NCBI GenBank assembly: GCA_023300185.1
Contig: CP097092.1
Coordinates: 1,018,115 to 1,082,114 of the forward strand
DNA from: Lancefieldella parvula
GTDB lineage: Bacteria; Actinomycetota; Coriobacteriia; Coriobacteriales; Atopobiaceae
Reading direction: 5' to 3'
Length of the DNA stretch: 64,000 bases
Shown: positions 1 through 64,000 of the stretch, one piece after another
Layout: every line of letters begins with the position of its first letter
Position numbering within the stretch: the first letter of the stretch is position 1
Notes under the pieces: model-generated
Database searches by the model: none
What the model was told of the DNA's origin: nothing
Seen by the model: only the letters and a program-made list of their open reading frames with translations
Made by a program: the position numbers and the translations under genes

Positions 1-1273
1 CCTCTATAAGACCCTGTAATTCCTGCTCAAGGGTCTCCCTGGTCAAATGACGTGGAAGCACCACAATGTTTTTGAGTTTAGGGTCAATCTCACCAGACTC
101 GATTGTTGGGAGTTCTGCAACACGTTCTGGGTCAGTAGCTTGAGGCAACAGGTTTACCAGCACCTCTTCTTCTCCGCGTACAACCCCTGTCTTCTTTGCA
201 TAGTCTTTGGGATAGCATGCTTTAACCTCACTGAGAGCTACTGCATTAAAGACATCTTTTTGCTCAACCTTCTCAAACGCAACACTGGTAGAAGCAGTTG
301 TAAGCGCCGTATAAAAATCTCTTTGATACCGTGCAAACTCTGACACCTTAGGCATTTGGCTTGCATGGCGAACAAACTCTTGAAGTGCACCGTCTGATGC
401 TTTAACGCCAAAATTCAACGTATCCATACCCTGGAAAATGACGGCATCAAAAGAATGTGGCTCAAAAGAATGAGCTTGGCTCACAGGAGCTATCAGCACC
501 TGAATATCAGACTGAATACCATTAGAAACAGGCATCATGACCGTCTGGTCTTTGCAAAGCTCAATAAAAGATTTGAGTGTCTGAGGAGTGAGCTTTAATC
601 CTGCCTCATGCAGCTCCTGTGCAGAAGAAACAATCTTGTTCATCACCTTAAGCGACTCTTGGTTTTGAAGAGATATTTCTTCAAATGGAACAACCTCTGC
701 CTGCTCATCAGATGTTTCTGCAGAAAGGTATTCAATAATGCGCTGAGCAGCAGAGCCAATTCTGCCAAGCTCAAGGCTCTTGATGGTCTCTGCGCACAAA
801 CGCGAGCTCATAGCTGCCTTAGAAAGCGTCTCAAGCACTCTGGTGGCATACAGCGTTCTATTACCACGCCAACTCTTATCCAGCATCCACGCGCGCTCAA
901 CGCTTATGCCTGAAATAGGTGAAATCAGATAGTCCGTAAGAGTACGTGGAGGCCACCACGACATATCCCCCATCTGATGGTCAGATGCCTGGTAGTCAAT
1001 GTTTTTCTCGAGTTCTGCACGTTCACTGAGCGTGACATACGCATCAATCAGACTAGCAAACGCACGTCCTGCAAGCGAGTCCTGAATGCGCACCGAACGC
1101 TTGTAGTGAGCAGCAATCCCCTTAGCCGCAAGCTTTTGCGAAAGTGCATCCCAAACCTTTTGCGGATTTGAGGTGTATACCACAAAGCTCTTGCTGCCAG
1201 ACTCAACACACTGAGAGATATACCTGCTGATAGACTCGGCCTCGGCATAGCTGACCCAGCGGCGACAAAAACG
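1..1273 (-). CDS. UvrD/PcrA-like SF1 helicase(-nuclease) subunit, downstream part; runs off the left edge of the window; out of frame with the upstream ORF 1203..2087
   Basis: My own minus-strand translation reads protein-like text continuously from position 1 to a stop at 1274-1276 (for example ...RYISQCVESGSKSFVVYTSNPQKVWDALSQKLAAKGIAAHYKRSVRIQDSLAGRAFASLIDAYVTLSERAEL... and AELPTIESGEIDPKLKNIVVLPRHLTRETLEQELQGLIE at the window start). This resembles the UvrD 2A/2B region (AVLYRTNAQS-like and YVTLSRA-like motifs). The plus-strand ORFs 47..343, 608..913 and 977..1171 translate to junk. Confidence 0.5.
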
Positions 1274-2087
1274 TTACTGCACCGCTCGGCGTAACCTCAT
1301 TACCCTCCGTGGCCCTGAACACCCTGGCGAGAAGATCGTTGAGCTCCTGACTTTTTGCGGCTGGCGCCGGCTCCGCATCCACACGACAATCGCATCCCGG
1401 GCCGCCAACCAACTCAAGCTGCTGCTCTGCTGCATAACCTGCAGGTCCTTCGGATACGTAGAGAGAAAACGTCACGTCCCGCTTCTGCGACAGCCTGCGC
1501 ACAAACTTAAGACGCACCTCCGAAAGATCTTCAACTCGCGAGAAGATCAGTGCAGGTCCTTGCGCTGGGATGGACTGCAGCAGATAATCCAGACACTGGC
1601 ACACCTCAACGTAAGACTTTTCTTCAAGCAGCATCTTGTAGCGCTCTAGCACCTTACAAGCACTCATCTGACCGGCAGAAAGTTGACCAGAGTCCACAAT
1701 CTGATCAAGCTCTGTAAGATACTCTGGAGCAAGCTTAGACAGAAGCTCCACGGTACCCTTGCTCGTAGTTAAAGTGCCTAGCTCATCAGCAGACATTCCA
1801 TCCAGAATCTGCTGGAAAAATACCTTGCGAAGCGTATTTGAAAGCAGACGATCTGAGCTTCCATACAGCTTCCATTGATCGCGCATCCACTCATCAAAAG
1901 TTGAAACATTCACGCCAACAGAGAGCTCTTGGATGGCTCCAAGCTGTCTCTTAACTAACAACACAGTATCGGAAGAAGGCACTATAAGCTGAGCAGACCC
2001 CCACCTCTCAAGTGAAGCCCTTAGCTGCTCTTGAATAGAGTTTGATAAGAAAGCACCTGTTTGTTGTTTGTACAGAAGCAAGCCCAT
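1203..2087 (-). CDS. N-terminal portion of the same helicase-like gene (degenerate Walker region, AddB/AdnA-like), separated from the downstream part by an apparent frameshift at an A5 run near 1266-1270
   Basis: 294-aa ORF ending ...VTFLSPLGQLCRGRVYQQVYLSVC*. The downstream frame opens immediately after the stop at 1274-1276. An A5 homopolymer lies in the overlap. Confidence 0.45.
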   Translation of the reverse strand: MGLLLYKQQTGAFLSNSIQEQLRASLERWGSAQLIVPSSDTVLLVKRQLGAIQELSVGVNVSTFDEWMRDQWKLYGSSDRLLSNTLRKVFFQQILDGMSADELGTLTTSKGTVELLSKLAPEYLTELDQIVDSGQLSAGQMSACKVLERYKMLLEEKSYVEVCQCLDYLLQSIPAQGPALIFSRVEDLSEVRLKFVRRLSQKRDVTFSLYVSEGPAGYAAEQQLELVGGPGCDCRVDAEPAPAAKSQELNDLLARVFRATEGNEVTPSGAVTFLSPLGQLCRGRVYQQVYLSVC

Positions 2088-2194
2088 ACGTCACCTCTCC
2101 GATTTTTCTTACTTCTAAAGTTACCACGCACACCGGACATAAATTAGAATCAAACTAAACAACAACTAAAAATCCCGTCATCAAAAGGATTTTC

Positions 2195-3034
2195 ATGATT
2201 ATTTTGCTTCCACCATCGTCAGGAAAAACCGCCCCCACCTCGGGGCCTTCTCTTGATCTCTCATCGCTTTTGTTTGGTTCTGAACTCATTACCTGTCGAG
2301 AAGAACTTATCAAAGATCTACAACAGGTATGTTCTGATGCAGACGCAGCTCAGGTGCTTAAAATTGGTCCTAATACCGTCGGTGACATTGCCGACAACCT
2401 AGACGTCTATGAAGCTCCAACCACAACCGCGCTCAATCTCTATACTGGCGTACTTTTTGAGGCTGCAAAATTCAATCAAACACTTGAAAACGTCACGATA
2501 GAAAACACGCAGAAAACGGCCACATTACCAGCAGATATCCTCAACTCAGAAATCATGATTTTCTCTGGTCTTTGGGGTGTTGTAAGACCGCACGATCTTC
2601 TCCCCAACTATAGACTGTCTGCCTCAATCAAGCTGCCCACCGTTGGTAACGTTGCAACTTACTGGAAAAAGCAGCTTAATCCCCTGTTAAACGCTGCTCT
2701 AAAAGATCAAATAGTTGTAGATTGTCGCTCGGGTGAATACAGAAAGATGTGGACGCCTTCGGCAAAGCACCCTAGCGAGCTGCTGCAAGTTGTCGTACAG
2801 CGAGAAGATCCTGGTACGGGAAAGCGCAGTGTTGTATCGCATAACGCAAAACATATGCGTGGTGTACTTGCAGGCGCCCTCTTTGAGCAACGCGTAAACG
2901 GAAAACTTTCTAAAGAAGTTAGCGTGTCTCAAATTGTAGAAATTGCGAGCAATCTACCAGGCGTCATTGATGTTGACGTAAGCACAGCAAATGCTTCTGG
3001 AGAATCAGCGCTTACGCTAGTCACTGGTCGCTAG
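2195..3034 (+). CDS. yaaA: peroxide stress protein YaaA (DUF328/UPF0246)
   Basis: 279 aa; the SGLWGVVRP...HDLLPNYRLS block matches the YaaA family signature YSGLYGLLRPLD. Size is typical. Confidence 0.7.
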   Translation: MIILLPPSSGKTAPTSGPSLDLSSLLFGSELITCREELIKDLQQVCSDADAAQVLKIGPNTVGDIADNLDVYEAPTTTALNLYTGVLFEAAKFNQTLENVTIENTQKTATLPADILNSEIMIFSGLWGVVRPHDLLPNYRLSASIKLPTVGNVATYWKKQLNPLLNAALKDQIVVDCRSGEYRKMWTPSAKHPSELLQVVVQREDPGTGKRSVVSHNAKHMRGVLAGALFEQRVNGKLSKEVSVSQIVEIASNLPGVIDVDVSTANASGESALTLVTGR

Positions 3035-3073
3035 TCAAAACTAAGCCAAAACCTTCAAAATAGACCTGCATAA

Positions 3074-3540
3074 TTGAACTGCCTCCCATTTCTTGGACAC
3101 GAGAAATAGAAAGCAGTTCAAAACACACCTAAGTCGGATAATCTGTCAAAAAGACATATACATGACGCAGAAATTGCCACAAACATGCAGATTATCGTCA
3201 TTAGGTGTGTAAAATGCCCGCATCTGAGCAGATTATCCGACTTAGGTGTGTTCCGTAGATACGAAATTTACCTATAGTTAAATCTTTTATATGACGTTAT
3301 TCATTTTCTAGCATATTAGATGAGGTTTATGCATAAAGATGCATATCAGGTAGTGCGACCGCCTAGCTGCCTGCTATCTTGATTAAGAGCTAGTCGATTC
3401 TTCAGCAGAACCTACCAAAGCTACGCTATTTTGTGAGCCAGGCCTAAAAGCCGACGCTAACACGCTACAGAATCATAATCACCCGCATGTGAACTGCCTC
3501 CCATTTCTTATGTCCAAGAAATGGGAGGCAGTTCAAATTT
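3074..3540 (-). repeat. copy A of an approximately 460-bp non-coding structured repeat element (terminal 44-bp palindromic hairpins, internal triple 22-bp inverted motif), inserted in a split terminator stem
   Basis: Ends are gaactgcctcccatttcttggacacgagaaatagaaagcagttc and gaactgcctcccatttcttatgtccaagaaatgggaggcagttc. The internal motif cacacctaagtcggataatctg occurs three times in alternating orientation. This copy is the near-identical reverse complement of 18992..19450 and 45149..45552. It is flanked by a perfect 16-bp inverted repeat (aaatagacctgcataa at 3058-3073, ttatgcaggtctattt at 3541-3556). Confidence 0.75.
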
Positions 3541-3557
3541 TTATGCAGGTCTATTTA

Positions 3558-3989
3558 TTAACGAATCACAATCCGACTAAGACAGATAAATACAAAAAGA
3601 CCTATACCTGTATTGACAATTTTTCCACCTAAACCCAAATCTATGTACGCTAAACAGTAAATAAATAGAACTGAGAACAACCAAATAACTAGACACAAAC
3701 ATAGACTTTTAATTATCTTTTGAACTGTCCCGTCATTAAGAATGCGATATGCCTTATCAAAGACACAAGCAACAAAAATGCACATTACAAAAGAAACCAA
3801 TGGCACATTACAATAAACATCATCATTAGGAATTAAAATCACAGGAAAGGGAAATCCAAAAATTAAACTAAGCAAACAAAAGCCTAGTATTCTAGCGGGA
3901 TTGAATGCACGCAGGTGTGGCGTTTTTGTTACATTCTCAGATGTGTTATTAGAAAAATCTTTATGTTTAAAAAACGTAAAAGAGCTCAT
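3558..3989 (-). CDS. hypothetical small multi-pass membrane protein (low-GC gene)
   Basis: 143-aa ORF with several hydrophobic helices in an AT-rich stretch. I see no recognisable family. Confidence 0.4.
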   Translation of the reverse strand: MSSFTFFKHKDFSNNTSENVTKTPHLRAFNPARILGFCLLSLIFGFPFPVILIPNDDVYCNVPLVSFVMCIFVACVFDKAYRILNDGTVQKIIKSLCLCLVIWLFSVLFIYCLAYIDLGLGGKIVNTGIGLFVFICLSRIVIR

Positions 3990-4082
3990 CTCTGTACTCC
4001 TTCAGTTTATATAAAGCATATTTTATCTGATACTAAAATTGTTTCTAATATCAACTCAATTTCTTAGATGACATAGCAAAAA

Positions 4083-5216
4083 CTATTTAGCAGAAAATTT
4101 CTGTTTGACCTGCCTCATCAGCCACTGGAACACCATAACTACAACAATTGTGACTACAAAGACAAAGATGCCTCGTACAAAAGCGTTACCAAGCAAGCTG
4201 TACGGGAATCGACCAAGTCTTAGTCCCAAGAAGTTAATAACAGGAATCTGGAACAGATAAACTCCTAAAACACCAGCAGATACCGTGCTGATGCATTTCT
4301 TGACACCATCGGAAAGCTCCTGCAGCCTTGGCTCAAGATTCAGCACAAACAGGAACAAAGATGCCGCTTGTACTACACAAAGGAAGTTTTTAATAGCAAC
4401 TGGATAACTCTGATACGTCATTTCTGGAGTCAATGGGGTTCCAAAGTTGTTAGCAATAAGTCCCCAGACAAACATAGCCGCAGACGAAAGTAAGAAAATT
4501 ACAGCAAGTACTAAATTGTTTTTAGTAAATTTTGGAAGCTCATCGTAATACGTCTTAACGTAATATCCCAGCAGATAGTAGAAAAGGCCATCGCTGTTAA
4601 ACGCAGCCCATCTAAACAGCTGATCAAAGTAAACACCACGAACGCCAATGAACTCAAGAAGCGGCAATCCAAAGCTCACAAAGAGCGTAAGCGCCATAAC
4701 ATAGAGCAGAGTCTCTTTCTTTTGAACTACCAGAGAAAGAACAGGTGTCAAAAGATACAGATACAAAATGGTATAGATGAACCAAAGCGTGCTATTGATA
4801 TTGTTAGTCATAAAACGCTTAATAAAATCAACAACACCAGCACTTGCAGCAACCTCTTCGGCACCCCAAAACTTTGTAGGAAAAAGCACGTACATCAGAT
4901 ACACCACTGCGCTGCCAAAAATAAGCGCCATCAGCGTCTTTCTTGCACGCTTCATAAAGAATGTCTTTGTGGAGTATTTACTTCTATATCCAAGCAAATT
5001 CATACCACTCAGCATAAAAAAGATGGGTACCGCGTAAATAAACGCAGCTTGCAGAGCTAAAGAGAAGGCCCATGTTTTAGTGTGCGCAAGAGAAAAAACG
5101 TTAAGCGAGGTATGCAGCATAACAACAGCAATACCTGCCAAAATGGTAAGAACATCTGCAAAAACAAAGCGCTTCTTGGTAGCAATTGCTTTTGAAGAAA
5201 CTGTAGCTTTTTCCAC
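4083..5216 (-). CDS. acyltransferase family 3 (OafA/OatA-like membrane O-acyltransferase)
   Basis: 377 aa with about 10 TM segments. The N-terminal LTILAGIAVVMLHT and FFMLSGM motifs are typical of the Acyl_transf_3 family. Confidence 0.5.
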   Translation of the reverse strand: MEKATVSSKAIATKKRFVFADVLTILAGIAVVMLHTSLNVFSLAHTKTWAFSLALQAAFIYAVPIFFMLSGMNLLGYRSKYSTKTFFMKRARKTLMALIFGSAVVYLMYVLFPTKFWGAEEVAASAGVVDFIKRFMTNNINSTLWFIYTILYLYLLTPVLSLVVQKKETLLYVMALTLFVSFGLPLLEFIGVRGVYFDQLFRWAAFNSDGLFYYLLGYYVKTYYDELPKFTKNNLVLAVIFLLSSAAMFVWGLIANNFGTPLTPEMTYQSYPVAIKNFLCVVQAASLFLFVLNLEPRLQELSDGVKKCISTVSAGVLGVYLFQIPVINFLGLRLGRFPYSLLGNAFVRGIFVFVVTIVVVMVFQWLMRQVKQKFSAK

Positions 5217-5288
5217 GGGCTTCTCCCCAAATCAATCAATCTTCCTCTATGCTTAGTATACGAAAAGTACCAGCAGGAAAGAGGCATC

Positions 5289-6515
5289 ATGGCAAATGTC
5301 GTTGACTATCTACACTGGCGCGGCGATCTCACGTTTGAAAATGACCCTTTTAACAACGTCGATAACCTGATTCTCTCAATCCTTTCCTATCTGGGATTTG
5401 GCGGCGTCGTGCCTTCTGAACGTAGCGAGAAGCGCGTTCAGCTTGGTGACGCTTGCGCCAAAATGCTGGAGAAACTTAAAGATGACCCGTCTCTTATCAC
5501 GGGATTTTCTCGCGTTGATGGAACTTTCCTTGAGGCACTGGTCAACGCTCCCCGCTTTGCCAACATTGAGCTTGGCCGCTATGTAGACCGCATTAATGTC
5601 GAGAAAAACCTGCAGTTTGCAGCGTTTACCGCCTATCTTCCTACAGGACAGATATTTGTTTCTTTTAGAGGAACTGACGGCACGCTCGTTGGCTGGCGAG
5701 AAAACCTTAACCTTAGCTTCCAGGTTACGTCCGCTGATAAGTCGGCGGCACTATACCTTGAGAAACGTATTCGCGAACACCTTGCAGCAGGCAATAGCAC
5801 TACCTGCGCAAATGTTATGGTTGGTGGCCACTCTAAGGGCGGCAACCTTGCGGCATATGCAGCAACAGTCTGCCCTGAAGAACTACTCGGCACAATTGAT
5901 CGCGTCTGGAGTAACGACGGTCCTAACATGTGTCCAGAAATTCTTCCCGCCACAGCCCACAAGGTGCTTGGAGATAAATACATCAGAATTTTGCCTGAGT
6001 TTAGTGTAGTTGGCATGATTTTTGATGATCCTGCTGTACCAAAGCTCATTGTAAAAAGCTCTGAGTCTGGCATGCTGGCGCACGACGGCGTTTCATGGCA
6101 GGTCATGCGCGACACCTTTGAGCTTGCTGACGACTTCCAGCTGGAATGTAAAAAGATTAACGAGGCATTTAGCAACTGGTATAAAGAACTCCCGCTCTCT
6201 GATCGTGAGCACTTTACCAATGAGCTCTTTGACGCCCTCTCGGCAGGCGGAGCAGTCTATTTCAGCGACATTATTAGCTCGCCCGCAAACTTACAGCCTG
6301 TTGTTGCGGCACTCACTAAAACAGAAAAGCAAACCAAAGAAGTCTTCTTCGACCTCCTTAGTTCGCTTGTCAATGCATCCGCAACATCTTTAATTGAAAA
6401 TATTACCGAGTCATCGCAGATCTCTCAGATTACCTCTGCTATCTCGGAAAGTTTTGCCAAGCTTGATAAAGCCCAAAAGGAACTTAGGAAAGGTTCTCCT
6501 TCTTCAGACCAGTAA
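5289..6515 (+). CDS. DUF2974 (Mbeg1-like) alpha/beta-hydrolase, lipase-like
   Basis: 408 aa with a GHSKGGNLAAYAA nucleophile-elbow (GHSxG) motif and Mbeg1-like architecture. Confidence 0.55.
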   Translation: MANVVDYLHWRGDLTFENDPFNNVDNLILSILSYLGFGGVVPSERSEKRVQLGDACAKMLEKLKDDPSLITGFSRVDGTFLEALVNAPRFANIELGRYVDRINVEKNLQFAAFTAYLPTGQIFVSFRGTDGTLVGWRENLNLSFQVTSADKSAALYLEKRIREHLAAGNSTTCANVMVGGHSKGGNLAAYAATVCPEELLGTIDRVWSNDGPNMCPEILPATAHKVLGDKYIRILPEFSVVGMIFDDPAVPKLIVKSSESGMLAHDGVSWQVMRDTFELADDFQLECKKINEAFSNWYKELPLSDREHFTNELFDALSAGGAVYFSDIISSPANLQPVVAALTKTEKQTKEVFFDLLSSLVNASATSLIENITESSQISQITSAISESFAKLDKAQKELRKGSPSSDQ

Positions 6516-6891
6516 GGCTAATCACAATTGAAGAGACAATTGAAATAACTATTGATCCCAGGATAGCGGTACCTAAAGAATCAATAGCAATGCCTGCATG
6601 CAGCAAATTCCTAGAAATAAAACTTGAAAGCTCAAGCATAAAAGCATTGATAAAGAGCGAGAAAATACCTAGGGTCAGCACATTAATAGGCAATGAGAGT
6701 AGCTTAACAACAGGCTTAATGCCCGTATTGACTGCTGCGAGTACTAATGAGAACAGAATAGGACCTGCCCACGAGCCTCCCACAATAGTTAGACCTGGAA
6801 TTAAGGTGCAGGCCACCAACGTAGCAACAGTAGTTACGAGCCATGTTGCAACAAATGTCATACTAACCTCTCTTTGAAAAAAGCCCGGCAA
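6484..6891 (-). CDS. holin-like small membrane protein (DUF360/YvlD-like; phage_holin_4_2 family); the true start is probably the internal Met near 6861
   Basis: 135 aa with 4 predicted TM helices and the composition of the family. The start is ambiguous (MPGFF... versus MTFVATWLV...). Confidence 0.5.
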   Translation of the reverse strand: MPGFFQREVSMTFVATWLVTTVATLVACTLIPGLTIVGGSWAGPILFSLVLAAVNTGIKPVVKLLSLPINVLTLGIFSLFINAFMLELSSFISRNLLHAGIAIDSLGTAILGSIVISIVSSIVISLTGLKKENLS

Positions 6892-6929
6892 AAGCCGGGC
6901 TTAACGTGCACAGTATGTAAGCCGTTAGC

Positions 6930-7202
6930 TTACTCGCCGAAGCCGCTGTCAACGAGAGCGACAAGAGCGTCAAGAGCTGCCTGCTCGTCAGCGCCGTCGC
7001 ATGCAATCTCAATCTTGGTGCCAGTACCAAGGCCAGCAGCAAGAATCATCATGATGGACTTAGCGTTAACTGGTGCGGAGTCCTTGTCAACATTCTTGAT
7101 GGTGACGTTGCTCTCAAACTTCTTTGCCTCAGAAACAAAGACGGATGCTGGACGAGCGTGAAGACCAGTTGCATTGATGATAGTAGTCTGCTTTGAAACC
7201 AT
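6930..7202 (-). CDS. ptsH: phosphocarrier protein HPr
   Basis: 90 aa; active-site His in TGLHARPAS; size and overall sequence typical of HPr. Confidence 0.85.
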   Translation of the reverse strand: MVSKQTTIINATGLHARPASVFVSEAKKFESNVTIKNVDKDSAPVNAKSIMMILAAGLGTGTKIEIACDGADEQAALDALVALVDSGFGE

Positions 7203-7385
7203 AAGTGGACTCCCCTTCCGGAAACCAAAAATCTACTCGAGAGTTATTCTCGATTAATCGTTACTATCGTAACAAAACATAACGTATTATATCCAATCTT
7301 ATTTCCAGAAAGAACCAAATTAGACTATGATTTGCTCAAAAACAGGGTAAAAATAAAAAGTCGGAACTCTTATAGGAGGTTCACC

Positions 7386-8696
7386 ATGGCTGAAAACGAT
7401 ATCCAAAACTCTAAAACCGAGGATTTGGACACAATAGATACTCAAACAACAACTTCTGATGAACAGAATGAGTCTGAGAACACACCTGAAGTCAGCAAGT
7501 CCCAGGACATTCAAAAGATTGCCAAAGACACTACTCAGGTTGTAGCAAAGGGCGTAAGCAGTGCGTTTGAGAGCGCCACAACCGCTGTTGCAGAAGGTTT
7601 CCAGGCTACCAAAGAAGTCCACAACGCTGCCAAAGAGACAAACTCTGCAAAGCAAGAGCTTAAGCAGATGCAAGAACACCTTGCTCAAGACAAGCAAGAC
7701 TTAGAGCACAGAGACTACGTGCAGAGTTCGTTTGATCAAATAATTGCTGAGCAAGAGAAAATTTTTGCAGAGACCGCTCAGGTCATGAGTGATCAATCTA
7801 CGCAGGTGGATCTTCTCACGGTTAAGAAAAACCAGCTTATTCAGAAGCTTGAACAGCAAAAAGTTGACGACGAAGCAAAGATTAAGCCTTACAAAGAAGT
7901 TGCTGCCACAGCAAAAGGCAGGCTGGATGATATCTCAAAGACAATCTCCGAGGCGCAGCGTGGTGTCAAAAACGCCGAGGCTCAGCTTAAAGAAGTTACC
8001 GAGAAACGCGATGCTGCTGTAGCGTCTGCAAATAAAGCACTGGAAAACTCCCAGGCAAGACAGCTTTCTCTGAGAGAAGAGCTTGCTGGTCTTAAGACAG
8101 ACCCTGCTGCTAACCACGATGCAATTGTTCGTATTGAGGAAGACCTAAAGTCAGAGCTTGCTCGTGCAGAGCAGGCCCAAAAGCAAGTTGAGGAACTACA
8201 GAACTCTTTCCAGTCTTCACTTGAGATGGCACAAACGCATTACTGGACCCAGGGCAAATCGTTGGAGTCCTCAGAGTCTTCTATTGATGCGGCTCGCAAA
8301 GATTATGAGCAGAAACAGCAAGAATATGACGCCGTAGTAGCTGAGGCCAATGCTCGTCAGAGGATTCTGAGCAAAGATATAGAGGGTCTTGAAGAGAAAA
8401 TTAAGACAGCCAAGGAGCTCTTTAACGAGGCAGCAGATAAACATGATGAAGCACAGTCAGTCATTGATGACGCTAAAGAAATTCATGCAACACCAGAAAT
8501 TACTGAGCAGCTCAGAAAGTCTGTTAACGAGCAAGTAATTAACATCAATACCAAGCAGCTCACCCTTAAAGAGCTTATTACTGGCGAGAAAATCCTTCGA
8601 GAGACAACTCGTGGTCAGCGCATTGGCTTCATCATTGTTGTTCTTGGCATGATAGCGATTCTTGCGTCTTTTGTTTGGCTGATTTTTAACTGGTAA
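7386..8696 (+). CDS. long coiled-coil, C-terminally membrane-anchored protein of unknown function
   Basis: An AGGAGG RBS at 7373-7378 precedes ATG 7386. The N-terminus is acidic with low complexity. About 350 aa are Q/E/K/A-rich heptad-like sequence. A single C-terminal TM (IGFIIVVLGMIAILASFVWLIFNW) ends the protein. Confidence 0.6.
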   Translation: MAENDIQNSKTEDLDTIDTQTTTSDEQNESENTPEVSKSQDIQKIAKDTTQVVAKGVSSAFESATTAVAEGFQATKEVHNAAKETNSAKQELKQMQEHLAQDKQDLEHRDYVQSSFDQIIAEQEKIFAETAQVMSDQSTQVDLLTVKKNQLIQKLEQQKVDDEAKIKPYKEVAATAKGRLDDISKTISEAQRGVKNAEAQLKEVTEKRDAAVASANKALENSQARQLSLREELAGLKTDPAANHDAIVRIEEDLKSELARAEQAQKQVEELQNSFQSSLEMAQTHYWTQGKSLESSESSIDAARKDYEQKQQEYDAVVAEANARQRILSKDIEGLEEKIKTAKELFNEAADKHDEAQSVIDDAKEIHATPEITEQLRKSVNEQVININTKQLTLKELITGEKILRETTRGQRIGFIIVVLGMIAILASFVWLIFNW

Positions 8697-8815
8697 TTTA
8701 GTCTTTGCCCAGACAAATCATCGTATGAAAAAAGTGCTCACACTACTGTGGGCACTTTTTCTACATCTAAACTCTCAAGTTAAACGTAAGGGTCATGGTC
8801 ACGTAACCAAACTCG

Positions 8816-9979
8816 CTAAATGATGATCATGGCATCACCAAATGACAAGAAGCGGTACTTCTCGTCAATGGCACTTTGATAGGCATCCATAATCTGCTCG
8901 CGCGTTGCAAACGCAGAAACCAGCATCATCAAAGTTGAACGTGGAACGTGGAAGTTGGTCACCATGGTGTCTACCACGTGGAACGTAGAGCCTGGCATCA
9001 GGTATAGATTAGTAGTTGCATTTTCTCGAGCAACCATATCGCCTTTATGAGTCACTGCAGCAGAGTCTTCTGCCTCCTCAAAGCGACGGGCAACAACAGG
9101 AGGCTCAGCTGCAGGAATCTGATTATCCCAAGCACTTTCAAGCGAGCGAACACTGGTAGTACCAATGGCAATAACCTTATGACCAGCGGCTTTGGTAGCC
9201 TTTACTGCTTCTACAACTTCTGGAGCTACGTGGTAGCGCTCGGTATGAATGACGTGCTTAGTAGGATCGTCCTCTGTTACCAACCTGAAGGTATCAATAC
9301 CCACCTCTAGCTCAACAGATGCCCACTGAACACCCTTTGCTTTGATGGTTTCAATGAGCTCAGGAGTAAAGTGAAGACCCGCGGTAGGAGCTGCAGCAGA
9401 ATGCTCGTCCTGCATAGCGTAGACCGTCTGGTACTTCTCTGGGTCTCCCTCGTACTGTGTAATATACGGAGGCAGTGGAACGTGGCCCGCCTCATGAATA
9501 GCCTCGTCAAGAGTGCGATCTCCCTGTGCTTCAAAACGCACCAGGCGACCTCCCCTGTTGTCGTCAACAAAGTCCACAATGGTGCCCGTCAACACAACAG
9601 GAGCTGAGTCAGGAGCATGCAAGCCACCTGCACGATATTCAATTACCGCGCCAGGCTTTAGACGCTTACCAGGATTTACCAGACACTCCCATACACTACC
9701 CAAAGCATCAATGTCTTCTCGACGTTTTAAAAGCAGCGTTTCTGAGACGCCGCCCGTATTTTGCTTTTTACCTACAAGGCGAGCTGGCATAACGCGCGTC
9801 TGGTTAACTACAACCAAATCGCCCGGCTCAAGATACTCCACAATATCGGTGAAGTGCTTGTGCTCTATGCTGCCATCTTCTCTATGCAGTACCAAAAGCC
9901 TACAAGAGTCCCTTGGCTCAGCAGGAGCTTGTGCAATACGTTCTTCTGGAAGGATGTAATCAAAGTCGTCAGTTCGCAT
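8816..9979 (-). CDS. queA: S-adenosylmethionine:tRNA ribosyltransferase-isomerase
   Basis: FDYILPEERIAQAP N-terminal QueA signature; conserved central and C-terminal blocks; length about 385 aa from the internal Met. Confidence 0.85.
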   Translation of the reverse strand: MRTDDFDYILPEERIAQAPAEPRDSCRLLVLHREDGSIEHKHFTDIVEYLEPGDLVVVNQTRVMPARLVGKKQNTGGVSETLLLKRREDIDALGSVWECLVNPGKRLKPGAVIEYRAGGLHAPDSAPVVLTGTIVDFVDDNRGGRLVRFEAQGDRTLDEAIHEAGHVPLPPYITQYEGDPEKYQTVYAMQDEHSAAAPTAGLHFTPELIETIKAKGVQWASVELEVGIDTFRLVTEDDPTKHVIHTERYHVAPEVVEAVKATKAAGHKVIAIGTTSVRSLESAWDNQIPAAEPPVVARRFEEAEDSAAVTHKGDMVARENATTNLYLMPGSTFHVVDTMVTNFHVPRSTLMMLVSAFATREQIMDAYQSAIDEKYRFLSFGDAMIII

Positions 9980-10601
9980 GACGTGCTGCCTTTCTTGCGT
10001 CACGAGCTTCATGACGCTCTATCTGAGCCTCGGCCGCAGAATATCTGCAACCGCAATAATTTTGTCGATACATACCAAGCTCACGAGACTCTTTTGTAGC
10101 CTCTGGGTAAAACGGACGGAAATCTCTCCATACAGGCGTCAGTCCATGAGCGTGCGCAATGGACACCAGCTCATCCTCGCACGCATCAAAGAGCTGATAG
10201 GGCGAGACAGCCAGTGTTGTAGAAACGTATTCAAACCCGCGCTCAGCCGCCACACGACAACTCTCTGCCAAGCGGATTGCGTAACAAGCACGACAGCGAC
10301 GATCTCGCTCAAATCCCTGAGGGGCCACAGCTCGCTCCCACTGCTCTCGCGGATCTCCTGCCACAATCACCTCAACATGAGCCTCTTCTTGAGCCCACGC
10401 CAGTAAGGTTTGGAGGCGTCTGTCATGCTCCTCAACAGGCTGAATATTAGGGTTAGTCCAACAGATGGTTGGCTCAAAGCCCTCTTCTCTCAGATGCTTT
10501 AAAGGTTCAAGCGAGCATGGTCCGCAGCATGCATGAAGCAGCAGCGGTGTTCCTGGCTCTACTGAAAGAGTCTCAATTGACTGAAGCATGTTTGAAGCCA
10601 T
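9969..10601 (-). CDS. queH: epoxyqueuosine reductase QueH (DUF208)
   Basis: LLLHACCGPCS and NYCGCRYS cysteine motifs; 210 aa; overlaps the queA start by 11 nt. Confidence 0.8.
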   Translation of the reverse strand: MASNMLQSIETLSVEPGTPLLLHACCGPCSLEPLKHLREEGFEPTICWTNPNIQPVEEHDRRLQTLLAWAQEEAHVEVIVAGDPREQWERAVAPQGFERDRRCRACYAIRLAESCRVAAERGFEYVSTTLAVSPYQLFDACEDELVSIAHAHGLTPVWRDFRPFYPEATKESRELGMYRQNYCGCRYSAAEAQIERHEARDARKAARHAN

Positions 10602-11467
10602 TAGTTCTTCTCGCCTTGTGCCTTATAACATTTCCAACCTACTATAGCGCAGGCAGCAAGACATACAAAAATGGTAACAACGCTTGCTTCGATACCATAC
10701 GCACCGCCCGAGATAAACTCAGATGCTGCAGGATACGCCGTTAAGAGCGTGGTAGGAAGAAGCGTAGTGGTAACCGAGATGCCCAGAATAGGGCCAGTCA
10801 CAAAGTTCCAGATAAAGTGCATAGCAATGGTCATAAGCAGGTTATCAGTAAGCCAAAACACCAAGCCATAGAGAATGCCCATCAAAAAGACTGAGATTGC
10901 TGCGGCAATAGAGATGTTAGGCGTTAGTCCATACGTTGCGGTAAAGAGCACTGCTTGAAGCACAAGCGCTACAGGGAAAGAACTCTTAGCTGCAACACCA
11001 GTCTGTAGATAGCCTCTAAACAAGATTTCTTCTGCAGTAGACTCAATCAGGGTTGCCACAAGTAAGAAGAGAGCAGCAAAAATGTTATAGGGAGCATTGA
11101 AGTTAAAATCAAAGCCTTCAATGAGCATGATAGAGCCAAAGGTAAACAGCACCATCAAAAAGCCAAAGGTAACTCCGCGCATAAATCCTGGCCAGGAGCT
11201 TACTCGAAGACCTAAAGACCTAAAATCTCGCTTATTGACGCGGGTAATCCACACAAGGATTAAGCCACCTGCAAGCACACTTCCTAGAAGGCTCAACACG
11301 GCTGGAAGAATATCGTTTGGCGGAAGCTCTCCCATAACCATCAGCGGAATATGACACACAAACATGAGTAAAAGCGCAAGGTCAGCCACAAGGAAGGGCG
11401 TCACCACAGACTTTGGTGGATCCTTTAGGACAAACTCAAGGCTTGTCTTTGGCTTTTTTCTTCCCAC
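10601..11467 (-). CDS. CPBP family intramembrane glutamic endopeptidase (CAAX protease/Abi-like)
   Basis: EEILFRGYLQ motif and the second His-containing motif FIWNF within a polytopic membrane protein. Confidence 0.65.
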   Translation of the reverse strand: MGRKKPKTSLEFVLKDPPKSVVTPFLVADLALLLMFVCHIPLMVMGELPPNDILPAVLSLLGSVLAGGLILVWITRVNKRDFRSLGLRVSSWPGFMRGVTFGFLMVLFTFGSIMLIEGFDFNFNAPYNIFAALFLLVATLIESTAEEILFRGYLQTGVAAKSSFPVALVLQAVLFTATYGLTPNISIAAAISVFLMGILYGLVFWLTDNLLMTIAMHFIWNFVTGPILGISVTTTLLPTTLLTAYPAASEFISGGAYGIEASVVTIFVCLAACAIVGWKCYKAQGEKN

Positions 11468-11594
11468 AAACTCTCCTTACATAATTTCTACTCACTATAG
11501 TATCGACTTCTGAATCTATTCGTGTAGTGAATCAAAAAAGATTAGAATAAGAAGATAATTTGCGTAATCTACTAATTCCAACTGCGAGGTATCC

Positions 11595-13634
11595 ATGGCC
11601 GAAAGCTACGACATGAACAACCGCCCTCATTTTCCTAAGCGCGCTGTCATTACCGGTGGTATGCCCTACGGTAACAAGAATCTCCACTTTGGACATATTG
11701 CGGGCGTCTTTGTCCCAGCAGATTTCTTTGCTCGTTTCTTAAGAGATCGTATTGGCCAGAAAAACGTTTTGTTTATCTCGGGAACTGATTGCTATGGCTC
11801 TCCTATTGCAGAGGGCTATCGCAAAAAGGTTGAAGAAGAGGGCTACGAGGGCACCATCCTTGATTACGTTAATCATAATCACAACCTGCAGAAAAGCGCT
11901 CTTAACGCCTACAATATCTCGCTTGATTTCTACGGCGGTTCCGCGCTAGAACCCGCTGCAAAGATCCACGAAGAGATGGCTGACAGCATCATGCACCGCC
12001 TCTACGAGCGCGGTAAACTTTCCAAGCTTTCAACTAAACAGTTTTACGATACCGAGGCACAGACATTCCTTAACGGCCGTCAGGTCAATGGACGTTGCCC
12101 TATTAAGGGCTGCAAGTCAGAGAAGGCTTATGCAGAAGAATGCGACCTGGGTCATCAGTTCAACCCAGAGGAGCTCATTGCCCCTATTTCGCAGCTCACC
12201 GGCACCACGCCAGAGCTTCGTCCTGCACCAAGCTGGTACTTTGACCTGTCACAATACAAAGAGTTCCTCAACAACCTGGTAGAAAAGTGGAAGAACAACC
12301 CACAGATTCGTTCAGTTGTTACTTCTACCGTTCAAGAGACTCTGACAGAGCCTATTATCTACATTCAAAATTCCTACCGCCAAGACTTTGACGGCGTTGC
12401 CTTTTCCCTCCCAGCTCATAGCGTTATTGAGCCAGAAGGCAATGCATCTTCTTTCTCAGTTGTCTTTGAGAACTGGCAGGACAGAGATGAAGCTCGCGAG
12501 AAACTCAAAGAGGCAGGAATTCGCTTTAGAACAAGCAAGACCCTTCTGCCTTACCGTATGACGGGCAACATTTCTTGGGGCCTTAAGTCTCCAGACATTG
12601 AAGATCTCAAAGACCTTACCATCTGGGTTTGGACTGAGTCTCTCTGGGCTCCTATCACCTTCACGCGTGCTGCTCTTTCTGAAGACGCCAGCAATGGCGG
12701 CTCTCGCTACTCTTCCGATGAGTGGCGCGATTGGTGGTGCAGCGATGATGCAGCCGTCTACCAGTTTATTGGTCAGGACAACATCTTCTTCTACTGCATT
12801 GTCCAGAACCCACTGTGGGATGCGCTTGATTGGGGTCTTATCACCGATACTCCAGTTGCTAACTACCACATTCTCTTTATGAACAAGAAGGCCTCCAGCT
12901 CTGGTGCTATCAAGCCTCCAATGGCCGAGGAACTCCTTGAGTTCTACACTCCAGAACAGCTCCGCGCTCACTGGCTCTCGCTTGGCCTTGATCAGCGCGC
13001 CGTGTCCTTCTCGCCAAAGGCTTTTGATACCTCTGTATCCAGGAAGGGTAAAGATGGTCAGCCAGATCTTCTGGTAAAGGATGATCCTCGCGTTGTTGAT
13101 CCAGCGCTCAAGGAGTCAGCGTTTCTCACTAACATCTTTAACCGCATGGCTCGTAGCTGCCTGTATGGTGCAGCCAATGCGTGTGGTGGTCACCTGCCTA
13201 TCAGTGAGCCTCACCAGGAAGTTATCGATGCTGCTCAAGAGGTTCTGCTGAAGTACGAGCAGCTTGCATACGGCTTTGACGCACACTCTGCACTTGCCGC
13301 TGTTGATGAGTACGCTCGCGCAGAAAACAAGCGTTGGGGCGAGGCTTCCAAGGCCGCTCAGGGCAATGACGAGGCCTACGACCAGGCACTTGCTGATGCA
13401 TTCTATGCACTCAAGACCATCACGCTGCTTATGCACCCGGCTGTTCCGGAAGGCTGCGAGCGCATTGCAGATGCTCTCAACTTCCCACATGAGGAGTTCT
13501 TCTCTTGGGAGAACGCCTTTATGGGTCCAAAAGAGCTTGCAGCAAAGCTTGGCCAGAGCGCAGAGGAGCACCAGCTTGAAGAGCTCCCTCCTCGCTTTGA
13601 CTTCTTCAAAGCACATCCAAGCCAGAAGAACTAA
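11595..13634 (+). CDS. metG: methionine--tRNA ligase
   Basis: HIGH-type motif HFGHIAG. The VPADFFARFLRDRIG block matches the MetRS ADxxARYxRxxG block. A Cys-knuckle (CPIKGCKSE...C) is present. The KMSKS-like motif reads NKKASSSG. Confidence 0.85.
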   Translation: MAESYDMNNRPHFPKRAVITGGMPYGNKNLHFGHIAGVFVPADFFARFLRDRIGQKNVLFISGTDCYGSPIAEGYRKKVEEEGYEGTILDYVNHNHNLQKSALNAYNISLDFYGGSALEPAAKIHEEMADSIMHRLYERGKLSKLSTKQFYDTEAQTFLNGRQVNGRCPIKGCKSEKAYAEECDLGHQFNPEELIAPISQLTGTTPELRPAPSWYFDLSQYKEFLNNLVEKWKNNPQIRSVVTSTVQETLTEPIIYIQNSYRQDFDGVAFSLPAHSVIEPEGNASSFSVVFENWQDRDEAREKLKEAGIRFRTSKTLLPYRMTGNISWGLKSPDIEDLKDLTIWVWTESLWAPITFTRAALSEDASNGGSRYSSDEWRDWWCSDDAAVYQFIGQDNIFFYCIVQNPLWDALDWGLITDTPVANYHILFMNKKASSSGAIKPPMAEELLEFYTPEQLRAHWLSLGLDQRAVSFSPKAFDTSVSRKGKDGQPDLLVKDDPRVVDPALKESAFLTNIFNRMARSCLYGAANACGGHLPISEPHQEVIDAAQEVLLKYEQLAYGFDAHSALAAVDEYARAENKRWGEASKAAQGNDEAYDQALADAFYALKTITLLMHPAVPEGCERIADALNFPHEEFFSWENAFMGPKELAAKLGQSAEEHQLEELPPRFDFFKAHPSQKN

Positions 13635-13655
13635 AACACGCAGCTAGGAGCATAC

Positions 13656-14552
13656 GTGGTTGAGTTTCCACCCGTCTACCGCCCAAAACCTTATAGCAAG
13701 CCAACAGCACACCTGAAGAGCCATCTTCGAGTGTTGCTTGATGACGGCGCAGAAATTGCAACGTTTGTCTACACTCCCCACACCTCTGATGGCGAGAAAC
13801 CCTGTGAAGACCTCGCTTCAACTGCGGCTTATTTAGCATCTGTTCCCGACGATATCTTTGCTACACCCATTGTTTTTCTCCACGGAAATGGAGAAGAGCA
13901 CGGCATCTTTGGCACCATCATTGACGAAGTATGCAGCCGCGGCTACATCGCAATTGGTATTGATTCGAGAGATCAAGGGCTAAGTACTAGAGGAACGGCC
14001 ATCTTTACCTACGAGCAGATGGCAGAAGATGCGTATGTTGTCCTGAAGCAGCTTGGTGTTTCATCTGCTCATATTGTGGGCTTTTCTGACGGAGCTATTC
14101 TTGGTCTTCTTCTGGCACGTGACTATCCAGACGTAGTTGCTTCTCTCGTATCTATCGGAGCAAATCTTGAGCCTGATACTCTGGGTGATATGACCTGGCT
14201 ATATGAAAGTATCGAGGGCAATAAACGTTGGGCAGTTGAAGGCTGGGAAGGTGCTGTTCTAGAAGACGGCTACCCTGTTCCTTCTCCTGCTGAGGCCGCT
14301 CGTATTGCAGAGCATCTTGAACTCATGGTAGATAACCCTCATATTGATCCCGCGTCCCTTGAACACATCTCCGTTCCTGTTGTTGTCATGGCAGGTGAAT
14401 ACGATGAGATTTATCCAGAGGAAACTCGCCGTATTGCTGAGGCAATCCCTACCGCTCGACTTCTCTTCATTCCAGGATGTCCTCACAATGTTCCCAAGGT
14501 ATCTCCGGGTGCAGTGGTGAGAAGAATTTTTGCAAATTTTGCCTATCTTTAA
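13656..14552 (+). CDS. alpha/beta-fold hydrolase
   Basis: HGNGEEHG..., GFSDGAILG nucleophile elbow, about 298 aa, GTG start. Confidence 0.7.
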   Translation: MVEFPPVYRPKPYSKPTAHLKSHLRVLLDDGAEIATFVYTPHTSDGEKPCEDLASTAAYLASVPDDIFATPIVFLHGNGEEHGIFGTIIDEVCSRGYIAIGIDSRDQGLSTRGTAIFTYEQMAEDAYVVLKQLGVSSAHIVGFSDGAILGLLLARDYPDVVASLVSIGANLEPDTLGDMTWLYESIEGNKRWAVEGWEGAVLEDGYPVPSPAEAARIAEHLELMVDNPHIDPASLEHISVPVVVMAGEYDEIYPEETRRIAEAIPTARLLFIPGCPHNVPKVSPGAVVRRIFANFAYL

Positions 14553-14610
14553 GAACAGAGCTGGAACTCTAACCTGATTTACCTGCTTTTGTTTCAAGAA
14601 AATAAAACTT

Positions 14611-14633
14611 AGGTACTTAATTGTTAAGTACCT
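14611..14633. promoter_or_regulatory. perfect 10-3-10 palindrome aggtacttaaTTGttaagtacct, candidate MarR operator
   Basis: Seen directly. It abuts a candidate -35 element 60 bp upstream of the MarR-ABC exporter operon. Confidence 0.35.
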
Positions 14634-14660
14634 TGATATCTCAGAAATTTTGAGTAAAAT
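14633..14660 (+). promoter_or_regulatory. candidate sigma70-like promoter ttgata-N16-taaaat for the marR-ABC operon
   Basis: Hexamers and spacing read directly from the sequence. No expression data. Confidence 0.3.
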
Positions 14661-14696
14661 ACCTTACAAGAATTATTTCTGTTATGGGAGGTACTT

Positions 14697-15161
14697 ATGC
14701 ATCAAGCACCTACCTCACCTACTCAAGAGATGCGCATTATTCGCAATCTTGGCCATCTAGGTCATTATCTTTACATCACGCGCGGATGCCGTGGCGGTCA
14801 ACAATTTATTTTGACTGCGCTCTATCGTGATGGAGATATGACACAAAAAGATCTTCTCGCCAAGACAAAGAATACCTCTGCATCTCTTTCAGAAATGGTG
14901 AGCAAACTTGAAGCAAAAGGTCTTGTTGAACGTACTCGTGTAGACAAAGACCGCAGGCAGACACTTCTTTCTTTGACAAAAGAAGGTCAAAAACAAGCAA
15001 AAGAAGCTCAAGAGGCTATTGAGTCATTTGAAGCGCGCGCATTGTCTGTTCTTTCTGATGAAGAAAAAGTTACATTCTGCGCATATCTAGATCGTTTAGT
15101 TGAACATTGGGACACAATTAACAGAGACGAGAAGGGAGAAACAGCATGTCAGAAGAAGTAA
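14697..15161 (+). CDS. MarR family transcriptional regulator
   Basis: Winged-HTH block DMTQKDLLAKTKNTSASLSEMVSKLEAKGLVERTRVDKDRRQTLLSLTKEG. Confidence 0.75.
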   Translation: MHQAPTSPTQEMRIIRNLGHLGHYLYITRGCRGGQQFILTALYRDGDMTQKDLLAKTKNTSASLSEMVSKLEAKGLVERTRVDKDRRQTLLSLTKEGQKQAKEAQEAIESFEARALSVLSDEEKVTFCAYLDRLVEHWDTINRDEKGETACQKK

Positions 15162-17047
15162 CTTCAACTGAAGAACTTGAAAACATAATTGAATCAACTG
15201 AAGCAGAAACTGCTATGGTTCCCTCTGCTCTGACAGGTATTGTAGATGTCAGCAATCTTTCCATTAAAGAGATTGCTTTAGTGCTTTCAAAGAGTATCGG
15301 TGAGTTCAAAAGAGACACTATTCTCACTCCTCTCTTTGTGTTAATTGAGACCATCTTAGAAATCCTCATTCCTTTTAGAACAGCTAATCTTGTTGATACG
15401 CTTCGCACGGGGGCAGAACTAAACGTTGTCATTCAGTCTGGAGCTGTTCTTGCTGCTATGGCAATGCTGTCGCTGCTGTTTGGAACACTATCCGGTATTT
15501 CTGTTGCCAAAGCTTCCACAGGCTTTGCGCGCAATCTTCGCCGTGATATGTTCCGTAATATCCAAAATTTCTCGTTTACCACTATTGATGCATTCTCTTC
15601 GTCATCGTTAGTAACACGCCTTACTACGGATATTTCTAACGTACAGATGGCATTTATGATGCTCATCCGCATGGCCGTTCGTGCTCCATTTATGTTTATT
15701 GCAGCGTTTATTGCTGGCTTTATCATGGGTGGCTGGCTTGCTATTATTTTTGTTGCCGTCATGCCTCTTCTAGGAATTGGTCTCTACTTCATTATTTCTA
15801 GAGTCATTCCTATTTTTAAAAAGGTATTTAAGAGGTACGACGCACTCAATGAATCCGCTGAAGAAAACTTGGCTGGTATCCGCGTTGTTAAGTCATTTGT
15901 AAATGAAAACTTCGAGCGTCAGAAATTTGATAAGGCCTCAGAAGAGCTGCGCGAAGATTTTACAGCAGCCGAGAGGCTCATGGCTCTGAACTCTCCATTT
16001 ATGAACTTCACTATTTACGTGCTGTTTGTCTTCATTCTGTACTTTGGCTCGTACCTGATTGTCTCTTCTCAGGGAACTGCATTTGGCGTTGGACAGCTTT
16101 CTTCGCTTATTACGTATGGCTTTATGATGCTTATGGCACTCATGATGCTTTCCTTTGTCTTTGCCATGATCATCATTGCGGAAGAAGGTGCTCGCCGCAT
16201 CTGTGAGGTACTCCTTGCAACTTCCACTATTAACAACCCAGAAAATCCTCTGACCGAGGTTACAAACGGATCCATTGATTTTGAGAACGTTGGATTCTCC
16301 TATTCCGGTCCAGAGGGTCGAGAAGCCCTGTCTGGTGTAGACCTTCACATCAACTCTGGTGAGGTCATCGGTATCATTGGTGGCACCGGTTCTGCAAAGT
16401 CCACACTGGTGCAGCTTATTCCTCGCCTATACGATGTAACCGCTGGTAGCGTTTCTGTTGGCGGACACAACGTCAAAGACTATGACATTGATACTCTTCG
16501 TGGTGCTGTTGCCATGGTTCTTCAGAAAAACGTTCTCTTTAGCGGTACCATCAAAGAGAATCTCCTGTGGGGTAACCCTGACGCCACCGATGAAGAGATT
16601 CTTGAGGCAGCTCGTCTTGCTCAGGCTGATAGCTTTGTTCAAACCTTCCCTGATAAATATGAGACTCATATCGAGCAGGGTGGCAACAACGTTTCTGGTG
16701 GTCAGAAGCAGAGACTCTGTATTGCGCGCGCGTTGCTTAGACGTCCAAAAGTACTTATTCTTGATGACTCTACCAGCGCTGTTGATACAAAGACAGATTC
16801 TTTAATTCGCGCTGGTCTTAAAGATTTCTTGCCTGATACCACCAAGATCATCATTGCTCAGCGTACTTCCAGTATCGAAGAATCTGACAAGATTATTGTT
16901 CTGGATAACGGTCGCATAAACGCAATTGGTACGCACAAAGAACTCCTGAAAGATAACCCAATCTACCGCGAAGTGTACTTCTCACAGAACAAGCAAAGTG
17001 TTGATGAAAATCAGTCTCAGGAAGGTGAGGTGACTTCTCATGAGTAG
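15146..17047 (+). CDS. ABC exporter, fused permease/ATP-binding subunit (heterodimer partner 1)
   Basis: 6-TM N-terminal domain; Walker A GGTGSAKST; signature LSGGQKQRLCIARAL; 16-nt overlap with marR. Confidence 0.85.
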   Translation: MSEEVTSTEELENIIESTEAETAMVPSALTGIVDVSNLSIKEIALVLSKSIGEFKRDTILTPLFVLIETILEILIPFRTANLVDTLRTGAELNVVIQSGAVLAAMAMLSLLFGTLSGISVAKASTGFARNLRRDMFRNIQNFSFTTIDAFSSSSLVTRLTTDISNVQMAFMMLIRMAVRAPFMFIAAFIAGFIMGGWLAIIFVAVMPLLGIGLYFIISRVIPIFKKVFKRYDALNESAEENLAGIRVVKSFVNENFERQKFDKASEELREDFTAAERLMALNSPFMNFTIYVLFVFILYFGSYLIVSSQGTAFGVGQLSSLITYGFMMLMALMMLSFVFAMIIIAEEGARRICEVLLATSTINNPENPLTEVTNGSIDFENVGFSYSGPEGREALSGVDLHINSGEVIGIIGGTGSAKSTLVQLIPRLYDVTAGSVSVGGHNVKDYDIDTLRGAVAMVLQKNVLFSGTIKENLLWGNPDATDEEILEAARLAQADSFVQTFPDKYETHIEQGGNNVSGGQKQRLCIARALLRRPKVLILDDSTSAVDTKTDSLIRAGLKDFLPDTTKIIIAQRTSSIEESDKIIVLDNGRINAIGTHKELLKDNPIYREVYFSQNKQSVDENQSQEGEVTSHE

Positions 17048-18956
17048 GACAACAGAAACAAACGGTACAAGACCAAAGCTTCCCGTGGGAAAAATTCTTA
17101 CTCGAACCATTAAAATGCTCTGGGAGTTCTATCCTGTCCTTCTCCCTGTAGCACTCCTTGGTGCTGTTATCCAAGCAATTATGCAGTCGCTCCCAAGTGT
17201 CTTCTTGGAGCGAATCCTGTCTATCATCTCCAATTTTATTGATAGTGGTGACTGGAATTCTGCTGAAGGCTTAGTCTTCCAGAACGTGGCTCTTCTCGCC
17301 ACCTTCTACGTCATTGGACTTCTTGCGAATATCATCTCTACCCAGGGTATGGCTATTGTTACCCAGGGAGCTCTGCAAAAATGGCGTTCAAAGATGTTTT
17401 CGCACATGCAGGACTTGCCTATTAGGTACTTTGATACGCACCTCAATGGCGACATCATGAGCTATTACACCAATGATATTGACGCAATGCGCCAGATGAT
17501 TGGTACCAGTCTTCCAAACCTCCTCTTTACCTCTGTGGTTATCATCGCAGTTATATTCATCATGTTTTACTACAGCGCACTTATGGCCATGGTTGTTCTG
17601 TTTGGCTTCTCTTTGATGGGCCTTGCTACTAAAAACCTTGGTGGTAAGTCCGCAAAGAACTTTGTTAAGACTCAGAAAACCACCGCAGATGTAGAGGGAC
17701 ACATTCAGGAAATGATGAATGGCGAGAAGGTCGTTAAGGTCTTTAGTCATGAGGCAGAAACTATTGAATCATTTGACAAAATCAACGATGAGCTGATGGT
17801 TGTTGCAAGAAATGCAAACCTTTATGCCAACACGCTTATGCCTATCCTCAACAATCTGGGCAACATTATGTACGTTGTAGTTGCTGTAGTTTCTGGTGTG
17901 TTTATTACTCTGAACATTCAAAACGTTTCTTTGTCTGGACTGCCTTTCACCATTGCTGTAGCTGTCCCTTTCCTCAACATGACACGTCAGTTCTCCGCCC
18001 AGATTAACCAGATTTCTAGTCAGATTAACTCTGTTGTTATGGGCATCGCTGGTGCTAATCGAGTTTTTGAGCTACTTGATGAACCAGCAGAGACTGAAGA
18101 AGGTTACGTTACTTTAGTCAACGCAGAAACCATTGACGGTAAAGTTCAGGAAGCTGAGTACCGCACCGGTTACTGGGCTTGGAAGTATCCACACAGTGAC
18201 GGCACGGTTACTTACACCCCTGTTAAGGGAGACGTTCGCCTCTTTGATGTTGACTTTGGCTACGAGCCTGGCCACACCGTGTTGCATGATATTTCTCTTT
18301 ATGCAAAACCTGGTCAGAAGGTTGCATTTGTTGGCGCAACAGGCGCTGGTAAAACAACCATTACTAACCTGCTCAACCGCTTCTACGACATCGAAGACGG
18401 CAAAATTCGCTACGATGGCATCAACATTAACAAGATTAGGAAGAGCGCTCTTCGTCGTGCTCTCGGTATTGTTCTGCAAGACGTCAACCTCTTTACGGGT
18501 ACCGTCTTGGATAACATCCGCTACGGCCGTCTTGATGCTACTGATGAGGACTGCGTGAAGGCCGCAAAACTTGCTGGTGCCGATGACTTTATTAGACGTC
18601 TTCCTGACGGCTACCACACTATGCTCAAGGACAACGGCAGCGCCCTCTCCCAAGGACAGCGCCAGCTCATCTCCATTGCTCGCGCCGCGGTTGCAGATCC
18701 ACCCGTCATGATTCTGGACGAGGCTACCTCCAGCATTGACACACGTACTGAAGCAATTGTCCAGCGTGGTATGGACGCTCTGATGTACGACCGCACCACC
18801 TTTGTTATTGCTCACCGTCTTTCTACGGTTAGAAACGCAGATGTTATTGTCGTACTTGACCACGGTCGCATTATTGAGCGCGGTACACACGACGAACTTC
18901 TCGCCAAGCGAGGAACGTACTACCAGCTCTACACAGGTGCCTTTGAGCTTGAGTAA
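17040..18956 (+). CDS. ABC exporter, fused permease/ATP-binding subunit (heterodimer partner 2)
   Basis: Walker A GATGAGKTT; signature LSQGQRQLISIARA; overlaps the upstream subunit by 8 nt. Confidence 0.85.
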   Translation: MSRTTETNGTRPKLPVGKILTRTIKMLWEFYPVLLPVALLGAVIQAIMQSLPSVFLERILSIISNFIDSGDWNSAEGLVFQNVALLATFYVIGLLANIISTQGMAIVTQGALQKWRSKMFSHMQDLPIRYFDTHLNGDIMSYYTNDIDAMRQMIGTSLPNLLFTSVVIIAVIFIMFYYSALMAMVVLFGFSLMGLATKNLGGKSAKNFVKTQKTTADVEGHIQEMMNGEKVVKVFSHEAETIESFDKINDELMVVARNANLYANTLMPILNNLGNIMYVVVAVVSGVFITLNIQNVSLSGLPFTIAVAVPFLNMTRQFSAQINQISSQINSVVMGIAGANRVFELLDEPAETEEGYVTLVNAETIDGKVQEAEYRTGYWAWKYPHSDGTVTYTPVKGDVRLFDVDFGYEPGHTVLHDISLYAKPGQKVAFVGATGAGKTTITNLLNRFYDIEDGKIRYDGININKIRKSALRRALGIVLQDVNLFTGTVLDNIRYGRLDATDEDCVKAAKLAGADDFIRRLPDGYHTMLKDNGSALSQGQRQLISIARAAVADPPVMILDEATSSIDTRTEAIVQRGMDALMYDRTTFVIAHRLSTVRNADVIVVLDHGRIIERGTHDELLAKRGTYYQLYTGAFELE

Positions 18957-18991
18957 CGTTGAGCTTATGTAATGCAAAACGCCTTGTCATC

Positions 18992-19450
18992 GAACTGCCT
19001 CCCATTTCTTGGACATAAGAAAGGGGAGGCAGTTCATATGCGGGGGATTATGATTCTGCAGTGTGTTAGCGTCGGCTTTTAGGCCTGGCCCACAAAATAG
19101 CGCAGCTTTCTTGTGTTCTGCTGAAGAATCGACATGTTCTTAATCAAGATAGCAGGCAGCTAGGCGGTTGCACTATCTGATATGCATCTCTATGCATAAA
19201 CTTCATCTAATATGCTTAAACATGAATAGTCTTATATAAGAAATTTAACTATCAATAAATTCTGTATCTACGGAACACACCTAAGTCAGATAATCTGCTC
19301 AGATGCGGGCATTTTACACATCTAATGACGATAATCTGCATGTTTGTGGTAATTTCAGCGTCATGTATACGTCTTTTTGACAGATTATCTGACTTAGGTG
19401 TGTTTTGAACTGACTCCTATTTCTCGTGTCCAAGAAATGGGAGGTAGTTC
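18992..19450 (+). repeat. copy B of the approximately 460-bp structured repeat element, inserted in a split terminator stem between convergent genes
   Basis: Reverse complement of copy A with a few substitutions. Flanked by a 13-bp perfect inverted repeat aaaacgccttgtc / gacaaggcgtttt (18976-18988 and 19461-19473) followed by a T-run. Confidence 0.75.
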
Positions 19451-19490
19451 ACATCTTAGCGACAAGGCGTTTTTGTGTATGTAACGGTTC

Positions 19491-20240
19491 TTAGGCGAGA
19501 AGAACGTGATGTAGATCTTCTACCGTATCTACAATTGCAACCGCTCCCGCATCAATAAGCTCCTGTTTATTGGTAGTTTTGCCATACAGAACGCCAATGC
19601 ACGGAATCTTATTTGGGAATGCTGCTTCCATATCAAAACGACGGTCGCCAATCATGACGCTTTCAGAAGCTTCAAAGCCAAGCTGGCGCATAACGTGAGC
19701 AATAGCAGAGATTTTATCAGTTGCTGCCTCATCTATTCTTCCAGCATAGGTATCAAGAACACCAATAAGGTTGTTGTCCCTAAGGCCCATCTCTAGCATG
19801 GGCTGATTCTTTGAGCTTGCTACCGCAACCTTTTTACCGGCGGCATGAAGGTCATCAATGAGGTCTCTCATTCCCTCAAAGAGTGGCCATTTTCCTGTAG
19901 TTACATAAAGCTCTCGGTAACGCTTAGTAACCGCAGCAGCGTCCTCATGGCTGAGTCCAAAGACCAGCTCAAACGCATAAGGAAACGGTGGTCCTACAAG
20001 CTTTTTAAGGTCTGATTCTATAAAGTCTGTGTGACCGCAGTCTGTCATTGCCATCTTCGCGGTAGAAACAATGGTGGGCAACGTGTCTGCCATAGTCCCA
20101 TCAAAATCAAAAATAATAAGCGAACGATTCTGCAGATCTGAAATTACATCAGAAGCTACCAGCGATTTATTTGTATCAGTTGCGTTTTGCATTATTGCCA
20201 TGTCAATCCAATCATCTACGTATGTGAGTATACCGTTCAT
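19491..20240 (-). CDS. HAD-IA family hydrolase (phosphatase)
   Basis: Motif I IIFDFDGTMAD; motifs II-IV present; the start may be an internal Met. Confidence 0.7.
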   Translation of the reverse strand: MNGILTYVDDWIDMAIMQNATDTNKSLVASDVISDLQNRSLIIFDFDGTMADTLPTIVSTAKMAMTDCGHTDFIESDLKKLVGPPFPYAFELVFGLSHEDAAAVTKRYRELYVTTGKWPLFEGMRDLIDDLHAAGKKVAVASSKNQPMLEMGLRDNNLIGVLDTYAGRIDEAATDKISAIAHVMRQLGFEASESVMIGDRRFDMEAAFPNKIPCIGVLYGKTTNKQELIDAGAVAIVDTVEDLHHVLLA

Positions 20241-20372
20241 GGCGCAAAACTAACCAGTCAATGACATTTTCTTCTCGCCTGCCGAATTAACTATTGACAG
20301 CTGAAATGTCGTACACCAGCAAAGGTATATAGTTAACTATAGATGAATCAGTATGCCTAACTTGGGAGGTGT

Positions 20373-22643
20373 ATGATGACTCGTCAGGAAAATAATCCAG
20401 AAGCTAAGCAACCTGGAAGAAACAGGCTTGGAAAACTCTATCCGTCTCTCGTCAATACAGACGTTCTGCCTGATGAGTCTCTAGACGCTGCCCAAAATAA
20501 TCAACATGTTGGTTCTATTGATCAGACTGGTTGGCATACAAAGCTCAATATTGAAGCGCTTTCTCTTACGCTTACAGAGTCCATAACCCCTCTTGAAGTG
20601 CTTAAACATTTTGTAACTACAGCATTTTTGCGTGAAAAAGATTCTCACCGAAAAGGTGGATCTGTTGCCATCCCGCCAAGTGATTTTGAACTGCATCTAG
20701 CCCAGCGACTAAAAGATGCTGGTGTTCTCGATGCGCAAGACATTACTATCCCCTGCCGCGTGGTGCGCCTGCGTACCAATGGCCTCTTTTATCTGCGCGC
20801 TAATCAAAAAACACTTTCCTATGAACAGAAGATTCAGCTCCTTACTATTGAGAGCGCACTGAACACTGCCCTCTTTGCAGAGCGATACTTTCTTGATGCA
20901 AATATGGCATCTGAACTTGACTTACTTGCTTTTGAGCAAAAGATTGTCTCTACCATGATGAAGCAATCTCGCCCCCGTTGTGCCACTACTCAAAGCACCC
21001 AAGAAGACGGCGAGTGGATTGTCCGCAAAGCCATCTCTCTACACATTGAAAGCCTGCGTCTATCTCAGCGTCTTGTCACTGAGTTTAGGACCAACGTACA
21101 CAAGGGAATTGCCGCCTTTAGGGTACACCTGGCCCTTCCAGAGCAGTTCCCAAGAAGCTTTCTTGGCGCAGATGGAAGCATCAAGGAGGCATCCTTTGAT
21201 AACCTCTGTCGTGCAGCCACCGCTTACAACCTACATCTTGGCATGCTCATTTCCGCAAGCGCCTTTAGAAGCTCGCAGAAGATTAACGAGGTCTGGCTGT
21301 CTGGTATTTGCAATACAAACAAACTGCATGCATGTCTTTTCTCGTTCCACATTACTCGCAAGCAATTTGAAGATACAAACATTACAGAAGAGACTAATCC
21401 GCTTTCTGTCTATCAGCTCTGGAACGCGCAAATCGACGAGGCAGATGGCATTCTTCATGCGGTTCATCCACTCTTTACCTTAGATGATGAGATTTTCTGT
21501 CCACCCAGTAGATACGATTTTGTTGAATCGTCTCAAAAACGCCTTGATAGCGTCGCAGCTCACGCACTAGGCACCGATGAAGTGTCGGGGCTTTCTATTG
21601 ATGAAGGTCAGGCGCGAGAAGAAATTATCACCAAAATTTTGCGCAACCTCTCTTCTTCTACAGAAGAAAACGTCCGCACTATCTTGTCGTATACCGCAAA
21701 CTCCACCGATCCTACGGTGCGAGCTGCAGGAGAACGCGTGGTTTCTCGCTTTATTAAGGGCACGCTTGCAGAAGATGACTTTGAGGCTATTTCAGAAGAA
21801 TTTGTTGACGGAGGCGTTCTTTCCTTGGCGGTCACCAAGGCCCAGCGTCTTATTAGCGAGAAAAACTATCAAGACGCAGAACTGCTCCTACGTGAAGCGC
21901 TGGACTCCGTTGATGGCAATAACACCTACACAGATACAACCACCACTCAGTGGCGCGTATTTATGAACTACGTCGATCGAGTGCTCTACAACAGAATTCT
22001 CTCTAATCCCGAGAAAAACACTCGTCTAGCTCCTATGTCTTACTTTGAGGCGCACCTTCTGATATCTATTGCTCAGACGCTCCAGGGACAAACTCAAAAT
22101 GCTCTTCAGCACGCGAGAAGGGCTGTTGAGATTGCTCCTCTTAGCATGAGTGCAAGGCTACACCTCTCCCACTGTCTTGAGGAGTCGCTAGATATTACAG
22201 CTGCGGCAGATGAACTCAAGAAGCTCCTGCTGCTTGCCCATGACCCCGAGAGTATTGGGTTTGGCTATTACCGCATGGCATTCTTCCAGTGGCGTTTGCG
22301 ACATCTGAAAGCCGCTCAAGCCTGTTATCTGTTTGCCTTGAAGTTCTTACCAGGAGCTACATTTATTATTGGCACCGAGACAGCAATTCTCGCGCAAAGT
22401 GAGCCTGAGTTTAGCTGCGAAGATATGAACGATGATGAGATTTACGCCACGCTCATAGAAAATCAAATTCCTGTTGCTCCAACAGATGAGGTCTCTACTA
22501 TTTTCTTGGATGGTACGCGAGCCTCGCTTGATGCAGAGCTCTTTAGTGTTGCCAAGAATTTCATGATGAACCTAGGAATTATGACGAAAGACGATGTCTA
22601 CTTTGACATGCTCAACTCCATTGAAGGAGAGCCTGATAGATAA
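20373..22643 (+). CDS. large uncharacterized protein (756 aa) with C-terminal TPR-like helical repeats
   Basis: Long ORF with a plausible RBS (ggaggtgtatgATG). No recognisable catalytic motif. The C-terminal third is helical-repeat-like. Confidence 0.55.
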   Translation: MMTRQENNPEAKQPGRNRLGKLYPSLVNTDVLPDESLDAAQNNQHVGSIDQTGWHTKLNIEALSLTLTESITPLEVLKHFVTTAFLREKDSHRKGGSVAIPPSDFELHLAQRLKDAGVLDAQDITIPCRVVRLRTNGLFYLRANQKTLSYEQKIQLLTIESALNTALFAERYFLDANMASELDLLAFEQKIVSTMMKQSRPRCATTQSTQEDGEWIVRKAISLHIESLRLSQRLVTEFRTNVHKGIAAFRVHLALPEQFPRSFLGADGSIKEASFDNLCRAATAYNLHLGMLISASAFRSSQKINEVWLSGICNTNKLHACLFSFHITRKQFEDTNITEETNPLSVYQLWNAQIDEADGILHAVHPLFTLDDEIFCPPSRYDFVESSQKRLDSVAAHALGTDEVSGLSIDEGQAREEIITKILRNLSSSTEENVRTILSYTANSTDPTVRAAGERVVSRFIKGTLAEDDFEAISEEFVDGGVLSLAVTKAQRLISEKNYQDAELLLREALDSVDGNNTYTDTTTTQWRVFMNYVDRVLYNRILSNPEKNTRLAPMSYFEAHLLISIAQTLQGQTQNALQHARRAVEIAPLSMSARLHLSHCLEESLDITAAADELKKLLLLAHDPESIGFGYYRMAFFQWRLRHLKAAQACYLFALKFLPGATFIIGTETAILAQSEPEFSCEDMNDDEIYATLIENQIPVAPTDEVSTIFLDGTRASLDAELFSVAKNFMMNLGIMTKDDVYFDMLNSIEGEPDR

Positions 22644-22730
22644 GATAGCTCAACTCAAACTCACAGAGAATTGGCATAAATAAGGAGTTCCGATTTCTCG
22701 GAACTCCTTTTGCATAATGTGCTGTGGCTT

Positions 22731-25376
22731 TTACAGCTCATTCATTACGCGAACAAGCTTTACAGCATAGTTCTTATCCATTGCCCACGTTCCAGCAAGT
22801 TTACGAATAATGTTGGCTTTCTTAGCAAGAATCCATGCTCCGTAACGAGGGTCAACCTCTTGAGCCTTGCTTGGATCAACGGTCAGTGGCTCATAACCTG
22901 CGTATGCACGAAGGTGCAAAGCCTGTGCACGTAGTCCCTTAAGAACGGTATCAAATGAGAGTCCGCGCGCTCCGTTTCCAGTTGCACCAAGACCACCAAA
23001 GTTGCACTGCTCAGGAAGGACATCGCCACCAAAGCGAAGGTTACCTGTCTCAATCATGACCTGTGCATAGAGAAGTTCTGGACGAACTCCCTCGTCAATT
23101 GCAGCCTGCCATAGCTGGTTTACAAAATCGGTTCCTGTTGCAGCGCCCTTCTCGGCATAGACAGCTGGATAAGCAGAACCTACGCGCTTGTTGAAATCTC
23201 GCTGAAGATCCTCTTTAGTGACAAGAGGTGCTCCAAGAACGCTGGTGCGATCAGAGAAATTACCACGAGTTGGCTCAATTGGAGAACCGTCATCAGCTGG
23301 AGTGTTGTTAGCGTCTCTGTTATCTCCGCCATTACCACCGTTGTTGTTATCTGCAGACTTGATGTTAAGAACGCCATTTGCATCTGCGTAAGCAACACGA
23401 CCATCAGGAAGAGTGACATTTTGAGAGCGCAACAATCCATTACTCTGGTCGAAGTAATAGTATGAGCCGTTAATTACCTGAAGACCAAAGAGAGCACCGT
23501 GCTCTTTTGTATTTGGATCAAAGTACCATGTCTTGCCATTTGGAGTATTAAACCAACCAGAAACAAGAGCACCATTAGATTGAGCCCAAGCCCAGACATT
23601 ATTAGGCATCTCTACCCAGTCATTAGCCTTCATGCCGCTATTGGCATCAACGTAGTATGAGCCGCTAGCTGTGATAACAAGTCCAGTCTTCATCAGTGGA
23701 TATTCAGCATTCTCATCAAAGTAGAACCACTTGCCGTTAGACATGTACTTCCAGCCAGAGTAAAGAGTACCGTCGTCATTAAGCCAGATCCAATCTCCAT
23801 TAGCAAGATTGACCCAACCGCCGTAAATCAGACCACGATTCTGATCAATGTAGTACTTCTTGTTTCCGTCAGTCATAAGACCAAAGGTAGCGTGATAGCT
23901 GTTGTTAGCATCAAAGTAGAACCACTTGCCATTTGGCATGTACTTCCAACCTGCGTGCAGAGAGCCATCTCCTGTCGCCCAAGACCAAGAATCATCAGCC
24001 TGGTGGACCCAGGAATTCTTTGCCATTCCATTAGTCTCATCAAAGTAATAAGACTTACCTGAAATGGTCCTCTGGCCAAGAGCGGCAGCGTTATGAGGTG
24101 CAGTTGCGTCAAAGTACCAAACTTTACCATTTGGCGTAGTAAACCAGCCAGAAACAGCAATTCCCCTAGCATCAAAATAATGCCAGCCATCATCGTCTTT
24201 AAGCCATCTGCTTACGTAAGCAGTGTCGTTGTCATCAGAATACATCCATCCTTCAGCAGCTCTGCGCCAGCCATAGGATTCTTTAATCTTAGCGTCATAG
24301 TTTGTCTGGCGGGTTACTTCTTGACCATCAGAAGATCTTGCTGTGATATACAGGGTGTAACGGCCGCTAGCAGGAAGTGTAAAGGTAGATGAAGTTGCCG
24401 TAGTGTTAGATGCAACCGTTACCTTTGTTCCATCTGGACCAACATAGCTGTAAGTAAATGTTGCGTCAGTAACTACGCCAGTAAGAACTGGCTTTAAAGT
24501 GACATCGTTATCCTTTTGAGCTACTGAAACACTACTCATGCTCCACCAGGTATCAGAGCTGTACATTTCCCAAATTGCCCATGCATCTGCCCAGCCAATG
24601 TAGTCAACCTTGGAATTATCGCCAAGGTCTTTAAACTCAGCAGCATGTGCTGGATTAGAGATGAATTGATGCTCAATAATTACGCCAAGAATTCCCTTTT
24701 GACGAGCATAGCGGACAATACCGTAATAATCGGACTCATCGCCATTCTCGTAATAGTCTGTTCCGTATTGGTCGTTGTAGCCACGTTCTGTTGCGCCATC
24801 ACCGCGGGTAACAATACCAACTTTATTTCTGAGGTAATAGTTAACCTTGCCGGCAAAAACTTGACCGGAGAGATAAAGATCATAGTTGTAGCTTACCTTA
24901 TGAGGAACAAGTACCTCTGAGCCCGTCGCAGATGCAGGGCCGGCATTGTAGTGAAGCGAGATGATGGCACAAGCGTTTGCATCAACAGCACGCTGTACGC
25001 GCGTCTTGATCGATGGATCCTCGTGTTCTCCACGAACAACAACAACCTGTACACCCCATTTTTCCAGATACTTCTTGGCGTACATGGCAGTTGCCCAAGC
25101 CAGATCTCCCTCTTTGAGCCCAAAGTAGGTAGCACCTGGATCTCTGCCTTCAAGGCCATCACTGTGACCTGGGTCAAGCGCAATAGGTCTGCCAGTTGCA
25201 CGAGCAAGTGCTACGGCATCTTTTAGTGATTCACTCTGGATAATGTTTCCTTGGGCATCCATTGTGGTGTAGGTAGTTGCATATGCGCTTTGAACTGTTG
25301 TTGCAAACAATGCTGCGACAACAAAGAACAAAACAGCAAGCAATTTACCGCGAGTATTAAATAAGCTGCGTTTCAT
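22731..25376 (-). CDS. secreted bifunctional peptidoglycan hydrolase: N-terminal N-acetylmuramoyl-L-alanine amidase (Amidase_3), cell-wall-binding repeats, C-terminal glucosaminidase domain
   Basis: Signal peptide MKRSLFNTRGKLLAVLFFVVAALFATTVQSAYA. Amidase_3-like IALDPGH...DPGATY block. At least 10 copies of the approximately 20-aa repeat GWKYMPNGKWFYFD / SGWFTTPNGKVWYFD. G/N-rich linker. C-terminal YAQVMIETGNLRFGG...NFGGLGATG block (mannosyl-glycoprotein endo-beta-N-acetylglucosaminidase family). Confidence 0.75.
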   Translation of the reverse strand: MKRSLFNTRGKLLAVLFFVVAALFATTVQSAYATTYTTMDAQGNIIQSESLKDAVALARATGRPIALDPGHSDGLEGRDPGATYFGLKEGDLAWATAMYAKKYLEKWGVQVVVVRGEHEDPSIKTRVQRAVDANACAIISLHYNAGPASATGSEVLVPHKVSYNYDLYLSGQVFAGKVNYYLRNKVGIVTRGDGATERGYNDQYGTDYYENGDESDYYGIVRYARQKGILGVIIEHQFISNPAHAAEFKDLGDNSKVDYIGWADAWAIWEMYSSDTWWSMSSVSVAQKDNDVTLKPVLTGVVTDATFTYSYVGPDGTKVTVASNTTATSSTFTLPASGRYTLYITARSSDGQEVTRQTNYDAKIKESYGWRRAAEGWMYSDDNDTAYVSRWLKDDDGWHYFDARGIAVSGWFTTPNGKVWYFDATAPHNAAALGQRTISGKSYYFDETNGMAKNSWVHQADDSWSWATGDGSLHAGWKYMPNGKWFYFDANNSYHATFGLMTDGNKKYYIDQNRGLIYGGWVNLANGDWIWLNDDGTLYSGWKYMSNGKWFYFDENAEYPLMKTGLVITASGSYYVDANSGMKANDWVEMPNNVWAWAQSNGALVSGWFNTPNGKTWYFDPNTKEHGALFGLQVINGSYYYFDQSNGLLRSQNVTLPDGRVAYADANGVLNIKSADNNNGGNGGDNRDANNTPADDGSPIEPTRGNFSDRTSVLGAPLVTKEDLQRDFNKRVGSAYPAVYAEKGAATGTDFVNQLWQAAIDEGVRPELLYAQVMIETGNLRFGGDVLPEQCNFGGLGATGNGARGLSFDTVLKGLRAQALHLRAYAGYEPLTVDPSKAQEVDPRYGAWILAKKANIIRKLAGTWAMDKNYAVKLVRVMNEL

Positions 25377-25489
25377 GCGGTCCTCCGAAAAGTATTGGTT
25401 TACTCCTCTTCATACTTGCTAAAAGTTTACACTAGACTGGCACGTTAACAATAAAAAACACAAGCTCACCGCAACTTGATTGGAACTCT

Positions 25490-26152
25490 GTGATTTTCTC
25501 GACACTAGAAGATATTCTTGCAACAGATTTTGAAGCAGCAATCTTTGATTTTGATGGCACTATTGCTCACACGCATCATATTTGGAAGCTTGTTGACCAG
25601 GAGTTTTTTGAGTCGCGAGGAATCCCTTACACTCCAGAAATTGGCAAGATTCTCTCCCCTCTTGGATTTGAAAGGGGAGCCGAATGGGCAATTGCCACCT
25701 ATGGACTAAAGGAAGATCCAGAAAAGATTGTCGCCGAGTGGAAAGAACTCAGTAAAAGCTTCTTTGTAAACTCCGTGCAGCTTCGACCTGGTGTTGTTGA
25801 TTTTATTGGCAAGCTACAAGAAAAAGACATCCCTACTGCATTGGCAACTGTCAACGAGCCGGAGCTTCTTGCTCTTCTTGAGCCTCGTTTACATCTATCC
25901 ACTCTGTTTGATACTCAGGTGTTTGCAGCAGATGTTGGATCTGCAAAAGATGAACCTCATCTGTATCTTGAGGTGCTTAAACGTCTTAATACTACAGCCG
26001 AGAAAACAATTCTGTTTGAAGACATTCCACTGGCTCTTCAGACAGGAAATTCTGTTGGCCTTATCACCTGTGCTGTTAATTGTGATGATGAGCATCAAGA
26101 TATCGAGAAACTCTCTGAACTTGCTGATTTTACCATTAAGCATTGGTATTAA
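25490..26152 (+). CDS. HAD-IA family hydrolase (beta-phosphoglucomutase-like)
   Basis: Motif I AIFDFDGTIAHT and conserved downstream motifs. Confidence 0.7.
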   Translation: MIFSTLEDILATDFEAAIFDFDGTIAHTHHIWKLVDQEFFESRGIPYTPEIGKILSPLGFERGAEWAIATYGLKEDPEKIVAEWKELSKSFFVNSVQLRPGVVDFIGKLQEKDIPTALATVNEPELLALLEPRLHLSTLFDTQVFAADVGSAKDEPHLYLEVLKRLNTTAEKTILFEDIPLALQTGNSVGLITCAVNCDDEHQDIEKLSELADFTIKHWY

Positions 26153-26239
26153 AGCTCTTGGTTACTGTAACTGTAAAAATAGCGATGTAACAAAAAAGGA
26201 GACCCGAAGGTCTCCTTTTGATGGTAGTGTTCGCAAGTA

Positions 26240-26443
26240 CTAGATCTTGTGGACGCTAGAAGCCTGGAGCTTACCGTTCTGGCCGGTGGTAATCTCAAAC
26301 TCGACAGGCTGACCCTCATCGAGAGTCTTGAAACCGTCCATCTGAATCTCGGAGAAGTGTACGAACAGATCGTCGCCATCCTCACGAGAGATGAAGCCGT
26401 AACCCTTGTCTGGATTAAACCACTTTACAGTACCCTGAGCCAT
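26240..26443 (-). CDS. cspA: cold-shock protein (CspA family)
   Basis: [33 protein letters not shown]... with RNP1/RNP2 motifs; 67 aa from the internal Met; long AT-rich 5' leader upstream. Confidence 0.85.
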
Positions 26444-26782
26444 TTCGTGCCTTTCTTTCTTAGCCCCGCAGGGCAAAACTGCGCCTGTGGAGCGCGATAC
26501 CGTGACGTTTCGCCACGTGGAATATAATAACCTTAATCAACAACTTATGTGGCGAGAAACCACTCATGGAGATTTTCACACCATCTACCGGAAGAGCCAC
26601 AGGTAATCAAGCTGTTTTCCAGCATTTATTTATGGATATATCTGCTATTAAACGATTTTTATCTCATTAGTTGAGCATTTTTTCATAGAAGATAGAGAAT
26701 TTGTATAGGATTAATTTACGGGAACAATAACAGACATATCAAACTATTATTTATATAGAAAGTTATCCCTTCAAAAAAGGAT

Positions 26783-28507
26783 ATGCCCATGAAAAAGAAG
26801 ACATGTTTGTCCAGCAGGCCTTCAATGCAAAAGCTCATTGCAGTTGCTTCGTTGAGTGCAGCTCTACTTTGCGGACTTCACGCTACTCCTGCTCTTGCAG
26901 AAACTACTGATACATCCACAGTAAGTGCTCCTGAATCAACTTCTAAATCCTATTATCCAAAGTGGAAAAAAGTTGATGGAAAGGTATATTTTTATACTGA
27001 AGATGGAACTATTCTAAAAAGTCAGTGGATTACTTATGACAGTCATCAATATTATGTAGATGAAACAGGTGCAGCAGCATCTGGTTTCTATACTACACCT
27101 GATGGCAAAACCTGGTATTTTGAGCCAGAGACATGGCTACCGCACGCTAGATATGGCTTATTTTATATTCTCGAAAATAAAAATACTCCTAATTATCACT
27201 ACACTTACTACTACGTAGATAAAGATAACGGCTTGATTAAAAACAATTGGGTTAAAACAGATAAAGGTTGGAGCTGGGCCGGAGCTGATGGACGTTTTAC
27301 TGAAGGATGGTTTACTGATCCTAATGGTATAATCTGGTATTTTACTGGTAAAACTGATTCGGATGTTCCGGTTATTGCTAAATCAGTTCCGGTCGATGGA
27401 AAGCTGTACTTCTTTGATACTTCGACAGGACTTTTACGAAATTCTTGGGTAAATATGGGTCACGGTGTAGAAGCTTGGTACTGGGCTGGTCCAGATGGCG
27501 CTGCTATCTCTGGCTGGTTTAAAACTCCAGATGGCAAAACTTGGTATGCCGACCCAGAAGATTACAATCGAGTAGTAATGGGCGGAATAGATATTGATGG
27601 TAAATATTATTTCTTTGATCACAGTAATGGCCTTGTTACCCATGGTTGGATTGAGGATGATGGTGAATGGGCTTGGATTGAAACAGTAGGCTCTGTTTAT
27701 TCTGGCTGGAAACACATGCCTAATGGTAAGTGGTTCTACTTTGATGAAAATGGAGAATTTCCTCTGCTTAAGAAAGGTGTCTTCACTATTTCCAGCGGAA
27801 CTTATTACGTTGACGCAAATCAAGGAATGACCGCTAACAATTGGGTACAGCTCCCTAATGGTGGTTGGGCTTGGGCACAGTCGAGTGGTGCATTTGCCTC
27901 TGGTTGGTACACCACTCCAAATGGCAAAACTTGGTATTTTGATCCATCAGATCCGCAGCATCCTGCACTTATTGGAGACGCTGAAATTAACGGTCAATCA
28001 TATTATTTTGATTCAGGCTATGGTCTTCTGAAAAATGGATGGGTTCATAGAGCTGATGGTTCTTGGTCTTGGGCTGGAGAGAGTGGGGTGCTTCAATCAG
28101 GTTGGAAGCATATGCCTAATGGCAAGTGGTTCTACTTTGATACCAAAGATTCCAAGCACCGTATACTTGTAGGTGTCATCCAAACTTCTAGTGGAACTTA
28201 TTATATTGATGAGTCTGCTGGAATGACTGCTAATAATTGGGTACAGCTCCCAGAAGGCGGTTGGGCTTGGGCACAGTCAAGTGGCGCATTTGCTTCTGGT
28301 TGGTTCACCACACCAAATGGAAAAACTTGGTACTTTGATCCAGCAAAACCAAGCCATCCTGCTTATACTGGAGAACACACTATTGATGGTAAAGACTATT
28401 ACTTTGACGCAGGATATGGTCTTGCTCGCAATCAATGGATTACCCGTTCCGATGGCGTAAGACGCTGGGCTGGACCAGACGGTGTACTTACTGAATACAA
28501 GCGCTAA
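26783..28507 (+). CDS. secreted protein composed of cell-wall-binding (YG/GW choline-binding-type) repeats
   Basis: Signal peptide ...LIAVASLSAALLCGLHATPALA, then at least 14 repeats such as SGWKHMPNGKWFYFD and SGWYTTPNGKTWYFD. No obvious catalytic domain. Confidence 0.7.
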   Translation: MPMKKKTCLSSRPSMQKLIAVASLSAALLCGLHATPALAETTDTSTVSAPESTSKSYYPKWKKVDGKVYFYTEDGTILKSQWITYDSHQYYVDETGAAASGFYTTPDGKTWYFEPETWLPHARYGLFYILENKNTPNYHYTYYYVDKDNGLIKNNWVKTDKGWSWAGADGRFTEGWFTDPNGIIWYFTGKTDSDVPVIAKSVPVDGKLYFFDTSTGLLRNSWVNMGHGVEAWYWAGPDGAAISGWFKTPDGKTWYADPEDYNRVVMGGIDIDGKYYFFDHSNGLVTHGWIEDDGEWAWIETVGSVYSGWKHMPNGKWFYFDENGEFPLLKKGVFTISSGTYYVDANQGMTANNWVQLPNGGWAWAQSSGAFASGWYTTPNGKTWYFDPSDPQHPALIGDAEINGQSYYFDSGYGLLKNGWVHRADGSWSWAGESGVLQSGWKHMPNGKWFYFDTKDSKHRILVGVIQTSSGTYYIDESAGMTANNWVQLPEGGWAWAQSSGAFASGWFTTPNGKTWYFDPAKPSHPAYTGEHTIDGKDYYFDAGYGLARNQWITRSDGVRRWAGPDGVLTEYKR

Positions 28508-30817
28508 ATGAGTTTGAACTGCTCTTTATTACCTGGATTTATTGGAGTTAAAACAATGGAGAAGAAGATGCGTTTTCCCTACAGGCCTTCTACACAAAAG
28601 CTTATTGCAGTTGCTTCGCTAAGTGCAGCTCTGCTTTGTGGCTTCCATGCTGCTCCCGCTTTTGCAGAAACAACTGATACGTCTACAGTAAATGCTCCAG
28701 TTGTAACAACTGAAACTACCGCAACAGCTGAAAATGCTTCTCCTACAGCAGCTGAAAGCTCTCAGCCTGCTTCACCTGCTTCACCTGCAGCACCAACGAC
28801 AACTGCTCCAACAACAAGCCAGACACCTGCTGCCCCAACAGAGAATACAACGTCAACTCCTCAATCTTCTGGATGGAGACAAGAAAACGGCCAATTCCAC
28901 TATTACAAAGAAGATGGAACACTTGTTACAAGTCAGTGGATCAAAGATGATTCTGGTTGGCACTATGTAGATGGCACTGGAGCCGCTGTAGCGGGTTGGT
29001 TTACTACCCCTAATGGGAAAACCTGGTATTTTAATCCAAATGACCCATTACATGCAGCAGTCCTTGGCGAAACTGAAATTGATGGTAAGTTTTACTACTT
29101 CGATTCAATAACAGGTCTTATTAAAAATAACTGGGTATATCGTTCAGCAAGTTCTTGGTCATGGGCTACTGAAGATGGTTCTTACTATTCAGGTTGGAAG
29201 CATATGCCTAACGGCAAGTGGTTCTATTTTGATCCGGAAGCACCTCGTCATCATATGTTAATTGGAACGATTCAGGTTTCTGGTACCTCATATTACATTG
29301 ATGAATATGCAGGTATGATTTCTAACAGTTGGATTCAACTACCTACTCGTAAGTGGGCTTGGGCTCAAAAAAATGGCGCTCTTGCCTCTGGTTGGTTTAA
29401 CACACCAAATGGTAAAACTTGGTACTTTGATCCATCTGTTCCAGAGCATCCAGCGCTTGTTGGCAACGTCGAAATTAACGGCACATATTATTATTTCGAT
29501 GAAAATGATGGAATCCTTAGAAATAGCTGGATTCACAATGATGATGGTTCATGGTCTTGGGTAGATTCCTATGGCTCATTCTATTCAGGTTGGAAACATT
29601 TCCCAAATGGTAAATGGTTTTACTTTGATCCAGAAGACTCAATCCATCGCATGAAAACTGGACTTTTCCAACTTCCCAGTGGTTCGTATTACGTTGATGA
29701 AAATGCTGGTATGACTTCAAGTAATTGGGTGTCCCTACCAGACGGAAATTTTTCCTGGGCTCAATCTAGCGGCGCGCTTGTCTCTGGATGGTTTACTACT
29801 CCTGGCAATAAAACATGGTACTTTAATCCATCTTCAATTGACCATGCCGCATACGTTGGAGAGCATTCAATTGATGGAAAGAACTACTACTTTGATAAAA
29901 GCTATGGTCTAGCAAAAAATGAATGGGTTACTCTTTCAAATGGTGTAAAACGTTGGGCAGGTCCAGACGGAGTACTGACTGGATTCATTTCTCCCGAAGG
30001 AGTCTTCTCTACAGATGACGGTTCACAGCCAACAGGAACGGTACATCTTCCTGGCTTGACTGTAAACGTTGGCTCCGACCATAAAATTAAGACGGGATGG
30101 ATAAAAGAAAATAGTAAAGATTTTTACTATCTTTCTAATGGTGCACCAGCAGATGGATGGCTTAATATTCATGGAACTTGGTACTATTTTAGTTCCAATG
30201 GAGAAAAACAAACTGGTTGGATTAATTCAAAGGGCAGTTGGTACTTCCTTGATTCTGACGGCAAGATGAAAACCGGATGGATTAAAGATAACGGCAAGGA
30301 CTACTATCTCAGTAATAATGGTTCCATGCAAACTGGTTATGTAACCTGGGGTGGAAAACTGTATTGGTCAGCGGCTGATGGCGCCATGGAGGAGCAACCT
30401 TGCTACTACCCTGATATGTATCGTTATGCACAGAACTATTACAGTGCTACTAACTGGCTCATCCAAATTGATACTACTGGCAATCGCTTTGCTGTATACA
30501 GGGGCTCACACGGTAACTGGGTTGTTTGGTACGAATGGCAGTGCACCACAGGAGCGCCAGGCATGTGGACTCCTCATGGTCAATTTACCGTAGGTAACAA
30601 GGGTCTCTACTTTGGCTCTGGCTTTAGATGCTGGTATTACACGACCATTTCTGGTGAGTATCTTATTCACTCCATTCTCTATAACTCCGACGGTTATACC
30701 GTCCGTGATGGTAGGCTTGGATACAACGGTTCCCACGGTTGCGTACGTCTTGCAACAGAAAACGCTAAGTGGGTTTATGACAACATTCCTTATGGAACTA
30801 AGATTGTTATTTGGTAA
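28508..30817 (+). CDS. secreted L,D-transpeptidase (YkuD domain) with P/T/A-rich linker and cell-wall-binding repeats; paralog of the upstream gene (start may be the Met at 28556)
   Basis: Signal peptide nearly identical to the upstream gene. Pro/Thr/Ala-rich linker. Same repeat family. C-terminal YkuD block ...HGQFTVGNKG...GYNGSHGCVRLATENAKWVY (catalytic SHGC). Confidence 0.75.
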   Translation: MSLNCSLLPGFIGVKTMEKKMRFPYRPSTQKLIAVASLSAALLCGFHAAPAFAETTDTSTVNAPVVTTETTATAENASPTAAESSQPASPASPAAPTTTAPTTSQTPAAPTENTTSTPQSSGWRQENGQFHYYKEDGTLVTSQWIKDDSGWHYVDGTGAAVAGWFTTPNGKTWYFNPNDPLHAAVLGETEIDGKFYYFDSITGLIKNNWVYRSASSWSWATEDGSYYSGWKHMPNGKWFYFDPEAPRHHMLIGTIQVSGTSYYIDEYAGMISNSWIQLPTRKWAWAQKNGALASGWFNTPNGKTWYFDPSVPEHPALVGNVEINGTYYYFDENDGILRNSWIHNDDGSWSWVDSYGSFYSGWKHFPNGKWFYFDPEDSIHRMKTGLFQLPSGSYYVDENAGMTSSNWVSLPDGNFSWAQSSGALVSGWFTTPGNKTWYFNPSSIDHAAYVGEHSIDGKNYYFDKSYGLAKNEWVTLSNGVKRWAGPDGVLTGFISPEGVFSTDDGSQPTGTVHLPGLTVNVGSDHKIKTGWIKENSKDFYYLSNGAPADGWLNIHGTWYYFSSNGEKQTGWINSKGSWYFLDSDGKMKTGWIKDNGKDYYLSNNGSMQTGYVTWGGKLYWSAADGAMEEQPCYYPDMYRYAQNYYSATNWLIQIDTTGNRFAVYRGSHGNWVVWYEWQCTTGAPGMWTPHGQFTVGNKGLYFGSGFRCWYYTTISGEYLIHSILYNSDGYTVRDGRLGYNGSHGCVRLATENAKWVYDNIPYGTKIVIW

Positions 30818-30898
30818 TCCAAATAAACATGAAGCTCTATAGCAATAAACCCCAACTCATATTGAGCTGGGGTTTATTTGTTAGCTTATAAAACGTGG

Positions 30899-31294
30899 TT
30901 ACGCAAAATACTTTGCTTCAAAATCCTTAAATTGCTCTGGAGTAGCGTTTTGATCTACCGAGAAGGACTGTGCAACCGCTACTGCCTGCTGTCTTCTGAG
31001 ACCAGCCTTATCCCCGTCTCCTAGTTGCTCATAAACGTGAGAGAGCCTATCGAGGGCATACACCACATACTCTGCAACTGAATCAGCTACGCCAGAGAGC
31101 AACATCATAGTTACAAGAGAGTCTGGCGAAAGCGCAAGAGCAGTCTCTGGGCTCAAATCAATGAGCTCTGCAACAGCTGCCTCTACCCCATCGAGTGACT
31201 CTTCAGTTTGAGTCTCTAAAGCATTTCCCAAACCTGCTGTGACCGTTGAAGTAAAGTCATCGATTACTTCCAAAATGTAATCTCGTTGAAGCAT
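30899..31294 (-). CDS. acidic hypothetical protein downstream of ruvB
   Basis: 131-aa ORF with no recognisable motif. It occupies the position where yajC is often found but is not YajC-like. Confidence 0.45.
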   Translation of the reverse strand: MLQRDYILEVIDDFTSTVTAGLGNALETQTEESLDGVEAAVAELIDLSPETALALSPDSLVTMMLLSGVADSVAEYVVYALDRLSHVYEQLGDGDKAGLRRQQAVAVAQSFSVDQNATPEQFKDFEAKYFA

Positions 31295-31308
31295 TTTGTT
31301 CCAATCTA

Positions 31309-32376
31309 CTAGTTAGTAGGAACAGGAATACGTAAGTGATCAAATGCAGCATGCGTTGCCTGTCTACCTTGAGGTGTTCTAATAATAAGCCCTTGCTGCA
31401 AAAGATATGGCTCATAAACATCTTCAAGTGTAGACGGATCCTCTGAGACTGCACTTGCAATGGTTGTGAGACCAACTGGACGACCTCTGAATGTCTCACA
31501 AAGCGCACGTAAAACACGCACGTCCATTACATCTAGACCAAGCTCATCAATCTCAAAGAATGAAAGCGCTTCTGAGGCTACCTGCCAGGTAATAGTACCT
31601 TCAGCTTTAACTTGTGCGTAATCTCGAACGCGTTTTAACAGACGGTTTGCCAAACGCGGTGTACCTCTTGATCGAGAAGCAATTTCAGCAGCACCCTGCT
31701 CATCAACTTCTACATCAAGGATGTTTGCCGAGCGCATGACAATAGTCTGAAGCTCAGGAACAGTGTAGTAATCAAGACGATAAGAAATACCAAAACGATC
31801 ACGCAAAGGACCGGTTAGAAGTCCTGTTCTTGTTGTTGCAGCCACAAGGGTAAAGCGTGGAATATCAAGCCTGATTGACCTTGCCGCAGGACCTTTGCCA
31901 ATAACAATATCTAAGAAGAAATCTTCCATTGCTGGATAGAGAATTTCTTCAACCTGGTGATTAAGCCTGTGAATCTCATCAACAAAGAGGATATCTCCCT
32001 CTTCAAGATTGGTGAGAATTGCTGCTAAATCTCCTGCTCGCTCAATTGCGGGGCCCGAAGTTGTATGAAGCTTTGAGCCCATCTCTCCCGCTAAAACACC
32101 TGCAAGCGTTGTTTTGCCAAGGCCTGGAGGGCCAGAAAAAATAACGTGATCGAGCGGCTCATTACGACTTTTTGCAGCCTCAATAAGAACACGGAGATTT
32201 GATTTAACGCGCTCTTGACCAAGATACTCATCAAGAGTTTTTGGTCGCAAGTTTCTATCTTGCTCCAGGTCTTCTGCCTGAAGTCCACTAGAAACTACAC
32301 GTTGAGAAGTGTGCCCTGGAAATGGAGCTGGAGTAGACGATGACTCAAATAAATTATCTGCATCTGCTTCCCACAT
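31309..32376 (-). CDS. ruvB: Holliday junction branch migration helicase RuvB
   Basis: [12 protein letters not shown]..., Walker [13 protein letters not shown]+ motifs, winged-helix C-terminus. Confidence 0.9.
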
Positions 32377-33008
32377 TAATTACCACTTCCCAAACGCCTT
32401 AGTGCATATCCAATAGCAGCTTCAATTGTAATAGCACCAGCCTCTTCATACCCCTCAAGAGCAAGCGTTGCTTCCTGAGAAGTAAAGCCCATTCCAAGAA
32501 GAGCCTCAATAGCCTCTGATTCTACAGAAGTTACAGCAGGTTTTGGAATAGCAGCAAAGTCTGCAGGAGACGTAAGACCAACAAGCTGTTTGAGCTCTGC
32601 ATCTTTTGCAAACACATCAGAAAGTTCAATTACTAAGCGCTCTGCCTTCTTTTTACCAAGGCCAGAAACGCTCTTAAGACGATTTCCGTCATTGGTAGCC
32701 ACAATTACTGCAAGTTGCTGTGGCGTAAACGTAGAAAGCACAGAAAGAGCCAATTTAGGACCTACTCCAGAAATTGCACGTAAGCGATCAAAGAGCGCAC
32801 GCTCTTCTCGCGAAGCAAATCCAAAGAGTTCCATTGAATCTTCTCTGACCACCATACGAGTTAAAACGGTAACGCCCGCCTCGCCCGCTTGTGGAAGCGC
32901 AGCAGCTGTTGAAGCTGATATACCCAGCTCATAACCAACGCCATTAACGTCGAGAACAGCAACTGAAGGAGTAACGGATACAAGTGTGCCCGTAAGCTGG
33001 ACAATCAT
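32376..33008 (-). CDS. ruvA: Holliday junction DNA helicase RuvA
   Basis: MIVQLTGTL... OB-fold start, HhH motifs (GVGPKLA), C-terminal domain III. Confidence 0.85.
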
Positions 33009-33508
33009 AGTTGTATTCTTCCCTTTCCAAGCGAGGTAGTTCTTACAAGATTAGCGTGGCAAACCGCAGCAGCTAAAGCATCAGCTGCGTGGTCTGGATG
33101 AGGTTGATGATCCAAGCATAAAATATTTTGAACCATATACATAACCTGCTGTTTATCTGCAGCTCCAGTACCAACAACAGCCTGCTTTATCTGCATTGGA
33201 GTATATTCTCCAACCGTAAGACCTGCTTTAGAACAAGCGACAATAGCAGCACCGCGAGCATGTGCAGTAGGAATAGCAGATTTAACGTTTTGTCCAAAGT
33301 AAATGCTCTCAATAGAAAGAGCTTCTGGTGAAAACTTATCTATAACCTCAACAATCTGGTTATAGATTCTTCCCAAGCGCATATCTATTGGTTCATCTGC
33401 GGTTGTAGTTATGCATCCATAGGCGCGTGCACGGCATTCAGAACCCCTTGTCTCTACAATTCCCCATCCAGTGTGAGCAAGACCAGGGTCTATTCCAAGA
33501 ATTACCAT
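33005..33508 (-). CDS. ruvC: crossover junction endodeoxyribonuclease RuvC
   Basis: ILGIDPGLAHTGWGIVE start; conserved acidic residues; about 167 aa. Confidence 0.85.
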   Translation of the reverse strand: MVILGIDPGLAHTGWGIVETRGSECRARAYGCITTTADEPIDMRLGRIYNQIVEVIDKFSPEALSIESIYFGQNVKSAIPTAHARGAAIVACSKAGLTVGEYTPMQIKQAVVGTGAADKQQVMYMVQNILCLDHQPHPDHAADALAAAVCHANLVRTTSLGKGRIQL

Positions 33509-33569
33509 TGCACCTCCTAATATAGAACGTTCGTTCTATATTATCACAGAGTATGCACAAACGATGCAA

Positions 33570-35357
33570 CTAATTTTCTGAGAAGGGACCTCTCCACATT
33601 TTGGGGTCAACCATGCCAATTTGTGCATCAGATTCTTGTGCCAGCTCTTTTAAAAGCTCCAGCATATCCTTAAAGCCCTCCTGAGCCTCCGCTGGATCAA
33701 CTGACAACTCAGGCAGATGCATAGAAGCTCCCTGAATTTCTCGCAAAGAATTTCGCAAGGACTCTACCAGGTCAGATTCGGAAGCCTTTGTATCTCTAAT
33801 TCTGTCTTGCCAGACTGACGCGTGTGGAATTTGAGCGTTTGTGAGGCTCTTTGAAGACATTTCTAGAACCTCAGTGGTGTTTCTGCGGTCTTTTTGGCGA
33901 GCGTGAAGCATAGAAATAATAGTTTTGACCTCGTCAACCTTTCCCATCTCTTCCACAATGGCAGAAATGCTCTTATTCCACTCAAGATAGCTGGTAAGCA
34001 CGTAATCAACAAACTCGATGCGTTCTTGAGGCGTTGGCGCAACATTCTCCAACCCATCAGTTACAACCTCAGAGATATTCTCGAGAACTGCATGGTCAAT
34101 AGCTGGTGAGAAGGTATTTCTTACCCTAGCAAGGTCAAGAATATCTGCATGATACATATCTCCCAGAGGCCACAGAGAATGTGCGCTAGAAATTTCTGTT
34201 CCCTTGAGCGCAAGAATGGTTTTATCGGCAGTCTCAAGCGTTAAGTAATTGTGCTGGTCAGCGTATGCGTAGCCGAATGCACTCACCAATTTTGTATCGG
34301 TCAATGTCGAGAAAACCGTGCTATCCACAGTAACTTTATTAACTCGAAGTCTTGCGGTAAGCAACTCCGCAGCACTTGTTGCTCGAGAATCTTTGTTTGG
34401 AAGCAACAGTACGTGGACGCGCATAGGACCTAAAGCATCTGAAGCAAGTGCAACGGTAACAAGAGAATTGAGCGAGCCATCAACCGCAATAAACACGCCG
34501 TCAAAGCCAGACTTTACCGTGTAGTCTCGCACACCCGTAGCCAATACGCCCCAGGTAGTAAGTGCACTGTTATAGACACCCGCAGTATCTTCTCTATCAA
34601 AGTTTTCGATAGTATCTTGGTCAACATCGCAGACAACCATATCTTCTGAGAAAGACGCTGCTTGTTTGACTAAATCTCCTGAAGGAGACAAGAAGAAGCT
34701 TGAACCACAAAACACCTGGTTACCATAGGCACCAACAGCGTTTGCAGCGATAAGCCAGCTATCAAATTCTTCAACATCTCCCAGATAGCGGCTTTCTGCC
34801 ACCGCCATGCCCATGGCGGACGACGAATCATCAACAGCAAAGCCAAAATACGGCAGGTAAATGACGGCATCTAACGAGTCGTCGACATCTTGCCACGCGT
34901 CAAGATCGTCGTAGGTAAAAGCAACGCCAAACGTAAGGCCACCTGCTTCAAATTTTGCGAGCTCAAAGGTATTCTCGCCAGATGTTTGTGCAGAGCTAGC
35001 AGAACGAGCAAGAGCGCTCATGTGCGCAATCTGAGCAGTCAATTTCAGCGGAGTTACGGCTCCGTTTCTAACGAGAAGAGCCTCGCTCGCTGCACTTCCA
35101 TCAAACTCTGTTACAACAGGAATAAGGGCCGCAATTGGAAGTTTTTCTGAAAGCGAGTTGATTATCTCGGAGAGGTCTGCAAAAAGACCTTCTGTATCAG
35201 CTTCTGGCACACTGAGCAGTCCCGTAAGGGTTGGCGCAGGATAAATGACTAGCTCAGCACCTTGCTGTTGAGCTCTCTGAGCATATTCCAGCATGGTCTG
35301 AGCGGTAAACTCGAAGTCTCCGGCCTGAGTATTCATTTGTGCAACTGCTATGCGCAT
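33570..35357 (-). CDS. glutamine-dependent NAD+ synthetase (NadE) homolog with degenerate catalytic motifs (possible pseudoenzyme)
   Basis: An N-terminal CN-hydrolase-like fold aligns to NadE. ELVIYPAP sits where the catalytic Glu is expected and FGVAFTYDD where the catalytic Cys is expected. The central block RDYTVKSGFDGVFIAVDGSLNSLVTVALASDALG aligns to the NadE PP-loop region, but SGGxDS is replaced by DGSLNS. A unique tail of about 150 aa follows. Confidence 0.55.
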   Translation of the reverse strand: MRIAVAQMNTQAGDFEFTAQTMLEYAQRAQQQGAELVIYPAPTLTGLLSVPEADTEGLFADLSEIINSLSEKLPIAALIPVVTEFDGSAASEALLVRNGAVTPLKLTAQIAHMSALARSASSAQTSGENTFELAKFEAGGLTFGVAFTYDDLDAWQDVDDSLDAVIYLPYFGFAVDDSSSAMGMAVAESRYLGDVEEFDSWLIAANAVGAYGNQVFCGSSFFLSPSGDLVKQAASFSEDMVVCDVDQDTIENFDREDTAGVYNSALTTWGVLATGVRDYTVKSGFDGVFIAVDGSLNSLVTVALASDALGPMRVHVLLLPNKDSRATSAAELLTARLRVNKVTVDSTVFSTLTDTKLVSAFGYAYADQHNYLTLETADKTILALKGTEISSAHSLWPLGDMYHADILDLARVRNTFSPAIDHAVLENISEVVTDGLENVAPTPQERIEFVDYVLTSYLEWNKSISAIVEEMGKVDEVKTIISMLHARQKDRRNTTEVLEMSSKSLTNAQIPHASVWQDRIRDTKASESDLVESLRNSLREIQGASMHLPELSVDPAEAQEGFKDMLELLKELAQESDAQIGMVDPKMWRGPFSEN

Positions 35358-35492
35358 ACCATTCCTATCATAAAGTGCTTAATTTGTTTTTACCCAAAAA
35401 CAAACAGGTGTAGTAAGAAAAAACGGAGCTGCAGGTAGCAGCTCCGTTCAGATTCACAGATAAGCTTAGCTTTGTTAAATACGCAACCAGTC

Positions 35493-35858
35493 TTAGAGGG
35501 AAACCTTCCAAAGACCGTGAAGGTTGCAGTACTCATAAGCCTCTGCCTCAACACCCTCCTCAAGAGTGAAGGTAGCAACTGGCTCCTGGCCAGGCTTAAG
35601 CTGTGCAAACTGAGCGCCGTTCTCAGAAACAAGAGCGATGAACTCAATGTAGTGCTCTTCGAGCATTGGATGAGCAACCTCACCAACACGGACGGTAACG
35701 GTGTTGCCCTCACGAGTAACAAATGGAACGTGCTTCTCAGCTGCACCGTCAGTAACGCCAGCCTGGAGAAGCTCAAGATCTGCTGCCTCTACGTTGCCTG
35801 CGACACCATAAACAACAGCGCCTGTCTCCTTGTTGCGATAAAACTTTGCGTCGATCAT
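35493..35858 (-). CDS. sor: superoxide reductase (neelaredoxin/desulfoferrodoxin-type, 1Fe-SOR)
   Basis: EKHVPFV...VGEVAHPMLEEHYIEFIAL...YEYCNLHGLW: the His4-Cys iron-site signature of SORs; about 121 aa from Met MIDAKFY. Confidence 0.7.
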   Translation of the reverse strand: MIDAKFYRNKETGAVVYGVAGNVEAADLELLQAGVTDGAAEKHVPFVTREGNTVTVRVGEVAHPMLEEHYIEFIALVSENGAQFAQLKPGQEPVATFTLEEGVEAEAYEYCNLHGLWKVSL

Positions 35859-35967
35859 TTTTTCTCCTCTCACGACATCCGAAGATGTCAGAATTTCTTA
35901 GCAAGTGCTACTTAAATAGTAACAGTTATTACTTAAGTGTAACCTGCAAATTTAGAATCGACAAAAT

Positions 35968-37653
35968 CTAAACAATCTGTGCGTAGCCGCTTTGACCAAT
36001 AAAATCTTTAAGCTCGGTCAAAAGAACCATGCTACGTCCATCAATCCTGGTAGGAATTTCCATGCGCATAACATCGCCCATGTCTGTTTCTACCCTAATC
36101 TCAATACAGTCCATGCCGGGATAGCGCGAGAAGATCTGTCCAAGTGTCTCGATAGCCTGTCTTTGAAGTTGAGAAGCAGGCATATGAATGACGAGTGTCT
36201 TTGGTGTGTTGTTAGCACTGTTAAGCTCAATAGGATTAACTTCTTGAGCAATAACCTGGTCTCCTCTATCAGAGCGCTCAAGCTTTCCAAGAACAGAAAT
36301 GAAGATGTCACTCTGGCTCTCGCCAGTCTCTGGGTCAACGTCTCCAGCAAGAAGTCTTGCAGCCTTCTTGTAGAGCTTAGGGAACATGACAATAGTGACG
36401 CTGCCCTCCATGTCTTCAAGCGTAACAATTGCCATTGGATCGCCGTTTTTAGTAGTACGTTTCATAACATTAGTAACCATGCCCGCAAAGCGAATAGGTT
36501 TTCCTTCTGGCACCTTAAACTGCTGAGACATGGCACCGTTAGGAAGCTGAACCTCTACATTCTCTTCAATCTCCGCAAGTGCATAATCTCTGCTCTTAGC
36601 GAGGGCGTACTCATACGGACGAAGCGGATGGTCAGAGACATAGATGCCTAGGACTTCGTACTCTTTGGTAAGTTTGAATCGCCTATCCCACTCAACGCCA
36701 TCTGGCTCTGGAACAATATCACTAAAGCCAGAACCCTCTACCTCTGCAAACATATCAAACATTGAGAATTGACCAACAGCCTTATCTTTTTGACGCTTAG
36801 TAGCAGCATCAATAATGTTTTGTGGATTGTTCTTATCCACAAAACTCATCATCTGCATACGGGTATAGCCTGTTGAGTCAAAAGCTCCTGCCTTGATAAG
36901 AGCTTCAACAACGTTGCGCTTTGCCTGGCTTGCATCAACACGATCGACAAAATCGTGAATGTTGGCAAAAGGGCCGCCCTTTTGACGCTCAAGCATAATG
37001 GCTTCACCAACACCGGCTCCTACGCCGCGGATTCCTGCAAAGCCAAAACGAATACCCTCTTTAGTAGCAGTAAAGTCTTTACCGGACTCGTTAATATCTG
37101 GCGGAAGAATCTTGATGCCCTCATGACGGCAAGCGCTTACGTAGTGAACAATCTTATCCGTCTTGCCCATGTACGAGGTAAGAACTGCTGCCATAAACTC
37201 ATGTGGATAATGCGCTTTAATCCATGCGGTCTGCATAACAAGAATTGCATAACCAGCAGAGTGAGACTTGTTGAATGCATAAGATGCAAACTCAAGAACA
37301 TCGTCCCAAATGCTTTCTGCAACCGAGCGATCAAATCCGTTACGAACTGCGCCGTTTTTCCAGTGAGCCTCCATGGTCTCATCAGTACCGTCATCCCAGT
37401 GCTGGACAACCTCCTGCATGAGTTTAATCTTCTTTTTTGCTACTGCTTTTCTGACCTTGTCAGACTCGCCTGCGGTAAAACCAGACATCTTCATAGAAAT
37501 CTGCATAACCTGCTCTTGGTAGACCATGGTTCCGTAGGTCTCTTCCAAGATGTCATGAAGACGTGGATCGTAATCTTTGACTTCTTCTCTACCGTTCATA
37601 CGGTTGATATAGCTGGTAACCATACCTGCGTTAAGAGGACCAGGACGATACAA
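35968..37653 (-). CDS. dnaE: DNA polymerase III alpha subunit DnaE, C-terminal 561 codons (separated from the N-terminal part by a +1 frameshift)
   Basis: Begins in the conserved ALYRPGP motif (LYRPGPLNAGMV...) and continues with fingers, OB and tau-binding regions. Confidence 0.8.
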   Translation of the reverse strand: MYRPGPLNAGMVTSYINRMNGREEVKDYDPRLHDILEETYGTMVYQEQVMQISMKMSGFTAGESDKVRKAVAKKKIKLMQEVVQHWDDGTDETMEAHWKNGAVRNGFDRSVAESIWDDVLEFASYAFNKSHSAGYAILVMQTAWIKAHYPHEFMAAVLTSYMGKTDKIVHYVSACRHEGIKILPPDINESGKDFTATKEGIRFGFAGIRGVGAGVGEAIMLERQKGGPFANIHDFVDRVDASQAKRNVVEALIKAGAFDSTGYTRMQMMSFVDKNNPQNIIDAATKRQKDKAVGQFSMFDMFAEVEGSGFSDIVPEPDGVEWDRRFKLTKEYEVLGIYVSDHPLRPYEYALAKSRDYALAEIEENVEVQLPNGAMSQQFKVPEGKPIRFAGMVTNVMKRTTKNGDPMAIVTLEDMEGSVTIVMFPKLYKKAARLLAGDVDPETGESQSDIFISVLGKLERSDRGDQVIAQEVNPIELNSANNTPKTLVIHMPASQLQRQAIETLGQIFSRYPGMDCIEIRVETDMGDVMRMEIPTRIDGRSMVLLTELKDFIGQSGYAQIV

Positions 37654-39805
37654 GAGCGATAAGTGCGACGATGTGCTTATACTCTGTTGGCCTCATGCCC
37701 TTAATGGTTGCAGTCATACCTGCAGACTCAACCTGGAAAACACCAGCAGTTCGACCTTCTCTCAGAAGTCTATAAATTTCTGGATCAGTAAACGGAATGT
37801 TATCTACATCGATATCAATACCGTAGTTATCCTTCACGTTTTTGATTGCACGGGAAATAACCGTTAGAGTTCTTAGTCCCAAGAAGTCCATCTTAAGAAG
37901 GCCCATGTCTGCGACAGAGTGACCCTCATACTGCGTAATCTCTACGCCGCCCTTGGTATCTACCTTGGTAGGAACGTGGTCATTTACAGGCGTAGGAGCA
38001 ATCAAAACTGCACAAGCATGCACACCCTCACCACGATGCAAGCCCTCAATAGATAGAGCAGCATCAATGATTCTTCTCGCATCAGGGTCATTCTCGTACG
38101 CATCTTCAAAATCAGCAGAATACTGATCAGCGCCTTTTTGACCTTCTTGAGCCTTATGAAGAACAAACTTAAGGTGAGCGTTAGGATCACCAGGAATCAT
38201 CTTAGAGAGGCGCTGACCCATATAAACGGGGTAACCCAGAACGCGGCACGCGTCATTTATTGCCTGTTTTGCCTTGATGGTTGAATACGTAATAACGTGA
38301 GAAACACGATCAGATCCATAAATCTGACGAACATGCTCAACAACCTCAAGACGACGCTCATCGTCGAAGTCCATATCAATATCTGGCATCTCAGAGCGCT
38401 GTGGAGACAAAAACCTCTCAAACATGAGGCCATTCTCAAGAGGGTCAAACGAGGTAATATCCATAGCGTATGCAACAATAGCGCCTGCTGCAGAACCACG
38501 ACCAGGACCTACACCAATGCCATTCTCTTTTGCCCAGCGGACATACTCCTGAACAATCAAGAAGTAATCTGCAAAGCCCTTTTTGCAGATGATGTCATAT
38601 TCATACTCAAAACGGTCTTTAACGTTAATCTCATTGATGACAACGTTTTGCCAATCATCTCCATAACGTCTTGCAAGGCCAAGCTCGCACTCTTTTCTAA
38701 AGCGTTCCTCTGAAGTCTCCCCCTCTGCCAAGTCTGGGAACTTTGGCAGGTACATATGGGTCCAGTCCAGCTCATAGTTGCACTTATTTGCAACCTCAAT
38801 GGTGTTCTCGATAGCTTCTGGACACCACGAGAAGATCTGGCGCATTTCTTGCTCACTCTTAAGGTAGAACTCGCTGCCTGTCATGCGCTTGCGGTTCTCA
38901 TCATCAACGCGAGCGCCTGAACCAATGCAGGAAGCAATATCTTGAACGCTTGCGTCTTCTTTAGTGAGATAGTGGTTATCGTTGGTAGCAACTACCTTAA
39001 TACCAAGGTCATGACCCATCTTTACAATGCGTTCTGCAAGAGTTCTATCGGTATATCCGCCCCAACTTGGATCAGACAAACCGTGATCTTGAATCTCTAG
39101 GTAGAAATCATCCCCAAAGATATCTTGATAAATTTTTGCCCAACGCTCTGCTTCTTCTGGGCGACCTTGAAACAACATACGAGGAATGATGCCAGAAACA
39201 CAAGCTGAAGTGCAGATAATGCCCTCGTGATAACGCTTGAGCATCTCAAGCGTAGTGCGTGGCTTGTAATAGAACATATCTTTTGAGCCAGCCTCTGACA
39301 TCATTTTCATCAGATTGACATAGCCGGTCTCATTTTTAGCAAGCAGGATAAGGTGATAACGTACCTGCTTAGTGCCCTTCTCAATGCAATCATCAAGAAT
39401 GAAATAAGCTTCACAGCCAAAAATTGGCTTAATAAGTGGAGAAGGTTTATTGGCCTTTACGGCCTCAATGTCATGTGTTTGATTCCAAATTTGAACGTCA
39501 GAAGCCCACTGAGCATGAACCTTATCATGCTCACCAGCATTGGGATCATCTGCAGGAGGCTCTTCTAAATCCCAACCCTTTTCAAAACATTCCACATCAT
39601 GGCACCACTGGCCAAAGTCTTTAAGCGCCTCATTGTACTTACGGCATGCAAGGTCAAAATCTGGAATTCCAAAGAGATACCCATGATCAGTAAGAGCAAG
39701 TGCTGGCATACCAAACTCTACAGCTTTACTAACCATGTCTGGGACACGGCTAGCTCCATCAAGAATGGAAAAATCTGAGTGGTTGTGGAGGTGAACAAAT
39801 GCCAT
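37631..39805 (-). CDS. dnaE: DNA polymerase III alpha subunit DnaE, N-terminal 724 codons (PHP and palm domains)
   Basis: MAFVHLHNHSDFSILDGA... PHP domain. Ends ...HIVALIALVSSWSS* exactly where ALYRPGP should follow. The frame differs from the downstream fragment by 1 nt. Confidence 0.8.
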   Translation of the reverse strand: MAFVHLHNHSDFSILDGASRVPDMVSKAVEFGMPALALTDHGYLFGIPDFDLACRKYNEALKDFGQWCHDVECFEKGWDLEEPPADDPNAGEHDKVHAQWASDVQIWNQTHDIEAVKANKPSPLIKPIFGCEAYFILDDCIEKGTKQVRYHLILLAKNETGYVNLMKMMSEAGSKDMFYYKPRTTLEMLKRYHEGIICTSACVSGIIPRMLFQGRPEEAERWAKIYQDIFGDDFYLEIQDHGLSDPSWGGYTDRTLAERIVKMGHDLGIKVVATNDNHYLTKEDASVQDIASCIGSGARVDDENRKRMTGSEFYLKSEQEMRQIFSWCPEAIENTIEVANKCNYELDWTHMYLPKFPDLAEGETSEERFRKECELGLARRYGDDWQNVVINEINVKDRFEYEYDIICKKGFADYFLIVQEYVRWAKENGIGVGPGRGSAAGAIVAYAMDITSFDPLENGLMFERFLSPQRSEMPDIDMDFDDERRLEVVEHVRQIYGSDRVSHVITYSTIKAKQAINDACRVLGYPVYMGQRLSKMIPGDPNAHLKFVLHKAQEGQKGADQYSADFEDAYENDPDARRIIDAALSIEGLHRGEGVHACAVLIAPTPVNDHVPTKVDTKGGVEITQYEGHSVADMGLLKMDFLGLRTLTVISRAIKNVKDNYGIDIDVDNIPFTDPEIYRLLREGRTAGVFQVESAGMTATIKGMRPTEYKHIVALIALVSSWSS

Positions 39806-40133
39806 CTTTTTCTACGCTCTTCTCTTTGTGCTTCAAAATTTGTTCTTTTACCAAGGGCTCTTAATTTCTTTGTATAGTGTAGCCGATTCGCCAGACAATA
39901 ACTACTAATACAAACATATGTTCTATGTGCTAATACTTCTATTGCCGCTGGTAAATTGGATGAAAATATTTTCTCGCCAATTTCATAACGTCACAAAATC
40001 TCTCTTAGTTGACGTGAACCATCTGTTCAAAAATTTCTCAAAAATAAAAGTTTCAAACTGGTAACTCTTAGACTAGGGACACCTTAATTGGGAATATAGT
40101 TTTTGTATTACCTATTCCAGTTAAGGAGATCAC

Positions 40134-41492
40134 ATGGATCAGATGAAAAGCATTTCCTTTGACGACATTGCAGCGGCTCAGAAGAACTTTGAGTCCGACC
40201 GCGCTCACACAGTAGCTAAGAATGCTGCTACCAGCGCTGGTGTTAGAAAAGCAGCTCGTGTACCAGAAGGTGTTGCCCTTAATCCTCTTACCTTCGATGT
40301 TGAGGTAAAGCAGGGTGACCGCACTAATCAGAAGCGCTCTGGTCGTTGCTGGATGTTTGCATCACTTAATACGTTTAGATACCGCATCATCAAGAAATAC
40401 AACCTCTCCACTTTTGAGCTTTCTCAGGCATACCCACTGTTCTGGGACAAGATGGAGAAGTCCAACTGGTTCCTTGAGAACATTCTGGATACCCTTGATG
40501 AGCCTCTGAATGGTCGTCTTGTATCCTTCCTGCTTACCGACCCAATTGGCGACGGTGGCCAGTGGGATATGTTTAAGAGCCTTGTAAAGAAGTACGGTGT
40601 AGTTCCAAAGAGCGCTATGCCAGAGACTGCTAACTCTTGCAACACCCACGAGATGGACGCGTATCTCACACGTTATCTTCGTAGTGCTGCAAAGCGTCTT
40701 CGTGAGACCGCAACAGCTGGTGAGTCCCTTGAGTCTCTGCGCGAGATGAAGAAAGAGATGATGGAGGACGTCTATACCCTGCTGGTAACTTGCCTGGGTC
40801 AACCTCCTGTATCTTTTGAGGCACGCCTGCGCGATAAGGACGATAACCTCGCCCTTTCTGGCACTTTTACTCCTCAGGAGTTCTTCGCTGAGACTGTTGA
40901 CATGAATCTTGATGATTACATCTCAATCATTTCTGCACCAACCGCAGATAAGCCTTTCAACCACACCTACACCGTTTCTCGCTTGGGCAACGTTGTTGAG
41001 GGTGGCGGCGTTCGTTACCTCAACCTTGAGATTCCTGAGCTCAAGCGCCTCGCTGTGGCTCAGCTTAAGGACAACCTGCCCGTCTGGTTTGGTTGCGACG
41101 TTGCTCAGTCCTACCTTCGTGAAGAGGGCATCATGGACACCCGTGCACTTGACGTTGATGGCCTCTTTGGCTTCCCTGTTGAAGGTGCACTTGACCGCGC
41201 TGAGCGTCTTGACTACGGCGAGTCTCTCATGACTCACGCTATGGTTCTTGAGGGTGTTAACTTTGACGCCGAGGGCAACACTACCCTCTGGAAGGTTGAG
41301 AACAGCTGGGGTAAAGACCACGGCCGCGATGGCTTTGACACCATCTCTGACCCTTGGTTTGACGAGTACGTCTACCAGATTGTTGTTGACAAGAAGTACC
41401 TCACTCCTGAGCAGCTCAAGACCTTTGAGACCGAGGAAGCAACCGTCCTCGAGCCATGGGACCCAATGGGCTCTCTTGCAACACTTCGCTAA
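40134..41492 (+). CDS. pepC: aminopeptidase C (bleomycin hydrolase-like C1 peptidase), paralog 1
   Basis: QKRSGRCWMFASLN catalytic-Cys motif; C-terminal His/Asn region; 452 aa. Confidence 0.85.
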   Translation: MDQMKSISFDDIAAAQKNFESDRAHTVAKNAATSAGVRKAARVPEGVALNPLTFDVEVKQGDRTNQKRSGRCWMFASLNTFRYRIIKKYNLSTFELSQAYPLFWDKMEKSNWFLENILDTLDEPLNGRLVSFLLTDPIGDGGQWDMFKSLVKKYGVVPKSAMPETANSCNTHEMDAYLTRYLRSAAKRLRETATAGESLESLREMKKEMMEDVYTLLVTCLGQPPVSFEARLRDKDDNLALSGTFTPQEFFAETVDMNLDDYISIISAPTADKPFNHTYTVSRLGNVVEGGGVRYLNLEIPELKRLAVAQLKDNLPVWFGCDVAQSYLREEGIMDTRALDVDGLFGFPVEGALDRAERLDYGESLMTHAMVLEGVNFDAEGNTTLWKVENSWGKDHGRDGFDTISDPWFDEYVYQIVVDKKYLTPEQLKTFETEEATVLEPWDPMGSLATLR

Positions 41493-41504
41493 GGCACAAA
41501 CCAT

Positions 41505-41540
41505 CTGGCGAGAAGATCGGTCTTCTCGCCAGGTTTTTCT
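41505..41540 (+). terminator. rho-independent terminator (perfect 13-bp stem ctggcgagaagat / atcttctcgccag plus T-run)
   Basis: Read directly from the sequence, immediately after the pepC-1 stop. Confidence 0.6.
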
Positions 41541-41566
41541 AAACGCTACTAACAAAAGGAGCCGTA

Positions 41567-43036
41567 ATGGCTGATCAGACCGTAAATCCACAGTGGGCAA
41601 ACGAGGAAACTGCTGCTTTCAGCGCAGACCGTGCTAACCGCGTTGCTCGCAACTCCGTAACTTCTATGGGCGTTTCCGCAGCTGCTCGCGACATCACCAC
41701 CATGCGTACCTACGCTGACACCTACGGTGTTGCTGTTGCAAAGACCGGCGACGTCACCAACCAGCGTCAGAGTGGTCGCTGCTGGATGTTCTCTTCTTTC
41801 AACGTGCTTCGTCAGGAGGCAATCAAGAAGCTTGACGTTGATACCTTTGAGTTCAGCCAGGCATACGGCATGTTCTACGACAAGCTTGAGAAGGCAAACT
41901 CTGCACTTGAGTACATCATTCAGACCGCTGACCAGCCAACCGATTCTCGTGTTGTCAACACGCTTCTGACCGAGGGTATTGGCGATGGCGGTTACTATTC
42001 ATTTGCCATGAGCTTGGTTGAGAAGTATGGCCTGGTTCCTAAGGATGCCATGCCAGAGACTGCTTGCTCCAAGAACTCTACACAGATGGACGAGCGCATT
42101 GACCGTCTATTCAGGAAGAGCGCTGGCGAGCTCCGCGCAGCATACGCAGCTGGTAAGTCTCAAGACGAGCTTCGTGCGCTTAAGCAGGAGCAGCTCAAGG
42201 GCTTCCACCAGATTCTTTCCGTCTGCCTTGGCGAGCCACCTCTGACCTTTGACTTTGAGTGCAAGGTTGGCAAAAACGCACAGGTAGACAAGGCAAAGCT
42301 CTCCCCTGTTGAGCCAAATAAGGCTTCTGACAACAAGGACAAGAAGGACGGCGAGAAGGACGAGGAAGGTACCCAGATTCTTCGCGACTTTGGCATTACT
42401 CCTCTTGAGTTTGCTGAGCGCTATTGTGGTGTTGATCCTCGTGGCTTTGTCCAGCTCATTTCTGTTCCAAGCAAGAAGTATCCTTACGGCAAGGTGTATC
42501 ACCCAACCTTCATTGATACCGTTTTGGGCGGCATTAAGACTCGCTTCTTAAACGTCGAGCCAGAGGTTCTTGAGGCAGCTACCATTGCTTCTTTGAAGGA
42601 CGGCAACCCTGTCTGCATGGCCTGCGACGTTATGCAGGAGTTCCCTCGCCACAACGAGGACTTCAACTACGTTCTCTCAACCGACACCATGGATTACAAC
42701 GGCCTCTTTGGCGTTGATTTTGACATGGATCGCGTCTCAATGATTGAGAACTATGAGACTTCTCTTACCCACGCAATGACCTTCCAGGGCGTTGAGCTTG
42801 ATAAGGATGGCAAGGCTAAGCAGTGGCGCATTGAGAACAGCTGGGGTAAGGACTCCGGTAAGGACGGCTACCTCATCATGAGCGCAGACTGGTTCCGCCT
42901 CTACGGCGGCGAGGCTGATGTTCGTCGTCAGTACGTTCCAGAGGACCTGCTCAAGGTTTGGGACGAGGGCGAAGATGTCCAGATTGATTTCTGGGAGAAC
43001 CTTGGCTACTCCCTTGGTGGCCGTAACCGTAAGTAA
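41567..43036 (+). CDS. pepC: aminopeptidase C, paralog 2
   Basis: NQRQSGRCWMFSSFN motif; 489 aa with an inserted K/D-rich segment; tandem to paralog 1. Confidence 0.85.
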   Translation: MADQTVNPQWANEETAAFSADRANRVARNSVTSMGVSAAARDITTMRTYADTYGVAVAKTGDVTNQRQSGRCWMFSSFNVLRQEAIKKLDVDTFEFSQAYGMFYDKLEKANSALEYIIQTADQPTDSRVVNTLLTEGIGDGGYYSFAMSLVEKYGLVPKDAMPETACSKNSTQMDERIDRLFRKSAGELRAAYAAGKSQDELRALKQEQLKGFHQILSVCLGEPPLTFDFECKVGKNAQVDKAKLSPVEPNKASDNKDKKDGEKDEEGTQILRDFGITPLEFAERYCGVDPRGFVQLISVPSKKYPYGKVYHPTFIDTVLGGIKTRFLNVEPEVLEAATIASLKDGNPVCMACDVMQEFPRHNEDFNYVLSTDTMDYNGLFGVDFDMDRVSMIENYETSLTHAMTFQGVELDKDGKAKQWRIENSWGKDSGKDGYLIMSADWFRLYGGEADVRRQYVPEDLLKVWDEGEDVQIDFWENLGYSLGGRNRK

Positions 43037-43166
43037 GGTACGCGCAACCACAGCATACTAAGCACGCACATAAAAGCACCTATGGCCGGTACAGAATTTT
43101 CTGTGCTGGCCATATTGGTCTATACTGAAAAAAAGAGAAGTTCAAGCTTACTTTCTGGAGGCTCTC

Positions 43167-43379
43167 ATGAGAGAAATTTCAAAAGAGCGTGTCATTTTAC
43201 GAGCCACTATCTTGGTGCTCTTTTTATTGATCTGGTATTGCGATTCAAGAGGCATGCTTCCAGAAAACGGCCGCTCCATCCTTACTCTTCTTTTATTTGG
43301 TATTTTTTGGTTTATCGAGGCTAAATTTATTAAACCTACTAGAACAGATCAAAGCGTGCCGCGGAGACCTCGGCTGTAA
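43167..43379 (+). CDS. possible small 2-TM membrane protein (70 aa)
   Basis: GGAGG RBS 5 nt upstream of ATG and two hydrophobic segments, but the ORF overlaps the yigZ 3' end by 40 nt. Confidence 0.25.
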   Translation: MREISKERVILRATILVLFLLIWYCDSRGMLPENGRSILTLLLFGIFWFIEAKFIKPTRTDQSVPRRPRL

Positions 43380-43980
43380 TCTTTCCGGCGCTGAGCTCTG
43401 TCAGCGCATCCGTAAACGTCGCTTCTTCTCCGCACCTAAAGTCTATGGCGAGAAAAACGTCCGCTCCAAACTCTGCCGTTATAACCTTGCCGCCGGTATC
43501 TGAGACCAGACGCTGAATCTGCTCATACAGGTTATACGGAGCCGACAACTCCACCCTCACAACCTGAAGCATTTCCTGAACAGCAGACACTTCCTCTGCA
43601 GCAGCCAAAGCTTCTTGAGTTGCTGCCGTATATGCACGAACAAGTCCACCAGGACCCAAAAGCGTTCCGCCAAAGTAGCGCGTGACAACGCAGCAGACGT
43701 TCTTAAGTCCCGCTCCGCGCAATACCTCCAGCACAGGCATTCCCGCCGTTCTGGAAGGCTCTCCGTCGTCGGAGGCACGCTCTGTACCATCCTCCAAGAT
43801 CCATGCAGGAACGTTGTGGCGAGCGTTATAGTGCTTCGCCCTCACTGTGGCGAGAAACTCTTGTGCTTCTGACTCTGTTTCTACATGACAAAGCTGGGCT
43901 ATGAAGCGGCTTTTTCTGTCTTCAAAGAGACCTTCCGCAACAAAGTCCAGTTTGATTGTCTTGTAGGATGTGTCAGACAT
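43339..43980 (-). CDS. yigZ: YigZ/IMPACT family protein (UPF0029)
   Basis: DDGEPSRTAGMPVLEVL and RYFGGTLLGPGGLVRAY signature blocks. Confidence 0.8.
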   Translation of the reverse strand: MSDTSYKTIKLDFVAEGLFEDRKSRFIAQLCHVETESEAQEFLATVRAKHYNARHNVPAWILEDGTERASDDGEPSRTAGMPVLEVLRGAGLKNVCCVVTRYFGGTLLGPGGLVRAYTAATQEALAAAEEVSAVQEMLQVVRVELSAPYNLYEQIQRLVSDTGGKVITAEFGADVFLAIDFRCGEEATFTDALTELSAGKITAEVSAARFDLF

Positions 43981-44001
43981 AGAACAGCTATAAAGCCGCA
44001 G

Positions 44002-44532
44002 TTATGCGAGCACACAGACCTTCTCGCCAGCAGAAACCGGCTGGTCTGCAGCGGCAAGAATCTCTACGTTGCTGTACTCGCTAGAGTTGGTGATAGCAAG
44101 AATGACCACCTCAGGATGACCCGCGTCCTTAACCTTATCCAGGTCAAAGGTCATGAGTGGCTGACCAACCTCAACGTGCTGATCCTGCTCGACAAGGGCG
44201 GTAAAGCCGTCACCCTTCATCTCAACGGTATCAACGCCCACGTGAATCAAAACCTCTTCGCCAGAATCGGCAGTGATTCCAAATGCGTGAACAGTTGGAG
44301 TAGTTGCGGTAATAGTGCCCGAAACCGGCGCGTACACAACGCCCTCAGAAGGCCAGATACCCAGGCCCTGACCAAGCATGCCACCTGCAAAAACAGGATC
44401 AGGAACGTTCTCTAGCGCAACAACTTTTCCGCTTGCTGGTGCATAAATTGTTTTAGCAGTGTAATCAGAAACAACAAGAGCCTCTGGCGCAGCTGTCTTG
44501 GAAGATTTCTTGAAAAGATCAAAGAGTCCCAT
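44002..44532 (-). CDS. crr: PTS glucose-family EIIA component (Crr-like)
   Basis: PDPVFAGGMLGQGLGIWP...HAFGI...GEEVLIHVGVDTVEMKGDGF (EIIA-Glc His motifs); true start probably MGLFDLFKK. Confidence 0.75.
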   Translation of the reverse strand: MGLFDLFKKSSKTAAPEALVVSDYTAKTIYAPASGKVVALENVPDPVFAGGMLGQGLGIWPSEGVVYAPVSGTITATTPTVHAFGITADSGEEVLIHVGVDTVEMKGDGFTALVEQDQHVEVGQPLMTFDLDKVKDAGHPEVVILAITNSSEYSNVEILAAADQPVSAGEKVCVLA

Positions 44533-44751
44533 GGTAGTCCTTTCGTGTTTAAGCCTCTTTATCATAGCAGCATTCAAAGAGGCAACTGTTGCTTTTCATG
44601 AACACAGCGTGCCAAATTGCGCTTCACTCCGCCTTTTCCGCCTTGCTTCACTGGACATGCGACGAGAAACCCGCGCCTTCGCAACATCTCATTTACTTGG
44701 AGATTGTTTGACTTCAGGAGCTTCTGAGCTTATGAACGTGATACAATCGCC

Positions 44752-45124
44752 CATGCAAAGTGGACCAGACAACCGCGGAGTGCCCGTCCAGCTAAGTGGA
44801 AGGGTGCTATGAGGAAAGTCCGGGCTCCACAGGGCAGGATGCTGGCTAACGGCCAGGCGGGGTGACCCGACGGAAAGTGCCGCAGAAAAGAAGACTCTCA
44901 CCTGCGCATTCGCGTAAAGAGAAAAGCTGAAACGGTAGTGTAAGAGACTACCAGCATGCTGGCAACAGCGTGGCTTGGTAAACCCCATCCGGAGCAAACG
45001 CAAATAGGAGCGCTATGGTGTGGCCCGCACTGCGCTCGGGTTGCGCGCTAGAGACCAGTAGCAATGCTGGTAGTAGATAAATGGTTGTCCGCGACAGAAC
45101 CCGGCTTATACGTCCACTTTGCCT
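44752..45124 (+). ncRNA. rnpB: RNase P RNA, bacterial type A
   Basis: GAGGAAAGTCCGGGCTCC (P4 5' strand), GGTAAACCCCATCCGGAGCAA, ACAGAACCCGGCTTAT (P4 3' strand). The P1 helix gcaaagtggac / gtccactttgc closes the molecule. Confidence 0.9.
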
Positions 45125-45148
45125 ACTGAATGCAAATCCCCCGTGCAT

Positions 45149-45552
45149 TTTCTGTGCGGGGGATTTTGATTCTGCAGCGTGTTAGCGTCGGCTTTTAGGC
45201 CTGGCGCACAAAATAGCGCAGCTTTGGTAGGTTCTGCCGAAGAATCGACATGTTCCTAATCAAGATAGCCAGGCAGCTAGGCGGTCGCACTACCTGATAT
45301 GCATCTCTATGCATAAACTTCATCTAATATGCTTGAAAATGAATAGACGAAATATAAAAAATCTAACTATAGGTAAATTCCGCTTCTAGGGAACACACCT
45401 AAGTCGGATATTCTGCTCAGATTGCGGGCATTTTACACACCTAATGACGATAATCTGCATGTTTGAGGTAATTTCCGCGTAATGTATACGTCTTTTTGAC
45501 AGATTATCCGACTTAGGTGTGTTTTGAACTGCCTCCTATTTCTCGTGTCCAA
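45149..45552 (+). repeat. copy C of the structured repeat element (variant: lacks the left terminal hairpin)
   Basis: Same orientation as copy B. The body is near-identical. It starts ...gcgggggattttgattctgcag and ends with the 44-bp hairpin gaactgcctcctatttctcgtgtccaagaaatgggaggcggttc. The 16-bp direct repeat ttctgtgcgggggatt is present at both borders. It lies 25 nt after the rnpB end. Confidence 0.7.
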
Positions 45553-45567
45553 GAAATGGGAGGCGGT

Positions 45568-46320
45568 TCAATTTCTGTGCGGGGGATTATCTTGTACGAG
45601 GGCATTTTTAGCAAGATATTGTCTGCGACAGCCTACACGACGTTGCAAAATCACATAGCGATTAAGATTGTTGTCTTTGCCATCTGCACTAAATTGCGCA
45701 CAAACTTGCACGTCAGAGCCAAGACTTCCAAGAAGCTCATCAAGCTCCTCTTGCGAGAAATGATGACAATAGCGCCAGGTATTGGCCTTATCTTGCCAGC
45801 CAATCAGATAGTCATGCTCCTCAAGTTCTGATGCATCTATACCCAGCGCACGCAGCCCTTGAGCAGTGGTTTCTTGAGCTTTAGCAGCAAGTTTTTGGCT
45901 GTTCAAAAACTGCCAGAAAGAAACGCACACAAAGCCGCCAGGTTTTGTTTTCTCTAGCAGAGTGCGCAGAAGCTGGGTTCTCTTCTTTGCGCCAGGTACA
46001 TGATGCAAAAAGCCAAACGCAACCACTAAATCACAGGCCGGAACAGTTAACTCAGAAGAGAGCGTGTTATCAAGCAGACTCTTTATCACATCTAGCTCAA
46101 TAAATGCCAGCTCAGAGACATGAGCGCCTACGTCTCCACTCTCCACAAGAGGCTTGCAATTATCTACAGCAAAATACTCTGCAGGAACAAACTCTGCCGC
46201 ATCATACAAAAAGCGAGCAAAGCGCAGGTTTCCGCAACCCATATCAAGTACAGAGAGCTTCTCGCCAGATACAAGCTGAGGCATGGCTTCCAGACACTTC
46301 TGCCAGCCCTGCCAAGGCAT
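45568..46320 (-). CDS. class I SAM-dependent methyltransferase
   Basis: Motif I VLDMGCGNLRFA; acidic motif II; motif III; 250 aa. Confidence 0.7.
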   Translation of the reverse strand: MPWQGWQKCLEAMPQLVSGEKLSVLDMGCGNLRFARFLYDAAEFVPAEYFAVDNCKPLVESGDVGAHVSELAFIELDVIKSLLDNTLSSELTVPACDLVVAFGFLHHVPGAKKRTQLLRTLLEKTKPGGFVCVSFWQFLNSQKLAAKAQETTAQGLRALGIDASELEEHDYLIGWQDKANTWRYCHHFSQEELDELLGSLGSDVQVCAQFSADGKDNNLNRYVILQRRVGCRRQYLAKNALVQDNPPHRN

Positions 46321-46512
46321 CTGTCGTGTGGCCGAGAAACTCTGAGCCTGCTGAGCATAAAACTCAGAGGTAATACGAGCTCAGCCGCTCAGCGGTAGAT
46401 GCGCTGATAGATTGCGCATGTGTTATGTAAGAAGAAGTATCCATACAGAGATTTTACGTCACCGTCTTACTCCTAAAGGCCAGAAGCTCGCCTTATTGCC
46501 TATACTGTTTGT

Positions 46513-48366
46513 ATGGATGAACTCATTTTGGACATATTGCAGCAGCTCAGAGATGGCTCGCAAGGAGCTCTTGATACGCATCAGCTTGAGATGCTCATTA
46601 ACTCGCATAACAGCGGAATTGACTCTAGCACCCACAGTACAGAGCGCGAGAAACTCATTCCTAAACGAGCAATTCTCCCCTATTTTTTGCAGGTCAAGCA
46701 GAAAAACAATGAGCTCTGGCAATCGTGGAATGTAACGCCTGAGCTGGAAGAAAGATTTATCCGCTCCGTGCGCATGAAGCCTCGTCGCACCGCTTCTGGC
46801 GTGGCTACCATTACCGTGATTACCAGGCCGCATACCTGCTCAAGTAATTGCATTTATTGCCCGTGTGATCTGCGTATGCCTAAGAGCTACCTTGCTAACG
46901 AGCCTGCCTGTCAGCGCGCAGAACTAACGTTTTTTGATCCATACGTACAGGTTGCTGCTCGTCTTCAGGCGCTCCATCAGATGGGCCACTCAACCGACAA
47001 AGTAGAGCTCATAGTGCTCGGTGGCACCTGGAGCGATTATCCAGAGAGCTACCAATACTGGTTTATCAAGGAGCTCTTCCGTGCACTCAACGAGTGGCCC
47101 AACTCTCCTAGCTACATTCAGGATCGCCTTGATTGGTACACCTCGTTTGGCTTGCAGAACTCTGAAGATGCTCTCTCCTCCTTTGTTGCTGAACAGCAAG
47201 CGGCAGTCTTTGAAGATACTGCCACGTATAACCAGGCTTTTCATAAGCTCTACGACACCAGTCAGCCTCACCAAAGTGCATGGTCTCAGATGGAGAGCAC
47301 GTATGATGAGCTGGTAGAACAGCAGCACGTTAATGAGACAGCCGCTGCACGTGTGGTTGGCCTTGTAATTGAGACCAGGCCCGATACCATCACGCCAGAT
47401 AACCTGCGTATGTTTAGGCAACTTGGGTGCACCAAAATTCAAATTGGCATTCAAAGTACGCGTCAAGAGATCCTTGATGCAAACAAACGCCAGATGTCGG
47501 TCGCGCAGATTAAACGCGCGTTCTCGCTCATCCGCTTGTACGGATTTAAAATCCATTCTCATCTGATGGTTAACCTGTTGGGCGCAACTCCTGAGGCAGA
47601 TAAACAGGACTTCAAGACGTTTGTCACTGATCCAGGATTTCTTCCCGACGAAATCAAGCTTTACCCCTGTGCGCTGGTAGCTGGAACGCAGCTAGTGCAG
47701 AAGTATCGTGAAGGCGCGTGGCAACCATATGCCAAAGATGAGCTGGTAGACGTACTTGTTCAAGACGTACTTAACACACCTCCATACGTGCGCATTTCTC
47801 GCATGATTAGAGACATTAGCGCCACCGATATTCTGGTGGGAAACAAACACACCAACCTCCGCCAGATGGTGGAGCAAGAGCTTGCCGCCAAAGACGTTGC
47901 ACGTCGCGTGCAGGAGATTCGCTTTAGAGAGATTAACCAGCAGCCGGTACGCGCCGCAGAACTTACCCTCCAGGACTTCACGTACACCACCACAGTCAGC
48001 GATGAGCACTTCCTGCAGTGGGTAACTGCTGACAACAAAATCGCAGGTTTCTGTAGGCTTTCACTTCCCCACTGGGACAAACTGACCTCTGGTGCATGTG
48101 ATGTTACCGCCAATGAGCTGCTGGTACAGCCAGGTCAGGCCATGATCAGAGAGCTCCACGTGTACGGACAGGCGCTTTCGCTGGGCTCAGAAGGAATGTC
48201 TGCTCAGCACCAAGGCTTGGGCCAAAAGCTTCTTGCTAAAGCCTCCTCTATTGCAGCAGATGCGGGTTATACCAGCCTTAACGTCATCAGCTCAATTGGA
48301 ACGCGCGCCTACTATCGCGCACAGGACTTTACTGATGCAGGTCTCTACCAGCAAAAAGCCCTGTAA
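46513..48366 (+). CDS. Elp3-like radical SAM / GNAT acetyltransferase (bacterial elongator protein 3 homolog)
   Basis: RTASGVATITVITRPHTCSSNCIYCP (CxxxCxxC), KVELIVLGGTWSDYP and FDPYVQVAARLQALHQMGH blocks characteristic of Elp3. C-terminal GNAT-like domain (...RELHVYGQALSLG...HQGLGQKLL). Confidence 0.75.
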   Translation: MDELILDILQQLRDGSQGALDTHQLEMLINSHNSGIDSSTHSTEREKLIPKRAILPYFLQVKQKNNELWQSWNVTPELEERFIRSVRMKPRRTASGVATITVITRPHTCSSNCIYCPCDLRMPKSYLANEPACQRAELTFFDPYVQVAARLQALHQMGHSTDKVELIVLGGTWSDYPESYQYWFIKELFRALNEWPNSPSYIQDRLDWYTSFGLQNSEDALSSFVAEQQAAVFEDTATYNQAFHKLYDTSQPHQSAWSQMESTYDELVEQQHVNETAAARVVGLVIETRPDTITPDNLRMFRQLGCTKIQIGIQSTRQEILDANKRQMSVAQIKRAFSLIRLYGFKIHSHLMVNLLGATPEADKQDFKTFVTDPGFLPDEIKLYPCALVAGTQLVQKYREGAWQPYAKDELVDVLVQDVLNTPPYVRISRMIRDISATDILVGNKHTNLRQMVEQELAAKDVARRVQEIRFREINQQPVRAAELTLQDFTYTTTVSDEHFLQWVTADNKIAGFCRLSLPHWDKLTSGACDVTANELLVQPGQAMIRELHVYGQALSLGSEGMSAQHQGLGQKLLAKASSIAADAGYTSLNVISSIGTRAYYRAQDFTDAGLYQQKAL

Positions 48367-48496
48367 AGGGGACGTGGCCTTACACCTCTAGACAAGCTTC
48401 ATACGCTTACTTCATACGTCGCAAAAAATGCCGAGAAGACCGTTGATCTTCTCGGCATATTCATAAGCGCCACCCTCTCCTGGACGCAAATGGATC

Positions 48497-50140
48497 TTAA
48501 GGAATGAGCGACAAAATCTGAGAAAGATTCTTCTTGCCGAAGTCAACCTTCTGACCGTCGTTAATAACCAAGCAAGGAACGCTCATGACATCATAGGTGT
48601 CTTTGAGCTCCTTGAAGTGGTTGATGTCGTAGACATCGCAGGTAACCTGAGGATTATCCGCAGCAATGCGCTGAGCAGCCACAACAACATCTGGGCACAT
48701 GGTACAAGAGAGTCCTACCAAGACCTGCAGATGCGTCTTTGACTCGATAGCGGCAATGGATGCCTTATCCTCGTCACTAATAGGCTGACCAGGACCTGCG
48801 GCGTTGTAGAGTCCAAGTACAAACGAAGTGAACTCATGACCGCCAGGAACACCATGGAACGCAAGACCTGTTGGAGTGCCATCCTGTGTGCAAACACGAA
48901 CAACAGGAAGGTTCTTCTCGCCCGTGTCTGAGACTGTTTGAACGCTCAGCTTGTCGGTCATAGAAGAAAGTTCTTCCATGTACGCAACAAGCTCCTCAGA
49001 AACAGGTCTCTGATCAAGCTCAAGCTGGAGCACAAGCGGACGTGCCATGCGCTCAAAGACAGCGTTGAGCTGCGCCTTCATGTCATCGGTGAAGAGCTCT
49101 CCGGAGTCAGTGGTAGTCTTGGCTGCTGGAGCCTCAGGAGCTTCCTTCTTGGACGAGATGCGCGTGACGTTCATCTGTGGAACCAGGCCGGTCTTTTCCT
49201 GAGCGCGCTTAATGTAGCGTTCCATCTCGGTGGCGGTAGTTGCCGCCTGACCAATAGCCGTTGCAACCTGACGTAGTGGCTTCTGACATACGTCGCCTGC
49301 ACCAAAGAGACCCTCACAGGTTGTTTCTTGATGCTCGTTGGTAATCAGATAACCGTAATCATCAGTCTGTGCCAGCTCTTTTACCAGGTCGGTCTCTGGC
49401 GCATAGCCCGCGAAGACAAAGACGCCAATGGAATCGCCATCTTCTGGAGCAAAGGTGGTCTTCTCGCCCGTCTTGAGGTTCTTGTACGTAATAGACCTAA
49501 GCGCGGAATCTCCGGCAACGGATTCAACCTGCGTGTTATAGAGAACCGTGATATTTGGATTAGTGCGAGCAGCCTCGGACGACGCAGGGGCGCAGGTAAA
49601 TGCTTCCTCGCGCACAAGAACCGTGACGTGCTTTGCGTACTTAGTTAGAAATACGCTTTCTTCTGCAGCTGCAAAGCCTCCACCAATAACAAAGACTTCC
49701 TTGCCGGTAAAGAACTCGCCGTCGCAGGTAGCGCAGTAAGCAACTCCGTGGCCCTGATAGTCCTCTTCTCCCACAAAGCCGATATGGCGAGGATGTGCTC
49801 CTGTGGCGAGAAGAACTGAAAGGCAGGAACGCTCACCTTTGGTGGTGTGAACTACCTTGACATCTCCAGACATGTCCAGGTCAGTAACTTCTGCCAGCAA
49901 AAACTCTGCACCAAAGGCCTCAGCCTGCTTACGCATAGTTTCTGAAAGTTCAGAGCCACTAGTAGAGAAAACTCCCGGGTAATTAACGACCTCATTAGTA
50001 ATAGTGATCTGTCCGCCAAAATGGTCCTTCTCGACAACTAGAACACGGTAGCGAGCGCGGGCCAGATAGAGGGCGGCGGTGAGCCCAGCTGGCCCACCGC
50101 CGATAATCACCGCGTCGTAGAGGTCTTTGACGTCGGTCAT
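48497..50140 (-). CDS. NAD(P)H-dependent peroxiredoxin reductase: thioredoxin-reductase domain fused to a C-terminal thioredoxin/glutaredoxin-like domain (AhpF-like partner of AhpC)
   Basis: FAD motif VIIGGGPAGLTAA; redox-active CATC; NAD motif; C-terminal CTMCP dithiol domain; sits directly upstream of ahpC in the same orientation. Confidence 0.75.
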   Translation of the reverse strand: MTDVKDLYDAVIIGGGPAGLTAALYLARARYRVLVVEKDHFGGQITITNEVVNYPGVFSTSGSELSETMRKQAEAFGAEFLLAEVTDLDMSGDVKVVHTTKGERSCLSVLLATGAHPRHIGFVGEEDYQGHGVAYCATCDGEFFTGKEVFVIGGGFAAAEESVFLTKYAKHVTVLVREEAFTCAPASSEAARTNPNITVLYNTQVESVAGDSALRSITYKNLKTGEKTTFAPEDGDSIGVFVFAGYAPETDLVKELAQTDDYGYLITNEHQETTCEGLFGAGDVCQKPLRQVATAIGQAATTATEMERYIKRAQEKTGLVPQMNVTRISSKKEAPEAPAAKTTTDSGELFTDDMKAQLNAVFERMARPLVLQLELDQRPVSEELVAYMEELSSMTDKLSVQTVSDTGEKNLPVVRVCTQDGTPTGLAFHGVPGGHEFTSFVLGLYNAAGPGQPISDEDKASIAAIESKTHLQVLVGLSCTMCPDVVVAAQRIAADNPQVTCDVYDINHFKELKDTYDVMSVPCLVINDGQKVDFGKKNLSQILSLIP

Positions 50141-50156
50141 TGTAAGCTCCTAAATC

Positions 50157-50720
50157 TTAGAGCTGACCAACAAGGTCAAGGCTTGGCTTCAGAGTCTCAG
50201 CACCTGGCTGCCACTTAGCTGGGCAAACCTGATCACCGTGCTCTGCGACAAACTGTGCAGCCTGGAGAAGGCGGAGAAGCTCCTCAGCGTTACGGCCAAT
50301 ACCACCAGCGGTGACAAGCTCAACCTGGATGACACCCTCAGGGTCAACAATGAAAGCACCGCGCTCAGCAAGGCCTGCGTCCTCAATAAGGACCTCAAAG
50401 TTCCTTGCAAGAACGTGAGCTGGGTCAGCGAGCATTGGGTAGGTTACCTTAGAGATACGCTCAGACTCCTCGTGCCATGCCTTATGGACAAACTCAGTGT
50501 CGCAAGAGACAGAGTAGACCTCTGCGCCAGCAGCCTGGAACTTGTCATAGTTGTTAGCAAGATCCTCAAGCTCAGTTGGGCAAACAAAGGTAAAGTCAGC
50601 TGGATAGAAGAAGAACAGGCTCCACTTACCCAGTGTGGACTCCTTGCTTACCTCGGTGATGTCACCGTTGTGGAATGCGTTTACCTTAAAATCACCAATT
50701 TGCTTACCAATAAGAGACAT
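50157..50720 (-). CDS. ahpC: alkyl hydroperoxide reductase C (typical 2-Cys peroxiredoxin)
   Basis: FTFVCPTE peroxidatic Cys motif and resolving Cys near the C-terminus (VCPA); 187 aa. Confidence 0.9.
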   Translation of the reverse strand: MSLIGKQIGDFKVNAFHNGDITEVSKESTLGKWSLFFFYPADFTFVCPTELEDLANNYDKFQAAGAEVYSVSCDTEFVHKAWHEESERISKVTYPMLADPAHVLARNFEVLIEDAGLAERGAFIVDPEGVIQVELVTAGGIGRNAEELLRLLQAAQFVAEHGDQVCPAKWQPGAETLKPSLDLVGQL

Positions 50721-50866
50721 AGTCAGTTCCTTTCTGTAAGTAAAACAATTTGTAAAACGTGCTAGTTAGAAGTTTACTCTCTTTAACTCTTTTGTCAATA
50801 ACAATAATGATTACTATTTATATCCACAAAAAGAAACAGGCCAGATTACTCTGACCTGTGAACAGT

Positions 50867-50942
50867 TGGTGGGCGTTATAAGATTTGAACTTATGACCTC
50901 TTCCGTGTCAGGGAAGCGCTCGTCCCCCTGAGCTAAACGCCC
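50867..50942 (-). tRNA. tRNA-Val (anticodon GAC)
   Basis: Cloverleaf folded by hand: acceptor GGGCGTT/AACGCCC, anticodon arm CTTCC-CTGACAC-GGAAG, T-loop TTCAAAT, 3' ACCA. Confidence 0.85.
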
Positions 50943-51114
50943 GAATATGTTTGCTGCTGGGGATGCAGCAAGGGATATATTACGAGAAACCCGCCCCTCT
51001 TGCAACCGTCAAACTCAACTTTTTTAGAAATTTGCAAAAGATCGGTTCGTCGCCACATTGATGACTATTTAAATACCGCGGGCTATCAAATGAATGACCG
51101 CCTTTTAAACCTGT

Positions 51115-51762
51115 ATGTCTTCTGCACCTCAATTATTAAAAGATAGGCAACTGGATTGTAAAAGCATACAGTCAGAAGTATTATGGCAAGTCGTTCGATT
51201 GAGGGAGAAACTTATGAACTTTCTGGAATATAACAAAGACGAGAAGCTTCACTTTAATTATAAGAAATCATGCGGTCTCTGGTTAATTGTTGTAGCTCTC
51301 ATCATTTTTGCAGCTACCGTAATAGGTGGAAAGCAGATTATCAATATGTCCGTATTTAGCTTTGGATATGTTGCAGCCTTCTTATCTATAAATACAAATA
51401 AGAAAGTTCTCAATAAGTTTTCCGATGGTCCTTCAAGTAAGTTCCAGAACAAAATGTCTCTATACGCGGTGATTTTCTTATTCATTTTGATGTTTTTATT
51501 AGGTGGACCATTTTTTGCAACTGAAAACTGGAGACTCATTTGGTTGGGCGCGTTAATGGCCACGGCACTGCACTTTTTCCTCTATTACTTTGTGCACGGA
51601 AAATCGATGATTTATCTGGCTATACTCTGTGCCATCAATATTGGTATAGGTTATATTTTTCCAGACATCCCACTGACAATAACTGCCTATATTGATGCGG
51701 CAATTAAACTTGGCTTTGGAATATACCTGTTCTTTTTCTCAAAGCCAACACAACAAAAATAG
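51115..51762 (+). CDS. hypothetical polytopic membrane protein (low-GC gene); the start may be Met 51214
   Basis: 215-aa ORF with 5-6 hydrophobic helices in an AT-rich island. No family assignment. Confidence 0.45.
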   Translation: MSSAPQLLKDRQLDCKSIQSEVLWQVVRLREKLMNFLEYNKDEKLHFNYKKSCGLWLIVVALIIFAATVIGGKQIINMSVFSFGYVAAFLSINTNKKVLNKFSDGPSSKFQNKMSLYAVIFLFILMFLLGGPFFATENWRLIWLGALMATALHFFLYYFVHGKSMIYLAILCAINIGIGYIFPDIPLTITAYIDAAIKLGFGIYLFFFSKPTQQK

Positions 51763-51769
51763 CCTTCAT

Positions 51770-52024
51770 CTAGAGTCCGTGCGCGTCAAACGTGTCCTTA
51801 ACCAAAGCCACAAGCATTGGTATAAACACAGCCACGCCTGCTAAGAGCATTGGATTATCACGTATTTCTGGAATGTCCTGTAAGAAATTCTGCAGATCAT
51901 AGACAAGACCAACGGCAACGGCAATAAGAATAGGTGCCAGAATAATCAAAATAGGATTTGGTGGTTTACGCATAAGGATGCTTTCTTTTACAAGTACTGC
52001 ACACGCAGCGGTCCAATAGAGCAA
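51770..52024 (-). CDS. possible small 2-TM membrane protein
   Basis: 84-aa ORF (likely 67 aa from MRKPPNPIL) with two hydrophobic helices. Weak support. Confidence 0.3.
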   Translation of the reverse strand: MLYWTAACAVLVKESILMRKPPNPILIILAPILIAVAVGLVYDLQNFLQDIPEIRDNPMLLAGVAVFIPMLVALVKDTFDAHGL

Positions 52025-52070
52025 AGATACGTATCAAGCCACATTCTGGCTTTTCTTCCTTACTTCTTCC

Positions 52071-53417
52071 CTACTTCTTACGCTTCACCTTAATTTGAAT
52101 GCCAGAGGTCTCTGGACGAGACGATGTAGAAGCAACAGCGGGTTTCTCGCCATTTACAAAAGCCGAGAAACGCTGACGGAAACGATTCCACTTGTGATAG
52201 ATAGGCTCGTGATCGTGAGATCTGAGACCCAAAAGCATGCTTGCAGCCAGAGTTGGAAGCAGATACTCAATAGCGCGCCAAAGCACAAAACCTGCAGCAA
52301 TTTCTTCACCAAACATATGGCCAAACAGGAAGGCAAAGCCACCCTCAGCGCCACCAGTGCCACCAGGAAGTGGAATGGCCGAGGTCAAGAGCTCAAGCAT
52401 TGAACCAGATGCAAGGCAGGTCAGAAGGTCTGCGGGTTGGCCGAGCGCACGCAGAACAAAGTATGGAAGTGCATAGAGGCAGCCAAGCTGGACCAAGGTA
52501 ACCAGCAGAACAACACACATCTCTGGGATGTTCTTTGCAGCAGTCTTAAAGCCGTTTGAGAACTCATCTACCTGCGTGTTAATGATGCCATGCCAGTGGT
52601 CGTAGCTGTTTTACAATACGCAGCGTGAAAGCAGCCTTAAGCCCCAGTTGCCCACGGTCTTAACCATTTTAGGAAGCAAGCAAATGGCCAAGATAACTGC
52701 AACCATCACTATCTTTGCGCCAAACAAAATAACGCCAATAACGGTTACATCGCCAAATTGCTCGTAGAAATAATTGGCCCTAAAGATAAGCATCAGAGCT
52801 GCAAAGATGCCCTCGCCCGCCTCGTACATAACAAAGCGGGTGAACTGCAGAGCTCCTGCCTGACCAACGGAAATTCCCGCACGAGTGAGGCGATAAATCT
52901 GAGCAGGAGCAGCTCCTGCACCGTTTGGCGTAAGGTTCATGAAGAAGATGCCCGACGCCTCAACGCTCATCAGGTCACGGACACCAACAGGACTCTCGGG
53001 GTCTGTAATGACTGAAATTACATAGGCGAGAATACCCAGGAAATAGTAGACAAAATAGCAAAGAGCGCCAGCAATAAGCCAGCCTGTATCTACGTCTGCT
53101 AGAGCAACAACAAACTCATCAAACTGACCAGAAAAAACGATATAGAGTGCGTACAGTATTACAACCGCAAAGAGGAAGAGAATGCTCTTTCTAACTTGAC
53201 CAAAGCTCTCTTTTGCCTCTTCTACCTGCTCAGATGAAGAAGTTGGAGCAACACTAATCTTAGGCTTTTTGGTTGAAACACCCTTAACGGTTGTAGATCC
53301 AATCTTCACCGTTACCTTCGGTGTAGATGAGGGGTGCTCGGTTTCAGACGCGCCATCTGGGCGATCCATGGGCACCTCCTTGGACTCTGGATCACAATAC
53401 GTGTACAGAAACAACAC
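52071..53417 (-). pseudogene. flippase-like / LPG_synthase_TM (UPF0104) family membrane protein interrupted by an in-frame TAA (52611-52613)
   Basis: ORFs 52611..53417 and 52071..52520 are in the same frame (the offset is a multiple of 3). Read-through gives ...LLSRCVL*NSYDHWHGIINTQVDEFSNGFKTAAKNIPEMCVV.... The downstream part carries the family motif PLPGGTGGAEGGF. Confidence 0.55.
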
Positions 53418-53476
53418 TCTTTGCAGGTAAACGATGCAACCTCAGAGGGTTTCTCGCCACCTACCTGCTTTTCATT

Positions 53477-54562
53477 TTACATGAACCGCTCAAGTATACT
53501 CTTGTCAGCCTCAATAATGCCACCGCCGCAAACTTCCTGGCCATCGTACAAAACCGCCGATTGACCTGCTGCAACAGTTTTTACCGGCTGGTCAAATTCA
53601 ATAAATCCACATTGATTATCTGTGAGCGTAAACGTTACGGGAACCAGCGCGCCTGTGTGACGAGTTCTGACCACATACCTACCGTTAGCTGCAGGTTCTC
53701 CAGAAATCCAGTGCATGTCCGAGAGCTCCATGCGACGAGTCCAGAGCGCAGGACAGTTGAGGTCAGAGGTTACATACACCACATTCTTAAGCGTATCGGT
53801 TGCCACAACATAGCGAGCAGGTCCTCCACCAATGTTCAGACCTTTTCTTTGGCCAACGGTAAAGAGGAATGCTCCGTCATGGGTGCCAAGAACCTTGCCT
53901 GTCTCCCACTCAATGACGTCACCCTGCTTTTTCTGAAAAGTGTCCAGCAAAAACGTGCGCAAGCCAACGGGGCCAATAAAACAAATGCCGTCGGAGTCTG
54001 GCTTAGTTTCTATGCCCAGACCTCGCTCCGCACACAGGGCGCGTACCTCTGCCTTGGTGGCAATGTGTCCAATAGGAAAAAGCGTGCGTTCAAACAAATG
54101 ACCTGGTACACGCCATAGGAAATAGGTCTGATCCTTGTGAGCATCTGCGGCACGCAAAAGTTTTTTGGTGCCCGGGACGTTCTGTGCATAGTGACCCGTT
54201 GCAACAAAATCAGCGCCCTCTGCAAAAGCACGTTCTGCAAAGGTGCCAAACTTGACCGTCTGGTTGCACATAACGTCTGGATTAGGCGTACGGCCGTGCT
54301 CATAGGCATCAAGCAGGTAATCCACAACGGTAGCCTTATACTCGGCCTCACAGTCCCACACGTCCAAATCAATGCCCAGCGTTACGCACACGCGCTCAGC
54401 ATCAGCCAGGTCATCTGCCCAGGGGCACTTAAAGCCTGGCAAGTCCTTTGACCAGTTACGCATATAGATAGCCTTGACGTTGTAGCCCGCCTCAAGAAGC
54501 AAGGCCGCGGACAGCGCCGAATCAACGCCGCCACTCATGCCAAGGTAAACTAATTCTCCCAT
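53477..54562 (-). CDS. mnmA: tRNA-specific 2-thiouridylase MnmA
   Basis: PP-loop GMSGGVDSA, catalytic cysteines, characteristic ...IYMRNW... start. Confidence 0.85.
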   Translation of the reverse strand: MGELVYLGMSGGVDSALSAALLLEAGYNVKAIYMRNWSKDLPGFKCPWADDLADAERVCVTLGIDLDVWDCEAEYKATVVDYLLDAYEHGRTPNPDVMCNQTVKFGTFAERAFAEGADFVATGHYAQNVPGTKKLLRAADAHKDQTYFLWRVPGHLFERTLFPIGHIATKAEVRALCAERGLGIETKPDSDGICFIGPVGLRTFLLDTFQKKQGDVIEWETGKVLGTHDGAFLFTVGQRKGLNIGGGPARYVVATDTLKNVVYVTSDLNCPALWTRRMELSDMHWISGEPAANGRYVVRTRHTGALVPVTFTLTDNQCGFIEFDQPVKTVAAGQSAVLYDGQEVCGGGIIEADKSILERFM

Positions 54563-55756
54563 GTCACTCCTACACGAGCAGACTCCTGCTTGACAGCCTC
54601 AGCGATTGCCCAAGCTGCGTACAAGATGTCGTCTTCTGTGGTAGTTCTTCCAAGCGTTAACCTGAGGCTTCCCGCTGCTACTTCTCGCGGTGCTCCAATT
54701 GCCTCAAGCACGTGAGATATTTGCATCTTTGATGCGGCGCAGGCAGAGCCCGTTCCCACCGACACGCCTAGACGCTCAAGCAAAATAACCAGACGACGAG
54801 CTTCAAGTCCCGGGAAAGAAACGTGCAGCAAATTGGGAAGCCTGAGCTTAGCGTTCTTTGGTCCCGAGACAATCATCTGCGGAAACTCTGCGCAAAGCAG
54901 CGTCTGCAGCTGATCTCTAAGGCGAGAAACCCGTTTTGCCTCGTCAACGCGGGTCTCATCTGCAAGCGCTAAAGCACACGCAAAGCCAATGACGCCTGCG
55001 ACGTTTTCCGTACCTGAGCGAACACCGCCTTCTTGTCCGCCGCCAAGCACCAGCGGCCTTAAGCGCACATCGTCGGAAGCCCATAAGAGACCCACCTGCT
55101 TTGGACCAGAAAGCTTTGCTGCAGAAAGCGTCAACATATCTACACCCAGCGACGACACGTTAACACTCAAGTATGCTGCAGCTTGAGAGGCATCTACGTG
55201 CAAATGCAGCGGACGAGTCTCCCCCGCTGCAAGCCTGCGTGAGCGCTCCTTAGCAAGCACCTGCGAAATCTCGCGGATAGGCTGGATGGTGCCAATCTCC
55301 CCGTTTGCAAGTTCAATAGAAACCAGCTCGGTCTCTGGCTTGAGTGCTGTTGCAACCCGCTCTGGGTCCACGCGACCGTCTGCTTCTACGCGAAGTGTCT
55401 TGTGCGAGAAAATCCCTGCGCACGCAAGGACGCTCTCGTGCTCAATGGCATCAACGATAACGTGCGCGTCTTCCGCAGACAGTTGCAAACGCCAGGTTGT
55501 TGGCCTCTGTAGCACCTGCTGTAAGCACCACGTTTCCTGGACGAGCACCAATGGCATGCGCCAAGACAGCGCGGGCACGTTCTACCTCGTCACGAACCTG
55601 GCGAGACAGAATATACGGTGCTGAAGGGTTGTAGAACTTCTCCGTAAAGTACGGAATCATTGCATCAACTACACGTGGATCCATAGGTGTAGCTGCGGCA
55701 AAGTCCAGGTACACGTTGCCTGTTGGATGTTCTGGTTTTGCAGAAGGCATGTGCAT
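54550..55756 (-). CDS. cysteine desulfurase (NifS/IscS family), split by a frameshift in 55451..55578
   Basis: The N-terminal fragment (55451..55756) ends ...TAGATEANNLAFATVCGRRARYR*. The C-terminal fragment (54550..55578) contains the PLP-Lys SAAKLSGPK and SGTEN motifs. The frames differ by 1. Confidence 0.7.
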
Positions 55757-55867
55757 TACAAATCCTTTGGGTTTCTCGCGGTCTTGCGGGCTTTAGGCGT
55801 GCGGCGTTGCGTGCTTGCAACGATCGGCGACTTGCTGTCGAGCGGGCCGGTGGACGGTGCTCGACGG

Positions 55868-56740
55868 CTACGACTTGTCTGCCGAGTCTGGCGGCGTAAA
55901 GGTCATGTTCTGGAAACGAGCAGATACGAAGCTGTCGTCGTAATGAGTATCTACCCACATCTCAAACGCATTTGACGGAGGAATGCCAGCGTCTCGCTGA
56001 GCCTTTCTACCTAGGCATGCCACCGTCATTGAAATGTCGGCAACAAGATACACCGTAAGCAGGGTAACAAAAATTGCTTGCCTTTTTGATGTTGGCTCAC
56101 CAATCTTGTAGAGCGCACGAGGCATAATAACCCGACACCAAATCAGACCCAAAATGCCCCAAAATCCCAAGAATCGCCAGGCCACCCACTGTGTGATTGC
56201 GTCTGGAAGATGAGCGTACGTCCATGATTCCGAGTGGAAAATCTCTTGCATTCCCCAGCCGGTAAGCTGCTCCAGCGTGCCACCAACAACAACCGAGACC
56301 AGGAAAATGACCAGGTTATTGGCATGGTGCTTATGCAACTGATAACAAATAACAGTCAGAAACACGGCGCCGGTTCCGTAAAGCGGAGAGAATGGTCCCC
56401 AGATGAGGCCAACCCTGCTCTCGGTCAGGCCAGCGGTAATGAGCATCCAAATTTCTTCAATAAGAAGTCCGGCCATACAGCCCACTATGAAGAGGATGAC
56501 CACCTGGTACCAGCCAAGATGCATCGTGTCTAAATACGCTGAGAGCTCCGCTTGCGTTGGTTTTGGCTTGGAGAACGGAGTGGTCTGGGGTGCGGCTGAT
56601 ACAGCATCGCCTGCAAGCCCATCGATCTTCTCGCCAGATGAAAGCCAGCCCCAAAAATAGCGCACTACGCGAACAAAACCGCTTGCGACAAGATACGCAA
56701 GCGTCAAAAGAGCTATGAGCGACGCAAGAATAAAGAACAT
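55868..56740 (-). CDS. hypothetical polytopic membrane protein
   Basis: 290-aa ORF with 7-8 hydrophobic helices. No family assigned. Confidence 0.5.
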   Translation of the reverse strand: MFFILASLIALLTLAYLVASGFVRVVRYFWGWLSSGEKIDGLAGDAVSAAPQTTPFSKPKPTQAELSAYLDTMHLGWYQVVILFIVGCMAGLLIEEIWMLITAGLTESRVGLIWGPFSPLYGTGAVFLTVICYQLHKHHANNLVIFLVSVVVGGTLEQLTGWGMQEIFHSESWTYAHLPDAITQWVAWRFLGFWGILGLIWCRVIMPRALYKIGEPTSKRQAIFVTLLTVYLVADISMTVACLGRKAQRDAGIPPSNAFEMWVDTHYDDSFVSARFQNMTFTPPDSADKS

Positions 56741-56942
56741 ACAACCTCATTCAAAAAGTTCTTGTTCTATGATACGGCAAGCAGTCACACTTGGCAATCT
56801 ACCTGCTCTTATTTGCAGATATTGTAAGAAAAATACACATCTTGAGCGCCACGGGATTCGTGACTTTTCTAAAAAAGTTTGACGATTTTGAAATTTACAC
56901 TTGCGCTCAGCCGTGAACTTGCGTATATTATTCCTCGCGTTC

Positions 56943-57018
56943 GCGGGCTTAGCGCAGTTGGTAGCGCGCAACCTTGCCAAGGTTGAGGTCGCGGGTTCGA
57001 ACCCCGTAGCCCGCTCCA
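56943..57018 (+). tRNA. tRNA-Gly (anticodon GCC)
   Basis: Acceptor GCGGGCT/AGCCCGC, anticodon arm CAACC-TTGCCAA-GGTTG, T-loop TTCGAAC, 3' TCCA. Confidence 0.85.
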
Positions 57019-57025
57019 TGATTTT

Positions 57026-57048
57026 TCGGCCGGATTCGTTTCGGCCTT
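57026..57048 (+). terminator. short GC hairpin (ggccg...cggcc) plus T-run between the two tRNA genes
   Basis: Seen directly. It could be a processing or terminator structure. Weak. Confidence 0.25.
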
Positions 57049-57056
57049 TTTCATAT

Positions 57057-57130
57057 GGCGAGATGGCCAAGTGGTAAGGCAGAGGCCTGCAAAGCCTTTA
57101 TCCCCGGTTCGAATCCGGGTCTCGCCTCCA
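57057..57130 (+). tRNA. tRNA-Cys (anticodon GCA)
   Basis: Acceptor GGCGAGA/TCTCGCC, anticodon arm GAGGC-CTGCAAA-GCCTT, T-arm CCCGG-TTCGAAT-CCGGG, 3' TCCA. Confidence 0.85.
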
Positions 57131-57141
57131 GTGAATTGACA

Positions 57142-57169
57142 ACCCCAGCTTCGGCTGGGGTTTCTTTTT
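57142..57169 (+). terminator. rho-independent terminator (ccccagc-ttcg-gctgggg plus tttcttttt)
   Basis: Read directly, 12 nt after tRNA-Cys. Confidence 0.6.
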
Positions 57170-57189
57170 GTCACGGGCGTGCTTGCTGG

Positions 57190-57560
57190 GATTTAGTCAG
57201 ACGCGCCTGAAAAGCACATTATGTCTGAGTAAAACAGCTCAGACTTGGCGAGAAAAACCGGCAAATAGCTCAGACTAGGCGTGTTTTTCAGGCAAATCGT
57301 TCAGACTTGGCGAGAAAATCAGGCTCCATGAGAGCGTCCATAGAACCAACCTTGAAATCAGAGTTACATCTAGAAAAGTCCGCCTGAAAAGTGCAAAGAA
57401 TCTGTATTTGAGCCACCGATTCTTTAGCAAAATCAGGCAAATCCACAGATTCTTTGATGTATTTAGGCAAAAGTTACAGATTCTTTGAAGAAATCAGGCT
57501 CACTCCAGAAGCTCTCTGCCTCATACTACCCGCCTGGCGAGAAACCCGTCTACTCCCAGC
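57190..57560. repeat. non-coding region of degenerate approximately 30-bp direct repeats (families ...tcagacttggcgagaaaa..., ...aatcaggcaaat..., ...cagattctttga...)
   Basis: Six to seven degenerate units seen by eye. No credible ORF. The only ORF (57288..57470) has no RBS and junk-like composition. Confidence 0.5.
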
Positions 57561-57657
57561 ATTTACGCACAAGAAACCCAGTATCCACACGAAATAGATA
57601 CCGGGTTGAAATCACTTGTGACCTGCGTACACAACCTGCGTACGCACGCCGCGCGAC

Positions 57658-58416
57658 CTAGCGCATCATCTTAACCAGGCGAACAATGGTGCCGTTGCCA
57701 GAAGGTTTCTCCTGGATAGACACGGCGTCCATAAGCAGGCGCATCAGCTTAACGCCGCGTCCACGCTCGGCAAACTGACCGGTCTCGGGAGGCTCTTCCT
57801 CATCGGAGATGCTAAAACCGCAACCGCAATCCGAGACGTCAATGACCACCCTGTCTGGATACGCGGAGACCGTGGTCAGCACGCCCTTCTCGCACGCGTG
57901 ATCTACAGCGTTGCCAATAGCCTCACCTACTGCAAGTTCAATGTCAAACTTTTGGTCCGAGGTAAACGGCAGCGTCTTCAGCAGCGCGATAGCCCTTGAG
58001 CGAGCGTCGCACATTTTATTGGGATCAACTCTAAACGTTGTCTGGAACGATGGATGCGTGCCCGGCGCAAGCGGAGTCACGCGCGACTTTGCGGCACACG
58101 TGCTTATAGGCATGAAATCGATAAGACCCATGCGCACCAAGGCCTTAAATGCCGTCGGTTGCACGTTGGTTAGACTCATAAGACCGCCGAGCGTCTTCAT
58201 GCGTCGAACAGCGCACACGATAAAGCCCATGCCGCAGGAATCAATGTACGAAACCTCCGACATGTTCAGCACAATTCTTCTGCAGCCACTGTTAATCAGC
58301 TGCTCAATCTGAGCCTTCACGCGCGGGACTCCCCTCACGTCAAGGTCAGTATTGACTGAAACAACTGCTATGTTTGGCTGCGTATACATACGTTTCTTGT
58401 TCCCGCGCAGCAACAA
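57658..58416 (-). CDS. fusion protein: N-terminal STAS anti-sigma-factor antagonist domain plus C-terminal HATPase_c anti-sigma kinase domain (RsbV-RsbW / SpoIIAA-SpoIIAB-like)
   Basis: STAS block with the phosphorylatable-Ser context SYIDSCGMGF. C-terminal ...ELAVGEAIGNAVDHA... and ...VIDVSDCGCGF... (N and G boxes of GHKL kinases). Confidence 0.7.
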   Translation of the reverse strand: MLLRGNKKRMYTQPNIAVVSVNTDLDVRGVPRVKAQIEQLINSGCRRIVLNMSEVSYIDSCGMGFIVCAVRRMKTLGGLMSLTNVQPTAFKALVRMGLIDFMPISTCAAKSRVTPLAPGTHPSFQTTFRVDPNKMCDARSRAIALLKTLPFTSDQKFDIELAVGEAIGNAVDHACEKGVLTTVSAYPDRVVIDVSDCGCGFSISDEEEPPETGQFAERGRGVKLMRLLMDAVSIQEKPSGNGTIVRLVKMMR

Positions 58417-58483
58417 GAATTTCAGATATCTGCATTTTTTGACAATTCAAGCGAGAAAATCATCTCCTAGGCGAGAATATCGT

Positions 58484-60898
58484 CTAGTTGTTCTTCTCGC
58501 CAGAGTCAGCGCCGCCAAGCTTGCCAGAATCAATGCTGCCAAGCGTGCCAGAATCAGTACTGCCAAGCTCGTCAAAGCGCAGGGCAACCATGGCAACGTC
58601 GTCATCAAGCCTTCGGCCGGTATAGCGATCAAGCGTGCTCAAGAACCTATTGAGCAGGCCGTCAAAGCCACGAGGAACCTCGTTCATAATCATGTCTCGC
58701 AGGCCGGTCTCGCCAAAGAACGCGCCTTCAGGGCTACGAGCTTCCGTGGTTCCGTCGGTGTAAAGCAGCAGGATGTCGCCCTCATGCAAGTGAACCATGC
58801 CGTTTTTGTACTCCATGTCGTGAAACGCGCCCACAACGCCCGACTGAACATCCAAAAGCTCAGCCTCGCCCGATTGAGCGGACACCAAAATCGCAGGTGG
58901 ATGACCAGCGGAGCAGTAGGTCAGCGATGAAGTTGTAAGGTCAACAATGCCCACAAAGAGCGTTGCAAATGTTTCTACTCTCGAGAAGCCCAGCAGGAAT
59001 TCATTCAGCGTTGCCACCATGCGAGCGGGAGTTCTTCCCTCCCACGCGTATGCGGAAAGTGCCGTTTTAACTGCGGACGAGATAGATGCTGCCTCAATAC
59101 CCTTGCCAGAAACGTCACCCATAATGATGCACGCGCGACGGCCTGGCAGCTTAATCATGCTGTAAAAATCGCCACCAACAAACGCGTCGGCGGTTGCGGA
59201 CGAATAAATTCCCTCGGCAGAAATTCCTTCTACCTTCTGCAGGTCATTTTTCATGCCCGACTGCAGCGCCTGGGAGATATGCTTATTTTGCTGGCTCTCT
59301 TCGGCACCAACGGCCAACGAATGAACCAGAAGCATCACGCGGTCCAAGAAATCAAGCTCAATGTCGCTTAAGGGCTCAGCGTTTTCTTCTCGCAAGAAAA
59401 GCCAGGTATGCTGCTCGCCAGCAAACTTACCCAAGAAAAGCACAGCTCCCTTGCAGGGCAAACCTTGTGCAGCAAGCGAACGACTCAGCTCAGATTCAAG
59501 CTCAACCTCTTTGACTGACGCCTCGCCCTCTCCTGTCTTGAGTCCCTCAACCGTCGATGGAAGCGCAATCTGGTTGCCGCCATCCTGCGCGACGGCGGCC
59601 TCCGCCGCAGCCTGCACGCCGCCGGCCTCCGCTGCAGCCTGCGTGCTGTCTTGCGCACCATCCTGAGTGTCGCCAAACGCTTGCTCAGCACCAAGCGCGT
59701 GGAGCGTAATGTTGCCTGTGACCTCACAACAATCTACCGAGAAAACCCGTGCATTCAGATCGGTGCCCACTGACCTCATAACCTGCTGTAATCGCTCACC
59801 AGAGATCTTCTCGCCCTCTGCAGCGCTATGGAGCAATCCTTGACGCACGCGAGCTAATGCCTCGCGAAGCGTGTCTCTACGCTGCGTTCTCATGGCCGAC
59901 AACGCACCTACAAGCTGTACCGAGAGGTAATTTGCAATGGAGTCAAGAAGTCTTGCGTCTTCAACCAAAAGCGCACGCTTACGCTCCCAGCCCACCTCAA
60001 TCAGGGCAACAATGTGGCCACCAAACCACACAGGAACCACAAGAAAGCTGGTAAACGGAGGCAAATGACTTGCGTCAACGGTTATGACCTCACGAGTTTC
60101 TTCGTTAACAAGGTTGCGCTTTTTAACTCTTCCCTGCTTGAGCGTGCTAGAGTTCAAAGGCATGGTATGCAAGCGAAGTGCGTGCTCGGAATAAAACGTC
60201 AAACGCTCCAGAGAGCTGTTAAATGCAAAGTAGCGAGGAATTCTATCCAATGACGCGCTTCTCAAAGACTCCGTTGCACCATGAAGGTGATACCCGTCTT
60301 GCTCAGCAAGATAGATAAGCGCACCATCAGCCTCGACAGTCTCTGAGAGCTCTTCTAACACGCGCTCGATAAGCTGACCCATATCTTCCGAGTCAAGCGT
60401 GTCCAAAACAATCTGAAGCGCTCCTGAGAGCCTCTTATTGGCTCGGCGAAGGTCCAACACCATTCGTTCATCATCGTGCATAGGGCTAGCCATGTCACGA
60501 AGCTTAGACGCTGTCAGAACAATAGCCTGTGTAGGAGCACCCACATAATCTGCGCGTACGCTTAATACCTGCGACGTGCCATCTTGCGCAGGAGCAGCCA
60601 CCATAGAGGTGGACCCATCAATCGCAAACGGCAACGACTCTACAAAGAACGGTTTCTGCAGGTTTTCTTGATTTGCCGGCGTGAACAAAAAGCGAACATC
60701 CAGGCCAGCAATGGTGCCGTCTTCCTTAGCAAATAGGCTTTCGGCCTCCTCATTGGCGAGAAGAACCATGCCCTCCATATTAAAGACGATGACTGCATCG
60801 CTGGTCAGGCGCAGCAACTGAGACAGAGTTGCAGCAACGGTTCCGTCGACAACTCCCTCAACACGCCTTACGCTCAGCTTGTTATCTGCCACAGTCAC
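58484..60898 (-). CDS. PP2C-family (SpoIIE/RsbU-type) serine phosphatase with N-terminal PAS-like and GAF-like sensor domains and a C-terminal DSGxLG tandem-repeat tail
   Basis: C-terminal 230 aa: GDVSGKGIEAA...CSAGHPPA...LLLYTDGTTEA...DDDVAMVALRF (PP2C metal-binding Asp motifs). A GAF-like middle region. 67-nt gap to the STAS-kinase gene on the same strand. Confidence 0.75.
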   Translation of the reverse strand: MTVADNKLSVRRVEGVVDGTVAATLSQLLRLTSDAVIVFNMEGMVLLANEEAESLFAKEDGTIAGLDVRFLFTPANQENLQKPFFVESLPFAIDGSTSMVAAPAQDGTSQVLSVRADYVGAPTQAIVLTASKLRDMASPMHDDERMVLDLRRANKRLSGALQIVLDTLDSEDMGQLIERVLEELSETVEADGALIYLAEQDGYHLHGATESLRSASLDRIPRYFAFNSSLERLTFYSEHALRLHTMPLNSSTLKQGRVKKRNLVNEETREVITVDASHLPPFTSFLVVPVWFGGHIVALIEVGWERKRALLVEDARLLDSIANYLSVQLVGALSAMRTQRRDTLREALARVRQGLLHSAAEGEKISGERLQQVMRSVGTDLNARVFSVDCCEVTGNITLHALGAEQAFGDTQDGAQDSTQAAAEAGGVQAAAEAAVAQDGGNQIALPSTVEGLKTGEGEASVKEVELESELSRSLAAQGLPCKGAVLFLGKFAGEQHTWLFLREENAEPLSDIELDFLDRVMLLVHSLAVGAEESQQNKHISQALQSGMKNDLQKVEGISAEGIYSSATADAFVGGDFYSMIKLPGRRACIIMGDVSGKGIEAASISSAVKTALSAYAWEGRTPARMVATLNEFLLGFSRVETFATLFVGIVDLTTSSLTYCSAGHPPAILVSAQSGEAELLDVQSGVVGAFHDMEYKNGMVHLHEGDILLLYTDGTTEARSPEGAFFGETGLRDMIMNEVPRGFDGLLNRFLSTLDRYTGRRLDDDVAMVALRFDELGSTDSGTLGSIDSGKLGGADSGEKNN

Positions 60899-60980
60899 TC
60901 CTTACCAGCAAGGAAAAACAAATCACATTGTCTAAGTATACGAAAAAGGCGGACCTCCGAAGAGATCCGCCGAAATTTCG

Positions 60981-61070
60981 TGGTGTCGGAGGCGGGACTT
61001 GAACCCGCACAACCGTTAGTAGGTCACTAGCACCTCAAGCTAGCGCGTCTGCCAATTCCGCCACTCCGAC
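60981..61070 (-). tRNA. tRNA-Leu (anticodon GAG), class II with long variable arm
   Basis: Acceptor GTCGGAG/CTCCGAC, anticodon arm CTAGC-TTGAGGT-GCTAG, 17-nt variable arm, T-arm GCGGG-TTCAAGT-CCCGC, 3' ACCA. Confidence 0.85.
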
Positions 61071-61177
61071 TTGCTTTGCAGCGAGGGATATACTAACACA
61101 TCTTCAAGCAACTTTACTGAGAAAATTTAAAAACTTTTCTCAAAAGAACTTTGCGAGAAGATCGCCTTGTCCCTTGC

Positions 61178-62941
61178 TTACTTCTGCCAACCAACAATGG
61201 TTGCAGGTACGCTCTGGAAGAGTGATGGACCAAAGTTAGCAAGACCCTTCTTAACAACGTAGCAGTCTGGACCAGTGTAGACAGGAAGATATGCGTAAGT
61301 CTGCATCATCTTCTTCTCAGCCTCATTCATGAGCTTCATGCGCTCATCAAAGTCCTTGGTAGAGACAACCTTTGCAAACATCTCGTCGGTCTCTGCGGAG
61401 CCCTGCTGACCAAAGTTGGATCCAGACTCAGAACCATAGAGCTGACCACCGTTGTTGTAAGAAGTTGAAGAGCCAACCCAACCAAAGAGGCAGACATCCC
61501 AAGAGCCAGAGGTAAGAACATCAGAGAACTCAGAAGATGGGTGAGAATCAAGGGTAAGGTTAATGCCAGCGTCCTTGCACATCTTCTGGATTGCAGCAGC
61601 ACGGTTCTTAACAGTAGTACCGTCACCGAACAGAGTGTAAGCAAAGGTTACCTGCTGACCATCCTTCTCGTAGTAATCACCATTGAGCTTATAGCCTGCA
61701 TCCTCAAGAGTCTTCTTTGCAGCAGCCTTGCGCTCGTCAACAGACTTGAGGTTCTTGATATCGTCTGGGAGGTTGTTGTCATAACCAGCTGCCCAGTAAG
61801 GCCAAAGCATGGAGCCTGGTGCGTCCTCTTTCCAGTTAACACCCTGGAAGACAATGGAAACGATAGTTGCAGGATCAACAATCTGGCAGAATGCCTTACG
61901 AACTGCAACATCCTGAAGAACGCCGCGAGTAGAGTTAATCTCGATAACAGCAATAGACATACCAAGACCACGGCGAATCTGAGCCTTATCACCAAGACCG
62001 GAGAAGTTAGAGAGAAGCTCAGCAGAACCTGCGACGGAAGTACCAGTAGTATCAGTCTCTTCGTTCTTGAATGCGTTAATGGAAGCCTGGGTATCCATCT
62101 GCTTGTAGACAAGGGTATCAAGCTTAGGAGCGTCACCCCACCACTTTGGATTTGGCTTGAAGGTTACAGCAGAATCATCGAAAGAATCAACAATATAAGG
62201 ACCAGAACCAAGCTCGTTGTGTGGCTCATTGTTGTAACCATTGTTGAAGAAGTCTGGATCCTGAAGCTTTGGGTGCAGAGCATAGCTCAAGATGCTCTCG
62301 ATTGGATAGACTGCCTCCTTCATGGTAATAACAGCAGTCTTAGCAGTATCACCCTGCTCAACAGACTCATACTTGTCATAACCATCAGTTGAAGAAACCG
62401 CAAACTTTTTATTCTGACCACACATAGTGATGAATGCGGTCTGAATTGCGGTCCAATCAATAGCGGTACCATCGTTGAAGGTGGCCTGATCAGTGAAGGT
62501 CAGGGTAGCAACCTGCTTGCCGTCCTTCTCCTCTACCTTGAAGTCCTTGATGTAATCCTTGTTTGGCTCAAACTTATCACCATCAGCATTGTTAAGGAAC
62601 AGGTCACGAGGGTTGATAAGACCGTGAAGGATGTTCATGTAAGAGGTATTACCAGCAAGTTGGTAGTAATTCCACTGTGGACCAATCTCGTTGATTGGCT
62701 GAGTCAGAGTACCGCCATCCTTAACCTCATCACGAGACTTAGGATTGTTGTACGTCTTGCCCTTCTCTGGAAGTGGAAGCTGATCCAGAGGAGTGTTTGC
62801 AGGAGAGCCGTCCTGTGGCTCAGTACCTGTGGTGGTAGAGCCGCCCTGATTATTTGATGGAGCACAACCAGCAAGGCCAAGGCCTGCGGCGGTGATTCCA
62901 GTCAGAGCAAAGAACGAACGACGGGAAAAACTGTCAGCCAT
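61178..62941 (-). CDS. ABC transporter solute-binding lipoprotein, family 5 (oligopeptide/dipeptide-binding, OppA/DppA-like) with Tat-type signal and lipobox
   Basis: SRRSFFALTGITAAGLGLAGC (twin-Arg plus LAGC lipobox). Size and composition are typical of SBP_bac_5. Confidence 0.8.
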   Translation of the reverse strand: MADSFSRRSFFALTGITAAGLGLAGCAPSNNQGGSTTTGTEPQDGSPANTPLDQLPLPEKGKTYNNPKSRDEVKDGGTLTQPINEIGPQWNYYQLAGNTSYMNILHGLINPRDLFLNNADGDKFEPNKDYIKDFKVEEKDGKQVATLTFTDQATFNDGTAIDWTAIQTAFITMCGQNKKFAVSSTDGYDKYESVEQGDTAKTAVITMKEAVYPIESILSYALHPKLQDPDFFNNGYNNEPHNELGSGPYIVDSFDDSAVTFKPNPKWWGDAPKLDTLVYKQMDTQASINAFKNEETDTTGTSVAGSAELLSNFSGLGDKAQIRRGLGMSIAVIEINSTRGVLQDVAVRKAFCQIVDPATIVSIVFQGVNWKEDAPGSMLWPYWAAGYDNNLPDDIKNLKSVDERKAAAKKTLEDAGYKLNGDYYEKDGQQVTFAYTLFGDGTTVKNRAAAIQKMCKDAGINLTLDSHPSSEFSDVLTSGSWDVCLFGWVGSSTSYNNGGQLYGSESGSNFGQQGSAETDEMFAKVVSTKDFDERMKLMNEAEKKMMQTYAYLPVYTGPDCYVVKKGLANFGPSLFQSVPATIVGWQK

Positions 62942-63059
62942 ATGATCACCCATTTCGTTAAAGGCCTACAGATATTCACTTAACTATACGAAATTGCCTG
63001 AAAATACTCCATAGCAGAAACATTCCCGTAACAACCTCGTTCACTATTTGTAACAAAGA

Positions 63060-63093
63060 AAAACCCGCACCTAGTTTTAAGTGCGGGTTTTCA
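63060..63093 (-). terminator. rho-independent terminator hairpin (aaaacccgcac...gtgcgggtttt plus T-run on the minus strand)
   Basis: Read directly, 20 nt downstream of the ABC ATPase stop. Confidence 0.5.
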
Positions 63094-63113
63094 GAAAATT
63101 TATTGAATCTTTG

Positions 63114-64000
63114 TTACTCGTTAGAGATGTGAGTAGCAGGAACCAGCTTACCATCCTGGTAAATCATGCGCTCACGGGTACGCTCAATCTTTGGATCAGG
63201 AATTGGAATAGCCGAGAGAAGCGCCTTAGTGTAAGGATCTTGTGGGTTAGTAAAGACGTCTTCAGTCTCACCGTACTCAACAATCTTGCCCAGGTGCATA
63301 ACAGCAACCGTGTCAGAAATATGACGAATAACAGCAAGATCGTGAGCAACAAAGAGATAAGAAATCTTCAACTGAACCTGAAGATCCTCAAGGAGGTTAA
63401 TAATACCTGCCTGAATGGAAACGTCCAGAGATGCAATTGGCTCGTCCAACAGAAGAATCTTTGGACTTGTTGCAAGAGCACGAGCAATAGCAATACGCTG
63501 ACGCTGACCACCAGAGAACTGGGATGGGAAGCGGTCAACATAGTCTGGGTTGATACCAACCAGACGCATAAGCTCGCCAATACGAGTATTAATATCCTCT
63601 TTGTTCCAACCCTGTGCCTGAAGTGGCTCAGCCAAAACGTCATAGACAGGCATACGTGGGTCCAGAGAACTCATTGGATCCTGGAAGATAACCTGAAGAT
63701 CTTTACGAAGCTCTCTACGCTGTGCAGCATTCTTAAGCTCAGCAACATCTTTGCCAAGGACCGTAATACGACCATCCTCAGGCTTCAGCAAATCCATAAT
63801 CTGCATCAGAGTTGTTGATTTACCAGAACCAGACTCACCAACCAGCGCAAGAGTTTCTCCCTCATGGATCTCAAAGCTTGCACGGTCAACTGCAGTCATA
63901 GTGCCCTTGCTGCGCCTAATAAAGCCCTTACCCTGAACAGGGAAAGTCTTGGTAAGATTCTCAACCTTGAGTACAACAGGACGCTCGTTACGAGGAACAT
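63114..64000 (-). CDS. oligopeptide/dipeptide ABC transporter ATP-binding protein (OppF/DppF-like); N-terminus lies beyond the window end
   Basis: Walker A GESGSGKST, signature LSGGQRQRIAIARAL, Walker B LLLDEP. The frame stays open upstream of the listed Met (…VVLKVENLTKTFPVQGKGFIRRSKGTMTAV…) to position 64000. Confidence 0.8.
   Translation of the reverse strand, partial: VPRNERPVVLKVENLTKTFPVQGKGFIRRSKGTMTAVDRASFEIHEGETLALVGESGSGKSTTLMQIMDLLKPEDGRITVLGKDVAELKNAAQRRELRKDLQVIFQDPMSSLDPRMPVYDVLAEPLQAQGWNKEDINTRIGELMRLVGINPDYVDRFPSQFSGGQRQRIAIARALATSPKILLLDEPIASLDVSIQAGIINLLEDLQVQLKISYLFVAHDLAVIRHISDTVAVMHLGKIVEYGETEDVFTNPQDPYTKALLSAIPIPDPKIERTRERMIYQDGKLVPATHISNE

Follow-up and report, generated by a model that had tools for sequence, protein, structure and literature searches.

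A MITE with IS3-type ends in a split terminator of Lancefieldella parvula

In Lancefieldella parvula, an ABC exporter gene and a HAD hydrolase gene are transcribed towards one another, and the spacer between them holds two complementary arms that resemble the halves of one intrinsic terminator, separated by several hundred nucleotides of non-coding repeat. This arrangement raises the question whether the arms belong to the repeat or to the host, and, in the latter case, whether the repeat came to lie in a hairpin by chance, by selection or because such sites are targeted. We have addressed this in a window of 64 kb (the whole stretch of DNA under study), which harbors three copies of the repeat, here called A, B and C; the one between the exporter and HAD genes is copy B.

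The terminator between the ABC exporter and HAD genes

The ABC exporter gene (17040-18956, plus strand) is an open reading frame of 638 aa, whose ortholog carries the Pfam domains ABC_membrane and ABC_tran, and it is transcribed towards the terminator. The HAD hydrolase gene (19491-20240, minus strand, 249 aa), likewise recognized as an open reading frame, is convergent to it, and the filled spacer from stop to stop measures 534 bp. Preceded by an A-run, the 5′ arm AAAACGCCTTGTC occupies positions 18976-18988, while the 3′ arm GACAAGGCGTTTT lies at 19461-19473 (to 19474 in the feature list) and runs into a T-run. The arms AAAACGCCTTGTC and GACAAGGCGTTTT, of 13 nt each, are 100% complementary and stand 472 nt apart; for a 13-nt complement to abut both ends of an element by chance, the odds are approximately 4^-13. 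A promoter and terminator scan of 18800-19600 found no promoter- or terminator-like site and no compact terminator in the filled spacer.

Nested inverted repeats of this kind give the first impression that the outer pair is part of the element, be it as long terminal repeats of variable sequence or as a palindrome that is made locally. Nothing beyond this impression speaks for such a reading, and we consider its probability negligible, since it is refuted by sites that lack the element. Metagenome contigs that encode a HAD protein identical to that of the window provided ten places for comparison. In six of them (L001, L002, L003, L005, L009 and L010), the B site carries an uninterrupted hairpin, gcaaaacgccttgtc-ATCTTAGC-gacaaggcgttttt, in which the 5′ arm directly adjoins the rest of the stem-loop. 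The empty site reads ...aaaacgccttgtcATCTTAGCgacaaggcgttttt... within an intergenic spacer of 70 bp, and the contigs (...gcaaaacgccttgtcATCTTAGCgacaaggcgttttt...) display an intact 13-bp stem, an 8-nt loop and the T-run. One contig (L004) has the element at this position, and the remaining three stop within the terminator. Since the arms are contiguous in the element-free contigs, they are host sequence. The first-pass annotation of this DNA had claimed just this, and it had proposed to look for an uninterrupted hairpin in orthologous intergenic regions of related strains; the six contigs bear it out. It had also named two outcomes that would speak against its reading, namely, relatives with the same flanks lacking hairpin potential, or the element present in all relatives with divergent flanks. 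The flanks of the relatives do have hairpin potential, and the B site is polymorphic.

The same holds for the claim that the inverted repeats around copies A and B differ. Copy A (3075-3535, minus strand) is 91% identical to copy B and splits the host arms AGACCTGCATAA (3062-3073) and TTATGCAGGTCT (3541-3552), which are unrelated to AAAACGCCTTGTC/GACAAGGCGTTTT, and it is flanked by a duplication of AAT (3072-3074 and 3536-3538). Indeed, the arms differ at every site, which again argues against their being part of the element. That both hosts are terminator-like stems also proved correct: when the empty sites are reconstructed, site A folds into a 16-bp stem and site B into a 9(+8)-bp stem, both flanked by A- and T-runs. 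Approximately nine other hairpins in the window are terminator-like by strict standards, and these are intact, whereas those of A and B are split.

The exact point of insertion at site B can be read from the comparison of filled and empty sequences. The alignments of L001 and L002 to the window, in which the flanks are 96.6-97.9% identical (as measured for these two contigs), break exactly at 18991 and 19452 and overlap by 3-4 nt. The filled junctions read ccttgtCAT[element]CATcttagc, as compared to ccttgtCATcttagc in the empty site, which shows that the insertion duplicated CAT, the last base of the stem plus the first two bases of the loop. The left copy of this target-site duplication is found at 18988-18990 and the right copy at 19452-19454, followed by the remainder of the original loop, cttagc (19455-19460). 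The earlier proposal of an insertion into the loop of the hairpin thus stands insofar as the hairpin is split, but the break lies at the 5′ edge between stem and loop rather than in the middle of the loop.

The presence of six empty sites and one filled site within the species suggests that the B insertion is recent. The window is approximately 95% identical to MAGs labeled uncultured Atopobium sp., and the B site is also filled in L162, a MAG of another species-level genome labeled Atopobium. For copy A, an empty site was sought in ten related contigs and none was found, all ten being filled.

The repeat and its parent insertion sequence

According to the comparison of repeats, the boundaries and the list of open reading frames, copy B is a non-coding unit of 461 bp (18991-19451, plus strand) with a GC content of 40% over its whole length. 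Its largest open reading frame is 39 aa long, and it contains no transposase gene. Each end is formed by a hairpin of 46 bp (left, 18991-19036; right, 19406-19451; both listed on the plus strand), and between them lies a core of 369 bp (19037-19405, plus strand), whose right part is a long internal hairpin (19274-19404, plus strand) with perfect 24-bp arms (19274-19297 and 19381-19404) around a loop of 83 nt. Taken as terminal inverted repeats, the ends have 45-nt arms (18992-19036 and 19406-19450) that are 87% complementary. The window has three copies, and public contigs show at least 20 distinct sites. Identity among copies taken from 23 sites ranges from 87 to 96% (mean 91%), conservation is even along the unit, and pair counts across these 23 copies revealed a few compensatory changes in the internal 24-bp hairpin. 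A 3-bp target duplication was present at 16 of 27 sites, or at 13 of 20 after de-duplication.

The origin of the ends became apparent from a scan for the hairpin in one genome per species, which returned at least 120 stretches; the matches listed come almost exclusively from Coriobacteriia, among them Atopobium and Collinsella. An insertion sequence (IS) has this hairpin as its left end in Collinsella and in part of the Atopobium genomes. Positions 2-52 of the MITE match positions 2-50 of the IS copy in L165 with 86% identity, a similarity that takes in the region of the start codon, and positions 424-461 match IS positions 38-1 with 95% identity. Each end of the MITE is thereby a 46-bp palindrome composed of the left inverted repeat of the IS, TGAACTGCCTCCCATTTCTTGGAC, and an inverted copy of it, the right end being of the IS left-end type in inverted orientation. 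Since the two ends resemble the IS left end and nothing in the core resembles the IS, the unit is a MITE with two left-end-type, palindrome-extended termini. We also considered that the core might be what an internal deletion had left of the IS; this was ruled out because the similarity does not extend beyond the ends, and the core resembles nothing in the IS interior. In sum, the element is short, has terminal repeats, a duplication of fixed length and ends shared with an IS, lacks a transposase gene and occurs in dispersed and polymorphic copies. Element B therefore is a MITE by every feature that was tested.

Judged by its sequence, the parent element likewise has all the tested attributes of an IS3-family IS. 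Complete copies measure 1446-1456 bp, with one of 1384 bp whose left boundary is uncertain, and read TGAACTGCCTCCCATTTCTTGGACAyGAGAAATGGGAGGCtttttATG ... GTCCAAGATTTGGGACGCAGTTCA. The predicted OrfA has the helix-turn-helix domains HTH_28/HTH_23, and it overlaps with orfB in an arrangement of the -1 frameshift type with an A7 slippery site, TTAAAAAAA. OrfB carries the rve/rve_2/HTH_21 domains of a DDE integrase and matches the NCBIfam model NF033516 (IS3 family transposase) with 236 bits at a cut-off of 160. The ends are of the TG...CA type (TGAACTGC...GCAGTTCA) and form imperfect inverted repeats, and target duplications are 3 bp long at 13 of 19 sites (11 of 15 after de-duplication) and 4 bp long at one. 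IS (L165) and MITE (L111) occur together in one MAG, JAGZUI01, and no copy of the IS was found in the 64-kb window. The inner arm of the IS hairpin includes the ribosome-binding site for the transposase, GGGAGG, 6 nt before the ATG, such that the hairpin probably hides this site in read-through transcripts. The IS of Atopobium (50% GC) and that of Collinsella (65% GC) are 68% identical at the nucleotide level, a divergence that suggests long residence in each host. While the nearest OrfB matches among IS3 elements outside the actinobacteria are approximately 40% identical, a relative on the Bifidobacterium breve plasmid pMP7017 has an OrfB of 57.5% identity. This relative is found in a perfect terminator hairpin, AAAAAACAGGGGCGGCCAC-TAAC-CGGTGGCCGCCCCTGTTTTTTT, with a duplication of AAC, which indicates that the hairpin habit belongs to the clade.

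Hairpins at both ends initially suggested an element of the REPIN or IS200/IS605 type, in which a Y1 (HUH) transposase reads terminal hairpins on single-stranded DNA, and stable hairpins at both ends are indeed a feature of those elements. However, REPIN and IS200/IS605 families cause no target duplication and insert beside a fixed tetra- or pentanucleotide, whereas the element described here has a 3-bp duplication of variable sequence, and its hairpins share 86-95% identity with the left end of an IS3-family IS of the DDE type. Furthermore, no Y1 gene was seen beside any copy. The 3-bp duplication and the IS3 parent ruled this candidate out for us, and we regard it, as well as a REPIN/RAYT system, as extremely unlikely.

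Alternatively, the 461-bp unit could serve the host as a functional module, for instance, as a small RNA gene or 3′-UTR/terminator cassette, and have spread by recombination. The even conservation at 91% mean identity across 23 sites, the internal 24-bp hairpin with its few compensatory changes and the fact that one copy is fixed beside the RNase P RNA would be in line with this, though even conservation fits a recent spread equally well. A host module would not be expected to have clean 3-bp duplications, an exact empty site and the ends of an IS. Neither did a search of Rfam reveal a family, whether in the whole window at the gathering score or in the region at E values up to 10, where only sub-threshold, microRNA-like noise on the hairpins was returned; as mentioned above, a promoter- or terminator-like site is also lacking. 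We thus hold this explanation to be very improbable, and we return to the reading of the unit as a MITE.

Copy C, the copy beside the RNase P RNA, deviates from this pattern. It is partial (approximately 45155-45570, plus strand, approximately 90-95% identity) and is missing its left hairpin. It follows directly on the RNase P RNA gene (44757-45124), and its first bases fall into the 3′ arm of the terminator of this gene, the terminator being intact. A direct repeat of 16 nt, TTCTGTGCGGGGGATT, lies on either side of it (45150-45165 and 45573-45588); it consists of the loop and the 3′ arm of the rnpB terminator, which occur again beyond the right hairpin, and is 20 nt long in L121. The window, L121 and no fewer than five further metagenome contigs display this layout, and the two repeats have to some extent changed in concert. 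The predicted empty site of copy C was absent from the metagenome contigs in which it was sought, and a look-up of three proteins that neighbor the copy gave no matching record.

Further irregular copies are known. Many copies have lost part of the left hairpin (L222, L246, L327), and solo hairpins of 46 bp exist, one of which (L046) interrupts the terminator of an endolysin gene in a prophage and is flanked by a duplication of TTT; it was the one useful hit from a search of viral contigs with a 19-nt degenerate pattern of the end, whose matches were mostly due to chance. A sequence that resembles the direct repeat TTCTGTGCGGGGGATT of copy C, namely, TATGCGGGTGATTAT, adjoins the left hairpin on its inner side in every standard MITE copy. 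At another locus (L259/L338), it pairs with a complement upstream, and other contigs have a full MITE (L224) or a solo hairpin (L179) at this locus. These observations hint that the core may be captured host DNA, or else that copies rearrange by recombination.

Insertion sites and hairpin loops

From the two cases in the window, the first-pass annotation had argued for targeted insertion into hairpin loops, or strong selection for such sites, as opposed to chance. We evaluated this with complete IS, MITE and solo hairpin copies for which both flanks were available, taken from the genome scan (at least 120 stretches) and from a search of metagenomes for a conserved pattern of the core (at least 120 stretches), and the empty site was rebuilt for each. 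An insertion was counted as lying in a loop if RNAfold predicted a hairpin of 8 bp or more whose loop contained the insertion point or was no more than 2 nt away from it, and 2000 random non-coding positions of one 64-kb window with RNAfold-predicted hairpins served as the null. This loop-position criterion with random window positions replaced an earlier statistic on the pairing of the flanks, whose null of chimeric flanks told little, since GC-rich arms and A/T runs will pair in any case.

By this measure, 36 of 49 insertions lie in a hairpin loop (p = 1e-23 versus the null), and strict de-duplication leaves 27 of 36 (p = 2e-18), i.e., approximately 75% were observed where the null gives 11.7% (233 of 2000). 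Requiring at least seven uninterrupted pairs, the stricter criterion selects 16 of 33 sites as opposed to 56 of 1500 null positions. An exact 3-bp duplication is present at 31 of the 49 sites (25 of the 36 de-duplicated), and the centers of the duplications fall within 4.5 nt of the dyad. The duplicated triplets are of 20 kinds among 30, with no more than an A/T bias, and a consensus of the flanks across sites was absent, apart from left arms that are rich in C and right arms that are rich in G. An A-run to the left together with a T-run to the right was seen at 17 of 24 MITE sites, and the outer flanks of IS left ends are A-rich in 63 of 98 cases. Most sites are bidirectional terminators between convergent genes, and no orientation bias relative to the T-run was found. 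Approximately one quarter of the sites are without a clear hairpin or without a duplication; some of these exceptions (L197, L286) evidently arose by recombination between copies and have flanks that do not match, and one MITE site (L145/L247) is at the base of a hairpin instead of the loop.

How a terminator might tolerate such an insertion is suggested by the predicted folding of transcripts that span the whole element. On either strand, the left end pairs with the right end and the host arms close the base of the structure, with minimum free energies of -201 and -186 kcal/mol (z = -10.9 and -13.1); a minimum free energy is an equilibrium result, and during transcription the left hairpin would fold first. 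Neither of the terminal hairpins of the MITE has a U-run after it. We infer that insertion into the loop may be tolerated if the ends of the element pair in the RNA, such that the host arms would be rejoined beside the U-run.

Such a fold could also serve a different explanation, namely, that insertion is random and that selection removes all copies except those in terminator loops, compact genomes having few other neutral places. By keeping the stem closed, the fold would make the loop a harmless position. Moreover, only surviving insertions are seen, and the bidirectional terminators between convergent genes, which make up most sites, are classic safe havens. However, were neutrality all that counts, the observed share of loop insertions would have to arise from the 11.7% of non-coding positions that qualify. 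The spacer at site B offers approximately 20 nt before the stem and approximately 15 nt after it, which should be no more harmful, and the loop was taken instead. Selection would not readily explain the clustering of the duplications within 4.5 nt of the dyad either, and at the polymorphic B site (six empty, one filled) the insertion is probably recent, which would leave little time for selection to act. The same pattern is displayed by the 1.45-kb IS, the 461-bp MITE, the 46-bp hairpin and the 57%-identical relative from Bifidobacterium. Finally, for IS1397 and ISKpn1, the specificity for palindromes has been attributed to the transposase on experimental grounds, as cited in PMC1525189. We therefore consider selection on random insertions unlikely. 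The counts in loops favor targeting, and the earlier claim is supported in this respect, with the qualification that the inference is drawn from surviving insertions and leaves selection some room.

Target recognition and its relation to known elements

Taken together, the element is a non-coding MITE of an IS3-family IS, and it is probably moved in trans and inserted with a 3-bp stagger at the tips of palindromes, which are mostly terminators. The MITE would be mobilized by the OrfAB DDE transposase of the 1.45-kb IS, which is found in Atopobium/Lancefieldella, in Collinsella and in further Coriobacteriia. IS3 elements produce OrfAB via frameshifting, form a circle in which the ends abut, and move in a copy-out/paste-in manner with short staggered strand transfer, and this usual route may apply here as well. 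Presumably, the transposase inserts the element at the tip of a palindrome in the DNA with a stagger of 3 bp, and in these genomes such palindromes would nearly always be the stem-loops of intrinsic terminators in intergenic regions. Copy B, on this account, entered the bidirectional terminator that the ABC exporter and HAD genes have in common, at the 5′ junction of stem and loop, and pushed its arms 472 nt apart. Because the targets have nothing else in common, the transposase or a target-capture complex probably prefers the palindrome tip, and what is recognized may be shape or symmetry rather than sequence, in the form of a cruciform, a hairpin in single-stranded DNA or a bendable palindrome.

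Precedents for parts of this behavior exist. IS1397 and ISKpn1 of enterobacteria enter palindromic units at the loop and duplicate 3-4 bp. Like them, the element described here belongs to the IS3 family and targets palindromes, and it does so with no sequence motif (approximately 75% of sites versus 12% in the null). Unlike IS1397 and ISKpn1, which use one conserved REP/PU family, it is found in single-copy terminators with unrelated stems and no consensus; its hosts are Actinomycetota, and it has spawned a 461-bp MITE as well as 46-bp solo hairpins. The transposases of IS1397/ISKpn1 and of this IS are likened here at the level of the family only. Published work on these IS3-family elements describes insertion in REP palindromes and reports the transposase as the determinant of specificity (PMC1525189, PMC3184786).

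A parallel in terms of the target is provided by IS1272/TnSha1 of the IS1182 family in Staphylococcus, which targets DNA hairpins, many of them confirmed terminators, without primary-sequence specificity (PMC4923244). The choice of terminator hairpins irrespective of their sequence is common to both systems. However, IS1272/TnSha1 cleaves the stem bluntly, removes a part of the hairpin and leaves no target duplication (PMC4923244), whereas in our case the hairpin is kept whole, the break is at the loop, 3 bp are duplicated, and the IS family is another one.

Intrinsic terminators or inverted repeats are also where IS1630 (IS30 family) of Mycoplasma fermentans and group IIC introns land. IS1630 duplicates the whole inverted repeat (approximately 19-26 bp), and group IIC introns enter immediately behind the stem through reverse splicing; both differ from the 3-bp duplication at the loop that we attribute to a DDE transposase of the IS3 type. 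As a MITE, the element can be compared with Correia, RUP, ERIC and MITEAba12, i.e., bacterial MITEs that are small and non-coding, share terminal repeats with an IS, cause a duplication, are present in many intergenic copies and have strong RNA structure (PMC10969869). It departs from these in that each terminal repeat is a full palindrome, which gives four potential transposase-binding ends, in that the IS left end has given rise to both of its ends and a 46-bp mini-version with two ends exists, and in that the core is unrelated to the IS and the insertion site is set by structure. The literature that was searched contains no description of this IS, of its MITE or of an IS3 member aimed at terminators in general; the precedents that it yielded were the REP-targeting IS3 elements and IS1272 only.

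A broader reading, which we put forward tentatively and hold to be possible but short of probable, is that a clade of IS3 DDE elements from Coriobacteriia and Bifidobacterium reads the tip of any stable hairpin or cruciform by its structure, such that terminators become a genome-wide landing pad. The self-complementary ends would then account for the 46-bp two-end element, for composite MITEs that capture the host DNA situated between two such hairpin insertions and for a pairing of the ends in RNA that rebuilds the terminator. If this is true, the 46-bp element would be among the smallest mobile DNAs. Common Actinomycetota of the human gut and mouth thus harbor a transposon lineage with terminator loops as its niche, irrespective of this broader reading, and the target is structural, is present after most operons and is a place where damage is minimal. 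The lineage is also a natural system in which to study how a DDE transposase reads the shape of DNA as opposed to its sequence.

For the hosts, the element gives rise to strain-level differences in 3′ ends and 3′ UTRs, as with the ABC exporter/HAD terminator, which certain strains have in split and others in intact form. These repeats may explain recurrent contig breaks in MAGs of Collinsella and Atopobium, and the element offers itself as a ready marker for strain typing. Should the pairing of the ends indeed retain termination, this would be a parasite that repairs the very element which it interrupts.

Copy C and the putative gene that adjoins it

The third copy of the MITE in the window, copy C (region 45134-45588), directly follows the RNase P RNA gene and lacks the left 46-bp hairpin of the element, and the rnpB terminator beside it is intact. 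What is left, the core and the right hairpin, is bracketed by a direct repeat of 16-20 nt that corresponds to the loop and 3′ arm of the rnpB terminator, and this repeat differs from the normal 3-bp target duplication. The same arrangement was seen again in L121, a comparison stretch, and in at least five other metagenome contigs (including L227, L295, L302 and L318). An empty counterpart of the site was also looked for in metagenome contigs, using its predicted sequence, and was not found.

Copy C is adjoined by an ORF of 250 amino acids on the minus strand (45568-46320), a putative gene. The MITE's right hairpin supplies, with its terminal bases, the stop codon TGA of this ORF (45568-45570), and the final codons of the ORF cross the right-hand repeat copy. 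The C-terminus of the predicted protein may therefore have been reshaped by the insertion.

Rearranged and decayed copies

A single chromosomal locus was found in three states across genomes, carrying the full MITE (L224), a MITE without its left hairpin (L259, L243 and L338), or a solo hairpin, i.e., the lone 46-bp palindrome (L179 and L149). The left flank at this locus resembles an inverted remnant of the left inner segment of another MITE. This suggests that the element has decayed through recombination, or else that insertions were nested within hairpins of the elements themselves. Two further copies (L286, 2990-3520; L197, 4623-6071) have mismatched flanks and no duplication, and in L286 an unrelated left flank is joined to the right-hand flank known from copy C. 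Both look like rearrangements that arose through recombination between dispersed copies. Very many of the genome and metagenome matches listed lie no farther than about 20-50 nt from a contig end, and the MITE and its parent IS3-family insertion sequence seem to be a frequent reason why assemblies of Collinsella and Atopobium MAGs break.

Internal hairpin and other repeats of the window

An internal hairpin with 24-bp arms (19274-19404 in the window) is retained in nearly all of the 23 MITE copies. One of its positions is A-T in 10 copies, G-C in 7 and intermediate in 6, an alternation that might hint at a structural constraint or, alternatively, at a nested older element.

In the 64-kb window, the 8-mer TTCTCGCC occurs 37 times (2.1 expected), and TTCTCGCCAG 11 times (0.16 expected). 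The former is found on both strands, within genes as well as between them (e.g., 41505-41532, 48428-48458, 18898-18905 and 19494-19501), and where two copies of the 8-mer are inverted they make up a terminator-like hairpin. The 8-mer resembles a genome signature of the kind of a DNA uptake sequence or of Chi.

Repeats of another kind are carried by two oppositely oriented genes (23500-24200, minus; 26800-30000, plus), which contain long arrays of cell-wall/choline-binding-type repeats of approximately 65-130 codons. Upstream of the HAD gene (19491-20240, minus) that borders MITE copy B, a gene with an amidase/glucosaminidase domain adjoins a TPR gene.

Occurrence in phages and in Bifidobacterium

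A solo hairpin with a TTT duplication is present in the IMG/VR viral contig 3300045988_135200 (L046, 6542-6587), inside the terminator of a prophage endolysin gene and next to a tRNA attachment site. The insertion sequence itself is carried by a second viral contig, L019 (OrfB identity 79.5%), and the elements may be ferried from host to host by phages. An IS3 relative with similar ends (OrfB identity 57.5%) was found in B. breve pMP7017 (L339, record positions 177035-178522), where it is flanked by an AAC duplication and its target is a perfect bidirectional terminator hairpin. The terminator-loop habit therefore reaches Bifidobacterium.
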